Both the position numbers and the translations under genes were made by a program. The notes under the pieces were generated by a model. It had not been told where the DNA came from. It was given only the letters and a program-made list of their open reading frames with translations, and ran no database searches. DNA of 64,000 bases from Candidatus Latescibacterota bacterium (GTDB lineage: Bacteria; Latescibacterota; UBA2968), in assembly GCA_965198115.1 (NCBI GenBank), contig OZ240241.1:864001-928000 (forward strand), written 5' to 3'. Shown piece by piece: positions 1-64,000 of this stretch. The number at the start of each line of letters is the position of its first letter. Position 1 is the first letter of the stretch.

Positions 1-371
1 AGCAAGCAGCCATTCCTATGGGCTTAGTCTCCAACGTGACCGGACCTGTCGAGATATTTCAAGAGGACCTAGACCGCAAGAACTTGACGCCCTTCTTCAA
101 GGTGGTGGTCTGGTCTGGTTCTGTTGGTTATCGGAAACCGGACCGGCGCATCTTTGAGATTGCTCTCGACGGCCTTGATCTGGAAGCAGGGAAGCACATC
201 GCGATGGCAGGAGATAGTGAAGAGGCTGACATACTTGGTGGGAATTCAATGGGTTTCACGACAGTCAGAGTTGTGAAGGCCGCGAGTGATCAGAAGACAG
301 CTGCCGATTACATCAGTACCGGATCTGGCCTTCTTGATCTTTTCCAATCAAGCATCAGGATATCACCATGA
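1..371 (+). CDS. HAD-superfamily hydrolase, C-terminal part (start probably before the window)
   Basis: Motifs GLVSN, KPDRRIFEIAL and GDSEEADILG match HAD motifs II-IV. Confidence 0.8.
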   Translation, partial: QAAIPMGLVSNVTGPVEIFQEDLDRKNLTPFFKVVVWSGSVGYRKPDRRIFEIALDGLDLEAGKHIAMAGDSEEADILGGNSMGFTTVRVVKAASDQKTAADYISTGSGLLDLFQSSIRISP

Positions 372-425
372 GGAGCACGGCCTTGCCGTCCGTGGCAAGG
401 CCGTCCCCACCGGGCCACGGCAAGC

Positions 426-564
426 GTGTAACAACGGGTTGCAGCTCCGCTCCCTCCGGTCGCTCCGGCCTTCGGCACACCTGCCTTTGTCACACCGGCT
501 GCTTACGCAGCCGGCGCGCCATCCCTCCGGGACGGCAGGCGTCTGCAACCCTGGAACGTTAAAT
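426..564 (+). other. attC-like integron cassette recombination site
   Basis: GTGTAAC-AACGG-GTTGCAG ... CTGCAAC-CCTGGAAC-GTTAAAT: TAAC/GTTA core, a GTTRRRY right end and nested internal palindromes (CCGGCTGC-TTAC-GCAGCCGG), just after a gene stop. Confidence 0.6.
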
Positions 565-665
565 GCCATGCCGGTGCCAGAAAGGCGGCCCTTCCCCCTG
601 GGCCGCCCTCAGATCACTGAACTCTCTGCCACGCTGCGGATGAATAGGTCACCGATCGGCTGACG

Positions 666-1022
666 CTAGGCCGAATCGGACTCCGAGTTCGTACCTCTCA
701 TGTAGCCACAGATGATGAAAAGCGCACCGGCCAGCAAACCGGGAATCCGAACGATCGTTGCGGGACCAAATCGGAAGGCCGGTTTAACGGAGGCGACGAG
801 GATGTAGATGGCTACGATGCTGAGAATATGAACCAGCCCCCCCCACCTTCTCCCACCGCCAGGCCCCACCGGTAACAGAACGGCCGGGCTGACCATCAGG
901 ACAACCTGGACGGGTATCGGCAGAGGAATGCTCGAATATTGCAGGATCCCGGGAACCTGGCTCAACCACATCAGCGCATAAAGGATTCCCAGGATACGTG
1001 CGACCCACCGTACGGTGTTCAT
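666..1022 (-). CDS. Small hypothetical membrane protein
   Basis: 118 aa with about 4 hydrophobic segments; upstream SD-like GGAGGGAGG. Confidence 0.55.
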   Translation of the reverse strand: MNTVRWVARILGILYALMWLSQVPGILQYSSIPLPIPVQVVLMVSPAVLLPVGPGGGRRWGGLVHILSIVAIYILVASVKPAFRFGPATIVRIPGLLAGALFIICGYMRGTNSESDSA

Positions 1023-1253
1023 CTGACGCGCCTCCCTCCTGTTCCAGTCGTTCGTCTACGTCCTTTCCTCGGCCGCGGCAGGCCGCCTTGTTGTTGAACT
1101 GCACCCCGGGGTCGTTGCCCCTCAACAAACGATATTCGACAGCCGAGACGATCGTCAAGACGATGAAATAAGGAGCGTCTGGCCCGATGGTCGGAAGGAA
1201 CAAAGAAGGGGCGCCCCCAGAGGGATGCGGCCCTTCTAAGACTCTCTTTTTTG

Positions 1254-1724
1254 GGCTCTATCCGGGTTTCTCAACGGTGAAACTATAGAATGACAAGGTC
1301 ATAGATCGTTCCCTACGCTTGGTTGTGTGTGTAGGACAATCAAAGCGAAGGGGGTGCGACCTATGACCGGGAGCAGATTACTATCGAAACTGCTGAGATT
1401 CAAGGGGTTCCGTGTTGTCAGCTGGTGGTTTGAGGGGAGAAGCTGCTTCGTCATCGCCGTAAAGCCACATAAGAATGGTTGTTGTTGTCCGGAGTGCGGC
1501 CGTCGAGGTAAAATCGTCCGCACAATGCCCCATCCGCGTCGGTGGCGTGACATTCCGGTGTGCGGGTGGAGGGTCTGGCTTCTCTACCATCCTCGGGAGA
1601 TTCGGTGTCCTACCCACGGTCGTGTGGTCGAGGAGATTCCGTGGGCGGAGCGGTTCTCTCGGGTGACGTATCGCTTCGAGTATGCCATGCTGCGCTACTG
1701 CCAGACCATGACGCAGAAGGCGGC
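1254..1724 (+). mobile_element. ISL3-family element, 5' fragment
   Basis: Essentially identical to the first 471 bp of the full copy at 5336; cut by an IS3 end at 1725. Confidence 0.9.
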
Positions 1725-1944
1725 TGACCTGCCCCCCTGGATTGTTCCCATTCCTAAAGTTAGGATATCGGAACATAGAAAGGGGGCCGAATGGCCAGGA
1801 AGCGATACACAGCGGAGCAGATCATCGGACATCTCCGTCAGGCAGAGATTCGTATATCGTAAGGCAAGACGGTCGGCGAGGTCTCGCGTGAGCTTGGCGT
1901 CAGTGACCTGCCCCCATCTATGTGTCCACATCCAGAGTTAGGAT
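1725..1944. mobile_element. IS3-family fragments: left end plus orfA start (1725-1903), then the right end of a second, inverted copy (1904-~1944)
   Basis: Both pieces begin TGACCTGCCCCC and match the two ends of the element at 29070-30293. Confidence 0.85.
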
Positions 1945-2225
1945 TTGCCACGAAATAAGTGCTGCACTTTTCAAGGTAATGATCTTACGCTCGGAGTGTG
2001 GACGTCGAAACTCTCCGAACGAAGTATGAAGCCTTGGCTCCGGTGCTGACGGAACGCACGCGTCGTCTGTGGGCCGCCACGGAAGCCGAAGCGTTGGGTC
2101 ACGGTGGGATCGCGATTGTGGCTCTGGCGACAGGAATGTCCAGAGAGCGGATCTTTCGTGGCATTCAGGAGTTGAGGTCGGACGAACCTTTGGACCCGGC
2201 TCGCATCCGGCGTCCAGGCGGCGAT
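1940..2225 (+). pseudogene. ISAzo13-family transposase N-terminal fragment
   Basis: LRTKYEALAPVLTERTRRLWAATEAEALGHGGI...RIRRPGG is the typical ISAzo13 N-terminus; similarity stops after PGG. Boundaries approximate. Confidence 0.75.
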
Positions 2226-2359
2226 CACCCTATAGTGCCGTCACATCGTCCTTCTCTCGCTACGTTGCGGCCTAGGCGAGCGGAGAATCCAAGCTTTTTT
2301 GAACACTGAACACGCCTATCCAGACACCCATCTAACCGTTTCCATCTGCGAGAATCACC

Positions 2360-3991
2360 ATGACTAAAACTCACAGACCCGCCGTCCAGGGCACACGCCA
2401 CGCAATCGCTTCAACGCATTACCTCGCCTCGATGGGGGGCATGCGGATCCTCGAAGAGGGTGGAAACGCGGCGGATGCGGGCGTCGCGGCCGGTATCTGC
2501 ATCAACATGGTCGAGACGCATCTGACGCAGTTCGGTGGCGTCGCGCCCATCATCTATTGCCCTGCATCAGGCGGATCGGTTGAAACGATCAGCGGTCTGG
2601 GACGATGGCCGGGAGGCGCAACGGTCGATTATTATCGCGAGCATGCAGGCGGTGGTTTGCCGGAGGGGATCCTCCGGTCCGTCACCCCGGCCTCGCCCGA
2701 CGCCTGGATCACCGCACTCGCTCGGTTCGGGACGATGACGTTCGAGCAGGTCGTTCAGCCGGCGCTGGAGCTTGTCGAAAGCTGGCCAGAGCGTTACGCC
2801 GGGCAGAAGGACATGGCTACGACCTTCAGGCGTCTCATTGAGGCCGAGTCGAAAGCGGGTGGAGACAGGCACGCCGGTCTGAAGGCCGCTCGCGATCTTG
2901 TCTACAAGGGAGAGATTGCGCAAGAGATTGCGGCTTTTTCGGAGAAGGAAGGAGGACTCCTTCGCGCCGAAGATCTGGCGGCGTTCAGCGTGCGGATCGA
3001 GCCGCCCGAGTATAAGCACTTTCGAGGTCACGATGTTTACTCCTGCGGTCCCTGGTGCCAAGGTCCATCCCTGCTGATGGCGCTCAACATCCTGGATCGG
3101 TTCGATCTCCAGGAAATGGGACACAACAGCGCAGATTACCTGCACATCCTCCTCGAGACGATCAAGCTGACGTTCGCGGATCGACACGATTACATCGGAG
3201 ACCCCGACTTCGTGAACGTGCCCATGGAAGGTCTGCTAGCAGACACCTATGGTGAAACGAGGGCGGAAGCGATCAACATGACTGCAGCGGCACCTGATAT
3301 GCCGCAAGCGGGCGACCCGTGGTCGTTCCAGTCAGAGCCGCGACCAGAGAATGGATCGAACGGGAATGTTGCTCGGGGCGAGACGGCTTACGCGTCGACG
3401 TGGGAACGAGACACCGCCTACGTGTGTGTGGTAGATGGTGAAGGCAACGCCTTTTCAGCGACGCCGAGCGACCCCATCGATTGGAGCCCTGTGATCCCCG
3501 GCTTAGGGTTCAGTATATCGGCCCGTGGATCGCAGTCGTGGCTGGACCCAGATCATCCCTCGTGCCTCGCCCCCGGAAAGCGTCCGAGGCTCACGCCGAA
3601 TCCAGCGATGACCCTGAAGTATGGGAAGCCGTGGATGCCCTTCGGATGCCCGGGCGGGGATGCACAGGTGCAGGGCATGCTTCAGGTCTTCCTGAATGTT
3701 GTCTGCTTCGGGATGGATCCGCAGCAGGCGATCGAATCGCCACGTGTCGTGTCGCACAGCTTCCCCAACTCATTCTGGCCGCATCATTCGCGCCCGGGAG
3801 AGGCCGTTGTCGAAACACGCATCAAGGAAAGGGTCCGTCAGGATCTCTCGCGTCGGGGACACACGATCATAGAGGACGGGGAGTGGTCAAGTGGGATGAG
3901 CCGGATGTGCGCAATCGTAGTCGATCAAGAAACGGGCTTGCGGACCGGAGGCGCCGACCCCAGAGGCCCCAGCTACGCCATCGCCTGGTGA
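2360..3991 (+). CDS. ggt: Gamma-glutamyltransferase family (Ntn hydrolase)
   Basis: GGNAADA, candidate nucleophile Thr in DTAYVCVVD, PGKRPRLT, PGGDAQVQ, GGADPR. Confidence 0.9.
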   Translation: MTKTHRPAVQGTRHAIASTHYLASMGGMRILEEGGNAADAGVAAGICINMVETHLTQFGGVAPIIYCPASGGSVETISGLGRWPGGATVDYYREHAGGGLPEGILRSVTPASPDAWITALARFGTMTFEQVVQPALELVESWPERYAGQKDMATTFRRLIEAESKAGGDRHAGLKAARDLVYKGEIAQEIAAFSEKEGGLLRAEDLAAFSVRIEPPEYKHFRGHDVYSCGPWCQGPSLLMALNILDRFDLQEMGHNSADYLHILLETIKLTFADRHDYIGDPDFVNVPMEGLLADTYGETRAEAINMTAAAPDMPQAGDPWSFQSEPRPENGSNGNVARGETAYASTWERDTAYVCVVDGEGNAFSATPSDPIDWSPVIPGLGFSISARGSQSWLDPDHPSCLAPGKRPRLTPNPAMTLKYGKPWMPFGCPGGDAQVQGMLQVFLNVVCFGMDPQQAIESPRVVSHSFPNSFWPHHSRPGEAVVETRIKERVRQDLSRRGHTIIEDGEWSSGMSRMCAIVVDQETGLRTGGADPRGPSYAIAW

Positions 3992-4073
3992 TCCTGCAAG
4001 GGAAGTTTTCCTGGGCCGCCAAGATGGCTTAGGTGCTTCCCGAACAGCGAACAGCGAACACCGGAGACAGAAG

Positions 4074-5021
4074 ATGCCCGGACAGTTAGACGAACAGACC
4101 GCCGCGTTCCTGAAGTCGTATGAAGATCCCGACGCCCCGCCACTCCATACGGTGTCCCCGGATGATTTCCGCGCGATGATCCGTGAGTTGATCGAGGCTG
4201 TCGGAGGCGACGCGGAGCCCGTGTCATCCGTCGAGGATACCACGATTCCTGGGCCGGGCGGGGAGATCCCTGTGCGCGTCTATACGCCTGAGGGCGAGGG
4301 TCCGTTTCCGATTCTCGTTTACTATCACGGCGGTGGATGGGTGATCGGGGATCTGGATACGCTCGACCCGGTGCTCCGCCCGTTGACCAACCAGGTCGGG
4401 TGTGTGACCGTTTCTGTCGACTACCGGCTCGCACCGGAAAACGTGTTTCCCGCGGCAGTGGATGACGCCTACGTTGCCTTGAAATGGGTCCACCGAAACG
4501 TGTCAAGCGTCAACGGGGACCCGGACCGGATCGCAGTGGGGGGTGACAGCGCCGGTGGTAACCTGTCAGCGGTCGTTAGCCTGATAGCGAGGGACAACGG
4601 TGGCCCCCCGATCGTACACCAGTTGCTGATCTATCCGGTGACGAATCTCTCCTCCCTGGAAACAGATTCTTACCGGAATTTTGCCGACGGCTACCTCCTG
4701 ACGGAAGAGATGATGGAGTGGTACATCGACCTGTACGTGCCGAAAGAGGCCAACCGTAAGAATCCACTCGCTTCACCTCTGCTGGCGGCTACCCTTGAGG
4801 GTCTTCCTCCCGCCCACGTGGTGACAGCAGAGTTCGATCCGCTCCTGGACGAGGGGAAAGCCTACGCGGATGCATTGCGTGAGGCTGGCGTGACCGTAAA
4901 GTACTCGGAATACGACAGCACGATCCACGGCTTCTTCACCTTGCGAGGCGTCATCGATCGCGGCAACGAAGGCATCGCTGAAGCGGCCGATGCACTGAAG
5001 GCTGCATTCTGTCTTTCCTGA
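4074..5021 (+). CDS. Alpha/beta hydrolase, HSL-family esterase
   Basis: HGGGW, DYRLAPE, GDSAGG, EFDPL and HGF motifs. Confidence 0.92.
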   Translation: MPGQLDEQTAAFLKSYEDPDAPPLHTVSPDDFRAMIRELIEAVGGDAEPVSSVEDTTIPGPGGEIPVRVYTPEGEGPFPILVYYHGGGWVIGDLDTLDPVLRPLTNQVGCVTVSVDYRLAPENVFPAAVDDAYVALKWVHRNVSSVNGDPDRIAVGGDSAGGNLSAVVSLIARDNGGPPIVHQLLIYPVTNLSSLETDSYRNFADGYLLTEEMMEWYIDLYVPKEANRKNPLASPLLAATLEGLPPAHVVTAEFDPLLDEGKAYADALREAGVTVKYSEYDSTIHGFFTLRGVIDRGNEGIAEAADALKAAFCLS

Positions 5022-5040
5022 CAGCTGACAACTGACAACT

Positions 5041-5072
5041 AAAAAGGCTGCAGCGTAAGCTGCAGCCTTTTT
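5041..5072. terminator. Bidirectional intrinsic terminator
   Basis: AAAAAGGCTGCAGC-GTAA-GCTGCAGCCTTTTT between the convergent esterase and tRNA. Confidence 0.85.
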
Positions 5073-5074
5073 CA

Positions 5075-5151
5075 TGGTGCGGATGCCAGGATTCGAACCC
5101 GGAACCTCCTGATCCGTAGTCAGGTGCTCTATCCAGTTGAGCTACATCCGC
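5075..5151 (-). tRNA. tRNA-Arg(ACG)
   Basis: GCGGATGTAGCTCAACTGGATAGAGCACCTGACT-ACG-GATCAGGAGGTTCCGGGTTCGAATCCTGGCATCCGCACCA; cloverleaf, T-loop and encoded CCA. Confidence 0.97.
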
Positions 5152-5335
5152 AATGCGAATTTCGATGTGCTCAAGCAGCCGAGAAGAAATCAAAAAGCCA
5201 CGGGTGTGTCAAGATATGGGTTGTTTCCTATACACCGCCGGCCGTCTACCTCAAGTAAGATCAGGCTTTGCGAGATCCGTAATCCTGATAGCAAGGTTGT
5301 CTCCAACCACCACAACCTCCCCATGACCAAAAAGA

Positions 5336-6755
5336 GGCTCTATCCGGGTTTCTCAACGGTGAAACTATAGAATGACAAGGTCATAGATCGTTCCCTACGC
5401 TTGGTTGTGTGTGTAGGACAATCAAAGCGAAGGGGGTGCGACCTATGACCGGGAGCAGATTACTATCGAAACTGCTGAGATTCAAGGGGTTCCGTGTTGT
5501 CAGCTGGTGGTTTGAGGGGAGAAGCTGTTTCGTCATCGCCGTAAAGCCACATAAGAATGGTTGTTGTTGTCCGGAGTGCGGCCGTCGAGGTAAAATCGTC
5601 CGCACAATGCCCCATCCGCGTCGGTGGCGTGACATTCCGGTGTGCGGGTGGAGGGTCTGGCTTCTCTACCATCCTCGGGAGATTCGGTGTCCTACCCACG
5701 GTCGTGTGGTCGAGGAGATTCCGTGGGCGGAGCGGTTCTCTCGGGTGACGTATCGCTTCGAGTATGCCATGCTGCGCTACTGCCAGACCATGACGCAGAA
5801 GGCGGCGTCCGAGTTACTGCGCATCTCTGCCTCGACGCTGTCGGATCTCCTTCACCGATCCATCACGCGGCTTCGTGAAGGTCATCGTATCCGAGGGCTC
5901 AAAACCATCGGGATCGACGAGATCTCCTACGCCAAGCGTCACAGGTACGCCACGCTCGTTTACGATCTGGACCGCTCCTGCGTGGTGTGGGTTGGCCGCG
6001 GCAGGGCGCGTAAAACGATCGATCGGTTCTTCACAGAGGCTCTCAGTCCCTACCAGAGATCCAAGATCGAGTGGGCCTGCTGCGACATGAGCGAAGCTTA
6101 CATCGGAGCCATCCAGGAACACTGTCCGAATGCCAAGCTGGTCCTCGATCGCTTTCACATCGTCAAGGCTCTCAATGCCGCCGTTGACGAGGTCCGTAAG
6201 GACCAGTGGCGTAAAGCTGCCCCGGATGAGCGCAAAGCCATGAAGGGCCTCCGATGGCTCCTCTACCGGCACTCAGCGACACGCTCCAGAGGGGATACTC
6301 GGACACTCAAAGCACTGGAGAAGGCGAACTACCGAATCTATAGAGCCTGGAGACTCAAGGACGAGTTCGAGCAGTTCTGGGAATACAAAGCGCCCTGGGC
6401 TGCCGAACGCTTCCTGAAATGCTGGACGACGTCCGCACTCAGAAGTCGACGTGAACCCCTGCGAAAGTTCGTCAGGACCCTGCGACAGCACTTCTTCGGC
6501 GTCCTCGCATTCGTGAACACGCGTCTTACCAACGCCATCGCCGAAGGCCTCAACCGAATCGTCCAAATCGTCAAGAACCGAGCCAGCGGATTCCGCACAC
6601 TCGACGCATTCAACGATATGATCTTCCTTACCGTCGGAGACATAAACATCCCTGAGCAGATTCCGAAGAGGTTCCGCACACTCTAACCGCGCCCCCATGC
6701 CAGGAACCACGGCACCTTCACCCACTTCATCTCGTTGAGAGATCCGGATATAGCC
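5336..6755 (+). mobile_element. ISL3-family IS, intact copy (1420 bp)
   Basis: IRs GGCTCTATCCGGGTTTCTCAACG / GGCTATATCCGGATCTCTCAACG; 8-bp TSD CAAAAAGA at 5328-5335 and 6756-6763. Confidence 0.96.
5409..6686 (+). CDS. ISL3-family transposase
   Basis: CPEC/CPTH zinc finger, IGIDE, CDMS, LDRFHI, TNAIAEGLN...GFR. Confidence 0.95.
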   Translation: MCRTIKAKGVRPMTGSRLLSKLLRFKGFRVVSWWFEGRSCFVIAVKPHKNGCCCPECGRRGKIVRTMPHPRRWRDIPVCGWRVWLLYHPREIRCPTHGRVVEEIPWAERFSRVTYRFEYAMLRYCQTMTQKAASELLRISASTLSDLLHRSITRLREGHRIRGLKTIGIDEISYAKRHRYATLVYDLDRSCVVWVGRGRARKTIDRFFTEALSPYQRSKIEWACCDMSEAYIGAIQEHCPNAKLVLDRFHIVKALNAAVDEVRKDQWRKAAPDERKAMKGLRWLLYRHSATRSRGDTRTLKALEKANYRIYRAWRLKDEFEQFWEYKAPWAAERFLKCWTTSALRSRREPLRKFVRTLRQHFFGVLAFVNTRLTNAIAEGLNRIVQIVKNRASGFRTLDAFNDMIFLTVGDINIPEQIPKRFRTL

Positions 6756-7131
6756 CAAAAAGAGACCCGTTGACCATGATTTCCATCGGCATTCCGGAGA
6801 GCTTCTTCGTCTCGACGATGGACCCTTCCTTCCACTCGAGGATTTCCTTGAGCGATTTGGGAACGCGGCCGAGCTCGATCGAGACTTTCATAGGAACGTC
6901 ATCATACCGTTCTACGAACTTTTCAACGTCGCCGAGGTCTTCGATCGTAAGTTGCTCGAACCGGGCCCGATGTGCCGTAGGGTCGTCCACCGGTCCTGGC
7001 GGCGATTCGGCTCCTGTGTCGGGCGACTCGTCCACCGGCTGCTCAATAGGCGGATCCGCCGGCTCGTCGGCAGGCTGCTCGATTGGATTGTCTTCTTCGG
7101 CCATGAATGTGGCTCCAGGCGACCGGGGAGG

Positions 7132-7521
7132 CTACGCGGGGTCTGCGGGCGGTTCGGTGTCTTCCGTAGGGGAATCGTCACCGCCCGTGTCTTCTTCGGC
7201 CAGCACGTTGCTGACTTTACCCAGAAGGTCCAACTTGGAGACGACGCCCCTAAGCTGGCCGACGCACTGACCTCCACTCACCAGGTGGACCGTGGGGACG
7301 GTTCTCACACCCTGGTTGAGGATGATGTAATCTTCTTTGTCGGTGTCCACCGAGAAGTAGAGCATCTTGTCACCCACTTCGTCGGCCGCTGCTTTAACCG
7401 TTTCCAGCATCTCCTGACCCTGCTTGCACCAGGGCGCATTGTAGTAGACCAGGGTTGTCTTTTCGGCCTTCAGAACCTGCGCCTCGAAACTCTCACGCGT
7501 CACTTCTGTCAATTCCGCCAT
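7132..7521 (-). CDS. Thioredoxin-like protein with atypical active site (WCKQG)
   Basis: Trx-fold pattern YYNAPWC..., VDTD, GVRTVPT; second Cys absent; acidic tail. Confidence 0.8.
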   Translation of the reverse strand: MAELTEVTRESFEAQVLKAEKTTLVYYNAPWCKQGQEMLETVKAAADEVGDKMLYFSVDTDKEDYIILNQGVRTVPTVHLVSGGQCVGQLRGVVSKLDLLGKVSNVLAEEDTGGDDSPTEDTEPPADPA

Positions 7522-7545
7522 GCTTCTACCCGAAATTCCTTAGCG

Positions 7546-8190
7546 TCAAGCGATAGGGCGTGAGCGTCGTCCTGACGTCTGACCACTGACGCCTGCCCGG
7601 AGCCTGTCTCGAGCGGAGGCGAGAGGTAGCCGCATCTGCGGCGAAGGTGGGACTGGCAACCATCTTAATATAAGAAAATGTTGTCCGCCTGTGCGGGGAC
7701 ACACGTCCCTTTGCTCTCGCTCGTGCTTTTCTTCCCGCAGTTTCTCGATTTCGCCGTTGGTGTCGTAGAGCTTCGTCGAGAGGTTCTTGACGAGGTTGAG
7801 AAGGATTTTCCGACAGACGCCGCCGTCTTCTGTGAACAGTTTCAGCAGAGCATCCTTCGTGATCTGGAAGCCCATGGCCTGGTCAATGGCGATCACATCA
7901 GCGGATCGAACCTCATCGGTGATCACGCCCATTTCGCCGACGAGTCCGATGGGGGAGATATAAGCAATGTCCACGCCAGTTTTGGTTCGCGCCACGATCT
8001 GACCGTCCAGAAGGATAAACAGGCTGTCGCTCGGCTGGCCGAACTGGTAGATCATCTGATCCGGCTCGAACCGCACGACCTGGCAGATTCCATAGATCTT
8101 GGCCACCTCACCATCGTCCAGGTGCTCGAAAATCGGAATCGCCTTCAAATGGCTGATGATCTGCTGCTGAGCCGCTGCATCATTGGACAT
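7546..8190 (-). CDS. Cyclic-nucleotide-binding domain protein with a C-terminal coiled coil
   Basis: IPIFEHL, LFILLDGQI, VGEMG...RSADV. The 3' end may be frameshifted (alternative end AQADNIFLY* at 7665). Confidence 0.85.
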   Translation of the reverse strand: MSNDAAAQQQIISHLKAIPIFEHLDDGEVAKIYGICQVVRFEPDQMIYQFGQPSDSLFILLDGQIVARTKTGVDIAYISPIGLVGEMGVITDEVRSADVIAIDQAMGFQITKDALLKLFTEDGGVCRKILLNLVKNLSTKLYDTNGEIEKLREEKHEREQRDVCPRTGGQHFLILRWLPVPPSPQMRLPLASARDRLRAGVSGQTSGRRSRPIA

Positions 8191-8417
8191 ACAACACCCC
8201 CGCACCGCTTTCTTCCGGGTGCATGTACAGATTCGTCATGCTTAACACGGTTATTTGAACGCTGGACTTTTCGTGAGGTCTGCAGAAAAATGAGCGATCT
8301 ATCATTCGTTTCATCTGGTCCTTGCTTTCGGGTTTCAATGGTAAGTAACAAATTAACCCATTACAACCTGTTGCAAAAGGCATCACGCCCGCTTTCGAAC
8401 CCTGATTTCGGGCGACA

Positions 8418-8446
8418 TTGACACCCTTCGAGCCCCATCCTACCTT
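8418..8446 (+). promoter_or_regulatory. Sigma70-like promoter, probably leaderless transcript
   Basis: TTGACA-17 bp-TACCTT ending 8 bp before ATG 8455; no SD. Confidence 0.55.
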
Positions 8447-8454
8447 AGTCGCCC

Positions 8455-9686
8455 ATGAGCACTGAAAATCGCCCACGAACGACCTCCAGGTCTCTGACTC
8501 TGACGGTCGGGCAAGCCGGGGGACATCTGACCGGATCGACCGAGAAACCGATCCAGGCCGCCGTTGACACGTTGAGGAGGATGGGCGGGGGACGCGTGAG
8601 CGTCGGGCCAGGTGTGTACGACTTTCGAGCGCCGCTGATGATGGCCCCCTCGGTCGCGGTGGTAGGAGCGGGGGAGGAGACGGTCTTTCGCAAAATGCCC
8701 AGCCACTCGACTCCCTTCATTCGTGACGCCGATTGGTACGAGGCACGTGTTGATGTCGAGGATCCATCCGGCTTCCAGCCGGGCGACGGCATCCTTATGC
8801 AGGTCAAGCTGGAACACGGTCGGACCGTCGTCAAACGGATCGTGACGGCCATCGATGGAAAGTCGATCCACTTGTCGGATCGGTTGATGGACAACCTGTG
8901 GCTGGAAGACGATGCGAACGCGTCCACGCTCTTCCCCCTAATTACGGCCGAAGAGTTGACGCACGACGTGACGATCGAAGATCTCGTTCTCGATGGCAAC
9001 CGCGACGGCAACGACGAGATTAACGGGAACTATGCCGGAGGTGTTTTCATACAGCGATGTGACCGCTGGCGTTTCAAGAGAGTCACGTCCCGAAACTACA
9101 ACGGCGACGGGTTCAGTTTCCAGGTGTGTGACGACGTCGTTTTCGAAGCGTGCGTATCGCACAACAATGCCAACCTCGGCTTCCATCCCGGTAGTGGATC
9201 GCAGCGACCCAGATTTCTAGGGTGCGAATCCCGCGAGAACGGGCAGGGCATCTTTTTCTGTTGGGGCGTGTCAGACGGTCGAGCCGAGGACTGTGTGTTG
9301 ACGGACAACCACGACTATGGAATCTCGATCGGTCACCGCGACACGGACAATGAAATCCTGCGGTGCAAGATCGAAGGGAATCACAAAGTCGGGATTCTGT
9401 TCAGAGAGCAGACGGATTTACGAGCCGGACATCGGACGACCGTTCGGGAATGTGAGATTCGAGACAATGGCTTTGCGCAGGAGGGGCCGGGGTGGATGTG
9501 CGAGGTCCTGTGGGCGACCTCCTGTTCGAGGCGAACGCCTTCGCGGATGGGGGACAGGGCCGTCAGCGCATAGGACTTCTCGTCGGTCCGGAAGCGGGAG
9601 ACATGACGTTGCGGGAAAACACATTCATCGGACTGGATGCGGAGATCGTGGACAGCACAGACCTGAAAGGAGCGCCGGTCACGTGA
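8455..9686 (+). pseudogene. Right-handed parallel beta-helix (pectin lyase-like) protein, frameshift near 9490
   Basis: IQAAVD...GGGRV..GPGVY, IEDLVLDGNR and NxxG repeats; the tail continues in another frame (9492-9686). Confidence 0.75.
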
Positions 9687-9907
9687 CGGAAGAGGAGATG
9701 AAAGAAAAGGCGATTCAATACTTGAAGAAGCATTACAGCGAAAACACCGTTTCTATGGATACCGTGAAAAACGGCGTCAAGGACGGGAACGGTGTCTTTC
9801 ACGTGGATTGTACCGTAAGCATCGCCGGTGGCCGGGAATCGGACTGGACGAAATGGTTCACGTTTCAGGATGGCGACGTCGTCAGCATGGATTGGAAAAT
9901 GAGATAA
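9683..9907 (+). CDS. Small hypothetical protein
   Basis: GTG overlapping the previous stop, SD AAAGGAG; plausible 74-aa product. Confidence 0.6.
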   Translation: MTEEEMKEKAIQYLKKHYSENTVSMDTVKNGVKDGNGVFHVDCTVSIAGGRESDWTKWFTFQDGDVVSMDWKMR

Positions 9908-10081
9908 TGCCGTCGACGGAGTTCTGGACCGGGAACGTGAACTGGTTTCGAAAACCATGGTCATTGATGTAGCGAACAGGGGCCTCGGGAACTCTCTGCT
10001 GATCCCCGAATAGGGCCTGGAAGCTGGATCCGCCTCCCTCTGTGTTCATTGGTGGTTCCCGCCTTTCTTTCGCGAGGTAGC

Positions 10082-11239
10082 GTGCAAGACGCATTTAAAG
10101 ACATCGAAACGAAAGCCATCCACGCAGGCGAGAAGATCGTTCGCGAAACAGGCTCGGTCGCACCCCCCATCTACCAGAGTGCCACCTTCACCTACTCGGG
10201 TGAAGGAAGCTACCACGACCTCCGCTACATTCGTCTCAACAACACACCCAGCCACATTGCCCTGCAGGAGAAGATCGCGGCGCTCTGCGGAGGCGAACGA
10301 TGCGTCGTCACGACGTCGGGCATGGCGGCGATCGCGACAGCTCTGCAAACATATCTCCACTCCGGCGATCACGCGCTGTTCCAGGACTGCCTCTATGGCG
10401 GGACCCACGGCCTGCTCGCTGACCTGCACGACATGGGTGTCGCCACGACGTCGATCGATGCGGGAGATCCCGACAGCTGGCAAGCGCAGTTGAGGGAGAA
10501 CACGCGGGTCATCTACGTCGAGGTTGTGACCAACCCGCTCCTCCGGGTTGCCGACCTTCGCGCCGTCACACGGTTCGCTCGAGAAAATGGCCTGGTCTCG
10601 ATGATCGACAACACGTTCGCGTCCCCGGTCAACTTCAACCCGCTCGAGCACGGATACGATATAGAAATCCACAGCGCCACGAAGTATCTGAATGGCCATT
10701 CCGACATCGTCGCCGGTTGCGTCGTGGGCTCCGCCCAACGTGTCGAATCCGTTCTCCACAAACTGAATCATCTCGGGGGGTGCCTCGATCCGCACGCCTG
10801 TTTTCTCCTACACCGAGGTTTGAAGACCCTGCCCGTCCGCGTGAGATGTCAAAACGAGAATGCCACTGTCCTGGCGAAATTTCTGGATGCCCATCCGGCG
10901 GTCGAACACGTCGTCTACCCAGGGCTCGTGACGCATCCGGACCACGACCGGGCAGCCGACCTGTTCCGCGGGTTCGGTGGTATGGTCAGCTTCCTGGCGC
11001 GTGGCGATACGGCGGCGGCCGATCGCGTTCTGTCCGGCCTGAGGTTGCCCGCAGTTGCTCCGAGTTTGGGCGGCGTCGAGTCCCTCGTGACGCGCCCTGC
11101 AACGACCACGCATAGTGGTCTGACGCCAGAGGAGAGACGGGAAATGGGGATCGAAGATCGATTGATACGGGTTTCGGTCGGCATCGAATCACCCGACGAT
11201 GTGTGCGCGGACTTCGATCACGCCCTCAGCAAGATCTGA
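10082..11239 (+). CDS. PLP-dependent Cys/Met metabolism enzyme (cystathionine gamma-synthase / methionine gamma-lyase family)
   Basis: PPIYQSATF, SGMAAI, DNTFASP, HSATKYLNGHSD (PLP lysine), SLGGVESL. Confidence 0.92.
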   Translation: MQDAFKDIETKAIHAGEKIVRETGSVAPPIYQSATFTYSGEGSYHDLRYIRLNNTPSHIALQEKIAALCGGERCVVTTSGMAAIATALQTYLHSGDHALFQDCLYGGTHGLLADLHDMGVATTSIDAGDPDSWQAQLRENTRVIYVEVVTNPLLRVADLRAVTRFARENGLVSMIDNTFASPVNFNPLEHGYDIEIHSATKYLNGHSDIVAGCVVGSAQRVESVLHKLNHLGGCLDPHACFLLHRGLKTLPVRVRCQNENATVLAKFLDAHPAVEHVVYPGLVTHPDHDRAADLFRGFGGMVSFLARGDTAAADRVLSGLRLPAVAPSLGGVESLVTRPATTTHSGLTPEERREMGIEDRLIRVSVGIESPDDVCADFDHALSKI

Positions 11240-12354
11240 TGGCTAGCCCGCGTGTCGCAGTCGTGGGCGCCGGGATTCTGGGAGCCTCCGTCGCCTACCA
11301 GCTCAGTCGCCGGGGCGCCGAAGTGACCGTGCTGGAGAAAGGCGAGCCCGGCCGATTGGCATCCAGGGCCTCTTTTGCCTGGATCAATAGCCGGGACAAG
11401 AACCCGCGGGAATACCACGACCTCAACCGTCGATCGCTCGATATGTGGCCGCGGTTCGCGCGTGGTCTGGGTGATGTGGGGCTCACGTGGGGAGGCGAGC
11501 TACGTTGGGCGGGGAGTCGATCGGGGGCAGAAGTCATCGAGTCGCGTGTCGCCTTGCTGCAGGAATGGGGTTATCCGATCCGGCTTCTGATCGAATCAGA
11601 TTTTCGCCATCTCGAGCCGGATATCCGCGTTCGCGACTTCTTTATCGCATCTTTCACCGAGGCCGATCTCCACGTCGATTCTCCGCGCGTGGTCGAGCGA
11701 TGTCTCGACGTCGCCCGGGAACACGGTGCGGCGGTCAGGACCGACTGCGAGGTGACCGGTTTTGGAACGACGGGCTCATCCGTGAGCCATCTGGACACGT
11801 CGACCGGGCGGGTCGAGTGCGACATCGTTGTTTTGGCGGCGGGTGCGTCGACCTCGGAACTGGCAAGATCCGCCGGCGTCAAGGCGCCGGTTTACGACAC
11901 GTTCGGCGCGACAGTGGTGACCACACCCGTCGAGTCCCTGTTCAGGTCCGTGGCTGTCGTGCACGGGCCCCGTGATGACCAAATTCCGATCAACGTGAGA
12001 CAGCTCTCAGACGGCCGGGCCGTCATACACGGGGGGCGCCACGGCGAAATGCACGACGAGTCCCAGGGCCGGAACGAGAGCGAAGCACGTGAACTCATTC
12101 AACACGCGTGTCGATATTTCTCCCAACTGGATCGAGCAACCGTCGACGAATTGAGACAGGCCCGACGACCGGTTCCGGAGGATGGTCAGTCGATCCTCGG
12201 ATTCAGCCATCGTCTCGACAACGTTTACATTGTGGCAACGCATTCAGGCGTCACTCTGGCTCCCCTGATCAGCGAGATGGCCACGTCCGAAATTCTCGAT
12301 GGAGCAGAAATCCAGACCCTGTCGCCTTTCAGACCCTCCCGGTTCGGAGACTGA
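11239..12354 (+). CDS. FAD-dependent oxidoreductase (DAO/glycine oxidase family)
   Basis: VVGAGILG, RPVPEDG, THSGVTLAP; translationally coupled (TGATG). Confidence 0.88.
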   Translation: MASPRVAVVGAGILGASVAYQLSRRGAEVTVLEKGEPGRLASRASFAWINSRDKNPREYHDLNRRSLDMWPRFARGLGDVGLTWGGELRWAGSRSGAEVIESRVALLQEWGYPIRLLIESDFRHLEPDIRVRDFFIASFTEADLHVDSPRVVERCLDVAREHGAAVRTDCEVTGFGTTGSSVSHLDTSTGRVECDIVVLAAGASTSELARSAGVKAPVYDTFGATVVTTPVESLFRSVAVVHGPRDDQIPINVRQLSDGRAVIHGGRHGEMHDESQGRNESEARELIQHACRYFSQLDRATVDELRQARRPVPEDGQSILGFSHRLDNVYIVATHSGVTLAPLISEMATSEILDGAEIQTLSPFRPSRFGD

Positions 12355-12649
12355 AGTGGAACAGACATAAGGCACCAAATGAGTGATTGCTATCTCGGTG
12401 GTCCACAGGAGTTGGCCGATTCACCCCTATCTGGGGGGACGATTCCTACCGATCGGTTGCAGTGAATGAGCAGGCCAACTGGTGCCCGCGATATCTTAGC
12501 CCAGTCCGTAGGACTGGGTTTAGGGTACAACCCCGCCAGTCCGCGTCGCTGTAACCAATAAACCAGGATGAGGCATTAGCCCCTCGGCGCTCTGTCGCCA
12601 AAGAACATATGACAGTCCATACCGAACACCCTCGCGTGGAGAAGACCTC

Positions 12650-13708
12650 ATGCACCGCGTCGCCCTGATCGGAAACCGCGCTCACCAGAACACCTACGGT
12701 CCTCGCTTCAAGGACCATCCGAACTGCGAAATCGTCGCACTTGCCGAGCACCACAAAGAGAAAGGGGCTGCCCTTTCCGAGCTATACGGCTTACCGTGTG
12801 AAGCCGACTATGATGCGGTTCTGGAGAAGGACGATGTGGATGTCGTCTGCATCGCCACGGATTTTTACCTGAAGCGGACCCTTGTGCCCCAAGCCGCAGC
12901 CTGCGGCAAACACATCTTTATCGACAAGAGCCTCGCACGCACGGTCGCCGAAGCCAAAGAGATCCAGGCGAGTGTTCAAGGCACAAACGTCAAGATTCTG
13001 CTCGCCTACCCGACGCGGTTCGTGCCTCCCTACAGGACGTTGGCCGATCGACTGCGCTCGGGCCAGTACGAGCGACCGGTTTCCTATGCCCACCACTTCA
13101 TTCGTCAGTTTCCCGAGGGGGATCTGATGGAATACGTCAGCTACCCGACGGAAGCCCGAATCAACGGTGGGGGCGAGCTGATGAATCTGGGAAGCCATCC
13201 CGTGGATCTGCTTCACTATGCGCTGGGCATGCCGAAGCGCGTCTATTCCAACTTCGAAACGGCTTACTGGGGCGATTACTACGATCAGTTCGGGACGGAG
13301 GACGTGGCTTCGATGTTGTGGGACTACGACGGGCTGACCGCCTACCTCACGGTGGGACGCAACCGCGTGGCTGCCGATGCCGTGGGGGGGTCGTCAAACA
13401 GCATCGACATCTGGTGCAAGGGCTTTCACGTTCACGCGACGCCACAAATCCTGCTCGAAAACGGCGAACCAGCGCTGGAGGATGCGGGGACGGCCGGGGG
13501 CGACGAATGCGTCGACCATTTCATCGAATGTATCGAGAAGGATCTGACGCCTATCTCGGGTGTCGACGACGGGCTGGCCGTTGCCGAAATCACGACCGCC
13601 GGCTATCAATCTGCTGCCATCGGAGAGTTCGTCGATCTCCCCCTGAAAGACGACCGTCATCCCATGCTGTCGGACGACGAACAGACGATCGAGGGGTTGC
13701 TGGATTGA
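12650..13708 (+). CDS. Gfo/Idh/MocA oxidoreductase
   Basis: Rossmann N-terminus, GKHIFIDKSLA, GGGELMNLGSHPVD. Confidence 0.88.
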   Translation: MHRVALIGNRAHQNTYGPRFKDHPNCEIVALAEHHKEKGAALSELYGLPCEADYDAVLEKDDVDVVCIATDFYLKRTLVPQAAACGKHIFIDKSLARTVAEAKEIQASVQGTNVKILLAYPTRFVPPYRTLADRLRSGQYERPVSYAHHFIRQFPEGDLMEYVSYPTEARINGGGELMNLGSHPVDLLHYALGMPKRVYSNFETAYWGDYYDQFGTEDVASMLWDYDGLTAYLTVGRNRVAADAVGGSSNSIDIWCKGFHVHATPQILLENGEPALEDAGTAGGDECVDHFIECIEKDLTPISGVDDGLAVAEITTAGYQSAAIGEFVDLPLKDDRHPMLSDDEQTIEGLLD

Positions 13709-13917
13709 ACGGCGCTGAAATTGGCCCGACGGGTCAGCTGGTCACGGATTGTTCTTCGGGAGGACCCTGTCGGGGCGCGGTCAACTAACGGGCCAAGGGC
13801 CCGTGATTCCTTAGCCCAGCCCAACGGGCCGGGGTTCACGGGCAGACGTATTTCAGCCGGCTGAAGGCCCGCGATAGGCCGCGCAACGAGCAGGTGATTC
13901 CATCACAGAGAGAGCGG

Positions 13918-14970
13918 ATGTCCAAATACAAGTCTGTTATCGTCGGTCTATCCGGTATCGGAGCCGGCCGGCCCGAGGAGCCCGAAGGGCTTCCCGTTTA
14001 CGGTGCGATGGCTCGGTCGCACGCGTCGGCCTATCATCGATGCCCCGATACCGACCTCGTCGCAGTTTGCGATCTGGACGAGAAGCGAGTGGCGGAAGGC
14101 CTCGACCGATGGGGTGACGTATGGCCCGGGCTGAAGGGTTACGTTGACTACCGGGAGATGCTGAATGTCGAGAAGCCGGATATCGTGAGCGTCGCAACAA
14201 GCGATCACCTGCACGCCGATATCGTGGTCGATGCGGCGGAGCGTAAGGTGCCGATGATCATCTGCGAGAAACCGATCGCCACGACGCTCGAGGACGCCGA
14301 TCGAATGATCGCGGCGGCCGACGCTAACAACGCGCTGCTTACGGTGGAGCACTCACGACGATGGCATCCGTCCTATCTGCAGGCGCGAGAGATCATCAGG
14401 AATGGAGTGATCGGCGAAGCCAGGACGGTCCTGTCGGAGATGTTCAGCCGGCGGGCGATGCTGTTCCGAAACGGCACGCACGCAGTCGATATGCTCTGTT
14501 TCCTCGCTCAGAGCGATCCGTCGTGGGTCGTGGCGGAGCTCGAAGATGGCTTCGATCACTTCACCGAGTACAGGAGCGATGGCGGACACGACCCCGCAAC
14601 GGATCCTTACGTGTCCGCCTACGTACGATTCGCGAATGGCGTGAGAGGATTCACGAACTACTACAAGGTCGATTTCCCCGGGTCGCAATGGACCGTGACC
14701 TGCGAGGGAGGACGAATCGAGGTGTCCGATCGGGAACTGAAGGTGATCACGGGAGAATCGTACAGGGAATGGACAGAGACGCCCTATCCCGTCGATTCCT
14801 ATGTTCACCAGCACTTCGGCGGCTTCGTTCCAGAAATGATTCACGTGCACGAAAACGGCGGCGACCTCGTGTCACCCGCACGTGAAGCACGTAAAACGCT
14901 CGAACTGATGCTCGGCATGCTCCGGTCCCACGAGCAGGGAAACAAGAGGGTCGATTTCCCGCTCGATTGA
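13918..14970 (+). CDS. Gfo/Idh/MocA oxidoreductase
   Basis: VAVCD, ICEKPIA, NGTHAVD. Confidence 0.9.
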   Translation: MSKYKSVIVGLSGIGAGRPEEPEGLPVYGAMARSHASAYHRCPDTDLVAVCDLDEKRVAEGLDRWGDVWPGLKGYVDYREMLNVEKPDIVSVATSDHLHADIVVDAAERKVPMIICEKPIATTLEDADRMIAAADANNALLTVEHSRRWHPSYLQAREIIRNGVIGEARTVLSEMFSRRAMLFRNGTHAVDMLCFLAQSDPSWVVAELEDGFDHFTEYRSDGGHDPATDPYVSAYVRFANGVRGFTNYYKVDFPGSQWTVTCEGGRIEVSDRELKVITGESYREWTETPYPVDSYVHQHFGGFVPEMIHVHENGGDLVSPAREARKTLELMLGMLRSHEQGNKRVDFPLD

Positions 14971-15232
14971 CCTGACAATGAAGACTTTCAACGCAGTGAA
15001 CGCTGAGAACTTGCAGGCCTCAGCCCTGAAAGGGCGGCATAGCCTAGCCCGGGGCGTCAGCCCCGGGATTTCGGAGGAGCCGCGAAAGGCCCGCCGCGGT
15101 TAGGAGATGCGTTTAAAGAGCAAGTCCTTCTTTCGGCGCACTATCGCGCACGCACGAGCCCAACCAAACTGGTTTTCCCGAACACCGAACACTTTTGTCG
15201 CGACCGATCAGACCGTTGTGTGATCTGTGGTT

Positions 15233-15967
15233 TCAATCCAGCAGTTGCCCACTATCCACGGTCGGGCACCAGAACTTTTCGATGAAGGAAACGACGAGTC
15301 GCGTGCCCTCTTCGTGTGGGACGTAAGGTGATCGCGCCGGATTGTACATCGTGTCTGTGAGATCCCCGATCAAGGCGACACGAACACCCCACCGCACCAT
15401 CGCTTTGATGCCGAACGTGCGATGCAGAACGCACATGTTGGTGTGGACCCCCATGATGAGCATTCGGTCGATGCCACGGTCGGCGTAGACGCTGTAGACT
15501 TCCTCCCCGTTGTCCGAGATCACGTCGTGACCGTCGTCGATGTCGATCGCGTTGTGCTGCTGTGTCCAGGCTTTGCTGGAATCGGTTTCACCCGTGTCCG
15601 AACCGCCGTCCGAATCGTCGATCGGGAGGGGCGGGTCATCACGGTCGGCCGGGGCGGGAGGCTGCGTCTGCGGCGTTGAGAGCACACGCTTGCGAGCCTC
15701 CGTGTCGGCATAGAAGTCGATCGTGTTCGATGGGGCGTGGACGATCAATCCGCCTCGATCTCTGACGGCTCTCGTGACGTCGTTCATCCGTCCCACCATC
15801 GCATCGAGACGCTCGACGGCTCCCCGGCACCAGTGACCGTTCCAGACATCGCAGAGCAGAAGCGCCGTCTTTTCGGATTTCCACGTTTCGGGTGTCTCTT
15901 CCGCGCTCCACACCGCGTGGCCATCGGCGTTTGTCGTGAGGCTCTGGGATCGTAACGTCAATTCCAT
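15233..15967 (-). CDS. Isochorismatase/cysteine hydrolase family protein
   Basis: TALLLCDVW, GVHTNMCV, DLTD. Confidence 0.82.
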   Translation of the reverse strand: MELTLRSQSLTTNADGHAVWSAEETPETWKSEKTALLLCDVWNGHWCRGAVERLDAMVGRMNDVTRAVRDRGGLIVHAPSNTIDFYADTEARKRVLSTPQTQPPAPADRDDPPLPIDDSDGGSDTGETDSSKAWTQQHNAIDIDDGHDVISDNGEEVYSVYADRGIDRMLIMGVHTNMCVLHRTFGIKAMVRWGVRVALIGDLTDTMYNPARSPYVPHEEGTRLVVSFIEKFWCPTVDSGQLLD

Positions 15968-16041
15968 TAGACAGCTCCTTTAACCAGTCTCAATCGGTGT
16001 GATCGGCGTGCTCTGCGGTTCCATCCTGAGCGAGGACGATC

Positions 16042-18476
16042 ATGAAGAAAGCAGTCATTACGGGTGAACGCCAGGGCGGCGTGATCGAGGCGCCCGATCC
16101 GATCGCCCGCGAAGATTGGGCGGTCATAAAAACGGCTATATCCGGATCTCTCAACGAGATGAAGTGGGTGAAGGTGCCGTGGTTCCTGGCATGGGGGCGC
16201 GGTTAGCGTGTGCGGAACCTCTTCGGAATCTGCTCAGGGATGTTTATGTCTCCGACGGTAAGGAAGATCATATCGTTGAATGCGTCGAGTGTGCGGAATC
16301 CGCTGGCTCGGTTCTTGACGATTTGGACGATTCGGTTGAGGCCTTCGGCGATGGCGTTGGTAAGACGCGTGTTCACGAATGCGAGGACGCCGAAGAAGTG
16401 CTGTCGCAGGGTCCTGACGAACTTTCGCAGGGGTTCAAGTCGACTTCTGAGTGCGGACGTCGTCCAGCATTTCAGGAAGCGTTCGGCAGCCCAGGGCGCT
16501 TTGTATTCCCAGAACTGCTCGAACTCGTCCTTGAGTCTCCAGGCTCTATAGATTCGGTAGTTCGCCTTCTCCAGTGCTTTGAGTGTCCGAGTATCCCCTC
16601 TGGAGCGTGTCGCTGAGTGCCGGTAGAGGAGCCATCGGAGGCCCTTCATGGCTTTGCGCTCATCCGGGGCAGCTTTACGCCACTGGTCCTTACGGACCTC
16701 GTCAACGGCGGCATTGAGAGCCTTGACGATGTGAAAGCGATCGAGGACCAGCTTGGCATTCGGACAGTGTTCCTGGATGGCTCCGATGTAAGCTTCGCTC
16801 ATGTCGCAGCAGGCCCACTCGATCTTGGATCTCCGGTAGGGACTGAGAGCCTCTGTGAAGAACCGATCGATCGTTTTACGCGCCCTGCCGCGGCCAACCC
16901 ACACCACGCAGGAGCGGTCCAGATCGTAAACGAGCGTGGCGTACCTGTGACGCTTGGCGTAGGAGATCTCGTCGATCCCGATGGTTTTGAGCCCTCGGAT
17001 ACGATGACCTTCACGAAGCCGCGTGATGGATCGGTGAAGGAGATCCGACAGCGTCGAGGCAGAGATGCGCAGTAACTCGGACGCCGCCTTCTGCGTCATG
17101 GTCTGGCAGTAGCGCAGCATGGCATACTCGAAGCGATACGTCACCCGAGAGAACCGCTCCGCCCACGGAATCTCCTGACCACACGACCGTGGGTAGGACA
17201 CCGAATCTCCCGAGGATGGTAGAGAAGCCAGACCCTCCACCCGCACACCGGAATGTCACGCCACCGACGCGGATGGGGCATTGTGCGGACGATTTTACCT
17301 CGACGGCCGCACTCCGGACAACAACAACCATTCTTATGTGGCTTTACGGCGATGACGAAACAGCTTCTCCCCTCAAACCACCAGCTGACAACACGGAACC
17401 CCTTGAATCTCAGCAGTTTCGATAGTAATCTGCTCCCGGTCATAGGTCGCACCCCCTTCGCTTTGATTGTCCTACACACACAACCAAGCGTAGGGAACGA
17501 TCTATGACCTTGTCATTCTATAGTTTCACCGTTGAGAAACCCGGATAGAGCCAAAAAAATACACGCTGCTCCGATGTGTACCGAGTACAAGCGTTACATC
17601 TCCGGCCAGCCATCAGAGTCCCTCGGCCACGAGGCCGCTGGTGAGATCGTCGATGTGGCCCAGCCTGGCCGCGTCTCCCCGGGCGATCGCGTCGTCGTCA
17701 TGCCGCAGTTCCCGTGTGGGCGATGCGCCCTCTGCGTGTCGGGGGACTACATCCACTGTGAGAATGTCGTGGACTTTTCTGGCGAAGGGAGGGCCACGAT
17801 GGCTCAGCTGATGGTCAAACCGGATTGGATTCTGCCGGCAATTCCGGATGACATTTCCTACGATCACGCGTCGATGGCGTGCTGCGGTCTGGGGCCGACG
17901 TTCGGGGCACTCGAGCGGATGGGTGTTCTGCCTGGGGAAACGCTGTTGATCACCGGGCTCGGGCCCGTCGGTCTCGGAGGCGTCGTGAACGGAACGGACC
18001 GCAATGCACGTGTCGTGGCGGTCGACATCAACGAGTGGCGGAGAAGTCGAGCACTCGAACTCGGAGCCGAGGTGGCGTTCACCCCGGATCAGGCTCTCGA
18101 GGAAATCCGCGAATGGACATCTGGACTCGGTGTCGATACTGCCGTCGATTGCTCTGGCGCGCCGGCGGCGCATCGTCTGGGCATCGATGGCCTCAGGCGA
18201 CGCGGACGTCTCGCGTTCGTCGGAGAGTGCAGCGAAGATACGGTGATTCGCATCAGTACCGACATGATAAGGAAGGGGATTACGCTACACGGGTCCTGGC
18301 ACTACAACCTGAGCCTGTTTCCGCGTCTGATGGGGGTCGTGCGACGGAACGCGGACAAGTTGGAGTCTCTGATCAGCCACCGATTCGAGATCGACCACGT
18401 GCAGGACGCGTGGGAGCTGCAGACGACGGGGGAGTGTGCGAAGGTGATTCTCAAGCCGTGGGGGTTGGGTGTATAG
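16042..18476 (+). pseudogene. Zinc-dependent alcohol dehydrogenase (MDR) split by ISL3
   Basis: MKKAVITG...DWAVIK (16042-16133) rejoins IHAAPMCTEY...GHEAAG...CGRCALC...GLGPVG after 17552. Confidence 0.9.
16134..17552 (-). mobile_element. ISL3-family IS (1419 bp), transposase frameshifted
   Basis: Same IRs as the 5336 copy; 1-bp deletion near 17177; imperfect TSD ATAAAAAC/AAAAAAAT. Confidence 0.95.
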
Positions 18477-19488
18477 GTGTGCCATCATTGGCGTCGGTCA
18501 GAACCGGTCCAGGGGTTTGGCGGATGCATATCGGCTGATTGAACGGGGTGACCTCGTGGCCGTCTCGGCTCGAACGCCCGAGAACCTGGAGGCGTTCGCA
18601 GACCAATTCGGCGTGCTTACCCGCTACACGGACTATCACGAGATGTTCGAGCGAGAGAAACTCGATCTCGTGCACGTCAACACGCCGCCGGATGTGAGGC
18701 TGAAGATCATGGCAGCGGCCGAGGCAGCGGGCGTGCCTTCGCTTATCGTGGAGAAACCGCTCGCGGTTCAGGGCGAGGATGCGCGGGCGATCGAGGACTT
18801 CTCCCGGAGCGCGCGCGTGAAGGTGACCATCAACCACCAGCTTCACTTCCAGCCACGGCGATTCGAACTGCAGGAAAGGGTTCGAGAGGGTGCGATCGGC
18901 GACATCAGGCTGATCGATGCAAGCTGCGGGATGAACGTTGCCTACCAGGGGACACACGCGTTGCAGGCGATCGGAGCGTTCAATCAGGACGGGATGCCGA
19001 TCAGCGTGTTCGGTCAGGTGAGCGGCAGCGAGGGACTCGAAGACACACCCAAGAAGCACCTGGCGCCCGACAGTGCTTCAGCCGTGATCGGCTACGACAA
19101 TGGCGTTCAGGCGCTTTTGCAAAGTGGCGTCACGGCGCCTCGGGTCGGCAGAGACAGGATCAGCACCCACAAGCGGATTGCCGTCTACGGATCACGCGGC
19201 TACATCCACTGGACCATGTGGGCCTGGGAGACTTCGATTGACGGAAGGGTGGAAACAGGAGCGCACGAATACCCGGAAGAAGATATCGTTGGCCAGGCGG
19301 CGATGACCGAGGCGATGTTCGATTGGCTCGAGAGCGAGGACAACCCACATCCTCTCCGCCTCGAACTCGCTCTCCGGGACTTCAACATCATCATGGGTCT
19401 CTACACGAGCGCGCTCGAACACCGCGTGGTCGACCTGCCATTCGAGCCGCCGAACAACCTCATCGAAAAACTCCGTACTCGTCTTTAA
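18469..19488 (+). CDS. Gfo/Idh/MocA oxidoreductase
   Basis: CAIIGVG, VEKPLA, QGTH. Confidence 0.88.
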   Translation: MYRCAIIGVGQNRSRGLADAYRLIERGDLVAVSARTPENLEAFADQFGVLTRYTDYHEMFEREKLDLVHVNTPPDVRLKIMAAAEAAGVPSLIVEKPLAVQGEDARAIEDFSRSARVKVTINHQLHFQPRRFELQERVREGAIGDIRLIDASCGMNVAYQGTHALQAIGAFNQDGMPISVFGQVSGSEGLEDTPKKHLAPDSASAVIGYDNGVQALLQSGVTAPRVGRDRISTHKRIAVYGSRGYIHWTMWAWETSIDGRVETGAHEYPEEDIVGQAAMTEAMFDWLESEDNPHPLRLELALRDFNIIMGLYTSALEHRVVDLPFEPPNNLIEKLRTRL

Positions 19489-19555
19489 GTCCCACCATTA
19501 CCGCTTTTCCCGAACACCGAACACCGAAACCTCGAAGGCAACTGCAGGGCCTCGT

Positions 19556-20626
19556 TCAAAGCCCCAACCGATCAACCACCTGATCGACCGGAAGCGCCTC
19601 TCGCGTATTCCCGTCCCTGCCAACCACTCGTTCGGCTTTGAACATCGAATTCAGGATGGCCTCTTCGGTCGCATCGGCCACGGCCGGGAAGACCTCGCCG
19701 ATCAGTCCCCGGTCCTCTCTGAGGGCATCTCGAAGCGCTGTTCGTTTGGAGTTTCGAAAAGTCGTCGAGAAAAGCGATTACGTAGTCGCCGCTCCCGTGA
19801 CCCCCACGTGAGCCCGTCCTCGCGAGCCCGAAAGTGGCTCGACGAGCAGTTCTTTGCAGCAGGTGACCCGACAGGGGGAGGTCGGTCGCTACGATCATCA
19901 TGATCGACGCGCCATCGACCGGATCCTCTTGCTCGGGTGATAGATCCGGCATCTGAACCCCATCGATCGTGAGTAGACCTCCGAAGTTCGATTGGACGAG
20001 CACACCCACCATTCCGGATTCACCCTCGATATCCACAACACGAGACGATGTTTCGATCCCGCCCTTCCAACCCAGGCAACTCATACCCAGGCCGCCGCCA
20101 ACCGCACCCTCATCCACAGGTCCATCAGCTGCTGACCGGATGGCTTCTACGGCGTGCTCGGGACGGACGTGAAGCCCGCCGATGTCGTTCAGGAAGGCGT
20201 CCGATGTCTCGCCGACGACGGGGTTGAACCACGGAATACTGGCAGCGTCCTGGAAGACGTGCTCACCATGAAGCGCACGATGCCCTCGAAGACCGTCCCG
20301 ACGCTCAACGTATTCGTTAAACAGATCGGTGTTTCGATACGGGCATACTCGTCGATGCACGAGAGACCTGCGGTCGTACCCGATCCGTTCCACGTGAACT
20401 GCGCCGCCTCGACAGGGTGGCTCCACCAGTCGTCGCCAGGCGGAAGAATCGCTGTCACGCCCGTTCGAATGGGACCTTCACCGATCCGGAGGGGGCCATC
20501 GCCCCCGATCAGGGTGACGTGACCGACTCGGACGCCGGGCACATCCGTAATCGCGTTGTGCTCTCCGGGTTTGAGACCACCAATCTGGATGCCGACGTCT
20601 CTAGCTCGTGGCCTACCTGATGCCAT
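19556..20626 (-). pseudogene. dmpA: DmpA/peptidase S58 (P1) aminopeptidase with at least two frameshifts
   Basis: NAITDVPGVRVGH, RTGVTAILP, EGAVGGG, VQSNFG, SIMMIVATD, SGDYVIAF and ATEEAILN distributed over different frames. Confidence 0.85.
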
Positions 20627-21373
20627 CGCTCCTCACTCAGGTACGGGCCGTGGGTCGGGATCCAGAACGATCGCGGGCGGTGTACGCATGATGATGTCGT
20701 GGCTGCCTGGGATTGCCGCTGGGGCTCCCCGTTCATTGATCGACCAGTTCGTAGACCGATGCCCTAGCACGCGGTCATCACCGATCCTGAGGGATCTCCA
20801 CGGTAGCATAAGAGCGGCCAAGGAGAAGAAAACATAAACTGACTCCGTAAGCAGGTTCATTCCGAACAACCTGATGACGCGATCATCGGAGAGAGAAGGG
20901 GTGGATAAATGCGTCTCGACTGGGCACCCGTGAAATGGTGTGGAGCCTTTCCGTCTGCGAGGCTCTTGCTAGAACAACATAGCTCGCATTGTCGCCGATT
21001 GGTGAGAGAGTTCAGGTGTCAGAACATTGGTAGCCAACAGGATGAGTTGAATTACGGCTATCGCTTGGTGCGATGTGAAATGTCTTCGGGAAGGAAGTGA
21101 CCATACCTTTTCCTTTTTACTCTGGGCACGTGGTCTCAGTCCCAACAACAATAGACTTGTGAGTCAGAGTTCGTTCAATCCCCAAAATTGTTTTCACTCG
21201 TCATAGGTAGATATCCGATCGAAATCATGGGTCGTAGATCACCGTATTGTGGGGTCTTCATCGTGGAGCATTCCGATTTGTCCTATGTTGTCCCAATATA
21301 TCTCCTTGGAATCTGTTCTCAAGTAGAGTTCACGATTTCCGATAAGTGCCTTCCGATAGAAAGGCTTAAATGT

Positions 21374-22792
21374 GGCTCTATCCGGGTTTCTCAACGGTGA
21401 AACTATAGAATGACAAGGTCATAGATCGTTCCCTACGCTTGGTTGTGTGTGTAGGACAATCAAAGCGAAGGGGGTGCGACCTATGACCGGGAGCAGATTA
21501 CTATCGAAACTGCTGAGATTCAAGGGGTTCCGTGTTGTCAGCTGGTGGTTTGAGGGGAGAAGCTGTTTCGTCATCGCCGTAAAGCCACATAAGAATGGTT
21601 GTTGTTGTCCGGAGTGCGGCCGTCGAGGTAAAATCGTCCGCACAATGCCCCATCCGCGTCGGTGGCGTGACATTCCGGTGTGCGGGTGGAGGGTCTGGCT
21701 TCTCTACCATCCTCGGGAGATTCGGTGTCCTACCCACGGTCGTGTGGTCAGGAGATTCCGTGGGCGGAGCGGTTCTCTCGGGTGACGTATCGCTTCGAGT
21801 ATGCCATGCTGCGCTACTGCCAGACCATGACGCAGAAGGCGGCGTCCGAGTTACTGCGCATCTCTGCCTCGACGCTGTCGGATCTCCTTCACCGATCCAT
21901 CACGCGGCTTCGTGAAGGTCATCGTATCCGAGGGCTCAAAACCATCGGGATCGACGAGATCTCCTACGCCAAGCGTCACAGGTACGCCACGCTCGTTTAC
22001 GATCTGGACCGCTCCTGCGTGGTGTGGGTTGGCCGCGGCAGGGCGCGTAAAACGATCGATCGGTTCTTCACAGAGGCTCTCAGTCCCTACCGGAGATCCA
22101 AGATCGAGTGGGCCTGCTGCGACATGAGCGAAGCTTACATCGGAGCCATCCAGGAACACTGTCCGAATGCCAAGCTGGTCCTCGATCGCTTTCACATCGT
22201 CAAGGCTCTCAATGCCGCCGTTGACGAGGTCCGTAAGGACCAGTGGCGTAAAGCTGCCCCGGATGAGCGCAAAGCCATGAAGGGTCTCCGATGGCTCCTC
22301 TACCGGCACTCAGCGACACGCTCCAGAGGGGATACTCGGACACTCAAAGCACTGGAGAAGGCGAACTACCGAATCTATAGAGCCTGGAGACTCAAGGACG
22401 AGTTCGAGCAGTTCTGGGAATACAAAGCGCCCTGGGCTGCCGAACGCTTCCTGAAATGCTGGACGACGTCCGCACTCAGAAGTCGACTTGAACCCCTGCG
22501 AAAGTTCGTCAGGACCCTGCGACAGCACTTCTTCGGCGTCCTCGCATTCGTGAACACGCGTCTTACCAACGCCATCGCCGAAGGCCTCAACCGAATCGTC
22601 CAAATCGTCAAGAACCGAGCCAGCGGATTCCGCACACTCGACGCATTCAACGATATGATCTTCCTTACCGTCGGAGACATAAACATCCCTGAGCAGATTC
22701 CGAAGAGGTTCCGCACACTCTAACCGCGCCCCCATGCCAGGAACCACGGCACCTTCACCCACTTCATCTCGTTGAGAGATCCGGATATAGCC
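21374..22792 (+). mobile_element. ISL3-family IS (1419 bp), transposase frameshifted
   Basis: Same IRs; same 1-bp deletion (near 21750) as the 16134 copy; flanks TTAAATGT/TAAAATAA are not a TSD. Confidence 0.95.
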
Positions 22793-22807
22793 TAAAATAA
22801 ATATACT

Positions 22808-24181
22808 GAGTTCAGGTCAATAGGTGTGTAAAAGAAATCAGGCGGCCATCTTCCCGGCTTCGACCTGCGGTTCGGTTGAGTGTTTCTGATCGTAGACTTG
22901 TTGTAGCAAGTGTGGCGCGGTGAGTTTCCTGAATCGGCTCTCTGCGACCTTGAGCGTACGCCAGATGAGAGTCGTGGCGTTCCTGACTTTCTTGAATCGC
23001 CTGGCGGCGTTTGTGCGAAGCCGAACGGAAGCAAAGGGGCTCTCGACGACGTTCGTGGTTCTCAGGTGTTTCCAGTGTTCCTTCGGGAAGTCGTAGAACG
23101 TGACCATCCGATCCCAGTTTCTTTCGAGCGTCTCCACGGCGGCAGGGAACTGTGAGCGATACCGTGCGGCAAAGCGTTTCCGGAGCTTCTCGGCCTCCTT
23201 TTTCGTGCCGGCATAGGGGATCTGGACGAGCAGTGCGCGGGCTTCAGCCTGTGCACGCTTGGCGACCTTGTCGAGCACGTTGAGGATCTTGTGGTTCCAG
23301 CACCGTTGTTGCCGGCTCTCTGGCCAGACCTGATCAACGGCCGCCCAGATGCCCATATTCCCGTCCGCGGCGATCAGGACAGGATGTTCGAGCCCGCGAT
23401 CCCGGAGATCCCGTAGCACCGTGAGCCAGGATTCTGTAGACTCTCGATAACCGGGTTCTATCGCCAGGATCTCCTTGCTGCCGTCGCTCATCGCGCCGAT
23501 CACGACCAGCAGACACGCCTTCTCGCGCTCGAGCCCGGCTTTGACGTAGATGCCATCAGCCCAGGCGTAGACCAGTTCGCGATTATCCAGACGCCTTTCT
23601 TTCCAGTCCTGGAAGTCGACCTCCCACTTCCCTCGAAGACGAGCGATCGAGGTCGGCGAAAGCGGCGCGCCATCACCGAGCAGCGCACGCAAAGACAACT
23701 CGAAGTCGCCCTGGGAGAGACCGTGGAGATAAAGGTCGGGAAGCAGATCTCCAATGGCCCTGGTTCTCCGGGCGAACAGGGGGAGGATGCGGCTTTCAAA
23801 CCGCTCTTCCAGACCACGAACCCGGGGACGCCGGACCTTGATCGTTCCGCAGCTCGTCGAGAGACGCCGGGGCTTGCCGTAGCCGTTCCTGTAGCCCGTG
23901 GAGCTATCGACCTCGGCTCGGCGCTCATACCACGACCGGCCCAAGAACGCGGTCGCCTCCTCCTCCAGAATGGACTGGAACCGGCCCTGGATCTCTTCAC
24001 GGATCCAATCGTCAACCGTCTCCCACGTCGGCATGGACTTCAATGGGGCTCTATGCGTATGTTCCTTCACGGCGATCCTCCTTCCCAACCGGGCCTCTCA
24101 CCCGGTTTTGTGTGAATCAACTATCTCACGGGAAGGGTAGGGTCGCCCTTTCTCTTTTTCCACACCTTTTGATTATAGCTC
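22808..24181 (-). mobile_element. IS256-family IS, type A copy 1 (1374 bp; transposase ORF 22838-24088)
   Basis: IRs GAGCTATAATCAAAAGGTGTGGAAAA / GAGYTCAGGTCAATAGGTGTGTAAAA; GYRNGY, WADG, ES..SW, QRCWNHK, RTTNVVES; no TSD. Confidence 0.95.
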
Positions 24182-24267
24182 ATGGTCCCGGAAAGATGCG
24201 CATGGGTTGCCTAGCAATATTCCGATCGTTCTTGCCGAGTAGGTCTACGAATTTCCGTTCTGAAAAG

Positions 24268-24312
24268 GAGCTATAATCAAAAGGTGTGGAAAAAGAGAAA
24301 GGGCGACCCTAC
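24268..24312 (+). mobile_element. Isolated 45-bp left end of IS256 type A
   Basis: GAGCTATAATCAAAAGGTGTGGAAAAAGAGAAAGGGCGACCCTAC, then unrelated sequence. Confidence 0.85.
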
Positions 24313-24315
24313 TGA

Positions 24316-24519
24316 GTGAGGCGACGCGTGCAGTATCGGTTGGCGATTGCCGCGAACCAACCCAGGGGGGTGTTCCGGAAGGCGGTTGACGATGCCGGGC
24401 TGCTGGACCCGTTCGACGTCGTGGGCATAAGCGAAGAGATGGGCCTGGCCAAGCCGGATCCAGCGTTCTTCGAAGCGATTCTGACGACGCCGAAACGAAG
24501 GCCTATCTGGACAGCCTGA
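24316..24519 (+). pseudogene. HAD hydrolase internal fragment
   Basis: YRLAIAANQ...FDVVGISEEMGLAKPDPAFFEAIL; no N-terminal DxD motif. Confidence 0.7.
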
Positions 24520-24792
24520 AGCTGGCACCCTCGAGGGGGCCTGGGAAAGCGAATTTAGACGTGTCAGCCGACGTAGTGGTGACGTCGTTGACCGATCTGC
24601 CAGGAAAAATCGCTCGATTGAAACAAGAGCTATAAACAATGGTTAAACAATAAGTTATGAAATACGTCTTAAAAGTGGCCTCGGGGCCACTTTTTCAATG
24701 AAGAAGAGCGAACGAGGGCCTCTCCTGAACACTCTTTTCGCGGCTGGACTGGCAGCCGAGGGCGCGAAGCGAGCAGTGAGGCAACAGGAACC

Positions 24793-26247
24793 CTACACCC
24801 CAATCTCAGGCCGCCGATCCCAGGGCCGCGCCTTCTCGATGGCGGCGGAAGCAGCGAGGACCGTCAGTTCGTCCTCGAGGCGGGCGACGATCTGGAAGCC
24901 GATGGGCAGTCCGTCGGGGGAGAAGCCGCAGGGCACGCTCGCGGCAGGATTGCCGGTCAGGTTGAAGGCCGGGGTGAACGGGATGAAGCCCCACCTCGTG
25001 CGCGCGATGCTTCGTCCGGCTATCACGGTCGGAGGCTGCTCGATCGGAAACGCAGGGACGGCCGTCGTCGGGCAGAGGAGGAGGTCGATGTCGGCGAAGA
25101 AACGCTCCGTGTAGGCCCGGTAGCGGCCGATCGCATTGAGCGTGTGCAGGTAGTCCCCCATCCTTTCGCGTCCGTGCTCGAGGTCTTCGCGGAAGTAATC
25201 GGTCAGCTGTTCGGCGGAGGTGGAGTTGTCGATCAGCTCACCGTGCGCCGCGAAGCCCTTGATGCAGAAGAAGTCGAAGAAGCGGTCCATCAGGGCGTCG
25301 TTGCTCTCGTCGGGACAGAAATCCCGCTCTTCGACGTGCGCGCCCAGCTCTTCGAAAGCCGATGCGGCAGCACGGACGGCGGCGACCACGTCGGGATCGG
25401 TCGGAGCGCCCCCCTGGTCGACGCTCAGCGCGATTCGGAGGTCTTTGACGCCGCGATCGAGGCTGCTCGTGAAATCGGGAGGAGTATGAGGCAGGGTCGT
25501 CGACTCGGCGTCGGACGCGGGACCGGCGAGGACATTCATCATCAGTGCGGCGTCCTGGACGGTCCAGGTCATCGGCCCGACAGAGGAGTTGTTGACGGGA
25601 TGCCACGAGTGTTCGCTCGACCATCGGCGGGGGATGCGTCCCTGGGAAGCCTTGATACCGTAGATGCCGCTGAAGCCCGAGGGAATGCGAATCGATCCGC
25701 CACCGTCGCTGCCCTGGGCGATGGAGGTCATTCCTGCCGCGACGGATACGGCCGCGCCTCCGCTAGAGCCCCCCGGCGTGCGCTCTGGATTCCACGGGTT
25801 GCGCGCCGGTCCGAACACGCGATTCTCCGTCGTGCCAGCGTGCCCATACTCAGGCGTGTTCGTCTTCCCGATGATAATGGCGCCCGCCTCGCGAAGACGC
25901 TCAGTGCAGAGAGCGTCTGAGTCAGCGATCTCGTCATCGGGGATGCACCCGTGCGTGAGGCGAACGCCCTTGACGCCTTCGAGGTCCTTGATCGGGACGG
26001 GGATTCCGTGCAGGGGTCCGAGGTCACTGCCCCGGGTGACGGCAGCTTCGGCCTCGCGGGCAGCGGCCATCGCTTCGTCCGCCATCACGGTGATGTAGCC
26101 GCCAAGACCTTCGTCCACGGCCTCGATGCGTCCGAGCGTCGCCACGGTCAGTTCGACGGGGGAAAGTTCTTTCGCGCCGATCATTCGACGTAGTTCCGTC
26201 GCCGGCGTGTATCCAGGAACAGTGGGATTGTATTGACTGTTGCTCAT
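24793..26247 (-). CDS. Amidase signature family (GatA-like)
   Basis: GPLHGIPVPIKD, GKTNTPE, GGSSGG, GSDGGGSIRIP. Confidence 0.93.
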   Translation of the reverse strand: MSNSQYNPTVPGYTPATELRRMIGAKELSPVELTVATLGRIEAVDEGLGGYITVMADEAMAAAREAEAAVTRGSDLGPLHGIPVPIKDLEGVKGVRLTHGCIPDDEIADSDALCTERLREAGAIIIGKTNTPEYGHAGTTENRVFGPARNPWNPERTPGGSSGGAAVSVAAGMTSIAQGSDGGGSIRIPSGFSGIYGIKASQGRIPRRWSSEHSWHPVNNSSVGPMTWTVQDAALMMNVLAGPASDAESTTLPHTPPDFTSSLDRGVKDLRIALSVDQGGAPTDPDVVAAVRAAASAFEELGAHVEERDFCPDESNDALMDRFFDFFCIKGFAAHGELIDNSTSAEQLTDYFREDLEHGRERMGDYLHTLNAIGRYRAYTERFFADIDLLLCPTTAVPAFPIEQPPTVIAGRSIARTRWGFIPFTPAFNLTGNPAASVPCGFSPDGLPIGFQIVARLEDELTVLAASAAIEKARPWDRRPEIGV

Positions 26248-26497
26248 CAGTTGGTTAGCGGCGGACGATGGCGCCGCTCACCCTGAGCGACCTCTTTTTC
26301 GATCCTGCGGGCGCAGCCGATCGGAGATAACAGCGCAGGTTGTATCGAAGAGCCTGCCCTGAGCGGAGTCGAAGGGGCGAGCGGCACGCTGATCAAACCC
26401 CAGGTCTGACCAGTCATTTTCCTTCGTGTCTTCGCGTCTTCGTGTTCAAGATTCCCCGGTGTTGCGACTAGTTCCCAAGCCTCTTCGGTAGAAGGGT

Positions 26498-27502
26498 TCA
26501 ACCCTTCGGCCGCCCAATCACCGGATACATCGGATCATTCCATCCCCATCCCGTATGCTCCCCGGGTGGGACGAGTTCATCGACTTTTTCGACCGCTTCA
26601 TTGCTCATCTCCCAACCGAGACAGCCGAGGTTGTCGGCGTACTGCTCCATCGTGCGGGGTCCGACGATTGCGGAGGTGACGATGGGATTGCCGAGCACCC
26701 AATTGAGGCTTAACTGGGTCAGCGTTTTTCCGTGCGCGTCGGCGAGGGGCTTGAGGGCCTGGGCGACTTCGAAGCTTTCGTCGCGGAGCTCGGTGATGAG
26801 GATGCGACGATCCTTACGCGCGGCGCGCGAGCCCTCGGGCGGGTCCTGGCCGACGAGATACTTGCCGGCGAGGACGCCACGGGCGAGGGGGCTGTAGATC
26901 ATCGTGCCGACGCCGAACTTTTCGCACGCGGGGAAGAGGTCGACCTCGGGGTCACGGTTGACGATGTTGTAGAGCGGCTGGACAACCGACATCGGCGAGT
27001 AGCCTCGTTTGTCGGCAATCCAGAGTGCTTCCGTCAGTTGGTGACCGTAAAAGTTCGAGCAGCCGGGATACCGGATTTTGCCCTGGGTGGCGAGGTCGTC
27101 GAGCGCGCGCAACGTTTCTTCCAGCGGGCAGTCGTAGACCGCGCGATGCAGCATATAGATGTCGATGTAGTCGGTGTCGAGACGGCGAAGGCTGTTCTCG
27201 ACCTCATTCATTATATGATAGCGACTCAGCCCGCTGTCGTTGATGCCCTCCCCGCGAGGCCCGTTGACCTTCGTGACGACCACGACCTTGTCGCGCTTGT
27301 TTTTGATGGCTTTTCCGAGTATACGCTCGGCTTCGCCGTCATTATATACATTGGCCGTGTCGATGAAGTTGATGCCGTCGTCGTAGGCGCGGTCGATGAT
27401 CTCGATCGAGTCCGGCTCGCTCGTGGGATTGCCGAACATCATCGTTCCCAGACACAGTCGTGAGACCTTCACCCCGTTGCGCCCGAGGGTTGCGTATTCC
27501 AT
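26498..27502 (-). CDS. Aldo/keto reductase
   Basis: LCLGTMMFG, DTANVY, SLRRLDTDYIDIY, YSPLARG; SD GGAGGAG before ATG 27502. Confidence 0.93.
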   Translation of the reverse strand: MEYATLGRNGVKVSRLCLGTMMFGNPTSEPDSIEIIDRAYDDGINFIDTANVYNDGEAERILGKAIKNKRDKVVVVTKVNGPRGEGINDSGLSRYHIMNEVENSLRRLDTDYIDIYMLHRAVYDCPLEETLRALDDLATQGKIRYPGCSNFYGHQLTEALWIADKRGYSPMSVVQPLYNIVNRDPEVDLFPACEKFGVGTMIYSPLARGVLAGKYLVGQDPPEGSRAARKDRRILITELRDESFEVAQALKPLADAHGKTLTQLSLNWVLGNPIVTSAIVGPRTMEQYADNLGCLGWEMSNEAVEKVDELVPPGEHTGWGWNDPMYPVIGRPKG

Positions 27503-27762
27503 TGACTCCTCCGTTCGGTTGCGTGATGGCACATAATAGTGCCAGCTGTTTTGACCCGCAAGGTTTCGAGCAGGCGAAGGTGCGAGAAACCTGAGCGGGA
27601 GAGCGGGAGAGGAGAGAGCGGGGGAGGCAACAGTTTTGCGACTGCTCATCAATCGAACGCTGATGGATGAGCGACGGGCGTCTCCTCTCCCCGTCCCCCG
27701 CTCTCCCCGTCTCCCGTTCAGCCATTCTTGTCCTGATGGCTGAGGTGTCTTCGAGGTCTCAT

Positions 27763-29069
27763 ATGACAACTCCCAACATCCTCTTGATCATCACCGACCA
27801 GCAGCGATGGGACGCCCTGAGCTGCGTCAGCGACTGGGTGCGAACCCCGAATATGGATCGTCTCGCCGCCGAAGGCGTTCAGTTCTCGAATTGCATCACG
27901 AATTCGCCCGTTTGCGTGCCGACGCGACGATCGCTCGCGACCGGTTTGTATCCTCACAACACGGGGGTCTGGAACAACGGAGACTTCGGACTGGAGCCGG
28001 ACGCGCCGTGCTGGATGCGGGAGATCCGGAATGCAGGGTATCGAACGAGTTTGTTCGGGAAGACGCATCTCAACCGACATCAGGGTGACCTGCGGGAAGT
28101 GGAGCACGTTCTACGCGCACAGGGGATCGATGACATCAACGAGACCGTCGGTCCGCGGGCCTGTGCGCGAACGTTGTCGCATATGACGGCGGAATGGGAC
28201 GAATTGGGGTTGTGGGACGCCTATAAGGCCGACTTTGAAGAGCGTTTCTCGAACGTACCCTGGGTGGTGCGTCCCACGGTGTTGACGCGGGAACATTACT
28301 ATGACACCTACGTCGGGCAACACGCGAAGGGATATCTCGAGAGCTATGAGCGTGATCAACCCTGGTTCTGTTGGGTCAGCTTCGGGGGGCCGCACGAGCC
28401 GTGGGATACGCCGGAGCCCTACGCGTCGATGTATGATCCTGGCGAGATGCCGCCCGTGCTGGATGGGGATTTGCGGGAGGGCGCACGGCCTTCGGGCGAA
28501 CTGGATGTGCGACGGGCCGAGGCAGGAAAGTGGACACCCGAGGAAGCGGCGGCGATGCGGGCGAACTATGCCGGCAACGTGACGCTGATCGATGATCAGC
28601 TGGGGCAGATCTTCTCGACGATCGAGGCGCGGGGCGAGTGGGATAACACGATGATCGTGCTGGCGTCCGACCACGGTGAGATGAACGGCGACTTCGGCCT
28701 CATTTATAAGAGCAACTTCCTGAACAGTGCGGCGAGGGTGCCGCTGCTCGCGAAGTCACCGGGCGTGGCAGGGGGGCGCACGTGCGATGCCTTCGTGGAA
28801 TGGTTCGACATTGGGCCGACCCTCGTCGAGGCTGCGGGCGGCGAGATCGGATACAAGCAACACGCGAAGACGCTGACCCCCTGCCTGTCAGACACGGGCC
28901 ATCGGATTCGCGACGAAGCGTTGTGTGAAATTTCTAACGAAGTGATGGTCGTGAACGAGAAATGGAAAATGGCCGTGAATCGCGAAGGACAACCTTACTT
29001 GCTCTTCGACCTCGAAAACGACCCCGACGAGTCGAAGAACCTCGCCGGCCTCGATGATTATTGCGAGGT
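27763..29069 (+). pseudogene. Sulfatase (formylglycine type), C-terminus cut by IS3
   Basis: PNILLIITDQQR, CVPTR (CxPxR), GKTH, PHEP, SDHGE, LFDLENDPDE. Confidence 0.9.
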
Positions 29070-30293
29070 TGACCTGCCCCCATCTATGTGTCCACATCCA
29101 GAGTTAGGATATGGCTGCGGTGAGCGGTTTGGTGACCGCTTCAGGTGCAGGTGGGCGATAGCCCAATGAGCTGTGTGGTCTGATGTGATTGTACTGCCAG
29201 CGCCACCACTTGGTCAACACCCTAGCCTCCTCCAAGGTCGTGAAGATCTCACCGTTGAGTAGCTCGTCTCTGAGCTTCCCGTTGAAGCTCTCGATGTATC
29301 CGTTCTCCCACGGGCTGCCCGGCTCGATGAACAAAGTTCCGACCTCCAACCTCGAGAGCCAGTCCCGAACCGCTTTGGCTACAAACTCCGGCCCGTTATC
29401 CGATCTGATGTGTTTCGGGACACCATACCTCAGCATCAGCTTCGCCAACGTCCGCAGAACGTCCCGTGATGTTTGCTTGCGAGCGACCTCGATGGTCAGG
29501 CACTCACGCGTGTATTCATCCACGACTGTCAGGAACTTCAACGGCCTCCCTTCACGTGTGCGATCGAACACGAAGTCGTAGGCCCAGACGTGGTTACGAT
29601 GCTCGGGTCTGAGTCTGATGCAGGAGCCGTCGTTGAGCCAAAGTCGACCCCGCTTCGGCTGCCTAGCGGGCACCTTCAGCCCCTCCTGACGCCAGATCCG
29701 CTCCACCCGCTTGTGGTTCACCCGCCAGCCATCGGTCCTAAGAAGAGCCGTGATTCGACGGTAGCCATAACGTCCATATTCGCTGGCCAGAGAGACGATG
29801 TTCGCGGTCAGGACGGTCTCGCCGTCCGCCACCTTGAGCGTGTATCGCTGGGTACGGCGCACCTGACCCAGCACACGGCACGCCCGACGCTCCGAGACAG
29901 CCAGGGCCTCACGCACGTGCCCGACCGCCTTCCTTCGCCGCGTCGGGCTCAGAAGTTTCCCCGGGACACCTCCTTGAGAATCGAGATATCCAGGGCCTGG
30001 TCGGCCACAAGACGTTTCAGACGCCCGTTCTCTTGCTCCAGCTCCTTCAGCCGGCGGACCTGGTCGACCTCCATACCGCCGTATTCCTTGCGCCACCGGT
30101 AATAGGTCTGTTCGCTGACGCCAAGCTCACGCGAGACCTCGCCGACCGTCTTGCCTTACGATATACGAATCTCTGCCTGACGGAGATGTCCGATGATCTG
30201 CTCCGCTGTGTATCGCTTCCTGGCCATTCGGCCCCCTTTCTATGTTCCGATATCCTAACTTTAGGAATGGGAACAATCCAGGGGGGCAGGTCA
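29070..30293 (-). mobile_element. IS3-family IS (1224 bp): orfA 29949-30227 with internal TAA, orfB integrase core ending at 29104
   Basis: TG...CA ends (TGACCTGCCCCC), GGGGAAAC frameshift site, WAYDF, SDNGPEF, NGYIESFNG; no TSD. Confidence 0.95.
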
Positions 30294-33200
30294 GAAAGCG
30301 AAGAGGATCTCGACGGCGTCGCGTATGCGCTTTTCGAGGAGTTCGACAACCTTGGATTCGGGCTATACCGGGCGACGACCATCATCGCGGATAGAGAGAC
30401 GATGAAACGGAGAGCGTGGTTTGCCCTAACTGGCTTGGTCGGTGGCGATCTGGATGGGGTGGAAACAGTCTACGCTAACAGATGGGTTGATTTGGCCGCC
30501 ATCGCCGCTTCGAATCCGCCCCAGAAGATTCGGCACGATGCGTGGATAGCTGGTAAAGAACGCTATCAGCGCGAACAGGTCGAGACGGGTCCGTTCCGCG
30601 AGATAGCCGAAGGTGAAGGGTTCAAGAGGGAGCGGCCGGATCTGGTGGCTGCCATCGATTGGGATCGGTTTCCACCCTCCTGGCATCAATGCACGCTCTA
30701 CCACAAGAACGGCTGGCTCACCCTGGTTTCGAAGGAGAAGCTCGACGATGACAACGTAGCGATCGGTCTGCGATTCGCGGATCTGTTCGAATTCGCCTAC
30801 GACCGGTTCAAGGAGCTGGACGCGAAGCAGAAGGCGAATCGCGAGCTGGCCGTCGAGGCGGCGTTGGAGAGGGTGCGAGGGCAAGCATTGGCAATGGAGG
30901 ACGAGGCGCACCTGACCGGCATCTCGCAGGCGATCTTCGAAGAACTGGAGGGCCTAAACTACGATCTCAGACGATCTGTGATCACGATCGGTGCCGGGGA
31001 TTTAGTGAAGAACTGGGCAACTCTCCGCGACGGCGGTGCGGTACGGTCTGGGCACTCGGCACGGCGTCTGGACGGAGGGATGCGGGAGGCAGTACCAGCG
31101 TTGGCGCGGGAGTCCCAACAGCGTCAGAAGGCCCGAGCCGACGGCCAGGCGTATCACGTCCTTGCGCTGACTGAAAGGGAGGCCCGCGACCGGATTGAGG
31201 CTATGAACCGGTTCGATCCGCAGGCCGACAACCTGCCCCAGACATTACCGCAAGGATCCGAACATCACCATAGTCTGTTCATAAGCAAGGGCAACCTGAG
31301 CCTCATTACGGCATCCGCTCTCGACGAGGCGGAGATCGACATCGGGATTCGATTCGCGAAACTGTTCGAGTTCGCTTACGACCGCTTCCTCGAGCTGGAC
31401 GCGAAGCAGAAGGCGAATCACGAGCTGGCCGTCGAGGCGGCACTCGAGCGCGTGCGCGGTCAGGCGCTGGCGATGGAGAGCGAAGAGGATCTCAATGGTG
31501 TCGCCTATGCACTGTTCGAGGAATTCGACGGGCTCGGCTTCGACCTTGTCCGAGCAACAACTGTGGTGTTCGACCTGGGAGAGAAAACCGCCCGTTCGTG
31601 GTCTGCATTTACTGGCTCTGTTGATGAAACCCTTCAGGGTGTAGAATCAGTCTGGGCCCGACCCAAGTACAGCATAGAAGGCTGGTTCTCGGGCGAAGGT
31701 GGTGGTGAAGACCAGGAGCGCTTTGACGCCTGGCAGTCTGGTGAGCGATACCTGCAACAGTTCAGGGATGATGTCTCCGAAATGATTGAGAGTGCCCGGG
31801 AGATCTTGAAGGCCGAGCGTCCGGATCTGGAATCAGCTTACAATTGGGACAATCACCCTCAATCCGAGCATCTCTGCACGCTCTTCAACGCGCACGGTCT
31901 GATCACCATCGTGACCGAAGAGGAGCTGGACGAAGAGATGATCTCCATCGGGCTCCGCTTTTCCGACCTGTTCAGCTTCGCCTACGACCGCTTTAGCGAG
32001 CTGGACGCGAAGCAGAAGGCGAATCGCGAGCTGGCCGTCGAGGCAGCGCTGGAGCGGGTGCGGGGCAAGGCGCTGGCGATGGAGAGCGAGGAGAACCTGA
32101 CCGGAGTTGCGATCTCTATAGCCGAAAGTTGAAGGGGTTGGAGTATCGACCTCAGCGAATCACCCTATCGACACTCAGCCAGGACGAGATGCTCTTGAAT
32201 AACTGCAAGGCACTCGTCGACGGTGAGGCCACCGATCCCAGCGGCGTTCCGATGTTCAGGGTCCCGGTCGACGAGCTCAATCCATCGCTCACGGAATCGT
32301 TGAATGGCGTAAAGCGTGGCGATCGATTCGAGCACTTCGTCTTAGAAGGCGCGGAGCTGGAAGACAGACGGACATGGCGCAGACAGGTCGCACCCGGGAC
32401 GGAAATGGCAGATGGGTCGGAAGCAACCTACGAGGGGATCTTCGGGAGAGAGGTTGATCGTGAGCACCACTACTCGTTTTTCTACCGGAATGGCTGGCTG
32501 AGGCTCGTCAACGAGACAGAAATATCCGAGGAAGAAATCGAGACAGGGATACGCTTCGCCCGGCTGTTCGAATTCGCACACGATCAATTCCGTGAACTTG
32601 AAGCCAAGCAGGTTCGCGCGCGAGAAGCCGAAGTCGAGGCGTCACTCGAGCGCGTCCGGGCGTGGGCGCTGGCGATGGAGAGGGAAGAAGATCTGTCCTC
32701 CGTGGCTGCCAGCATCGGTGAGGAGCTCAAAGGCCTCGACTACAATCCGAATCGTATCAGGATTCAGGTCATCACTGATGACCGGACAGGCATGCGGAGC
32801 TGGAGCGCGCTCTCACCGGGTGGGAGCACGCGGTCAACTGTGCTGGAGGGAGAGCTGCACACCTTCGCGTCTGTACATTCGGAGCTCCGTGGAAACCACG
32901 AGCGTTCCATCGAGCGCCTGGATGCGGGCGATCCGTCGGAGCATTTCCTGATTGCCGGCGAAGAGCTGGAGAGCACGCGTAAGAGGCGGCAGGAGGCCCT
33001 GGGACAGACACCGTATGCTGAGGTATACGGGGACCCGATGGATCAGGAGAATCAATACTCGTTCTTCTTCAAGAACGGCTGGCTGCGGCTCGTCGCTGAA
33101 GACGAGATCTCCGAGGGAGAGGTCGAGACGGGCATCCGCTTCGCGAAGCTGTTCGAGTTCGCCTACGACCGATTTCTGGAGCTGGATGCGAAGCAGAAGG

Positions 33201-36200
33201 CGAACCGCGAGCTGGCCGTCGAGGCGGCGCTCGAGCGGGTGCGCGGTCAGGCACTGGCGATGGAGAGCCAGGACGATCTGAACGGTGTGGCTGACGCGAT
33301 CTTCGCGGAGCTGAGCGGACTCGATTTCGATCTGCACCGGACGGCCGTCACGATCATTCGTTCGGAATCCGATGTCGTGAAGAACTGGCTCGCGAGCGAG
33401 GCGATCGCGGCAGATGACGTCGAGCGGACGATCTACATCGAGCAGCCGAAGGCGGACATCTACAGCGCCGAGACGCAGGGCGTCGAACAGCGCGAGCAGG
33501 AAGAAGCGAAAGCGCGTGGCGAGCATCTCTATCACTTTGCGCTCGACGGCGAGGCGCTTCAGCACCGGTTTGAGGAGCTCGAGTCGATGTGGAACGTCAC
33601 GTTCCGCGAGAAGCCGGCTTCCGAGCATCAGTATCGACTGCTGTTCGACGCCGGTCACCTCTCGATCATCGTCGAGGAAGAGCTCACGGACGAGCAGATC
33701 GACGTGGGTCACCGGTTCGCGCGGCTGTTCGAGTACGCCCACGACCGCTACCTGGAGCTCGTTGCCAAGGACCGTCAGAACCAGGCGCTGCTGCTCGAGG
33801 GTGCGCTCGAACGCGTGAGGTCACGCGCGCTGGCGATGGAAGGGACGGACGAGCTGCACGAGGTGGCGGGGGTCCTGCGCGAAGAGATTCTGCGGCTTGG
33901 GCTGGAACCCCTGAATGTGGAGATCTTCATTCGGGATGAGGCCGACAACATCGGTCGATGTTTCGCCTACAATGAAAGCGGCAAGGCCTATGAAGACGTC
34001 GTTTCGCTCGATGATGCGGTGGAGCAGGCCATTGGCAAGGCCATCGTAGACGCACGTACGGCTGGTGAGCCCTTCTATCACACCACCTTCACGTCGGAGG
34101 ATGACGAAGTTTGGCGTGGCCTTACTGGACGCGCTTACCCAATCCACGAATTGGCGTTGGAATCCGTCCAGGCATACTGGTTCATCTTCCCGCACGGCAG
34201 TCTGACGGTGGCGTTTGAGCTCGAGCAAGATGATTCGGCCATCGGCGCCCTGATCCGCTTCGCGGAGGTGTTCGGGTTCGCCTACGAGCGGTATCAGCAG
34301 CTCGAGCTGAAGGAGCAGCAGAACCGTCAGCTGCGCCTCGATGCCGTGCTCGAACGCATCCACGCGGAAGTTGCGGGCATGACGCAGGCGGAAGACGTGG
34401 GCCAGGTGCTTGGTTTGATCCACGACGGTGCGCGCGAGATGGGCATACCCGATGCGTACATCACGTTCGGTACCCTCATGGACGGTCATCAGATGCTGTA
34501 CCTCCTGTCCGACGACGAGTTTGGCGTCGAACCTTTCCGGCGCTCCATCTATCGTGACCTCCACTTATACCGTTGGGATGATGGGGAGAAGACGCAGGAG
34601 GAATTCGATGCGGGTCGAATTTACGAGATCCGCATTCGCCATCATACCGAAGAGACCCGTCAGAACCTGGCGCGACAGTATACCAGCGGGCAGCGGGACC
34701 TTGCGCCGCGTTCCGCCATGGACGTTCCCCTTTCCTACGGCATGCTCGGGTTCCATTCCATGGAGGCGAACCGCTTCACGTCACCGCAGGAGCAGGAGAT
34801 CGGAAAGGTATTTGCCGAGGTGATGGAGCTCGGATGGGCGCGGTTCCTCGATTTCCGACGACTCGAGGAGCAGAACCGCGCCCTCGAGCAGGCCAACGAG
34901 GAGATCCAGGAAGCGACGCGTCTGAAGTCGCAGTTCCTCGCGACCATGTCTCACGAGTTGCGCACGCCGATGAACGCCATCATCGGGTTCACGCGTCTCG
35001 TACTGCGTCGCGGCGCGGAGAAGCTGGACGATCGTCAGCGTGGTAACCTAGAGAAGGTCGGGGCGAGCGCCAACCACCTGCTCAGCCTGATCAACGATAT
35101 CCTCGATCTGTCGAAAGTCGAAGCCGGTCGCGTCGACATCAGCCCGCATACGTTCGAGTTGAAGCCCGTCATCGAAGACGCCTGCGCCACTGTCGGCCCG
35201 ACCCTCGGCAAGCCGTCCGTCAACCTCGAGTTCGATGTCGAAAGCAGCATCGGCGAGGTCTATACCGATGAGTCCCGATTACGGCAGATCATCATCAACC
35301 TCCTCAGTAACGCATTAAAGTTCACCGACGAAGGATCCGTAAAAGTCACTTCGACGCAGTCGGTTAGTCCGGGGGATTCCCCCGATCTGGTCATATCGGT
35401 TACCGATACGGGCATCGGCATTCCCGAGGATGAGATGGCCAACATCTTCGAAGAATTCCGTCAGGTCGATGGGACGAGCACACGACGCCATCAAGGCACC
35501 GGTCTGGGTCTCGCCATTACCGCAAAATTCGTCGAACTCCTCGGCGGCGAAATCGGGGTCGCCAGCGAAGTAGGCGAGGGATCGATTTTTACGATTCGAA
35601 TACCGTCACGCTATGATCAACCTGTTGCAGGGGAGCAGGGAACAGGGAGCGGTGGGGACGCGTTGACACAGCCGACTGCCGACCTGTCCGCCGAAGCCTT
35701 GGCGGAGGCGGACCGCCCACCGACCGCCGACGGCAAGCGCACCATCGTCTCAATAGATGATGATCCAAACGTAGCCGTCCTGTTGCGACAGGAACTGGAA
35801 GACGATGGTTATTCCGTTATCTCCGCACTCAATGCGGACGAAGGAGTCGCATTGGTCAAGCAGCATCAGCCGATCGCCGTAACCGTCGACATCCTGATGC
35901 CCGGCAAAGACGGCTGGCAAACGATCGCGATGCTGAAGGACGACCCCGACACGCGCGACGTCCCGATCGTGATCGTGTCGGCGATGGACAACCGCGACCT
36001 CGGTTTCAGCCTCGGCGTCCACGACTACGTCGTGAAACCGTTCGATCGCGACGCGTTGATCAACGCGCTCGGCCGGATCGATCACGGCAGTGTCAAGGAC
36101 GTGCTCGTCGTCGATGACGAAGCCGTCGCGTGCGACCTCATCTGCGAGATCCTGGATGACGGTGGCTACACGACACGCCGCGCCCACAATGGACGCGAGG

Positions 36201-36465
36201 CCCTCGATCGCATCCGTGAACAGAAGCCGGACGCCATCTTCCTCGACCTGATGATGCCGGAGATGGATGGCTTCGCCGTCATCGAGGCCCTTCGGAAACG
36301 GATATGGCCTCGATCCCCATCATCGTCGTGACAGCCAAGGACCTCACGCAGGAAGAGGAACAATACCTCGCCGCCCACGTCAATCGGGTGGTGCAAAAGG
36401 GGACGTTGGATCCGGATGATTTGGGGGTGACGTTGAGGGAAGCCCTGTCGAGGTGGGATGGGTGA
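30294..36465 (+). pseudogene. Giant hybrid sensor histidine kinase: 8 tandem GAF-like modules + HisKA + HATPase + 2 REC; 5' end cut by IS3, frameshifts near 32125 and 36300
   Basis: Repeated linker RFAxLFEFAYDRFxELDAKQKANRELAVEAALERVRGQALAME; MSHELRTP, NLLSNALKFT, DTGIGI, GTGLGL; two receiver domains; tail ...EALSRWDG* in a shifted frame. Confidence 0.88.
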
Positions 36466-36496
36466 TAGGGCCCAGAGGGCCAAGGACATTGATGTT

Positions 36497-36627
36497 GTAG
36501 GACCAAGCTCTGCTTGGGAAGGCTCCCCTGGTTTGCAAGAGAGCCAGAACCTGGCAATGCTGCTGGCTCTACGGCGGGCAAGATAGGTCAGTGATAGGCC
36601 CGTTCCAAGGCGGGAGCCTGGTCCTAC
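36497..36627. repeat. Inverted GTAG-REP doublet (REPIN-like)
   Basis: GTAGGACCAAGCTCTGCTTGGGAA (36497-36520) and, on the minus strand, GTAGGACCAGGCTCCCGCCTTGGAA (36603-36627), 47 bp upstream of the RAYT ATG. Confidence 0.8.
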
Positions 36628-36719
36628 AGCCTTAGCCAGCTTTGGCAATCAGTTACACCAAACGTCAGGTCATCATGCCAAAGAAGAGATTCAAACATAG
36701 CAATCTGAGAGAGGGCAGG

Positions 36720-38093
36720 GAGCTATAATCAAAAGGTGTGGAAAAAGAGAAAGGGCGACCCTACCCTTCCCGTGAGATAGTTGATTCACACAAAACCGGG
36801 TGAGAGGCCCGGTTGGGAAGGAGGATCGCCGTGAAGGAACATACGCATAGAACCCCATTGAAGTCCATGCCGACGTGGGAGACGGTTGACGATTGGATCC
36901 GTGAAGAGATCCAGAGCCGGTTCCAGTCCATTCTGGAGGAGGAGGCGACCGCGTTCTTGGGCCGGTCGTGGTATGAGCGCCGAGCCGAGGTCGATAGCTC
37001 CACGGGCTACAGGAACGGCTACGGCAAGCCCCGGCGTCTCTCGACGAGCTGCGGAACGATCAAGGTCCGGCGTCCCCGGGTTCGTGGTCTGGAAGAGCGG
37101 TTTGAAAGCCGCATCCTCCCCCTGTTCGCCCGGAGAACCAGGGCCATTGGAGATCTGCTTCCCGACCTTTATCTCCACGGTCTCTCCCAGGGCGACTTCG
37201 AGTTGTCTTTGCGTGCGCTGCTCGGTGATGGCGCGCCGCTTTCGCCGACCTCGATCGCTCGTCTTCGAGGGAAGTGGGAGGTCGACTTCCAGGACTGGAA
37301 AGAAAGGCGTCTGGATAATCGCGAACTGGTCTACGCCTGGGCTGATGGCATCTACGTCAAAGCCGGGCTCGAGCGCGAGAAGGCGTGTCTGCTGGTCGTG
37401 ATCGGCGCGATGAGCGACGGCAGCAAGGAGATCCTGGCGATAGAACCCGGTTATCGAGAGTCTACAGAATCCTGGCTCACGGTGCTCCGGGATCTCCGGG
37501 ATCGCGGGCTCGAACATCCTGTCCTGATCGCCGCGGACGGGAATATGGGCATCTGGGCGGCCGTTGATCAGGTCTGGCCAGAGAGCCGGCAACAACGGTG
37601 CTGGAACCACAAGATCCTCAACGTGCTCGACAAGGTCGCCAAGCGTGCACAGGCTGAAGCCCGCGCACTGCTCGTCCAGATCCCCTATGCCGGCACGAAA
37701 AAGGAGGCCGAGAAGCTCCGGAAACGCTTTGCCGCACGGTATCGCTCACAGTTCCCTGCCGCCGTGGAGACGCTCGAAAGAGACTGGGATCGGATGGTCA
37801 CGTTCTACGACTTCCCGAAGGAACACTGGAAACACCTGAGAACCACGAACGTCGTCGAGAGCCCCTTTGCTTCCGTTCGGCTTCGCACAAACGCCGCCAG
37901 GCGATTCAAGAAAGTCAGGAACGCCACGACTCTCATCTGGCGTACGCTCAAGGTCGCAGAGAGCCGATTCAGGAAACTCACCGCGCCACACTTGCTACAA
38001 CAAGTCTACGATCAGAAACACTCAACCGGACCGCAGGTCGAAGCCGGGAAGATGGCCGCCTGATTTCTTTTACACACCTATTGACCTGAGCTC
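36720..38093 (+). mobile_element. IS256 type A copy 2 (1374 bp; transposase ORF 36813-38063)
   Basis: IRs as above; 8-bp TSD AGGGCAGG (36712-36719, 38094-38101). Confidence 0.96.
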
Positions 38094-38104
38094 AGGGCAG
38101 GTGC

Positions 38105-39481
38105 GAGGTCGAGTCAAGAGGTGTGTAAATAGATCAGGCGGCCAGCTTCTTCCCGGAGTCGATTGTGGTCATAGTTTGGTTGTGCTGTGCATAAACAACG
38201 TGTAACAGATGGGGTGCATTGAGTCGCCGGAAGCGTTTCTCGGCGACCATCAGTGTTCGCCAGATGAGAGCGCTTGCCGCGACGACCTTCTTGTAGCGTT
38301 TGGCGGCGTTGGTTCGTAACCGCACGGATGCAAAGGGGCTCTCGACGATGTTGGTCGTTCTCAGGTGGCGCCAGTGTTCTTCTGGGAAATCGAAGAAGGT
38401 GAGCATCCTATCCCAATCCCGTTCGAGTGTTGCCACCGCCTTCGGGAACTCGTTGCGATATCGTGCGACGAACTGCTTGCGCAGCTTCTCCGCATCCTGA
38501 CGCGTGCTGGCATAGGGAATCTGGACGAGCAGTGCACGAGCTTGAGGCTGCTGACGTTTGTGGATCTGGTCCGGGACGTTGAGAATCTTGTGGTTCCAGC
38601 ACCGCTGCTGACGGGTGTGCGGCCAGACCTGATCGACGGCAGACCAGATGCCCATATTGCCATCGGCCGCCATCAGAATGGGGTGATCCAAGCCGCGATC
38701 CCGTAGGTCTCTAAGGACAGCCAGCCAGGACTCGGTCGACTCGCGATACCCAGGCACCAGGCCCAGAACCTCTTTGCGGCCGTCACTCATGGCGCCGATC
38801 ACGACAAGCAGACACGCCTTATCTTTCTCAAGTCCGGCTTTGACGTAGATCCCATCGGCCCAGGCATACACGAGCTCACGATCGTCCAGGCGTCGTTCCT
38901 GCCAGGTCTGGTAATCAACCTCCCATTGACCGCGGAGGCGAGCAATCGACGAGGGGGAGAGCGGAGCCCCATCACCGAGAAGCCCTCGCAGGGCCAACTC
39001 GAAGTCGCCCTGAGACAGACCGTGGAGATAGAGCTCCGGGAGCAGTTCCCCCACCTCTCTCGTGCGCCGAGCGAACAACGGCAGAATCCTGCTCTCGAAG
39101 CGCTCCTCCAAACCGCGAACACGGGGCCGCTTGATCTGGATCGTGCCGCAAGAGGTCGACAATCGCCGCAGCTTCCCATAGCCGTTGCGATAACCGGATC
39201 CTGCATCTACGGCTTCTTTGCGCTCATACCACCCGCGTCCGAGGAACTGGGTCACTTCCTCCTCAACGATGGACTGAATGCGAACCTCGATTTCCTTACG
39301 CAACCACCCCTCAAGGGTTTCCCACGTCGGCATGGACAACGAGGGGGACTTCGACTTATGTTTTCCCACGGCGATCCTCCTTCCCACCGGGCCTGTGAAC
39401 CCGGTATTTCGTGGATATTGTTATCTCACGGGAAGTGTAGGGTCGCCTTTTCTATTTTTCCACACCTATTGATTGTAGCTC
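38105..39481 (-). mobile_element. IS256 type B, diverged relative (transposase ORF 38134-39387)
   Basis: Related IRs GAGCTACAATCAATAGGTGTGG / GAGGTCGAGTCAAGAGGTGTG; TSD GGCAGGTG (38096-38103, 39482-39489). Confidence 0.94.
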
Positions 39482-39700
39482 GGCAGGTGGTCCCTCAAAG
39501 GCAGTGTCTACTCCATCACCAGCAATGCCTTGGAAGCCTTTCTGGTTGATCCACAGCACCCCCTCGCATCTGAGTGCGCCCCAATCATTGTGGACTCGAT
39601 CAAGTGGCAACACGAGTACGGTCATGTCGATTGCATAGCGTACACGGTGATGCCAGACCACATCCACCTGATCTTCCAGCTTATTGGGGAGAGGTCCCTA

Positions 39701-42248
39701 GTGTCGTGTCCCGCGAATAAGTTTTAGAAGTCTGTTGAGTTTGTCGAGGATCGAGTCAGCGGTTGCCGTCCACACGAAAGGCTTTGAGTTCTGATTGTAT
39801 TGGTCTGTGAACTTCTGGATGCAGGTGATCAGATCCTTGACGTTCCGAAAGGTTCCTCGTCGGATTGCTCTTTGTGTGATGATGCCGAACCAGATCTCTA
39901 CCTGGTTTAGCCAGGAGGCATACGTTGGTGTGTAGTGCACGTGGTATCTTTTACGTGAGGTGAGCCAACGTTTGACGTTCTGGTGCTTGTGAGTGCCGTA
40001 GTTATCGACGACCAGATGGATGTCGAGATCCTTCGGGACGTTTGAGCTCAGGTCAATAGGTGTGTAAAAGAAATCAGGCGGCCATCTTCCCGGCTTCGAC
40101 CTGCGGTCCGGTTGAGTGTTTCTGATCGTAGACTTGTTGTAGCAAGTGTGGCGCGGTGAGTTTCCTGAATCGGCTCTCTGCGACCTTGAGCGTACGCCAG
40201 ATGAGAGTCGTGGCGTTCCTGACTTTCTTGAATCGCCTGGCGGCGTTTGTGCGAAGCCGAACGGAAGCAAAGGGGCTCTCGACGACGTTCGTGGTTCTCA
40301 GGTGTTTCCAGTGTTCCTTCGGGAAGTCGTAGAACGTGACCATCCGATCCCAGTCTCTTTCGAGCGTCTCCACGGCGGCAGGGAACTGTGAGCGATACCG
40401 TGCGGCAAAGCGTTTCCGGAGCTTCTCGGCCTCCTTTTTCGTGCCGGCATAGGGGATCTGGACGAGCAGTGCGCGGGCTTCAGCCTGTGCACGCTTGGCG
40501 ACCTTGTCGAGCACGTTGAGGATCTTGTGGTTCCAGCACCGTTGTTGCCGGCTCTCTGGCCAGACCTGATCAACGGCCGCCCAGATGCCCATATTCCCGT
40601 CCGCGGCGATCAGGACAGGATGTTCGAGCCCGCGATCCCGGAGATCCCGTAGCACCGTGAGCCAGGATTCTGTAGACTCTCGATAACCGGGTTCTATCGC
40701 CAGGATCTCCTTGCTGCCGTCGCTCATCGCGCCGATCACGACCAGCAGACACGCCTTCTCGCGCTCGAGCCCGGCTTTGACGTAGATGCCATCAGCCCAG
40801 GCGTAGACCAGTTCGCGATTATCCAGACGCCTTTCTTTCCAGTCCTGGAAGTCGACCTCCCACTTCCCTCGAAGACGAGCGATCGAGGTCGGCGAAAGCG
40901 GCGCGCCATCACCGAGCAGCGCACGCAAAGACAACTCGAAGTCGCCCTGGGAGAGACCGTGGAGATAAAGGTCGGGAAGCAGATCTCCAATGGCCCTGGT
41001 TCTCCGGGCGAACAGGGGGAGGATGCGGCTTTCAAACCGCTCTTCCAGACCACGAACCCGGGGACGCCGGACCTTGATCGTTCCGCAGCTCGTCGAGAGA
41101 CGCCGGGGCTTGCCGTAGCCGTTCCTGTAGCCCCTGGAGCTATCAACCTCGGCTCGGCGCTCATACCACGACCGGCCCAAGAACGCGGTCGCCTCCTCCT
41201 CCAGAATGGACTGGAACCGGCCCTGGATCTCTTCACGGATCCAATCGTCAACCGTCTCCCACGTCGGCATGGACTTCAATGGGGCTCTATGCGTATGTTC
41301 CTTCACGGCGATCCTCCTTCCCAACCGGGCCTCTCACCCGGTTTTGTGTGAATCAACTATCTCACGGGAAGGGTAGGGTCGCCCTTTCTCTTTTTCCACA
41401 CCTTTTGATTATAGCTCGGACGTTTTTGTCAATGTGCTTGAGGAACTGAAGGAACTCTCTGTTGCGATGTCTGGGCTTGCACTGAGTCAGGACTTTTCCT
41501 GATGCGTTGTTGAGCGCCGCAAAGAGGGTAGTCGTGCCGTGCCGTGTATAGCTGTGAGTGACGCCCTCGACATACCCGAGGCCCAAAGGGAGAATCGGTT
41601 GCGTCCGTTCGAGTGCTTGAATCTGGCTCTTCTCGTCTATGCAGAGCACCATTGCGTTGTCCGGCGGGTTCAGGTATAAACCGACGATATCCCTGACTGT
41701 CTCGACGAAGAAGGGATCGTTCGACAGCTTGAAGTGCTTCTGACGATGCGGCTGCAGTCCAAAGGCTCTCCATACACGTTGCACTGTGGACTTTGAGAGG
41801 CCCGTCTCATCGGCCATCGCTCGACAGGTCCAGTGGGTGGCATTCTTCGGCTTCTTCTTGAGCGTCTTGTAGATGAGTGAGGAGATCTCTTCGTCGCTAA
41901 CGGACCGCGGACCACCAGGACGTAACTCGTCATACAGTCCCATCAAGCCTTGCTCGCAGAAGCGACGGCGCCATTTGCCAACGGACGCTCCGGACAACCC
42001 GACTCGTTCGGCGATCTCCTGATTGGTCAGACCACCATCGCTCAGCAGGACGATCTTCGCCCGACGCACCAGAGCGTGAGGCATGCTGCGCGAACCGGAC
42101 AACGACTGGAGTTGATCGCGGACTTCATCACTGATGTTCAGTGGTTGTAACGGACGACCTCTTGCCATCGGTTCCTCCTCACAATGAGTGCCTGAGGAAC
42201 CTTACGACTGTATCACGAATTTTTCTAGTTATTCCTGAGACGAGACAC
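39701..42248 (-). mobile_element. IS630-family IS (variant A), interrupted by IS256
   Basis: CTAG at both junctions, IRs GTGTCTCGTCTCAGGAATAA / GTGTCGTGTCCCGCGAATAA; transposase from 42168 with CIDEKSQ, VDNYGTHK, SWLNQVEIWF; its stop uses the target TAG. Confidence 0.93.
40044..41417 (-). mobile_element. IS256 type A copy 3 (1374 bp) nested in IS630-A
   Basis: 8-bp TSD GGACGTTT. Confidence 0.96.
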
Positions 42249-42250
42249 TA

Positions 42251-42418
42251 GTGGGCTGTCACGTTAATCGCCCTTTAAAATCGGGAGAGCAGGGTCACTT
42301 CGAGCGGAGTCGAGAAGTCCCTATTCGCGATTCGTAATGGGCGTGTTCTCGACTACGCTCGAACTGACGCCTCTCAGTCTGGCAGCAAAAGTCCAGTACT
42401 ACTTTCGTAACAGGCCAC
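42251..42418. mobile_element. 168-bp non-coding MITE-like element flanked by CTAG
   Basis: Terminal IRs GTGGGCTGTCACG / GTGGCCTGTTACG; internal 23-bp inverted pair at 42294-42316 and 42346-42368. Confidence 0.75.
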
Positions 42419-42420
42419 TA

Positions 42421-44969
42421 GTGTCACGTCCCAGGAATAACTAGAAAAATATTCGATTCTGTCGTATGGTTCCTCAAGCACTCATTCTTGGGAGGAACCG
42501 ATGGCTAGAGGTCGTCCGTTACAGCCACTGAACATCAGTGATGAGGTCCACGATCAACTCGAGTCATTGTCTCGTTCGCGTAGCATGTCTCACGCTTTGG
42601 TGCGTCGCGCGAAGATCGTCTTGATGAGCGATTGCAGTCTGACCAATCAGGAGATCGCGGAACGAGTCGGGTTGTCCGGAGCGTCTGTCGGCAAGTGGCG
42701 TCGTCGCTTCTGCGAGCAAGGCTTGATGGGACTGTATGACGAATTGCGTCCTGGAGGGCCACGGTCGGTCAGCGACGAAGAGATCTCCTCCCTCATCTAC
42801 AAGACGCTCAAGAAGCAACCGAAGGGTGCCACCCACTGGACCTGTCGTTCGATGGCCGACGAGACGGGGCTCTCCAAGTCCTCGGTTCAACGTGTATGGA
42901 AAGCTTTTGGCCTGCAACCGCATCGACAGAAGCACTTCAAACTGTCGAACGATCCCTTCTTCGTCGAGAAAGTCAGGGATATCGTCGGTCTATACCTGAA
43001 CCCACCGGACAACGCGATGGTGCTCTGTGTAGACGAGAAGAGCCAGATTCAAGCACGAGCTATAATCAAAAGGTGTGGAAAAAGAGAAAGGGCGACCCTA
43101 CCCTTCCCGTGAGATAGTTGATTCACACAAAACCGGGTGAGAGGCCCGGTTGGGAAGGAGGATCGCCGTGAAGGAACATACGCATAGAGCCCCATTGAAG
43201 TCCATGCCGACGTGGGAGACGGTTGACGATTGGATCCGTGAAGAGATCCAGGGCCGGTTCCAGTCCATTCTGGAGGAGGAGGCGACCGCGTTCTTGGGCC
43301 GGTCGTGGTATGAGCGCCGAGCCGAGGTTGATAGCTCCAGGGGCTACAGGAACGGCTACGGCAAGCCCCGGCGTCTCTCGACGAGCTGCGGAACGATCAA
43401 GGTCCGGCGTCCCCGGGTTCGTGGTCTGGAAGAGCGGTTTGAAAGCCGCATCCTCCCCCTGTTCGCCCGGAGAACCAGGGCCATTGGAGATCTGCTTCCC
43501 GACCTTTATCTCCACGGTCTCTCCCAGGGCGACTTCGAGTTGTCTTTGCGTGCGCTGCTCGGTGATGGCGCGCCGCTTTCGCCGACCTCGATCGCTCGTC
43601 TTCGAGGGAAGTGGGAGGTCGACTTCCAGGACTGGAAAGAAAGGCGTCTGGATAATCGCGAACTGGTCTACGCCTGGGCTGATGGCATCTACGTCAAAGC
43701 CGGGCTCGAGCGCGAGAAGGCGTGTCTGCTGGTCGTGATCGGCGCGATGAGCGACGGCAGCAAGGAGATCCTGGCGATAGAACCCGGTTATCGAGAGTCT
43801 ACAGAATCCTGGCTCACGGTGCTCCGGGATCTCCGGGATCGCGGGCTCGAACATCCTGTCCTGATCGCCGCGGACGGGAATATGGGCATCTGGGCGGCCG
43901 TTGATCAGGTCTGGCCAGAGAGCCGGCAACAACGGTGCTGGAACCACAAGATCCTCAACGTGCTCGACAAGGTCGCCAAGCGTGCACAGGCTGAAGCCCG
44001 CGCACTGCTCGTCCAGATCCCCTATGCCGGCACGAAAAAGGAGGCCGAGAAGCTCCGGAAACGCTTTGCCGCACGGTATCGCTCACAGTTCCCTGCCGCC
44101 GTGGAGACGCTCGAAAGAGACTGGGATCGGATGGTCACGTTCTACGACTTCCCGAAGGAACACTGGAAACACCTGAGAACCACGAACGTCGTCGAGAGCC
44201 CCTTTGCTTCCGTTCGGCTTCGCACAAACGCCGCCAGGCGATTCAAGAAAGTCAGGAACGCCACGACTCTCATCTGGCGTACGCTCAAGGTCGCAGAGAG
44301 CCGATTCAGGAAACTCACCGCGCCACACTTGCTACAACAAGTCTACGATCAGAAACACTCAACCGGACCGCAGGTCGAAGCCGGGAAGATGGCCGCCTGA
44401 TTTCTTTTACACACCTATTGACCTGAACTCTTCAAGCACTCGAACGGACACAACCGATTCTTCCTTTGGGTCTCGGATACGTCGAGGGCGTCACTCACAG
44501 CTATATCCGGAACGGCACGACCACCCTCTTTGCAGCGCTCAACATCGCATCCGGCAAAGTTCTGACTCAGTGCAAGCCCAGACACCGCAACAAAGAGTTC
44601 CTTCAGTTCCTCAAGCACATCGACAAGAACGTCCCAAAGGATCTCGACATCCATCTGGTCGTCGATAATTACGGCACGCACAAGCACCCGAACGTCAAGC
44701 GTTGGCTCGCCTCACGGAAACGATATCACGTGCACTACACACCAACATATGCCTCCTGGCTGAACCAGGTAGAGATCTGGTTCGGTATCATCACCCAAAG
44801 AGCCATTCGACGAGGCACCTTCAGAAGCGTCAAGGACCTGATCGCCTGCATCAAGAAATTCACTGATCACTACAACGAGAATTCTACACCCTTCGTCTGG
44901 ACCGCCACGGCAGATTCAATCCTCGAGAAAGTCCATAAACTTTTGAAGCTTATACGCGGGACGTGACAC
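42421..44969 (+). mobile_element. IS630-family IS (variant B), interrupted by IS256
   Basis: CTAG junctions, IR GTGTCACGTCCC at both ends; transposase 42501-44966 split at 43057. Confidence 0.93.
43057..44430 (+). mobile_element. IS256 type A copy 4 (1374 bp) nested in IS630-B
   Basis: 9-bp TSD TTCAAGCAC. Confidence 0.96.
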
Positions 44970-45225
44970 TAGATCTGGTTATGCAATCCTTCGGTAGCTT
45001 TACCGCGCTCAGCTGCAACCGATCGCTTGGCAGATCAGGCCAATTCTGGCAAAAGACATACCACGATAGAAAGATCCGATCCGACTCCGAGCTCGAAAAC
45101 CAAATCAACTACATTCTGCAAAACCCTGTCCGAGCGGGCCACGTAACCGAACCTGAAGACTGGCCCTGGAGCGAAGCCTTTCCCAAATGGTCTTCGGTCC
45201 TCGTCAGCCACCACCAGGAGACCCC

Positions 45226-45579
45226 ATGAAACGCATCCTCATCGTAGAAGACCAGGAGTGGAACCGCGATCTGCTCGTCCAGATCCTCGAGGAAGACTAT
45301 GAGGTCCTCGAGGCGGTGGACGGACGGGAAGGGATCGCTAAGGCGAAGGACGAGAAGCCGGATCTGATCCTGACCGACATGCTGATGCCCGAAGGCATCG
45401 AGCTGGCGGAAACGCTTCGGAAACATCCGGATACGGCGGACACGGCGATCATCGCGGTCACCGCTCAGGCGATGGCTGGGGACGCCGAAAACGCCATCGC
45501 CGCCGGCTGCAACGACTACGTCAGCAAGCCGATCGACGAAGACCTGCTGATGGAAAAGATCGAGAAATACCTGGCCTGA
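45226..45579 (+). CDS. Single-domain response regulator (DivK/CheY-like)
   Basis: ILIVED, DLILTDMLMP, VTAQA, YVSKP; ATG overlaps the RAYT stop (ATGA), SD CAGGAG. Confidence 0.9.
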   Translation: MKRILIVEDQEWNRDLLVQILEEDYEVLEAVDGREGIAKAKDEKPDLILTDMLMPEGIELAETLRKHPDTADTAIIAVTAQAMAGDAENAIAAGCNDYVSKPIDEDLLMEKIEKYLA

Positions 45580-45731
45580 TCTGTCGCCGGTAAGGGCGGA
45601 CCCGCGCCTGCCCTGAGCGGCAGTCGAAGGGTGTCCGGCCCGATGGCATCTTGCCATAACCGACACTTCGACTCGCGCTCAGTGTGACGGTGTCTCTGCC
45701 GAACACCGAACACTGGATCCTGGACACTGCC

Positions 45732-46970
45732 ATGCCCGAACAAGCCAAAATCCTCATCGTCGACGATAATCCGTTGAACCTCGACCTGCTGGAGCAGGAG
45801 CTGATGGATGACTACGAGGTCGTCACGGCAACGGACGGCGAGGAGGCGATCGCGCAAGCGAACGCGGAGGATCCCGATCTGATCCTGATGGACTGGACGA
45901 TGCCTGGGATGAGTGGGATCGAAGCGGTGAAGATCCTTCGCGAGATGGACCAACACAAGTCGACACCGATCTTCATGCTGACCGCCCAAGCCGGCATGGA
46001 CGACCAGGTCGAAGGGCTCGAGGCCGGCGCGGATGACTACATCGTCAAGCCGTTCGACCCGGATGATGATGATCTGAACGCGCGCATCAAAGCCAGCCTC
46101 CGCATCGGTGGGTTGCAGAAGGCTCTGGAGACAGAACGCAACGAGCTCCAGCAGACGCTCAAAAAAGTGCGCGCAGCCGAGGCGCAGCTCGTGCACTCGG
46201 AGAAGATGGCCGGGCTTGGCAAGCTCGTCGCGGGCGTAGCACACGAGCTGAACAACCCGATCGGGTTCATCTACGCGAACATGGGTCACTTCGAGCGCTA
46301 CATCGGTGTGCTGAAGTCGATCTGTGACAAGTCGGATGTGTCTGGGGAGGATCTCGAGCAGGCACAGAAGGCTTTCTCGACCCTCGAGCGTCTGATCACG
46401 AGCTGTTCGGGTGGCGCGCAACGCATCAAGGAGATCGTACTGGGACTGCGGGCGTTCTCGCGTCTGGATGAGGCGGAGCGAAAGGCCGTCGACCTGCACG
46501 AGGGGATCGACAGTACGCTCACGCTGCTCGACCATCACCTGAAGGATCACGTGACTGTCGTGAAAGACTACGGCCAGCTGCCGATGGTCGAGTGCTATGC
46601 GGGACAGCTCAATCAAGTGCTGATGAACCTGATCACGAACGCCGCCGACGCGATCGATGGCGAAGGACAGATCACGATCGCCACCGCCGCCACCGACGAC
46701 CACGTCACGATCAGTGTCGAAGACAACGGCGTCGGCATGCCCGACGACGTCAAGTCACAGGTCTTCGTTCCGTTCTTCACGACCAAGGAAGTCGGATCGG
46801 GCACCGGACTTGGATTGTCCATCAGCTACGGAATTATCGAAAAGCACGGTGGCCAGATCGACGTCGACAGCACGGTTGGCGAAGGGACGATCTTCACGAT
46901 CACCTTGCCGATGAAAATGCCCCCCGAAACCGAAGACGCCGAAGGCCCCGGTGAAAACCAATCACCGTAG
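45732..46970 (+). CDS. REC-HisKA-HATPase hybrid histidine kinase
   Basis: ILIVDD...DWTMP; SEKMAGLG..VAHELNNP; NLITNA, DNGVG, PFFTTK, GTGLGL. Confidence 0.92.
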   Translation: MPEQAKILIVDDNPLNLDLLEQELMDDYEVVTATDGEEAIAQANAEDPDLILMDWTMPGMSGIEAVKILREMDQHKSTPIFMLTAQAGMDDQVEGLEAGADDYIVKPFDPDDDDLNARIKASLRIGGLQKALETERNELQQTLKKVRAAEAQLVHSEKMAGLGKLVAGVAHELNNPIGFIYANMGHFERYIGVLKSICDKSDVSGEDLEQAQKAFSTLERLITSCSGGAQRIKEIVLGLRAFSRLDEAERKAVDLHEGIDSTLTLLDHHLKDHVTVVKDYGQLPMVECYAGQLNQVLMNLITNAADAIDGEGQITIATAATDDHVTISVEDNGVGMPDDVKSQVFVPFFTTKEVGSGTGLGLSISYGIIEKHGGQIDVDSTVGEGTIFTITLPMKMPPETEDAEGPGENQSP

Positions 46971-47044
46971 GGGCGAATGAAGATTCGCCCGGGACACGAT
47001 GACCATTTCCCAGACGTCTGCGGGTGACAAACGCGCTCGATTCG

Positions 47045-47276
47045 GTGGGACCGGTCTCCAGACCGGGAAAAGACCTGTCACGCGAAGCAACAGCGTCCAA
47101 CGTTTGTGCGCATACGTCCACATAAGCGCCCAAGCGTGACATCCCAACGGCCTGGGATTTTCGTAGAACGCAGCAATGGTATCGCGCGTCGATGGCCGGT
47201 GAGGGCCATATTGCCGGCCACACAGTCGGCTCAACATAGTGCAACGGGCCGTTCCCTGTCTGGAGACAGGTCCCAC
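47045..47276. repeat. Inverted GTGG-REP doublet (REPIN-like)
   Basis: GTGGGACCGGTCTCCAGACCGGGA and, on the minus strand, GTGGGACCTGTCTCCAGACAGGGA. Confidence 0.75.
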
Positions 47277-47472
47277 AGCAAGCCGGCCGATTGGCAACAC
47301 CCAACTCGACATTCGGCGTTGAACATTCGATGTTCGACGTTCGCTCTTTGTATTTCCAAAGCCGGCTCAAGCCGGCTATTTCTGTATCAGCCCGTTTCAC
47401 TAGGCTTTGTTATCTTAGCGCGGAACATTCACGCGTTTTGCATTCTCCATTTTTCATTTTGCACTGTCCTGA

Positions 47473-49428
47473 ATGGCCCTACCCGCACAAACCGAAGAAC
47501 TCCCAGAGCTACTGCCTCGCTCTCCGGTGACGTTCCTGTCACTCGGCATCGGGGCCGTGCTGACGGTCGTGGCGACGAACGCCGGTTCCTACGCGCGATT
47601 CATCCTGCACGCGACGAGACTGGATCAGAACCATCTGTCGATGGCGGCGGTCGTGCCGTTGATGGTGATCGTGCTGTTCCTCAACCGCGCGTTGAAGCTG
47701 AGCCGTGGCGAGCTGATGGTGGTGTTCGTGATGCCGCTGATCGGCGCGACCATGCCGACGTACTTCGTCGGCAAGATGATCGCCAACTTCACGGTGCCCT
47801 ACTACCTGGGCACACCAGAAAACCAGTGGGAGGCGCACTACGGCGGCCAGCTTCCAGCGTGGGTCGTCCTTCCCCAGGGAGAGCCTCTTCGTTGGTTTTT
47901 CGAAGGACTGCCCAGAGGGGCGTCGATTCCGTGGGGCGACTGGGGTGTGACGGTTTTTTGGTGGTCGACCGTGATCGCCGCCTATTACGCGTGCTGTCTA
48001 TGCCTGATGGTGATTCTGAGGAAGCAGTGGGTTGTGAACGAGCGGATTCCGTATCCGTTGACGGAAGTGCCGCTGGCGGTGCTCGAGGAGTCGGAGGAGC
48101 GCGGATTCTTTCGGATTCCGGAGATGAACCGGCCCGTGTTCTGGATCGGGTTCAGCGCCACGTTCCTCTGGGTGCTGTGGAACGTGATTCACCACTTCAA
48201 CCCGACTTTTCCACAGATCCCTTGGCGCTATCCGTCTCTTCAGTTCGGCCCGGCTTTCCCCCCGATCCTGATGCGGATGTATCCGGTTGTGACGGGGTTC
48301 GGGTTTTTCATGAAGCTGGATATCCTGTTCGGCATCTGGCTGTTCAATTTTCTGACGACGATGGAAGCCGGGTTGTTCAATCGGTTCGGTTATGTAGAGG
48401 ATCTGTTCGACGAGTATTCGTCGAATCCCCTGTCGATGGGTTCGCAGTCGATGGGTGCGCTGATCGTGATCGTTCTGGTCGGGTTCTGGATGGCGCGCGG
48501 GCATCTGGGAGACGTCTTCCGGAAGGCATTCAGGGGCGACACCAGTGTGGACGACTCGGAGGAGATCATGTCCTACCGAACGGCGGTCTGCGGGCTGATC
48601 GTCGGAGCCGTCTACCTTGCCGTATGGCACCATCAGACGGGGATGGAGCCGAAGTACAACCTGCTCTTCATGTTCGGGGTGCTCGTGATGTATCTCGGAC
48701 AGGCGCGGATGATCGCGGAGGCGGGGTTGATTTCGCTGAGGACACCGTTGGGACCGACCGCTTTCAGTTCGATCTTGCTGGGGACGGAGGCGCTGACGAA
48801 CCGCACGCTCGTTTCGATCGCGATCTCACACTCCTGGTGCAGCGACGTCAAGACGACGATCATGCCGGCGCTGGCCCACACGACGCGGCTGTTCGATACG
48901 ATCCGTCATCATCAGCGGAAGCTGTTGTGGGCTCCCCTCGTGGCCATGGGCGTCGGCGTGTTCGCGACGTTCGTCTACACGATCGCGATGGGTTACGAGA
49001 ACGGCGCCGCGAACTACGGGAGCATCTTTACGGGAGGGCTCGCGCGCTACCCGTGGGACGACCTGGTCAAGAAGTCCGGCGAGCCCTTTCACACGAAATG
49101 GAAACTCGGTGGGTTCATGGCATTCGGGGCGGTGTTTACGGGCATCCTGATGTTCGCACGATACCGGTCACCCGGTTTTCCGCTCAATCCCGTGGGCTTC
49201 GTCGTGGGGCCCGTCGGGCCGGTCAAGCAGGTCGTGCTCCCGATCTTCATCGCGTGGTTCGCGAAGACCTTCATCCTCCACATTGGCGGCGTGCAGGCCT
49301 ACCGTGCCGCCCGCCCGTTCTTCATCGGGTTGATTCTCGGCCACTTCATGGGCGCGGGGACTTCGTTCGTCATCGACATGTTCTGGTTCCCCGGCCAGGG
49401 GCATAACATTCCATTCAGTGATTGGTAA
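47473..49428 (+). CDS. Polytopic membrane protein resembling the DUF6785/DUF6784 (putative peptide transporter-like) family
   Basis: 651 aa with many TM segments; LRKQWVVNERIPYPL, PLNPVG, RPFFIGLILG. Family recalled from motifs, not searched. Confidence 0.7.
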   Translation: MALPAQTEELPELLPRSPVTFLSLGIGAVLTVVATNAGSYARFILHATRLDQNHLSMAAVVPLMVIVLFLNRALKLSRGELMVVFVMPLIGATMPTYFVGKMIANFTVPYYLGTPENQWEAHYGGQLPAWVVLPQGEPLRWFFEGLPRGASIPWGDWGVTVFWWSTVIAAYYACCLCLMVILRKQWVVNERIPYPLTEVPLAVLEESEERGFFRIPEMNRPVFWIGFSATFLWVLWNVIHHFNPTFPQIPWRYPSLQFGPAFPPILMRMYPVVTGFGFFMKLDILFGIWLFNFLTTMEAGLFNRFGYVEDLFDEYSSNPLSMGSQSMGALIVIVLVGFWMARGHLGDVFRKAFRGDTSVDDSEEIMSYRTAVCGLIVGAVYLAVWHHQTGMEPKYNLLFMFGVLVMYLGQARMIAEAGLISLRTPLGPTAFSSILLGTEALTNRTLVSIAISHSWCSDVKTTIMPALAHTTRLFDTIRHHQRKLLWAPLVAMGVGVFATFVYTIAMGYENGAANYGSIFTGGLARYPWDDLVKKSGEPFHTKWKLGGFMAFGAVFTGILMFARYRSPGFPLNPVGFVVGPVGPVKQVVLPIFIAWFAKTFILHIGGVQAYRAARPFFIGLILGHFMGAGTSFVIDMFWFPGQGHNIPFSDW

Positions 49429-49757
49429 CCGCGATACCCATCGCCGTAGGGGCGAATTGCGATTCGCCCCCCGATCCATCGCGCGTAGCTTTGACGTCAG
49501 AACCTCCGGGCGCAGCAGTAGCCGGGCGCCCGCTACTGTAGGACCGAGTTCCAGCTCGGGAACGAACTGAAGCGCGAAGCCGACAGCGTTAGATGATGGC
49601 GCCCAGACATCGCCTCGTGTATTTTCATCCCACCCCTGCATCGTTTACTTGATCGAAGCTTCCATATGTCGTTGGTTGGGTTGTTCGAACGGGCACGGGC
49701 TCGTGCTTTGTGTCTGTTTTTTAACGTGATATGGCTACGAGACCGAAAGGATGCACC

Positions 49758-51227
49758 ATGAAACGCGTACTCATCGGGTCGATGAACCACGAAGTGGGCA
49801 GTTTCCATCCGATGCATTCGAGCTACGACGATTTCCATCACCTCTGGGGGAAGGACATTCTCGAAGCGTTCAGCGAAGGCGGGTCGACGACGTGGGGGGC
49901 CATCGAGGTCTTGAAGGAACGCGACGACATCGAGATCGTCCCGACTTACGCAGCTTGGATGAACACGACCGGCGGTCTGGTGGAGAAGGCCGCGCAGGAA
50001 CGCATGATCGCCGAGTTTCTGGAAGCGGTCGAAGGGGAGTCGAACATCGACGGTGTCGTGCTCTGTTTGCATGGTGCGATGTCGGGGGTGGACGTGCACG
50101 ACCCCGAAGGCATGGTCGTGGAGGGCGTTCGGAAGCACGTGGGAGATGTGCCACTGACGGCGCCGATGGATCTGCACGGGATCATCACGGACAAGCTGCT
50201 CGCGGGGGTCGATGCGATTTCGTTTCTGCACACCTACCCACACATCGATGGGCGCGAGACCGGCAACCGCGCCGCACGCAATGTGCTTAGGATGATGGAT
50301 GGCGAGTTCAAGAACCCGGTGACGGGACGCGTGAAGATTCCGATGCTCGCGCGAGGCAACCAGCTGATGACGGCGACGGGCAAGTTTGGCGAGGCGATTC
50401 GAAAATGTCAGGAGATCGAGTCGTCGCCAGGGGGCATCGCGGCGGGTGTCAACATCGGCAATCCGTTCACGGACGTGCCCGAGTTGCGATCGAACACGAT
50501 CGTGACGGTCGACGGTGATCAGGCGCGTGCGGACGAAGAGGCGCTCGAGTTGGCCAAGTTCATGTGGGAAAACCGAAACCTCTGGTTCGCGGATCTGACG
50601 CCGATGAAGGAGATCGTCGAGCTGTCGGAGAAACAGGATGGGCTGACGGTCTGCGGCGACCCGGCGGACTCGACCGCATCGGGATCGTCGGGGGACAGCA
50701 ACGCGATCCTGAGAGGCCTGCTCGACAATGGTTTCAACAAACGAGCGCTGGTACCGATCGTCGACGCGCCAGCAGTGGCCAAGGCATTCGAGGGGGGTGT
50801 GGGGAGTACGCTCACCGTGAAGCTGGGTGGAACGATCGACACGGAACGTTTCGAGCCGCTCGAGGCGGAAGTCTACGTAAGGGCGTTGACGGATGGTGTG
50901 CACGGTGGTCGACGGAACAGCGTACCCGCGCGCGCCGGCAGAACGGCCACGTTCACGCTAAATCAGCACACGGTTGTTGCATCCGAGAAACCGGCTGCCA
51001 CGACGGATTCGACGTTTTTCCTCGCACAAGGCGAAGACCCGCTCGAGTATGACTTCGTGATCGCCAAGTCCCCGAACGGATTCAGGATCTTCTACCAGCA
51101 ATACGCGTCGCAGATTCTTTACGCCGACGTGCCCGGTTCGACGAGCGCCGATGTGACGACCTTGCCCTACAAGCTGGCGCCGAGACCGATGTTCCCGCTG
51201 GATAAGGATGCGGATCCGGGATTTTGA
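49758..51227 (+). CDS. MlrC-like M81 metallopeptidase
   Basis: HEVGSFHP, LHGAM, DLHG, TYPHID, PFTDVPE. Confidence 0.88.
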   Translation: MKRVLIGSMNHEVGSFHPMHSSYDDFHHLWGKDILEAFSEGGSTTWGAIEVLKERDDIEIVPTYAAWMNTTGGLVEKAAQERMIAEFLEAVEGESNIDGVVLCLHGAMSGVDVHDPEGMVVEGVRKHVGDVPLTAPMDLHGIITDKLLAGVDAISFLHTYPHIDGRETGNRAARNVLRMMDGEFKNPVTGRVKIPMLARGNQLMTATGKFGEAIRKCQEIESSPGGIAAGVNIGNPFTDVPELRSNTIVTVDGDQARADEEALELAKFMWENRNLWFADLTPMKEIVELSEKQDGLTVCGDPADSTASGSSGDSNAILRGLLDNGFNKRALVPIVDAPAVAKAFEGGVGSTLTVKLGGTIDTERFEPLEAEVYVRALTDGVHGGRRNSVPARAGRTATFTLNQHTVVASEKPAATTDSTFFLAQGEDPLEYDFVIAKSPNGFRIFYQQYASQILYADVPGSTSADVTTLPYKLAPRPMFPLDKDADPGF

Positions 51228-51429
51228 GACACAACCATTAGGAAATTAGGAAAATAGGGAATTGGTGCGGGGATGAATCCCCACGCAGTGGACGCGAAGC
51301 CCGCTGAAGCGGGCTGTGGATAATAGCCGGCTTCAGCCGGCGGAGTTTATCCTGAGCGAAGTCGAAGGGCATTCGTAGCGTAGGGCTTCAGCCCTACGTG
51401 CCGTGGGACAACGGAACAGAGGCAAAGCC

Positions 51430-51822
51430 ATGAACAAAACTCCCGTACACGCAAAGGGCGTTTCCCGTCCCAGCAGCCCGTACTCGCAGGCGCTGACTGT
51501 GGAAGCGAAAAGGACGCTCTATATCTCCGGCCAGGTACCCGTGGATGAAGACGGATCACTGCTCGGCGCGGGCGACATCGAAGCGCAGACCCGGGCAGTG
51601 ATCGGTAACATCCAGGCCATTTGTGAAGCTGAAGGGGCGAGTCTGAACAACATCGTGTTCTGGACGATCTACCTGACGGACATTCGCCACCGACCGATCG
51701 TGACGGAGGTCCGAGCCGACGTACTCGAGGAACCTTATCCAGCCACGACGATGGTACAGGTCGCTGGCCTGGCCGTCGAAAACTGGATGATCGAAATCGA
51801 CGCCATCGTCGCCCTGGATTGA
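51430..51822 (+). CDS. Rid (YjgF/YER057c/UK114) family protein lacking the catalytic Arg
   Basis: PYSQA, ISGQVP, YPATTMVQV, IEIDAIV. Confidence 0.9.
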   Translation: MNKTPVHAKGVSRPSSPYSQALTVEAKRTLYISGQVPVDEDGSLLGAGDIEAQTRAVIGNIQAICEAEGASLNNIVFWTIYLTDIRHRPIVTEVRADVLEEPYPATTMVQVAGLAVENWMIEIDAIVALD

Positions 51823-51891
51823 GTATCGAGGACTGAGAATCGAAGATCGAGAATCGAACACCGAACACCGAACACCAAACACTTCCTTCAC

Positions 51892-52768
51892 ATGAGCGAA
51901 ATCTGGGAATGGTCACTCGACGAGACGCGAAGGATCACGCGACAGGCGCACGCCGGTCGTGATCTGACACCGGATACGTGGCCTGATGGAGCACAGGTCG
52001 CGGTCGCCTTGTCGTTCGATTTCGACGGCGAAACGAGCTGGCTGTATCGGGGTGAGCGTTCGCCAGCTGCGATGTCAAGGGGAGACTACGGGGCGCGCGT
52101 GGGGATGCCCAGAATCCTCGCGTTGCTGGATCGCTACAACGTGCCGGCTTCGTTTTTCATTCCTGCCGTCAACGGTCAACTCCATCCCGAATCTGACGAC
52201 CGGCCGTCACGAGGTTGGAGTACACGGCTGGGTCCACGAGCGCGTACAGGATCTGACAGCAGATCAAGAGTGTGAGCTGCTGACCCGAGCGTTCGACTAC
52301 TGGAAAGAGCGCGTGGGGCGGCCCCCTGTGGGTATTCGCACGCCTTCGTGGGATTTCTCGCCGCACACGCTGTCGATCATCCGCGACCTCGGATTCATTT
52401 ACGATAGCAGTCTGATGGGAGACGATCGGCCCTACGAGCTCTGCGTCGACGGTGAGCCAACGGGTCTCGTGGAACTGCCCGTCGAATGGTTGCTCGACGA
52501 CCATCCCTATCTGCAGATCGATCCTGCGCGAGGCATCCGATCCTTCATCCATCCGGATGCGGTCTTGAGGATCTGGTGGGCAGAGTTTGAGGTCGCGTTG
52601 GAAGAGGGCACGATGTTTCTGCTGACGATGCACCCCCAGGTCATCGGTCATCGCTCGCGACTCGCGATGCTGGAACAGTTGATCAAGGACATACGAGATA
52701 CATCAGGCATCTGGTTTGCCACGCACGAAGACGTCGCCCTTTATGTCAAGCCGAGAGGCGATAGCTGA
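51892..52768 (+). pseudogene. Polysaccharide deacetylase (PuuE/PgdA-like CE4), frameshift near 52190
   Basis: SFDFDGE, GMPRIL..LD, then HEVGVHGWVHE, RTPSW, YDSS, TMHPQVIG in another frame. Confidence 0.85.
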
Positions 52769-53014
52769 CGGGTGCCGCACAGCCTCTCCGTGCCGTGTTC
52801 TCGTCCTATCGTCATCGACGTTGCACAGGGCGAACCGTTTGGTACCACGAGGTCACTTCCCGAATAGCCACAATCATCGTGTGACCCCCCATTCGTGTTC
52901 ATCTGTGTGTATTTGCCTGCCCTGAGTAGCGGCGAAGCCGCATATCGAAGGGTGGTTCCAAAGGTTTTCTGCAGTCCTTCAGTTCTGCAGAGTCAACGCC
53001 AAGGGTCCTGGCTT

Positions 53015-54115
53015 ATGAACATCTGGCAAGCCATCGTCCAAGCAGCAAAGGCAAACGATCTCCCCGGCGTTCGGGAATTGACCTCCGCGTATCCCGAACT
53101 GAAAGAAAACGATCGCGCGCTCGTGACGTCCGCGCGCTACGGTCACGAGGACATCGTCGCTTTTCTGCTCGGTGACAAGCCCTCTTTCGACGCCATCCAC
53201 AAGGCCTTGGCCGCGGCTGTTTTCCCGTATCGCTCGGTGGACAAGACCGAGCGTCACGGTGCGTTGGTGCGTTCCCTCCTGGGGAAGGTCGTGGACGAAG
53301 GCCAGCGAGAAAGCGTCGCGCGCAGGTTGATCGATGCGGCGGCACGATCCGGATGCAGACCCGTCGTGGACGCCCTCCTCGACCACGCGTATCAGGACAT
53401 TTGCACGGCCGCCGTACTCGGAGATGGGGACACCGTTCACGAATGGATCAAGCAGAACCGACGCGTCGTACGCACCGGCGATGCGACGGGCAAGACGGCC
53501 TTGCACTACTGTGCGGCATCGGCCCTCGGGCGAGGGGATCAACGAACAGCACAGAATCTCGTCAACGTCGCCCAGCTTCTCCTGGAATGGGGCGCAGATG
53601 TAAACGCCCGCTGCAAACCGGAACGGGAGTCCCCATTCGGTCTTTCTCCGCTCGATTGCGCGGTCCAATACGGCGACAACCCCGACCTGGTCAGCGTGCT
53701 CGTGAACCACGGGGCACGGGATCTGGAGAGCGCGCTCTGGGCATTGCTCGTACACCATCGGAATCCGGGTGAGGTCCAATTTCAGTCCGCTGCCTTTCTT
53801 CTCGATGGCGGCGCGCTGATCGAGAAGGCCTTCAACGATCGCACCATCCTCCACGACCTCGCTCATCACGGATCGGCGGAGAGTGTGAGATGGGTTCTCG
53901 ATCATGGCGGAGATGTCCACGCGCGAACACCCGACGCTCGAACCCCTCTCCACTTCGCGTCCGACCGCGACGACGGTGTGGACATCGTCGACGCACTGAT
54001 CGATGCCGGCGCCAACCCGAGCGCACAGGACGAAGATGGCCATCCGCCCCTGTGGTATGCCGACAAAGGCGAGCGACAATCCGTCATCGATCGATTGCGG
54101 GAGGCAACGCCGTAG
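53015..54115 (+). CDS. Ankyrin repeat protein
   Basis: GKTALHY, LLEWGADVN, RTPLHFA, LIDAGANP. Confidence 0.85.
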   Translation: MNIWQAIVQAAKANDLPGVRELTSAYPELKENDRALVTSARYGHEDIVAFLLGDKPSFDAIHKALAAAVFPYRSVDKTERHGALVRSLLGKVVDEGQRESVARRLIDAAARSGCRPVVDALLDHAYQDICTAAVLGDGDTVHEWIKQNRRVVRTGDATGKTALHYCAASALGRGDQRTAQNLVNVAQLLLEWGADVNARCKPERESPFGLSPLDCAVQYGDNPDLVSVLVNHGARDLESALWALLVHHRNPGEVQFQSAAFLLDGGALIEKAFNDRTILHDLAHHGSAESVRWVLDHGGDVHARTPDARTPLHFASDRDDGVDIVDALIDAGANPSAQDEDGHPPLWYADKGERQSVIDRLREATP

Positions 54116-54464
54116 GGCCGGTTCGCGAACCGACCGTTTCGTTGCCCGTGCGTGATACTCTGACTCATTGGCTGCCCCCGGTCATCCTGAGTAAACCTCA
54201 TTGTGAAATGGTTGATCGCGAAGCAGCACTGAGAAAAACGCGGGGCAGGCTCTTCGATACGGCGATCAGGGAGTTCTATCAGTGTCACGTAGTGTGAATC
54301 ACGAGTCGCCTACTCAGGATGATCGATCGGCAAGTGGGGCAACGTTTCCCTGTCTGTCTTCGACCGTCTGTAGTCTGGCGAATGGGCGAACCTGTCTTCT
54401 CTGTCTTCTGTCCTCCGTCCTCTGGCGTCCGTCCTCTGTATTTTGCCAAAGGGGCGAAGCCGTT

Positions 54465-55211
54465 TTGACCGTCCACCGTCTACTGTCCACCGTCTCCCTG
54501 GCCACGACAACGCTGTTGATGCTGGCCTGCAGTCCGGCCGAGCAACCCGAGACGGTTCGGGAAGCAATCGCGCAGGCTCGCGCCACGGACCCGTATGCGT
54601 TTCAGCGTGGACAAATGGTCGAGCGGTTGCACGGGGAAGGCATCCGAAGCCCCGCCGTGCTTCAGGCGATGATGACCGTCCGCCGCCACGAGTTCATCCC
54701 GACACGTCACGAACACCTGGCCTACCTCATCAGGCCCTTGCCGATCGGTCACGATCAGACCATTTCCTCTCCTTACATCGTCGCCTACATGACGGAAGTC
54801 GCGGAGATAACGCCCGGTGACAAAGTGCTCGAAATCGGTACAGGTTCCGGGTATCAGGCTGCTGTGCTGGCCGAGCTTTCCGATCGCGTCTACTCGATCG
54901 AGATCATACCCGAGTTTGCCAAGAGCGCACGAGAACGGTTGACGGATCTGGGCTACCGGGTGCACGTGCGGACGGGGAACGGCTATTTGGGATGGCCCGA
55001 AGCGGCCCCCTTCGACGCGATCGTCGTGACTGCCGCGCCAGACGAGGTCCCTCAGGCTCTCGTTGACCAGCTTGCGATGGGCGGAAAAATGGTGATCCCG
55101 GTCGGCGTCACTTCTCAGGAAATGATCGTGATCACGCGAACAGTGACGGGCATTCACACAAAACGAACGCTATCAGTCCGCTTCGTCCCGATGACCGGTA
55201 AACCCGAATGA
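54465..55211 (+). CDS. pcm: Protein-L-isoaspartate O-methyltransferase, possible lipoprotein signal (start uncertain)
   Basis: QTISSPYIVA, VLEIGTGSGYQAA, APFDAIVVTAA, VRFVPM. Confidence 0.9.
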   Translation: MTVHRLLSTVSLATTTLLMLACSPAEQPETVREAIAQARATDPYAFQRGQMVERLHGEGIRSPAVLQAMMTVRRHEFIPTRHEHLAYLIRPLPIGHDQTISSPYIVAYMTEVAEITPGDKVLEIGTGSGYQAAVLAELSDRVYSIEIIPEFAKSARERLTDLGYRVHVRTGNGYLGWPEAAPFDAIVVTAAPDEVPQALVDQLAMGGKMVIPVGVTSQEMIVITRTVTGIHTKRTLSVRFVPMTGKPE

Positions 55212-55498
55212 TACGACGTGGTTGTGCTGCGCCGTTGCAACTTGAATCATCGATGGACGCCGGAGTCTCCCGATGCCCGCATCGGAGACCTGGTGTTCTA
55301 CATAAGTAATTGTTTTCAAGAAGTTTACGTGTGATGATTTCAGGCAATTGACGCCCATCAAAAGTCGGTGTGGTCTTTTGCTCGCAAATTGCTGATTTTT
55401 CTTAGGTTGTGATAGAGAATCCCTCCGAGACATCATCTGGGCCTTCCCTGGGATGACGACGCTGAAAGACCTCCTGTAAGACGCTGCTTGGAGAAAAC

Positions 55499-56524
55499 AT
55501 GACGCGGAGATGGCATCGGTTTCCGATTGCGCTCGTCGCGGCTTTCGTGACTCAAACGACAGAAGCTCAGCACCCGGTCGAGGTCGGCGAGTCGGTGCGA
55601 CGGGACGTTGCGCTATCGCTGGAGCTGGTGGGAACGGTCGAGCCACTCCTGTCCTCAACCATCAGCTCGGAAATCCCCGGCCGAATCGAGGCCATTCTGG
55701 TGGAGGAAAACGATCGCGTCCGTCGAGGCCAGGTTCTCGCTCGACTCGACCCCGACATGATCGAGGTTCGCTTGCGCCAAGCCGAGGCGCGGCTGCTGCA
55801 GGCCGAGGCCGAGTACGAGCGTGTCAGAAAGCTTGTCGAGCAGAACCTGACGAGTCTGGAAAAGCTGCAACAGGCTCAGACGAGCCTCGCGCTGAGGAAG
55901 GCGGACCACAAACTTGTGCAACTTTCGCTCGATCATACCACGATTCGAGCGCTCTTCGTCGGACGGATCGCCTGGCGGCACACTGACATCGGCGAGTGGA
56001 TCAGTACCGGGGGTCGTGTACTAGACTTGATACACACCGACAGCGTGTTCGTCATGACATCCGTACCCGAGAAGCACGTCCGCCATCTCGAGCCAGGGAC
56101 GCCAGCGGTAATCGCGTGCGACGCGTATCCTCACGAAGACTTCGAAGGGCGCGTCCATCGTGTGATCCCGAGGGGAGATCCGAACAGCCACGCCTTTCCG
56201 ATCAAGATCAAGGTGCCCAATCCGGGCGGAAAGCTGAAAGCAGGCATGTTTGCTCAGGTCGACCTTGAAATCGATCGCGCCGAGCAACTCGTGCTCGTTC
56301 CCAAGGATGCCGTCGTGAACGTCGCGGGAGAGCGCTACGTTTTCGAGGTGAATGGGGCCTTGGATCGTGTGAGGCGAGTCAAGGTGCAAGTCGGTCGAAC
56401 CGAGGCGGATCAGGTGGCGGTCGACGGAGATCTGACACCTGGTCTTCCCGTCGTCGTCACAGGTAACGAAACGCTTCGGGACAACGACGAAGTGATGATC
56501 ACGAAACACTACTCGGCACGATAG
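55499..56524 (+). CDS. RND efflux periplasmic adaptor (MFP) subunit
   Basis: ISSEIPGRI...V..GQVLARLD, helical hairpin, LKAGMFA, VPKDAV. Confidence 0.9.
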   Translation: MTRRWHRFPIALVAAFVTQTTEAQHPVEVGESVRRDVALSLELVGTVEPLLSSTISSEIPGRIEAILVEENDRVRRGQVLARLDPDMIEVRLRQAEARLLQAEAEYERVRKLVEQNLTSLEKLQQAQTSLALRKADHKLVQLSLDHTTIRALFVGRIAWRHTDIGEWISTGGRVLDLIHTDSVFVMTSVPEKHVRHLEPGTPAVIACDAYPHEDFEGRVHRVIPRGDPNSHAFPIKIKVPNPGGKLKAGMFAQVDLEIDRAEQLVLVPKDAVVNVAGERYVFEVNGALDRVRRVKVQVGRTEADQVAVDGDLTPGLPVVVTGNETLRDNDEVMITKHYSAR

Positions 56525-56585
56525 TGGGTTTATCTGAAGCGTGCACGGGGTTGAGAAGGATGGAAACCGTGAAGCGAGGTCAGGG

Positions 56586-59500
56586 ATGAAGATCATCGAC
56601 GTTTCGATTCGACGCCCGACGTCCATCATTGTGGCGGTGCTGCTGGCGGTCATCTTCGGCGCCCTGTCGCTGAGCAAGATGCCGATCCAGATGCGCCCAA
56701 CGGTCGACCGTCCTCGGATATCGGTCCGCGTGGAATACCCGGGCGTTGCCCCTCCTGAGATCGAGGAACAGGTGACGATTCCGATGGAGCAGCGGTTGAA
56801 CACCGTTCAGAACCTGACCAAGATCAGATCTCGGTCTCAGACGGGCCAGAGCAGGATCTGGCTCGAGTTCGACTGGGGTGTGAACAAAGACCTAGCGGGA
56901 CTGGATGTCTTGAAGAAGATCAATCAGGTCCGGAACCTGCCCGTTGACGCGGAGGCGCCCACGATAACGGCGGCCTCATCCGATGAGCGTCCTGTGAGCT
57001 ATATCGCCATTCGGAGCGAGACGGTCGGTGTCGATAAGCTGTTCGAGGTGACGGAAGACATGATCGCCCCCATGGTCGAACGGGTGGAAGGCGTTGGGTT
57101 GATTCGGATTTACGGAGGTCGAGAGCGGGAGATCCAGGTCATCCTGGACTACGAGGCGATGACGTCGCGTGGTCTGTCCATCGACCGAGTGCGTGCCGCA
57201 ATCGGAAACGAGAACCGAAATGCACGGGGCGGTCACATCGACGAAGGAAAACGACGGGTGATGGTACGCACCTTGGGTCAGTTCGACCGTCTGTCGGATC
57301 TCGAAAATGTGATCGTGGATCAGACTAGAACCGGGCCCGTTTACTTGAAAGACATCGCCCGGATTGAAGACAGCTTCAAAGACCTGCGTTACACCGTGCG
57401 TGAGACGGGCGATCCCGCGGTCGTGATGGCGATTATCAAGCGGAGCGGTGCGAACACGATCAAGACAATGGCGGGTGTGGATGCAACGCTCGAAAGCTTG
57501 CGAGAGGAACTGGGACTCAAGGACATTCAGATCGTCAAGTCGATCGATGAAACGGACTACATCTGGGACTCGATCGACCAGGTCGTGTCAAACCTGGAGA
57601 TCGGCGGGATTCTGGCGCGTGGTGCTCCTGTTGTTCCTCCGCAATTTCGTGAGTACGGCGATCGTTACGCTCGCGATTCCGATTTCGCTCGTCGCGTCGT
57701 TCATCTTTTTGAACGGGGTCGGTTCGTCGCTGAACATCATCACGCTGGCTGGTTTGGCGTTCGCAGTCGGGATGGTGGTCGACAACGCCATTGTCGTGCT
57801 CGAAAACATCTACCGTCACGCAGAGATGGGGCAGAAAAGAGGAGAGGCGTCGTTCAACGGGGCCGAGCAGGTGTGGGGTGCCATCCTGGCGTCGACACTG
57901 ACGACTCTCGCCGTGTTCCTTCCCATCATCTTCGTGAAAGAGGAAGTGGGACAGTTGTTTCGAGACATCGCGCTGGCGATCGCCTTTGCGATCGTCATGT
58001 CCCTCGTCATATCCATCACGCTGATTCCCATGCTCGCGTCCAAGTGGATGGGCACGGTGAAGAAGCAGGGGAAGGAGGAACGACGCCTGTGGGTTGAAGC
58101 GCTGACCTTCGGGTGGATAGGAAGGTCGGTGAATCGATTCTTCCTGGGGTCGGTCGCGTGGCTGCTGAGGGGCTTCGGAAGGAAAATCGTGTTTGTCGTG
58201 TTGATCTTGGGTCTGTTCTCGGCAAGTCTCGTGCTGCTCCCCCCAGCCGAATATCTGCCGATCGGGAGCATGAACACGATTCGTGGAAACATGCGCCTCC
58301 CGCCCGGGAGCAACGTCGACCAGGCCGGCTACTTGATGGGGCAGGTCGAATCGCGATTCTTGGCGATCGAGGAGATGAAGAACCTTTTCGTCGTTTCGGG
58401 TCTGTTCAACATTGTTTTTCTTGTGTGTAAGGACGAGTACAAGGCTAACCTGAGGCCGGTGATCGATAAGATGCGCGATCTCGTGAAGGATATTCCGGGA
58501 GTCCGGCTCGGGATCGCCCAGATGGGTATCTTCAGCCGGAACAACGCGGGAAAAACGATCACGCTCAGGGTTCGGGGAAAAGATCTCGCGGGAATCCACA
58601 AGCACGTGACCTTCCTGGAAGAAAAACTCATCGGCATCGAGGGTGTGATCGATGCGAGAACGAGTCTGGATGTTCGCAATCCGGAGTACCGGGTCAGGAT
58701 CGATCGAGAGCGAGCCGCGCGTCTCGGACTGTCAAATCGCTCGATTGCGGAGGCAATCGAGACACTCGTCGGCGGCAAGGTCGTCTCGCTCTATCGGAGC
58801 GAGGGCGACGAGGTGGACATCACCCTGCGCGGCGACCCCGAGAAATTCGATGACGTGGAGAACATCCGCGAGATACTCGTCTACACACCAGCGGGCACGC
58901 CGGTGCGGCTGGGCAGTCTGATCGACGTGAGCGAAGGGCTCGGGCCGACACGGATCGAGCACCACAACATGGATCGTGTGATTTCCGTGACGGCCACCCT
59001 CCAGGAGGAGATTCCTATGGAGGTGATGCTCGACCGTATCAAGGAGGCCGCGGTGGGCCCGCTCGAGGCGTCGCTGCCGCTCGGGTATGCGGTCGACATG
59101 GGGACCACGGCCAACAAGCTTGAGCGCACCAAAGAGGCGCTAGGAAGCGCTTTTCTTCTCGCGGTGGTCATCATCTATCTGCTGATGGCGTCGCTGTTCG
59201 AATCCTTCCGGTATCCTTTGATCATACTGTTTTCCGTGCCCCTCGCGATGACGGGCGCCATCCTCGGCATCATCGCGACAGGGTCGGAATTCAACGTGAT
59301 CACGATGTTGGGCTTCATCATCCTGAGCGGTATCGTCGTCAACAATGCCATCTTGCTGATCCACCAGGCGCTTCGCGCCCAACGGGTTGAAGGTTTGGGA
59401 TACAATGAGGCGATCCAGCAAAGCTGTCGTACAAGGATGAGACCCATTTTCATGAGCACGATGACGAGTGTGCTCGGCATGATGCCACTGGCGATGGGGT

Positions 59501-59695
59501 CGGGCCGGGAGCGAGCTTTACAGCGGCCTGGGCGCGGCCATCGTCGGTGGGCTGATGGTTTCGACGCTGTTCACGCTGATCCTCGTGCCCGTGCTGTTTT
59601 CGCTGTTCAATGATGTGGGCAGGTGGATGTCCAGGCTGATGGGTCGCGAAGACGACGTGGAGGTCGCTGTATCGGTCAGGGCAGCAGGAGATTGA
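56586..59695 (+). pseudogene. RND (AcrB/MdtC-type) permease with frameshifts near 57615 and 59505
   Basis: SIRRP, YPGVAP.EIE, GMVVDNAIVVLENI, GIVVNNAIL, RMRPIFMS; continuous across three frames. Confidence 0.88.
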
Positions 59696-59860
59696 GTTCA
59701 AGACTATCGAGTTAGACCGAAGACAGCGCCCAGGGCAGAGCCCAGGGGCGAGCGATGGGCACCTAATTAACAAAACAAAGCGATGCGCTCGTCCCCGTGC
59801 TCCGCACGGGGACGCCTTGGTGTATCGCCAACTGATAAACTCAATGGCAGTGGGACTGAA

Positions 59861-60412
59861 GTGGGAAACGTGGAACACATCGCGATTCTCAGAGAGGGGC
59901 CTGACGCCTGGAACGCTTGGCGCGCAGACCATCCCGACGTCGTTCCGGATATCGAGGGCGAGTCCTTCGTCTACGAGGATCTGTCCGGGGCCTACCTGAG
60001 CGGCATGTCCTTTCACCATCAGGTGTTCAGCGGCGCGAAGATGGCGAGCACAGTCTTCGACGGCGCCTATCTCGGTCACGCGGACATGAGCGATTCGGAT
60101 GTCACCGGGGCCAGCTTTAAAGGTGCGGATCTGAGTTGCGCGAATCTGTATGGAACAGATGCTCGAGGCGCGAACTTTTCACGAGCCGTCTTGCGAGAGG
60201 TCTCGCTCAAAGAGGCCGACCTGCGGGGTGCCACGTTTTCCGAGGCCGATCTGACGCGTGTGTATCTGGTTGATGCGGACGTGTCGGATGCGCGATTCGA
60301 TCGGGTCGAAGGTCTCGAAGCAGAGCAGCTAGCCCAGGTCGCCGCGATGGAAGGAGCGTCCGGTCTTGACGTAAAGTTGCTCGAAAGATTGAAGACAGAG
60401 CCGTCTGACTGA
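59861..60412 (+). CDS. Pentapeptide repeat protein
   Basis: AWNAWR followed by A(D/N)Lxx repeats. Confidence 0.85.
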   Translation: MGNVEHIAILREGPDAWNAWRADHPDVVPDIEGESFVYEDLSGAYLSGMSFHHQVFSGAKMASTVFDGAYLGHADMSDSDVTGASFKGADLSCANLYGTDARGANFSRAVLREVSLKEADLRGATFSEADLTRVYLVDADVSDARFDRVEGLEAEQLAQVAAMEGASGLDVKLLERLKTEPSD

Positions 60413-60446
60413 GGTTAATGTGTGCGAATGTTGCATACTGCATCTA

Positions 60447-60626
60447 AGTTTTCCGGTCGATCGGAAAACTAACTTGTCCCTCGCCCTCGTGTTTTGCACG
60501 AGGGCGCTGTTTCGTGGAACCAATGGGCAGATGGTGCGGGCTCGGCCTGAAAGGGCGACTGCAGAGTTTGGCAGTCTTCAGGAAAAATGTAGTGCTGGCA
60601 CCCATTTGTCCGATCGATCGGACAAA
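60447..60626. promoter_or_regulatory. Two related palindromes, candidate operators
   Basis: AGTTTTCCGGTCGATCGGAAAACT (60447-60470) and the perfect TTTGTCCGATCGATCGGACAAA (60605-60626). Confidence 0.45.
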
Positions 60627-60994
60627 GAACTTGGTGCCTCTAAATTTCAACGTCCTGTTTCGGTTTCCGGTGCGGGATGTGACGTGCGACTTTAGATTGA
60701 TCCGGCGCTCGCTCATCGAACACACCCTGTTATTTTCGACGAGTGGCGCGATCTGTATCGAGCCGTAACCCGCCTGAGGCTCGCCGGAGCCGTCTTCCGC
60801 GATGTGGGAGTCGACCACTACCCGAGGCTCCACGGCCGATCTCAGTTCTTCAGACCCATTCGTATCGTTCGTTCGCTTCTCCAGGTCCTGGCCGTCTGGT
60901 GGAGAGTCGTGTTGAAGCGCGAAGGGAGCCGATCGTGACGACAGGCACAGCGACCCAAGCAGGTCCGGTGTCCCTATTGGAAGACACCAACACT

Positions 60995-61852
60995 ATGCCG
61001 CAGCGCATCCTCGGCAAGACGGGGGAACGCGTGCCCGTTCTCGGGTTGGGTACGGCTCCCGGGGGCTTCGGCCTGCCGGATGGAGAGGCGATCGATGTCA
61101 TCCACGCCGCCATCGATCACGGGATAACCTACCTCGACACCGCACCGGGCTATGCGCGAGCTCAGATTCAGTTGGGCGAGGTCCTCCCGCAGCGACGTGA
61201 CGAGGTCTTCCTGGTCACGAAGACGCACGCGGAGACGGCCGCGGAAGTCCAGTCGATCCTGGAGCAGAGTCTCCGGGACATGAAGACGGACGCCGCCGAT
61301 CTGACGTTCGTCCACTCCGTCGGAAGTCTAGATCCGGACCGTGTACTCGCACCGGACGGTGCGCTCGTCGGTTTGCGAGAAGCCCAGGGAAGAGGGTTGA
61401 CACGCTTCGTCGGGTTTACCGCCCACCACAAGACCTCACACGCGCAGCGTCTTCTGGCGGAAGAGTGGGACGCCGTGATGTTCGCGATGAACTACGTGGA
61501 CCGTCACACGTACGATTTCCAAGGCGGCCCCCTGAAGCGCGCACACGCGGACAACCTGGGTGTCGCCGCGATGAAGGTGTTCGGGGGTGCACCCGACATG
61601 AAATATGATCAACCTACGCGGTCCGAACTGGCGCGTTCGGGAGGCGATCACCAGAGGGCGCTCGACTACGCGTTAAGTCTGTCGGGGGTCACGATCGCAG
61701 TGGTGGGCATGTTCGGGGTGTCGGAAGTCATTGAGAACGCAGGCTACGCACGTGACCACACTTCCCTCAGCCGCACGGAAGTCGACGCACTCGAGGAAGC
61801 CGGTGAACGGATCGCCGCAGACTGGAAAGACCACTTCGGGGAGCCGAAGTGA
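60995..61852 (+). CDS. Aldo/keto reductase
   Basis: LGKTG..V..LGLG, YLDTAPGY, VFLVTK, AMKVFGG. Confidence 0.9.
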   Translation: MPQRILGKTGERVPVLGLGTAPGGFGLPDGEAIDVIHAAIDHGITYLDTAPGYARAQIQLGEVLPQRRDEVFLVTKTHAETAAEVQSILEQSLRDMKTDAADLTFVHSVGSLDPDRVLAPDGALVGLREAQGRGLTRFVGFTAHHKTSHAQRLLAEEWDAVMFAMNYVDRHTYDFQGGPLKRAHADNLGVAAMKVFGGAPDMKYDQPTRSELARSGGDHQRALDYALSLSGVTIAVVGMFGVSEVIENAGYARDHTSLSRTEVDALEEAGERIAADWKDHFGEPK

Positions 61853-61865
61853 GATCGGGGCGGGC

Positions 61866-62651
61866 GTGAGTGCGACCACGGTCCAGCTGGACGGTGTGAG
61901 CAAGGTTTTCGAGAGCGAGAGCCGTCGCGTGGTTGCCGTGGAGGAGGCGTCGCTCCGGATCCGAAGTGGTGAGTTCGTCAGCCTTCTGGGTCCGTCCGGC
62001 TGCGGGAAGACGACGTTGATGCGAATCGTGGGCGATCTGGAGACCCCGACTGAAGGAACGGTCACGGTAAACGGGTTGACGCCCGCTGATGCACGTCGCC
62101 GGCGCCAGGCTGGTATGGTGTTTCAAAAGCCCGCGTTGCTCGAGTGGCGCACCGTTACCCAGAATGTGACTCTGCCCGGTGAAGTGTTCGGCGACGCAGA
62201 TGTACGAGGCCGTGCGGCTGAGATGATTCAGAAGGTAGGGCTCTCCGGGTTCGAGAACGCCTACCCCAGGGAATTGTCTGGCGGTATGCAGTCCCGGGTG
62301 GCGATCGCGCGCGCGCTCACGCATCGGCCATCGATTCTGCTCATGGATGAACCGTTCGGTGCACTCGACGAGATCACACGTGAGCGACTGCAACTCGAAC
62401 TGTTGACGGTCTGGGCGGAGACGAATGCCTCCGTGCTTTTTGTGACTCACAGCATCTCCGAGGCACTCGTGTTGTCCGATCGGGTGGTCGTGATGTCTGC
62501 CCGACCTGGCCACATCGTCGAGGATGTAAGCGTCGGCTTTGCGCGTCCGAGAGATGGGGCGATTCGCTCGGCTTCCGAGTTCGTCGCGCTAGAGGCCCAC
62601 CTCCGGGATGCATTGAACCGCGATGGGGGACCTGATGCCGGCGGGGTATGA
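61866..62651 (+). CDS. ABC ATP-binding protein, NitT/TauT/SsuB type
   Basis: GPSGCGKT, LSGGMQSR, LMDEPFGALD, VTHSI. Confidence 0.92.
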   Translation: MSATTVQLDGVSKVFESESRRVVAVEEASLRIRSGEFVSLLGPSGCGKTTLMRIVGDLETPTEGTVTVNGLTPADARRRRQAGMVFQKPALLEWRTVTQNVTLPGEVFGDADVRGRAAEMIQKVGLSGFENAYPRELSGGMQSRVAIARALTHRPSILLMDEPFGALDEITRERLQLELLTVWAETNASVLFVTHSISEALVLSDRVVVMSARPGHIVEDVSVGFARPRDGAIRSASEFVALEAHLRDALNRDGGPDAGGV

Positions 62652-63654
62652 CGTGTTCCACATGGGGCGGTGTTCGATCGACCTCTACAGCGACGACATC
62701 GGTGCTCCGTTCGCCGAGATCTCGCGCTTCTCGGCTTATGTGGGGGGTTCTCCCACGAACATCAGCGTGGGAGCCCGACGTCTGGGGCTTCGGACCGCGC
62801 TGCTGACAGCCGTCGGCGATGATCCCGTCGGAGAGTTCATCCTCCGGTTTCTGCGGGAAGAAGGCGTGGTGACCGATCACATTCCCATCAAGATAGGGAG
62901 ACGAACGCCGGCCGTTTTGCTCGGGATCGAGCCGCCGGATCGATTTCCGCTCGTCTACTATCGTGAAAACTGCGCCGACGGCGACTTGACGATCGAAGAC
63001 GTTCCGACGGAAGATGTCGCCGGATCCCGCGTGTTTCAGTTCGCGGGGACGAACCTGAGCCTCGAGCCCAGCCGAAGCGCAACCGTCTTCGCCGCCGAGG
63101 TGGCTCGGAAGGCGGGACGGACCGTCCTGTTCGATCTGGATCTGAGGGCGGATCAATGGCCGGACGTCCGCTACTTCGGAGCAGCTGCCCGAGACACGAT
63201 GCGTGTGGTCGACGTCGTCGTGGGTACAGGGGATGAGCTCAGGGGGGCCGTGGCCGCGAGTGCTTCGGATGCCACGGTCACCCACTCTCAGGTTTCGGAT
63301 GCTCGCGTGGCCGGCGATACCAACGCGGCGGTCGAGGCGATCCTGGCGCTCGGACCTTCGGTCGTCATCGAGAAGGTGGGGGAGAAGGGGGCGCGTGTGC
63401 ACGAGAAGACGTCTTCGGGTGTTCGCGTTGAAGAGGCGGATGGATTCCCAGTGGAAGTCGTGAATGTGCTCGGCGCCGGAGACGCGTTCGGAGCCGGATT
63501 GATCTACGGGCACGTCCAGGGCTGGTCGTGGTCCAAGGCCGCCCGACTCGGAAACGCGTGTGGGGCCATCGTCGTCACCCGACACGGGTGTGCGAACTTC
63601 ATGCCCACGTTACCCGAAGCCCTGGAGATCGCCGATCGCTACGGAGGGCTCTGA
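62635..63654 (+). CDS. iolC: 5-dehydro-2-deoxygluconokinase (PfkB family)
   Basis: MGRCSIDLY...YVGGSPTNISVGARRLG, PPDRFPLVYYRENCAD, GAGDAF, HGCANFMP. Confidence 0.85.
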   Translation: MPAGYDVFHMGRCSIDLYSDDIGAPFAEISRFSAYVGGSPTNISVGARRLGLRTALLTAVGDDPVGEFILRFLREEGVVTDHIPIKIGRRTPAVLLGIEPPDRFPLVYYRENCADGDLTIEDVPTEDVAGSRVFQFAGTNLSLEPSRSATVFAAEVARKAGRTVLFDLDLRADQWPDVRYFGAAARDTMRVVDVVVGTGDELRGAVAASASDATVTHSQVSDARVAGDTNAAVEAILALGPSVVIEKVGEKGARVHEKTSSGVRVEEADGFPVEVVNVLGAGDAFGAGLIYGHVQGWSWSKAARLGNACGAIVVTRHGCANFMPTLPEALEIADRYGGL

Positions 63655-63725
63655 TTGCGGCCAGCAGGGCCACAATCAGGTCATCACCGTTGCCGGGAAT
63701 ATCGTGCAAAGTGGAAGCGGGCAGG

Positions 63726-64000
63726 TCAGGGGTTCGATTGGAATCGGGTGGTGAAGAGGGCGTCGACGGGAGGGGCCGTGTCGATCATGCCCAGATCGAT
63801 CAGAATGTCACGCGTCGCCATCCACCGCGCAGCCGTCTGCGCACCCAGGCCCGAAACCTGAACGTCGGGGCTGTCGAGGATCGGTAGAAGCTTTTCGAAG
63901 TTCGCTCGGTTGAATGACATATCGCTCTCGGGCCTCGCGGCCAAATAGGCGTCGACGGCAATCGTTGGATTCTCCACCGCTCGACGCCAGCCCTTCAGGC
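63726..64000 (-). CDS. ABC substrate-binding protein C-terminus (NMT1/THI5-like), runs off the window
   Basis: LKGWRRAVENP..AVD...LG..T.ARW......L...G....P..D.LFT pattern. Confidence 0.6.
   Translation of the reverse strand, partial: LKGWRRAVENPTIAVDAYLAARPESDMSFNRANFEKLLPILDSPDVQVSGLGAQTAARWMATRDILIDLGMIDTAPPVDALFTTRFQSNP

Follow-up and report, generated by a model that had tools for sequence, protein, structure and literature searches.

Within the 64,000-nucleotide window (the whole stretch analysed, positions 864,001 to 928,000 of contig OZ240241.1 from a Candidatus Latescibacterota bacterium), a small REP-associated transposase-like (RAYT) gene of the HUH/Tyr type lies in three separate pieces, interrupted by a stack of seven mobile elements. 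The stack contains four IS256, two IS630, and one MITE, with one IS256 inside each IS630, which is the inventory listed in the initial annotation, and the gene itself has three insertion points. The features, in window coordinates, are as follows.

36497..36522, forward strand: REP-like hairpin headed by GTAG, forming the left half of an inverted doublet that lies upstream of the RAYT gene
36600..36627, reverse strand: REP-like imperfect hairpin headed by GTAG, forming the doublet's right half
36675..36719, forward strand: RAYT piece A, codons 1–15, its last bases being the first IS256 target copy; 10/15 residues match the homologue P0001
36720..38093, forward strand: IS256a, 1,374 bp, 8-bp target-site duplication (TSD) AGGGCAGG; NF033543 295 bits, cut-off 150
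38094..38104, forward strand: RAYT-derived 11-bp spacer, two overlapping target copies, read directly
38105..39481, reverse strand: IS256b, 1,377 bp; NF033543 292 bits; 7 full copies in the genome
39488..39700, forward strand: RAYT piece B, carrying the HUH motif, its 3' limit being the TA of the CTAG target; NF047646 positions 6–65, E 6e-7
39701..44969, no strand assigned: putative composite block IS630a-MITE-IS630b::IS256a, with an IS630 right end at either limit and a TA duplication around it; its twin lies at G000 6244536-6248422 (G000 being this genome)
39701..42248, reverse strand: IS630a, 1,166 bp, interrupted; 362-aa transposase; NF033545 179 bits, cut-off 100
40044..41417, reverse strand: IS256a copy within IS630a at element position 824-831, 8-bp TSD; missing from the twin block
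42251..42418, forward strand: MITE-like element, 168 bp, with 13-bp terminal repeats (11/13 match), TA flanks, and an internal hairpin repeat
42421..44969, forward strand: IS630b, 1,166 bp, interrupted; 360-aa transposase; 88% nucleotide identity to IS630a
43057..44430, forward strand: IS256a copy within IS630b at position 628-636, 9-bp TSD
44972..45229, forward strand: RAYT piece C, which carries the YxxxNP motif of the catalytic Tyr; NF047646 positions 85–146, E 2e-17

The RAYT gene begins with the ATG at 36675, and its pieces of 45, 213, and 258 nt are all open in frame 0. When joined by script, they yield 516 nt and 171 aa with no internal stop, in exact agreement with the coordinates and the product of ~171 aa proposed earlier from the sequence. 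The motifs then named are all found in the joined product, LRxGRxS as LREGRWS (spanning junction 1), MPDHIH, WQxxYHDRxIR as WQKTYHDRKIR, YIxxNPVRAG as YILQNPVRAG, and WPWS. Aligned with P0001, an intact natural protein of 172 aa, the product shows 72% identity (124/172 columns, one gap), with 50/71 identical residues in piece B and 63/85 in piece C. An HMM made from 111 natural homologues (training range 134–228 bits) gives the joined protein 206 bits and P0001 207 bits; the best of three shuffled versions of the joined protein reaches 0.9 bits and one gives no hit, so the match is not due to chance. Scanned singly with the NCBIfam RAYT model NF047646 (cut-off 80 bits), two of the pieces align with colinear stretches of it at 29.5 and 63.6 bits, and P0001 passes with 111.1 bits. 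With Pfam Y1_Tnp (cut-off 23), piece B alone scores 15.7 bits, piece C alone gives no hit, and P0001 scores 35.7 bits; P0001 also matches 4ER8 (E 8.5e-7). The full-length match to natural homologues supports membership of the RAYT/TnpA-REP family, as first suggested by the motifs. In addition, the joined protein carries the HUH of MPDHIH, the Tyr of YILQNPVRAG, and the N-terminal Thr column of TnpA-Y1 class 2, resembling in its HUH, YxxxNP, NPVRxG, and N-terminal Thr the TnpA-REP/RAYT proteins as outlined by Quentin et al. (bioRxiv 10.1101/279083) and Nunvar et al.

Like the TnpA-REP/RAYT systems outlined in those sources, the gene is single copy and has a GT(A/G)G-headed hairpin nearby, with GA after the head. 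Unlike them, it has a REP doublet only upstream, a stop codon overlapping the next gene, and a small cognate REP family, and it is broken. The REPtron, as summarised in Nunvar 2010, is a vertically inherited, single-copy RAYT flanked on both sides by inverted REPs, with REP-dependent cleavage of ssDNA and the cognate REP in tens to hundreds of exact copies. Here, a search for GT[AG]GGA hairpins downstream finds the nearest at 47045, 1.8 kb off, so that no hairpin of this head type flanks the gene on that side, and the genome holds two exact copies of the left hairpin (the other at G000 4353768) and 21 GTRGGACC-hairpin sites rather than tens to hundreds of exact copies. The whole doublet has a 72%-identical counterpart at G000 5283581-5283714 and folds modestly better than its shuffles (z -1.9). 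Because the REPs are upstream only and low in copy number, the product is described as a RAYT-family protein rather than as part of a full REPtron. The stop codon in piece C overlaps the ATG of the next gene, a response regulator; the C-terminal tail that makes this overlap here is also present in the homologues P0001 and P0010, which suggests that these stand at the same locus.

The elements of the stack are ordinary members of their families. The IS256 elements score above the NF033543 cut-off and possess terminal inverted repeats, TSDs, and multiple copies. IS256a has 128 full-length copies of at least 99.27% identity in the genome, 94 of them with an exact 8- or 9-bp TSD, and IS256b is 75% identical to IS256a at the nucleotide level. 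The duplication around IS256b reads either as 8 bp plus one extra base or as 9 bp with one mismatch; both join in frame, and the natural homologue has W at this junction, the residue given by the initial annotation's join. The two IS630 score above the NF033545 cut-off and prefer CTAG, with TA flanks in 25/25 uninterrupted copies. The MITE is of the IS630 type, being short, non-coding, bounded by terminal inverted repeats and TA, and dispersed with differing flanks; ends resembling its own occur at other places in the genome, and an Rfam search with it gave 0 matches. As a small correction to the earlier reading of a repeated CTAG, the IS630 duplication is TA, and CTAG is regenerated because the elements start with G and finish with C. 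Set against family models rather than ISfinder names, these elements share with the IS256 (NF033543) and IS630 (NF033545; ISY100 mechanism, as outlined in PMC2170065) families their transposase models, terminal inverted repeats, and 8-9-bp or TA duplications, and show no fundamental difference from them.

The gene was likely intact until recently, as was proposed at the outset, because it has no stop or frameshift and keeps 24/26 well-conserved columns, as many as the intact homologue keeps. No intact allele exists elsewhere in the same genome. Related genomes had been named as the place to look for an uninterrupted allele; among 60 relatives none was found, with RAYT-like matches in 23/60, all at most 52% identical, and the genus of this organism contributes one other genome. 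A homology search of genome contigs gave 8 loci, all distant rather than close, and the metagenome contigs gave 2 matches at 36%. The kinase gene upstream is frameshifted near 36300 (where a Logan unitig agrees base for base) and near 32100, and is also cut by an IS3-type element; the signalling genes adjoining the RAYT gene are likewise broken. For this kinase, no orthologous locus was found in 5 family genomes, with weak matches only in G001.

The reads, available as contigs and unitigs from two runs of one sample (probably the source sample), in which depth does not equal copy number, bear on the possibility that repeats were mis-joined to produce the stack or its twin. The block consists of 8.3 kb of repeats present in 7-155 copies each, no Logan contig of the two runs spans it, and the flank unitigs enter the ISs by 27-28 bases only, less than the tool's 31-base bridging rule. 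Against such an artefact, target duplications that match one another link piece A with the spacer and the spacer with piece B, the RAYT pieces are colinear with the natural protein at both junctions, and both MITE joints are represented by junction unitigs at roughly twice the unique depth (23/15 and 22/15 vs 9-10/6-9 for the unique flanks); a misassembly is thus very improbable. No joint skipping to the empty RAYT site occurs in these contigs, which drop rare variants. Meanwhile, the deep joint 43047-44431 corresponds to other IS630b copies without IS256.

A block of four of these seven elements is duplicated elsewhere, and this observation, together with the three insertion points in the gene, does not support the view of seven separate insertions as first worded. 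The twin block, 5.3 Mb away, comprises 3,891 bp with 6 differences, the extra IS256 inside IS630a set aside. It sits at another CTAG in an unrelated gene, with equal order and orientations, differing flanking genes, and TA/CTAG at each site. Among 13 related sequences in the MITE alignment, 100% identity occurs only between the stack copy and the twin copy, and five other close copies are 92-94% identical to the stack MITE. The doubled depth of the junction unitigs at the MITE joints points weakly the same way. Both outer ends of the block are IS630 right ends, so that neither a single IS630 nor gene conversion of one can explain it. Two IS ends bounding a passenger, an outer target duplication, and more than one target are all present, and the four-element block likely moved as one composite transposon, judging from these sequence relationships. 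The differences between block and twin (three sites in IS630a, one in IS630b, and two in IS256a) include 4 polymorphisms common to other copies, which would require gene conversion or consensus mixing and count against the composite view.

The direction of movement can be weighed from the two host genes. The gene holding the twin at 6.24 Mb, reconstructed as an empty site, carries a TAG in frame in place of the CAG of the relative G035; it was therefore likely already dead when the block came in, and is the more probable long-term residence. With the 3.9-kb block likely having arrived at (or left) the RAYT gene as one composite, we somewhat favour the RAYT gene as its recipient. Alternatively, the seven elements may have arrived singly at the RAYT gene, the four-element block being copied later to 6.24 Mb, which is possible but less probable. 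The sequence differences between block and twin give no copying direction, which leaves room for this order of events, and IS630 ends stack at regenerated CTAG, so the array could form here. This stepwise order sits poorly with the twin's host gene as the likelier long-term home and with the presence of IS630b::IS256a, identical in site and orientation, at both G000 4.66 Mb and 6.245 Mb, the former a third site. Moreover, six distinct close MITE copies are 89-97% identical among themselves vs >99% for the ISs, so the MITE family predates the IS burst, a poor fit with a fresh solo insertion into an undecayed gene. The IS256a haplotypes, 92 among 128 copies and mosaic, reveal neither event order nor direction.

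Returning to the composite, the IS630a/b ends are followed by TAG in 68/80 cases and abut another IS630-type or MITE end in 20/80. Nested IS256a copies lie in IS630a/b in 12/36 cases, IS630a/b making up 47 kb of ~1.1 Mb of IS DNA, and the site struck by IS256a in IS630a has a homologous site also struck in 2 IS630b copies. It is marginally favoured that the block is a natural IS630 composite with two different arms and a MITE-only cargo, which would have self-assembled via CTAG regeneration, gained IS256 at a recurrent site, and moved as a unit. The disabled arm and the IS256 would then be passengers, and IS630 would serve IS256 in this genome both as a landing pad and as a vehicle. Apart from the duplicated natural IS630 composite, which is unusual, all parts are ordinary. 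An IS630-associated composite transposing to the TA in CTAG was reportedly described by Tenzen and Ohtsubo in 1991. Tn630-NC1 of Nitrosomonas communis, presented in PMC11544213 (2024) as the first natural IS630 composite and as inactive, likewise has two inverted IS630, outward transposases, a TA duplication, and a CTAG target. Compared with Tn630-NC1 as that report describes it, the two arms here are distinct elements, a 168-bp MITE takes the place of genes as cargo, an IS256 sits in one of the arms, and the block lies at two different targets rather than being one inactive element. If real, the composite would provide rare direct sequence evidence of such composites moving in nature.

The genome as a whole consists of 13% IS (~970 IS pieces). 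Its 674 IS blocks divide into 486/120/42/14/10/2 for 1-6 elements, so the RAYT stack is joint-largest (2 of 674) on a continuous size tail, and 16 places, the RAYT gene included, have at least 3 insertion points within 516 bp of non-library DNA. The notion of a special IS sink is not upheld by these distributions. A random-insertion null with 30% tolerant DNA, a value fitted rather than measured, gives 511/129/39/13/4/1 for 1-6 elements and a block of at least 6 in 35/40 runs, compared with a 6-block in 4/40 runs at 100% and 13/40 at 50% tolerance. It roughly reproduces the stack-size tail, although it under-predicts 5-blocks (4 vs 10 observed). The triple-hit spots simulated at 30% average 7.6 (95% range 2-13), and the observed 16 lie above this range, indicating clustering stronger than the null; IS left unannotated in the 'backbone' may have raised this count.

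Another reading is that ISs are drawn to the RAYT gene or to the REP hairpins upstream of it, or that RAYT loss is favoured in an IS burst, which we regard as unlikely. The stack is, besides joint-largest, the second-longest multi-copy block of 688, and two different IS256 occupy overlapping targets; only 8/128 IS256a have another IS end 30 bp away or less. Nevertheless, a second RAYT-like ORF in the same genome (G000 3908052-3908495) is uninterrupted, the REP doublet itself has no insertions, no clear IS256a target consensus appears across 75 sites, fifteen further spots have at least 3 insertion points, and repeat hits on a dead gene would add nothing.

Overall, the probable explanation is that a single-copy RAYT gene was broken at three points, likely recently, in what was likely a neutral accumulation of insertions while ISs were bursting across the genome, and that the composite block likely arrived (or left) as one transposon. 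A first hit would have inactivated a dispensable gene within an already decaying two-component-signalling region, and later insertions into the dead gene would have cost nothing. Two IS256 would have entered overlapping targets, the duplications fitting either order, and the composite would have entered the gene's native CTAG, mobilised by IS630 transposase working at its outer pair of right ends. A further IS256a would have entered IS630a, at the site independently struck in IS630b. The block itself was likely built via target regeneration, with every IS630-type insertion leaving CTAG at both ends. The events at the RAYT gene would thus number a minimum of four if the gene is the recipient and could reach seven if the block was put together at this site; element counts overstate the event number.

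Deletion or loss of RAYT without obvious growth effect has been reported (bioRxiv 2021.07.10.451892, as summarised there). The literature search for IS-disrupted RAYTs gave only Quentin et al., which is not proof of absence. In laboratory IS bursts, according to the account in PMC12065110, IS-in-IS insertion occurs at the expected rate and new composites arise. The present case resembles that expansion in IS-in-IS insertion without target immunity and in transposing sub-blocks of nested arrays, and differs in being natural, in involving multiple IS families, and in having IS256a at recurring IS630 positions. The locus is of modest worth as a clean example of an IS burst burying a small gene, with RAYT loss captured near its moment of occurrence, and requires no new enzyme or mechanism. 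The gene was expected to escape an ORF caller entirely; this is not quite so, since its last piece is publicly deposited as an 88-aa ORF (P0005), with the start codon within the IS630b end.

The RAYT (REP-associated HUH/Tyr transposase-like) gene is divided into three pieces by a stack of elements, whose boundaries were set from the ends of genome-wide BLAST matches and by direct reading.

36675–36719, RAYT piece A
36720–38093, IS256a; transposase family model above cut-off
38105–39481, IS256b; transposase family model above cut-off
39488–39700, RAYT piece B
39701–42248, IS630a; transposase family model above cut-off
40044–41417, further IS256a copy
42251–42418, MITE
42421–44969, IS630b; transposase family model above cut-off
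43057–44430, further IS256a copy
44972–45229, RAYT piece C

Direct reading finds the three pieces at the coordinates proposed in the initial annotation, each open in frame, and a scripted join bears out their in-frame continuity, with 171 codons and 0 stops. The RAYT-model search proposed there, run on the pieces, gave colinear matches to the NCBIfam RAYT model NF047646 (piece B, 29.5 bits, positions 6–65; piece C, 63.6 bits, positions 85–146), each below the 80-bit cut-off, while piece B matches Pfam Y1_Tnp weakly. With piece C as the query against longer proteins, one of eight candidates matched, namely P0001, an uninterrupted natural homologue of 172 aa. It is colinear with the joined protein across both junctions, with 124 of 172 columns identical and a single gap near the C-terminus. 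Furthermore, an HMM was built from 111 of the best 150 relatives (length filter 140–230 aa), leaving out P0001 (the query) and P0005, the public ORF of the genome's own piece C. The joined protein scores 206 bits versus 207 bits for P0001, and both retain 24 of the 26 columns whose conservation reaches at least 70%. The RAYT gene under the insertions is genuine, with no sign of decay. A second, uninterrupted RAYT-like ORF exists elsewhere in the genome; low copy number is typical of RAYTs (PMC5581495), and their loss without obvious cost is on record (bioRxiv 2021.07.10.451892).

Uninterrupted full-length copies of IS256a, IS256b, IS630a and IS630b number 128, 7, 4 and 21 in the genome, and identity within each family exceeds 99.2%, a likeness probably reflecting a recent burst. 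The target sites of the two IS256 elements in the RAYT gene overlap, and their duplications fit either arrival order. Genome-wide, 34 of the 128 IS256a copies lack an exact 8–9-bp TSD, and flanks are apparently exchanged among several copies (e.g., 632179 and 1447128), suggesting IS-mediated rearrangements. The IS630 copy at genome positions 3785128–3787676 combines b and a sequence in a mosaic, with 19 differences from IS630b in its right part. Inside the MITE (42287–42375) is a hairpin repeat, solitary copies of which lie at dozens of sites; in four MITE copies, this repeat harbors an additional 23-nt hairpin.

The block IS630a–MITE–IS630b::IS256a, with IS630 right ends at both outer edges, recurs at genome positions 6244536–6248422 (3,891 bp, 6 differences), where it interrupts another gene, presumably for a sugar-phosphate-isomerase-like protein from reading by eye, again at CTAG. 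Among 13 aligned MITE-related sequences, identity exists only between the stack and twin MITEs; five other close copies are 92–94% identical to this pair. Unitigs across both MITE junctions have approximately twice the depth of the unique flanks, which lends slight support to two block copies, as the two read runs share a single sample (probably the source) and depth in contigs does not measure copy number. The block appears to have moved by transposition as a composite. However, four of the six differences are polymorphisms common to other copies, which require gene conversion or consensus mixing and count against simple composite transposition; IS256a haplotypes are mosaic across the genome. 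The empty-site reconstruction of the twin's host gene gives TAG, versus CAG in one relative, and the MITE family is older than the IS burst; hence, the RAYT gene is somewhat favored as the recipient of the block rather than its donor. As recipient, it would have undergone four events: two IS256 insertions, the composite, and one more IS256a. The seven stacked insertions first proposed thus stand as seven elements, but the events are probably fewer, as a block of four recurs elsewhere.

An IS630 composite reportedly transposes, directed to CTAG, judging from the title of an earlier paper. A natural IS630 composite was presented in 2024 as the first example (PMC11544213), and laboratory IS bursts yield nested ISs and new composites (PMC12065110). 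The stacked RAYT locus is a real finding built of known parts, of which only the duplicated IS630 composite with its two arms might catch a specialist's eye.

A census with a home-made library of 18 families, with low-copy families omitted and some split halves unmerged, gives approximately 970 ISs or pieces of them, covering 13% of the 8.43-Mb genome, in 486, 120, 42, 14, 10 and 2 blocks of one to six elements, respectively. The RAYT stack is one of the two largest. Under random sequential insertion (40 runs per tolerant fraction of non-IS DNA), a six-element block arises in 4, 13, 35 and 40 runs at 100%, 50%, 30% and 20% tolerant DNA; the 30% fraction roughly fits the whole block-size distribution, with too few five-element blocks. 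Sixteen places with at least three insertion points per 516 bp exceed this null even at 30% tolerance. The clustering of ISs is thus a genuine, general feature rather than one peculiar to the RAYT gene, and the suggestion of an IS sink there is not supported. The IS content of the window is 22.5%, equaled or exceeded in 11 of 131 genome windows. The longest multi-copy block (genome positions 1808094–1819140) is 11 kb in length and includes six or more IS pieces.

TAG follows 68 of 80 IS630a/b ends, and another IS630-type or MITE end adjoins 20 of the 80. Every IS630 insertion rebuilds CTAG, which is approximately 3.4-fold rarer than expected in the genome; the family is known to duplicate TA and to transpose by cut-and-paste (PMC2170065). 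IS630a/b host 12 of the 36 IS256a copies that lie within another IS, versus 1 in the much larger library family F0, a bias that differences in family age, the copying of compound elements or a genuine preference could each explain. Three IS630 copies are hit at element positions 628–636 and three at 824–831; the duplications at the latter site are a-type in IS630a and b-type in IS630b, indicating at least two independent insertions. Other library families form recurring pairs with identical junctions (F3–F0, 9 and 8 times; F7–F12, 4 times), which would reflect either the targeting of IS ends or additional composites.

An inverted doublet of GTAG-headed hairpins is located 48 bp upstream of the RAYT gene, its relatives in the genome being one doublet (72% identical) and a few single hairpins. 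Directly downstream, no GTAG-type hairpin was found; there, the RAYT stop codon shares bases with the ATG of a response regulator gene. PMC2817692 defines a REPtron by REPs on two sides and high copy number, and the RAYT locus falls outside that definition. The product is class 2 by the criteria in bioRxiv 279083. Given the upstream-only doublet with few relatives, the locus is assigned to the RAYT protein family, not to a demonstrated REPtron. Other palindromic repeats are a multi-copy repeat at 45600–45690, with its end near 45690, and a GTGG-headed inverted doublet at 47045–47276.

Upstream, a large sensor-kinase gene (29104–36465) is interrupted by an IS3-type element and carries two frameshifts, near 32100 and near 36300, the latter agreeing base for base with a unitig. 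It contains at least seven repeats of approximately 195 aa, which have no Pfam match. In the assembly sequence, a frameshift near 57600 splits an AcrB-family efflux gene (56541–59613).

In five relatives' genomes, RAYT-like Y1 domains occur within open frames of 1,200–1,440 aa, possibly as in-frame HUH-domain insertions into defence genes.

L119:1498–5817 (G032), long frame with Y1 domain
L118 (G049), long frame with Y1 domain
L120 (G031), long frame with Y1 domain
G048 and G054, matches

The G032 protein combines DUF1156, an adenine methyltransferase and two Y1_Tnp stretches, and the library protein P0113 is a comparable Eco57I/MmeI methylase–Y1 fusion. P0090 and P0132 are ferredoxin–Y1 and FabA–Y1 fusions, respectively.
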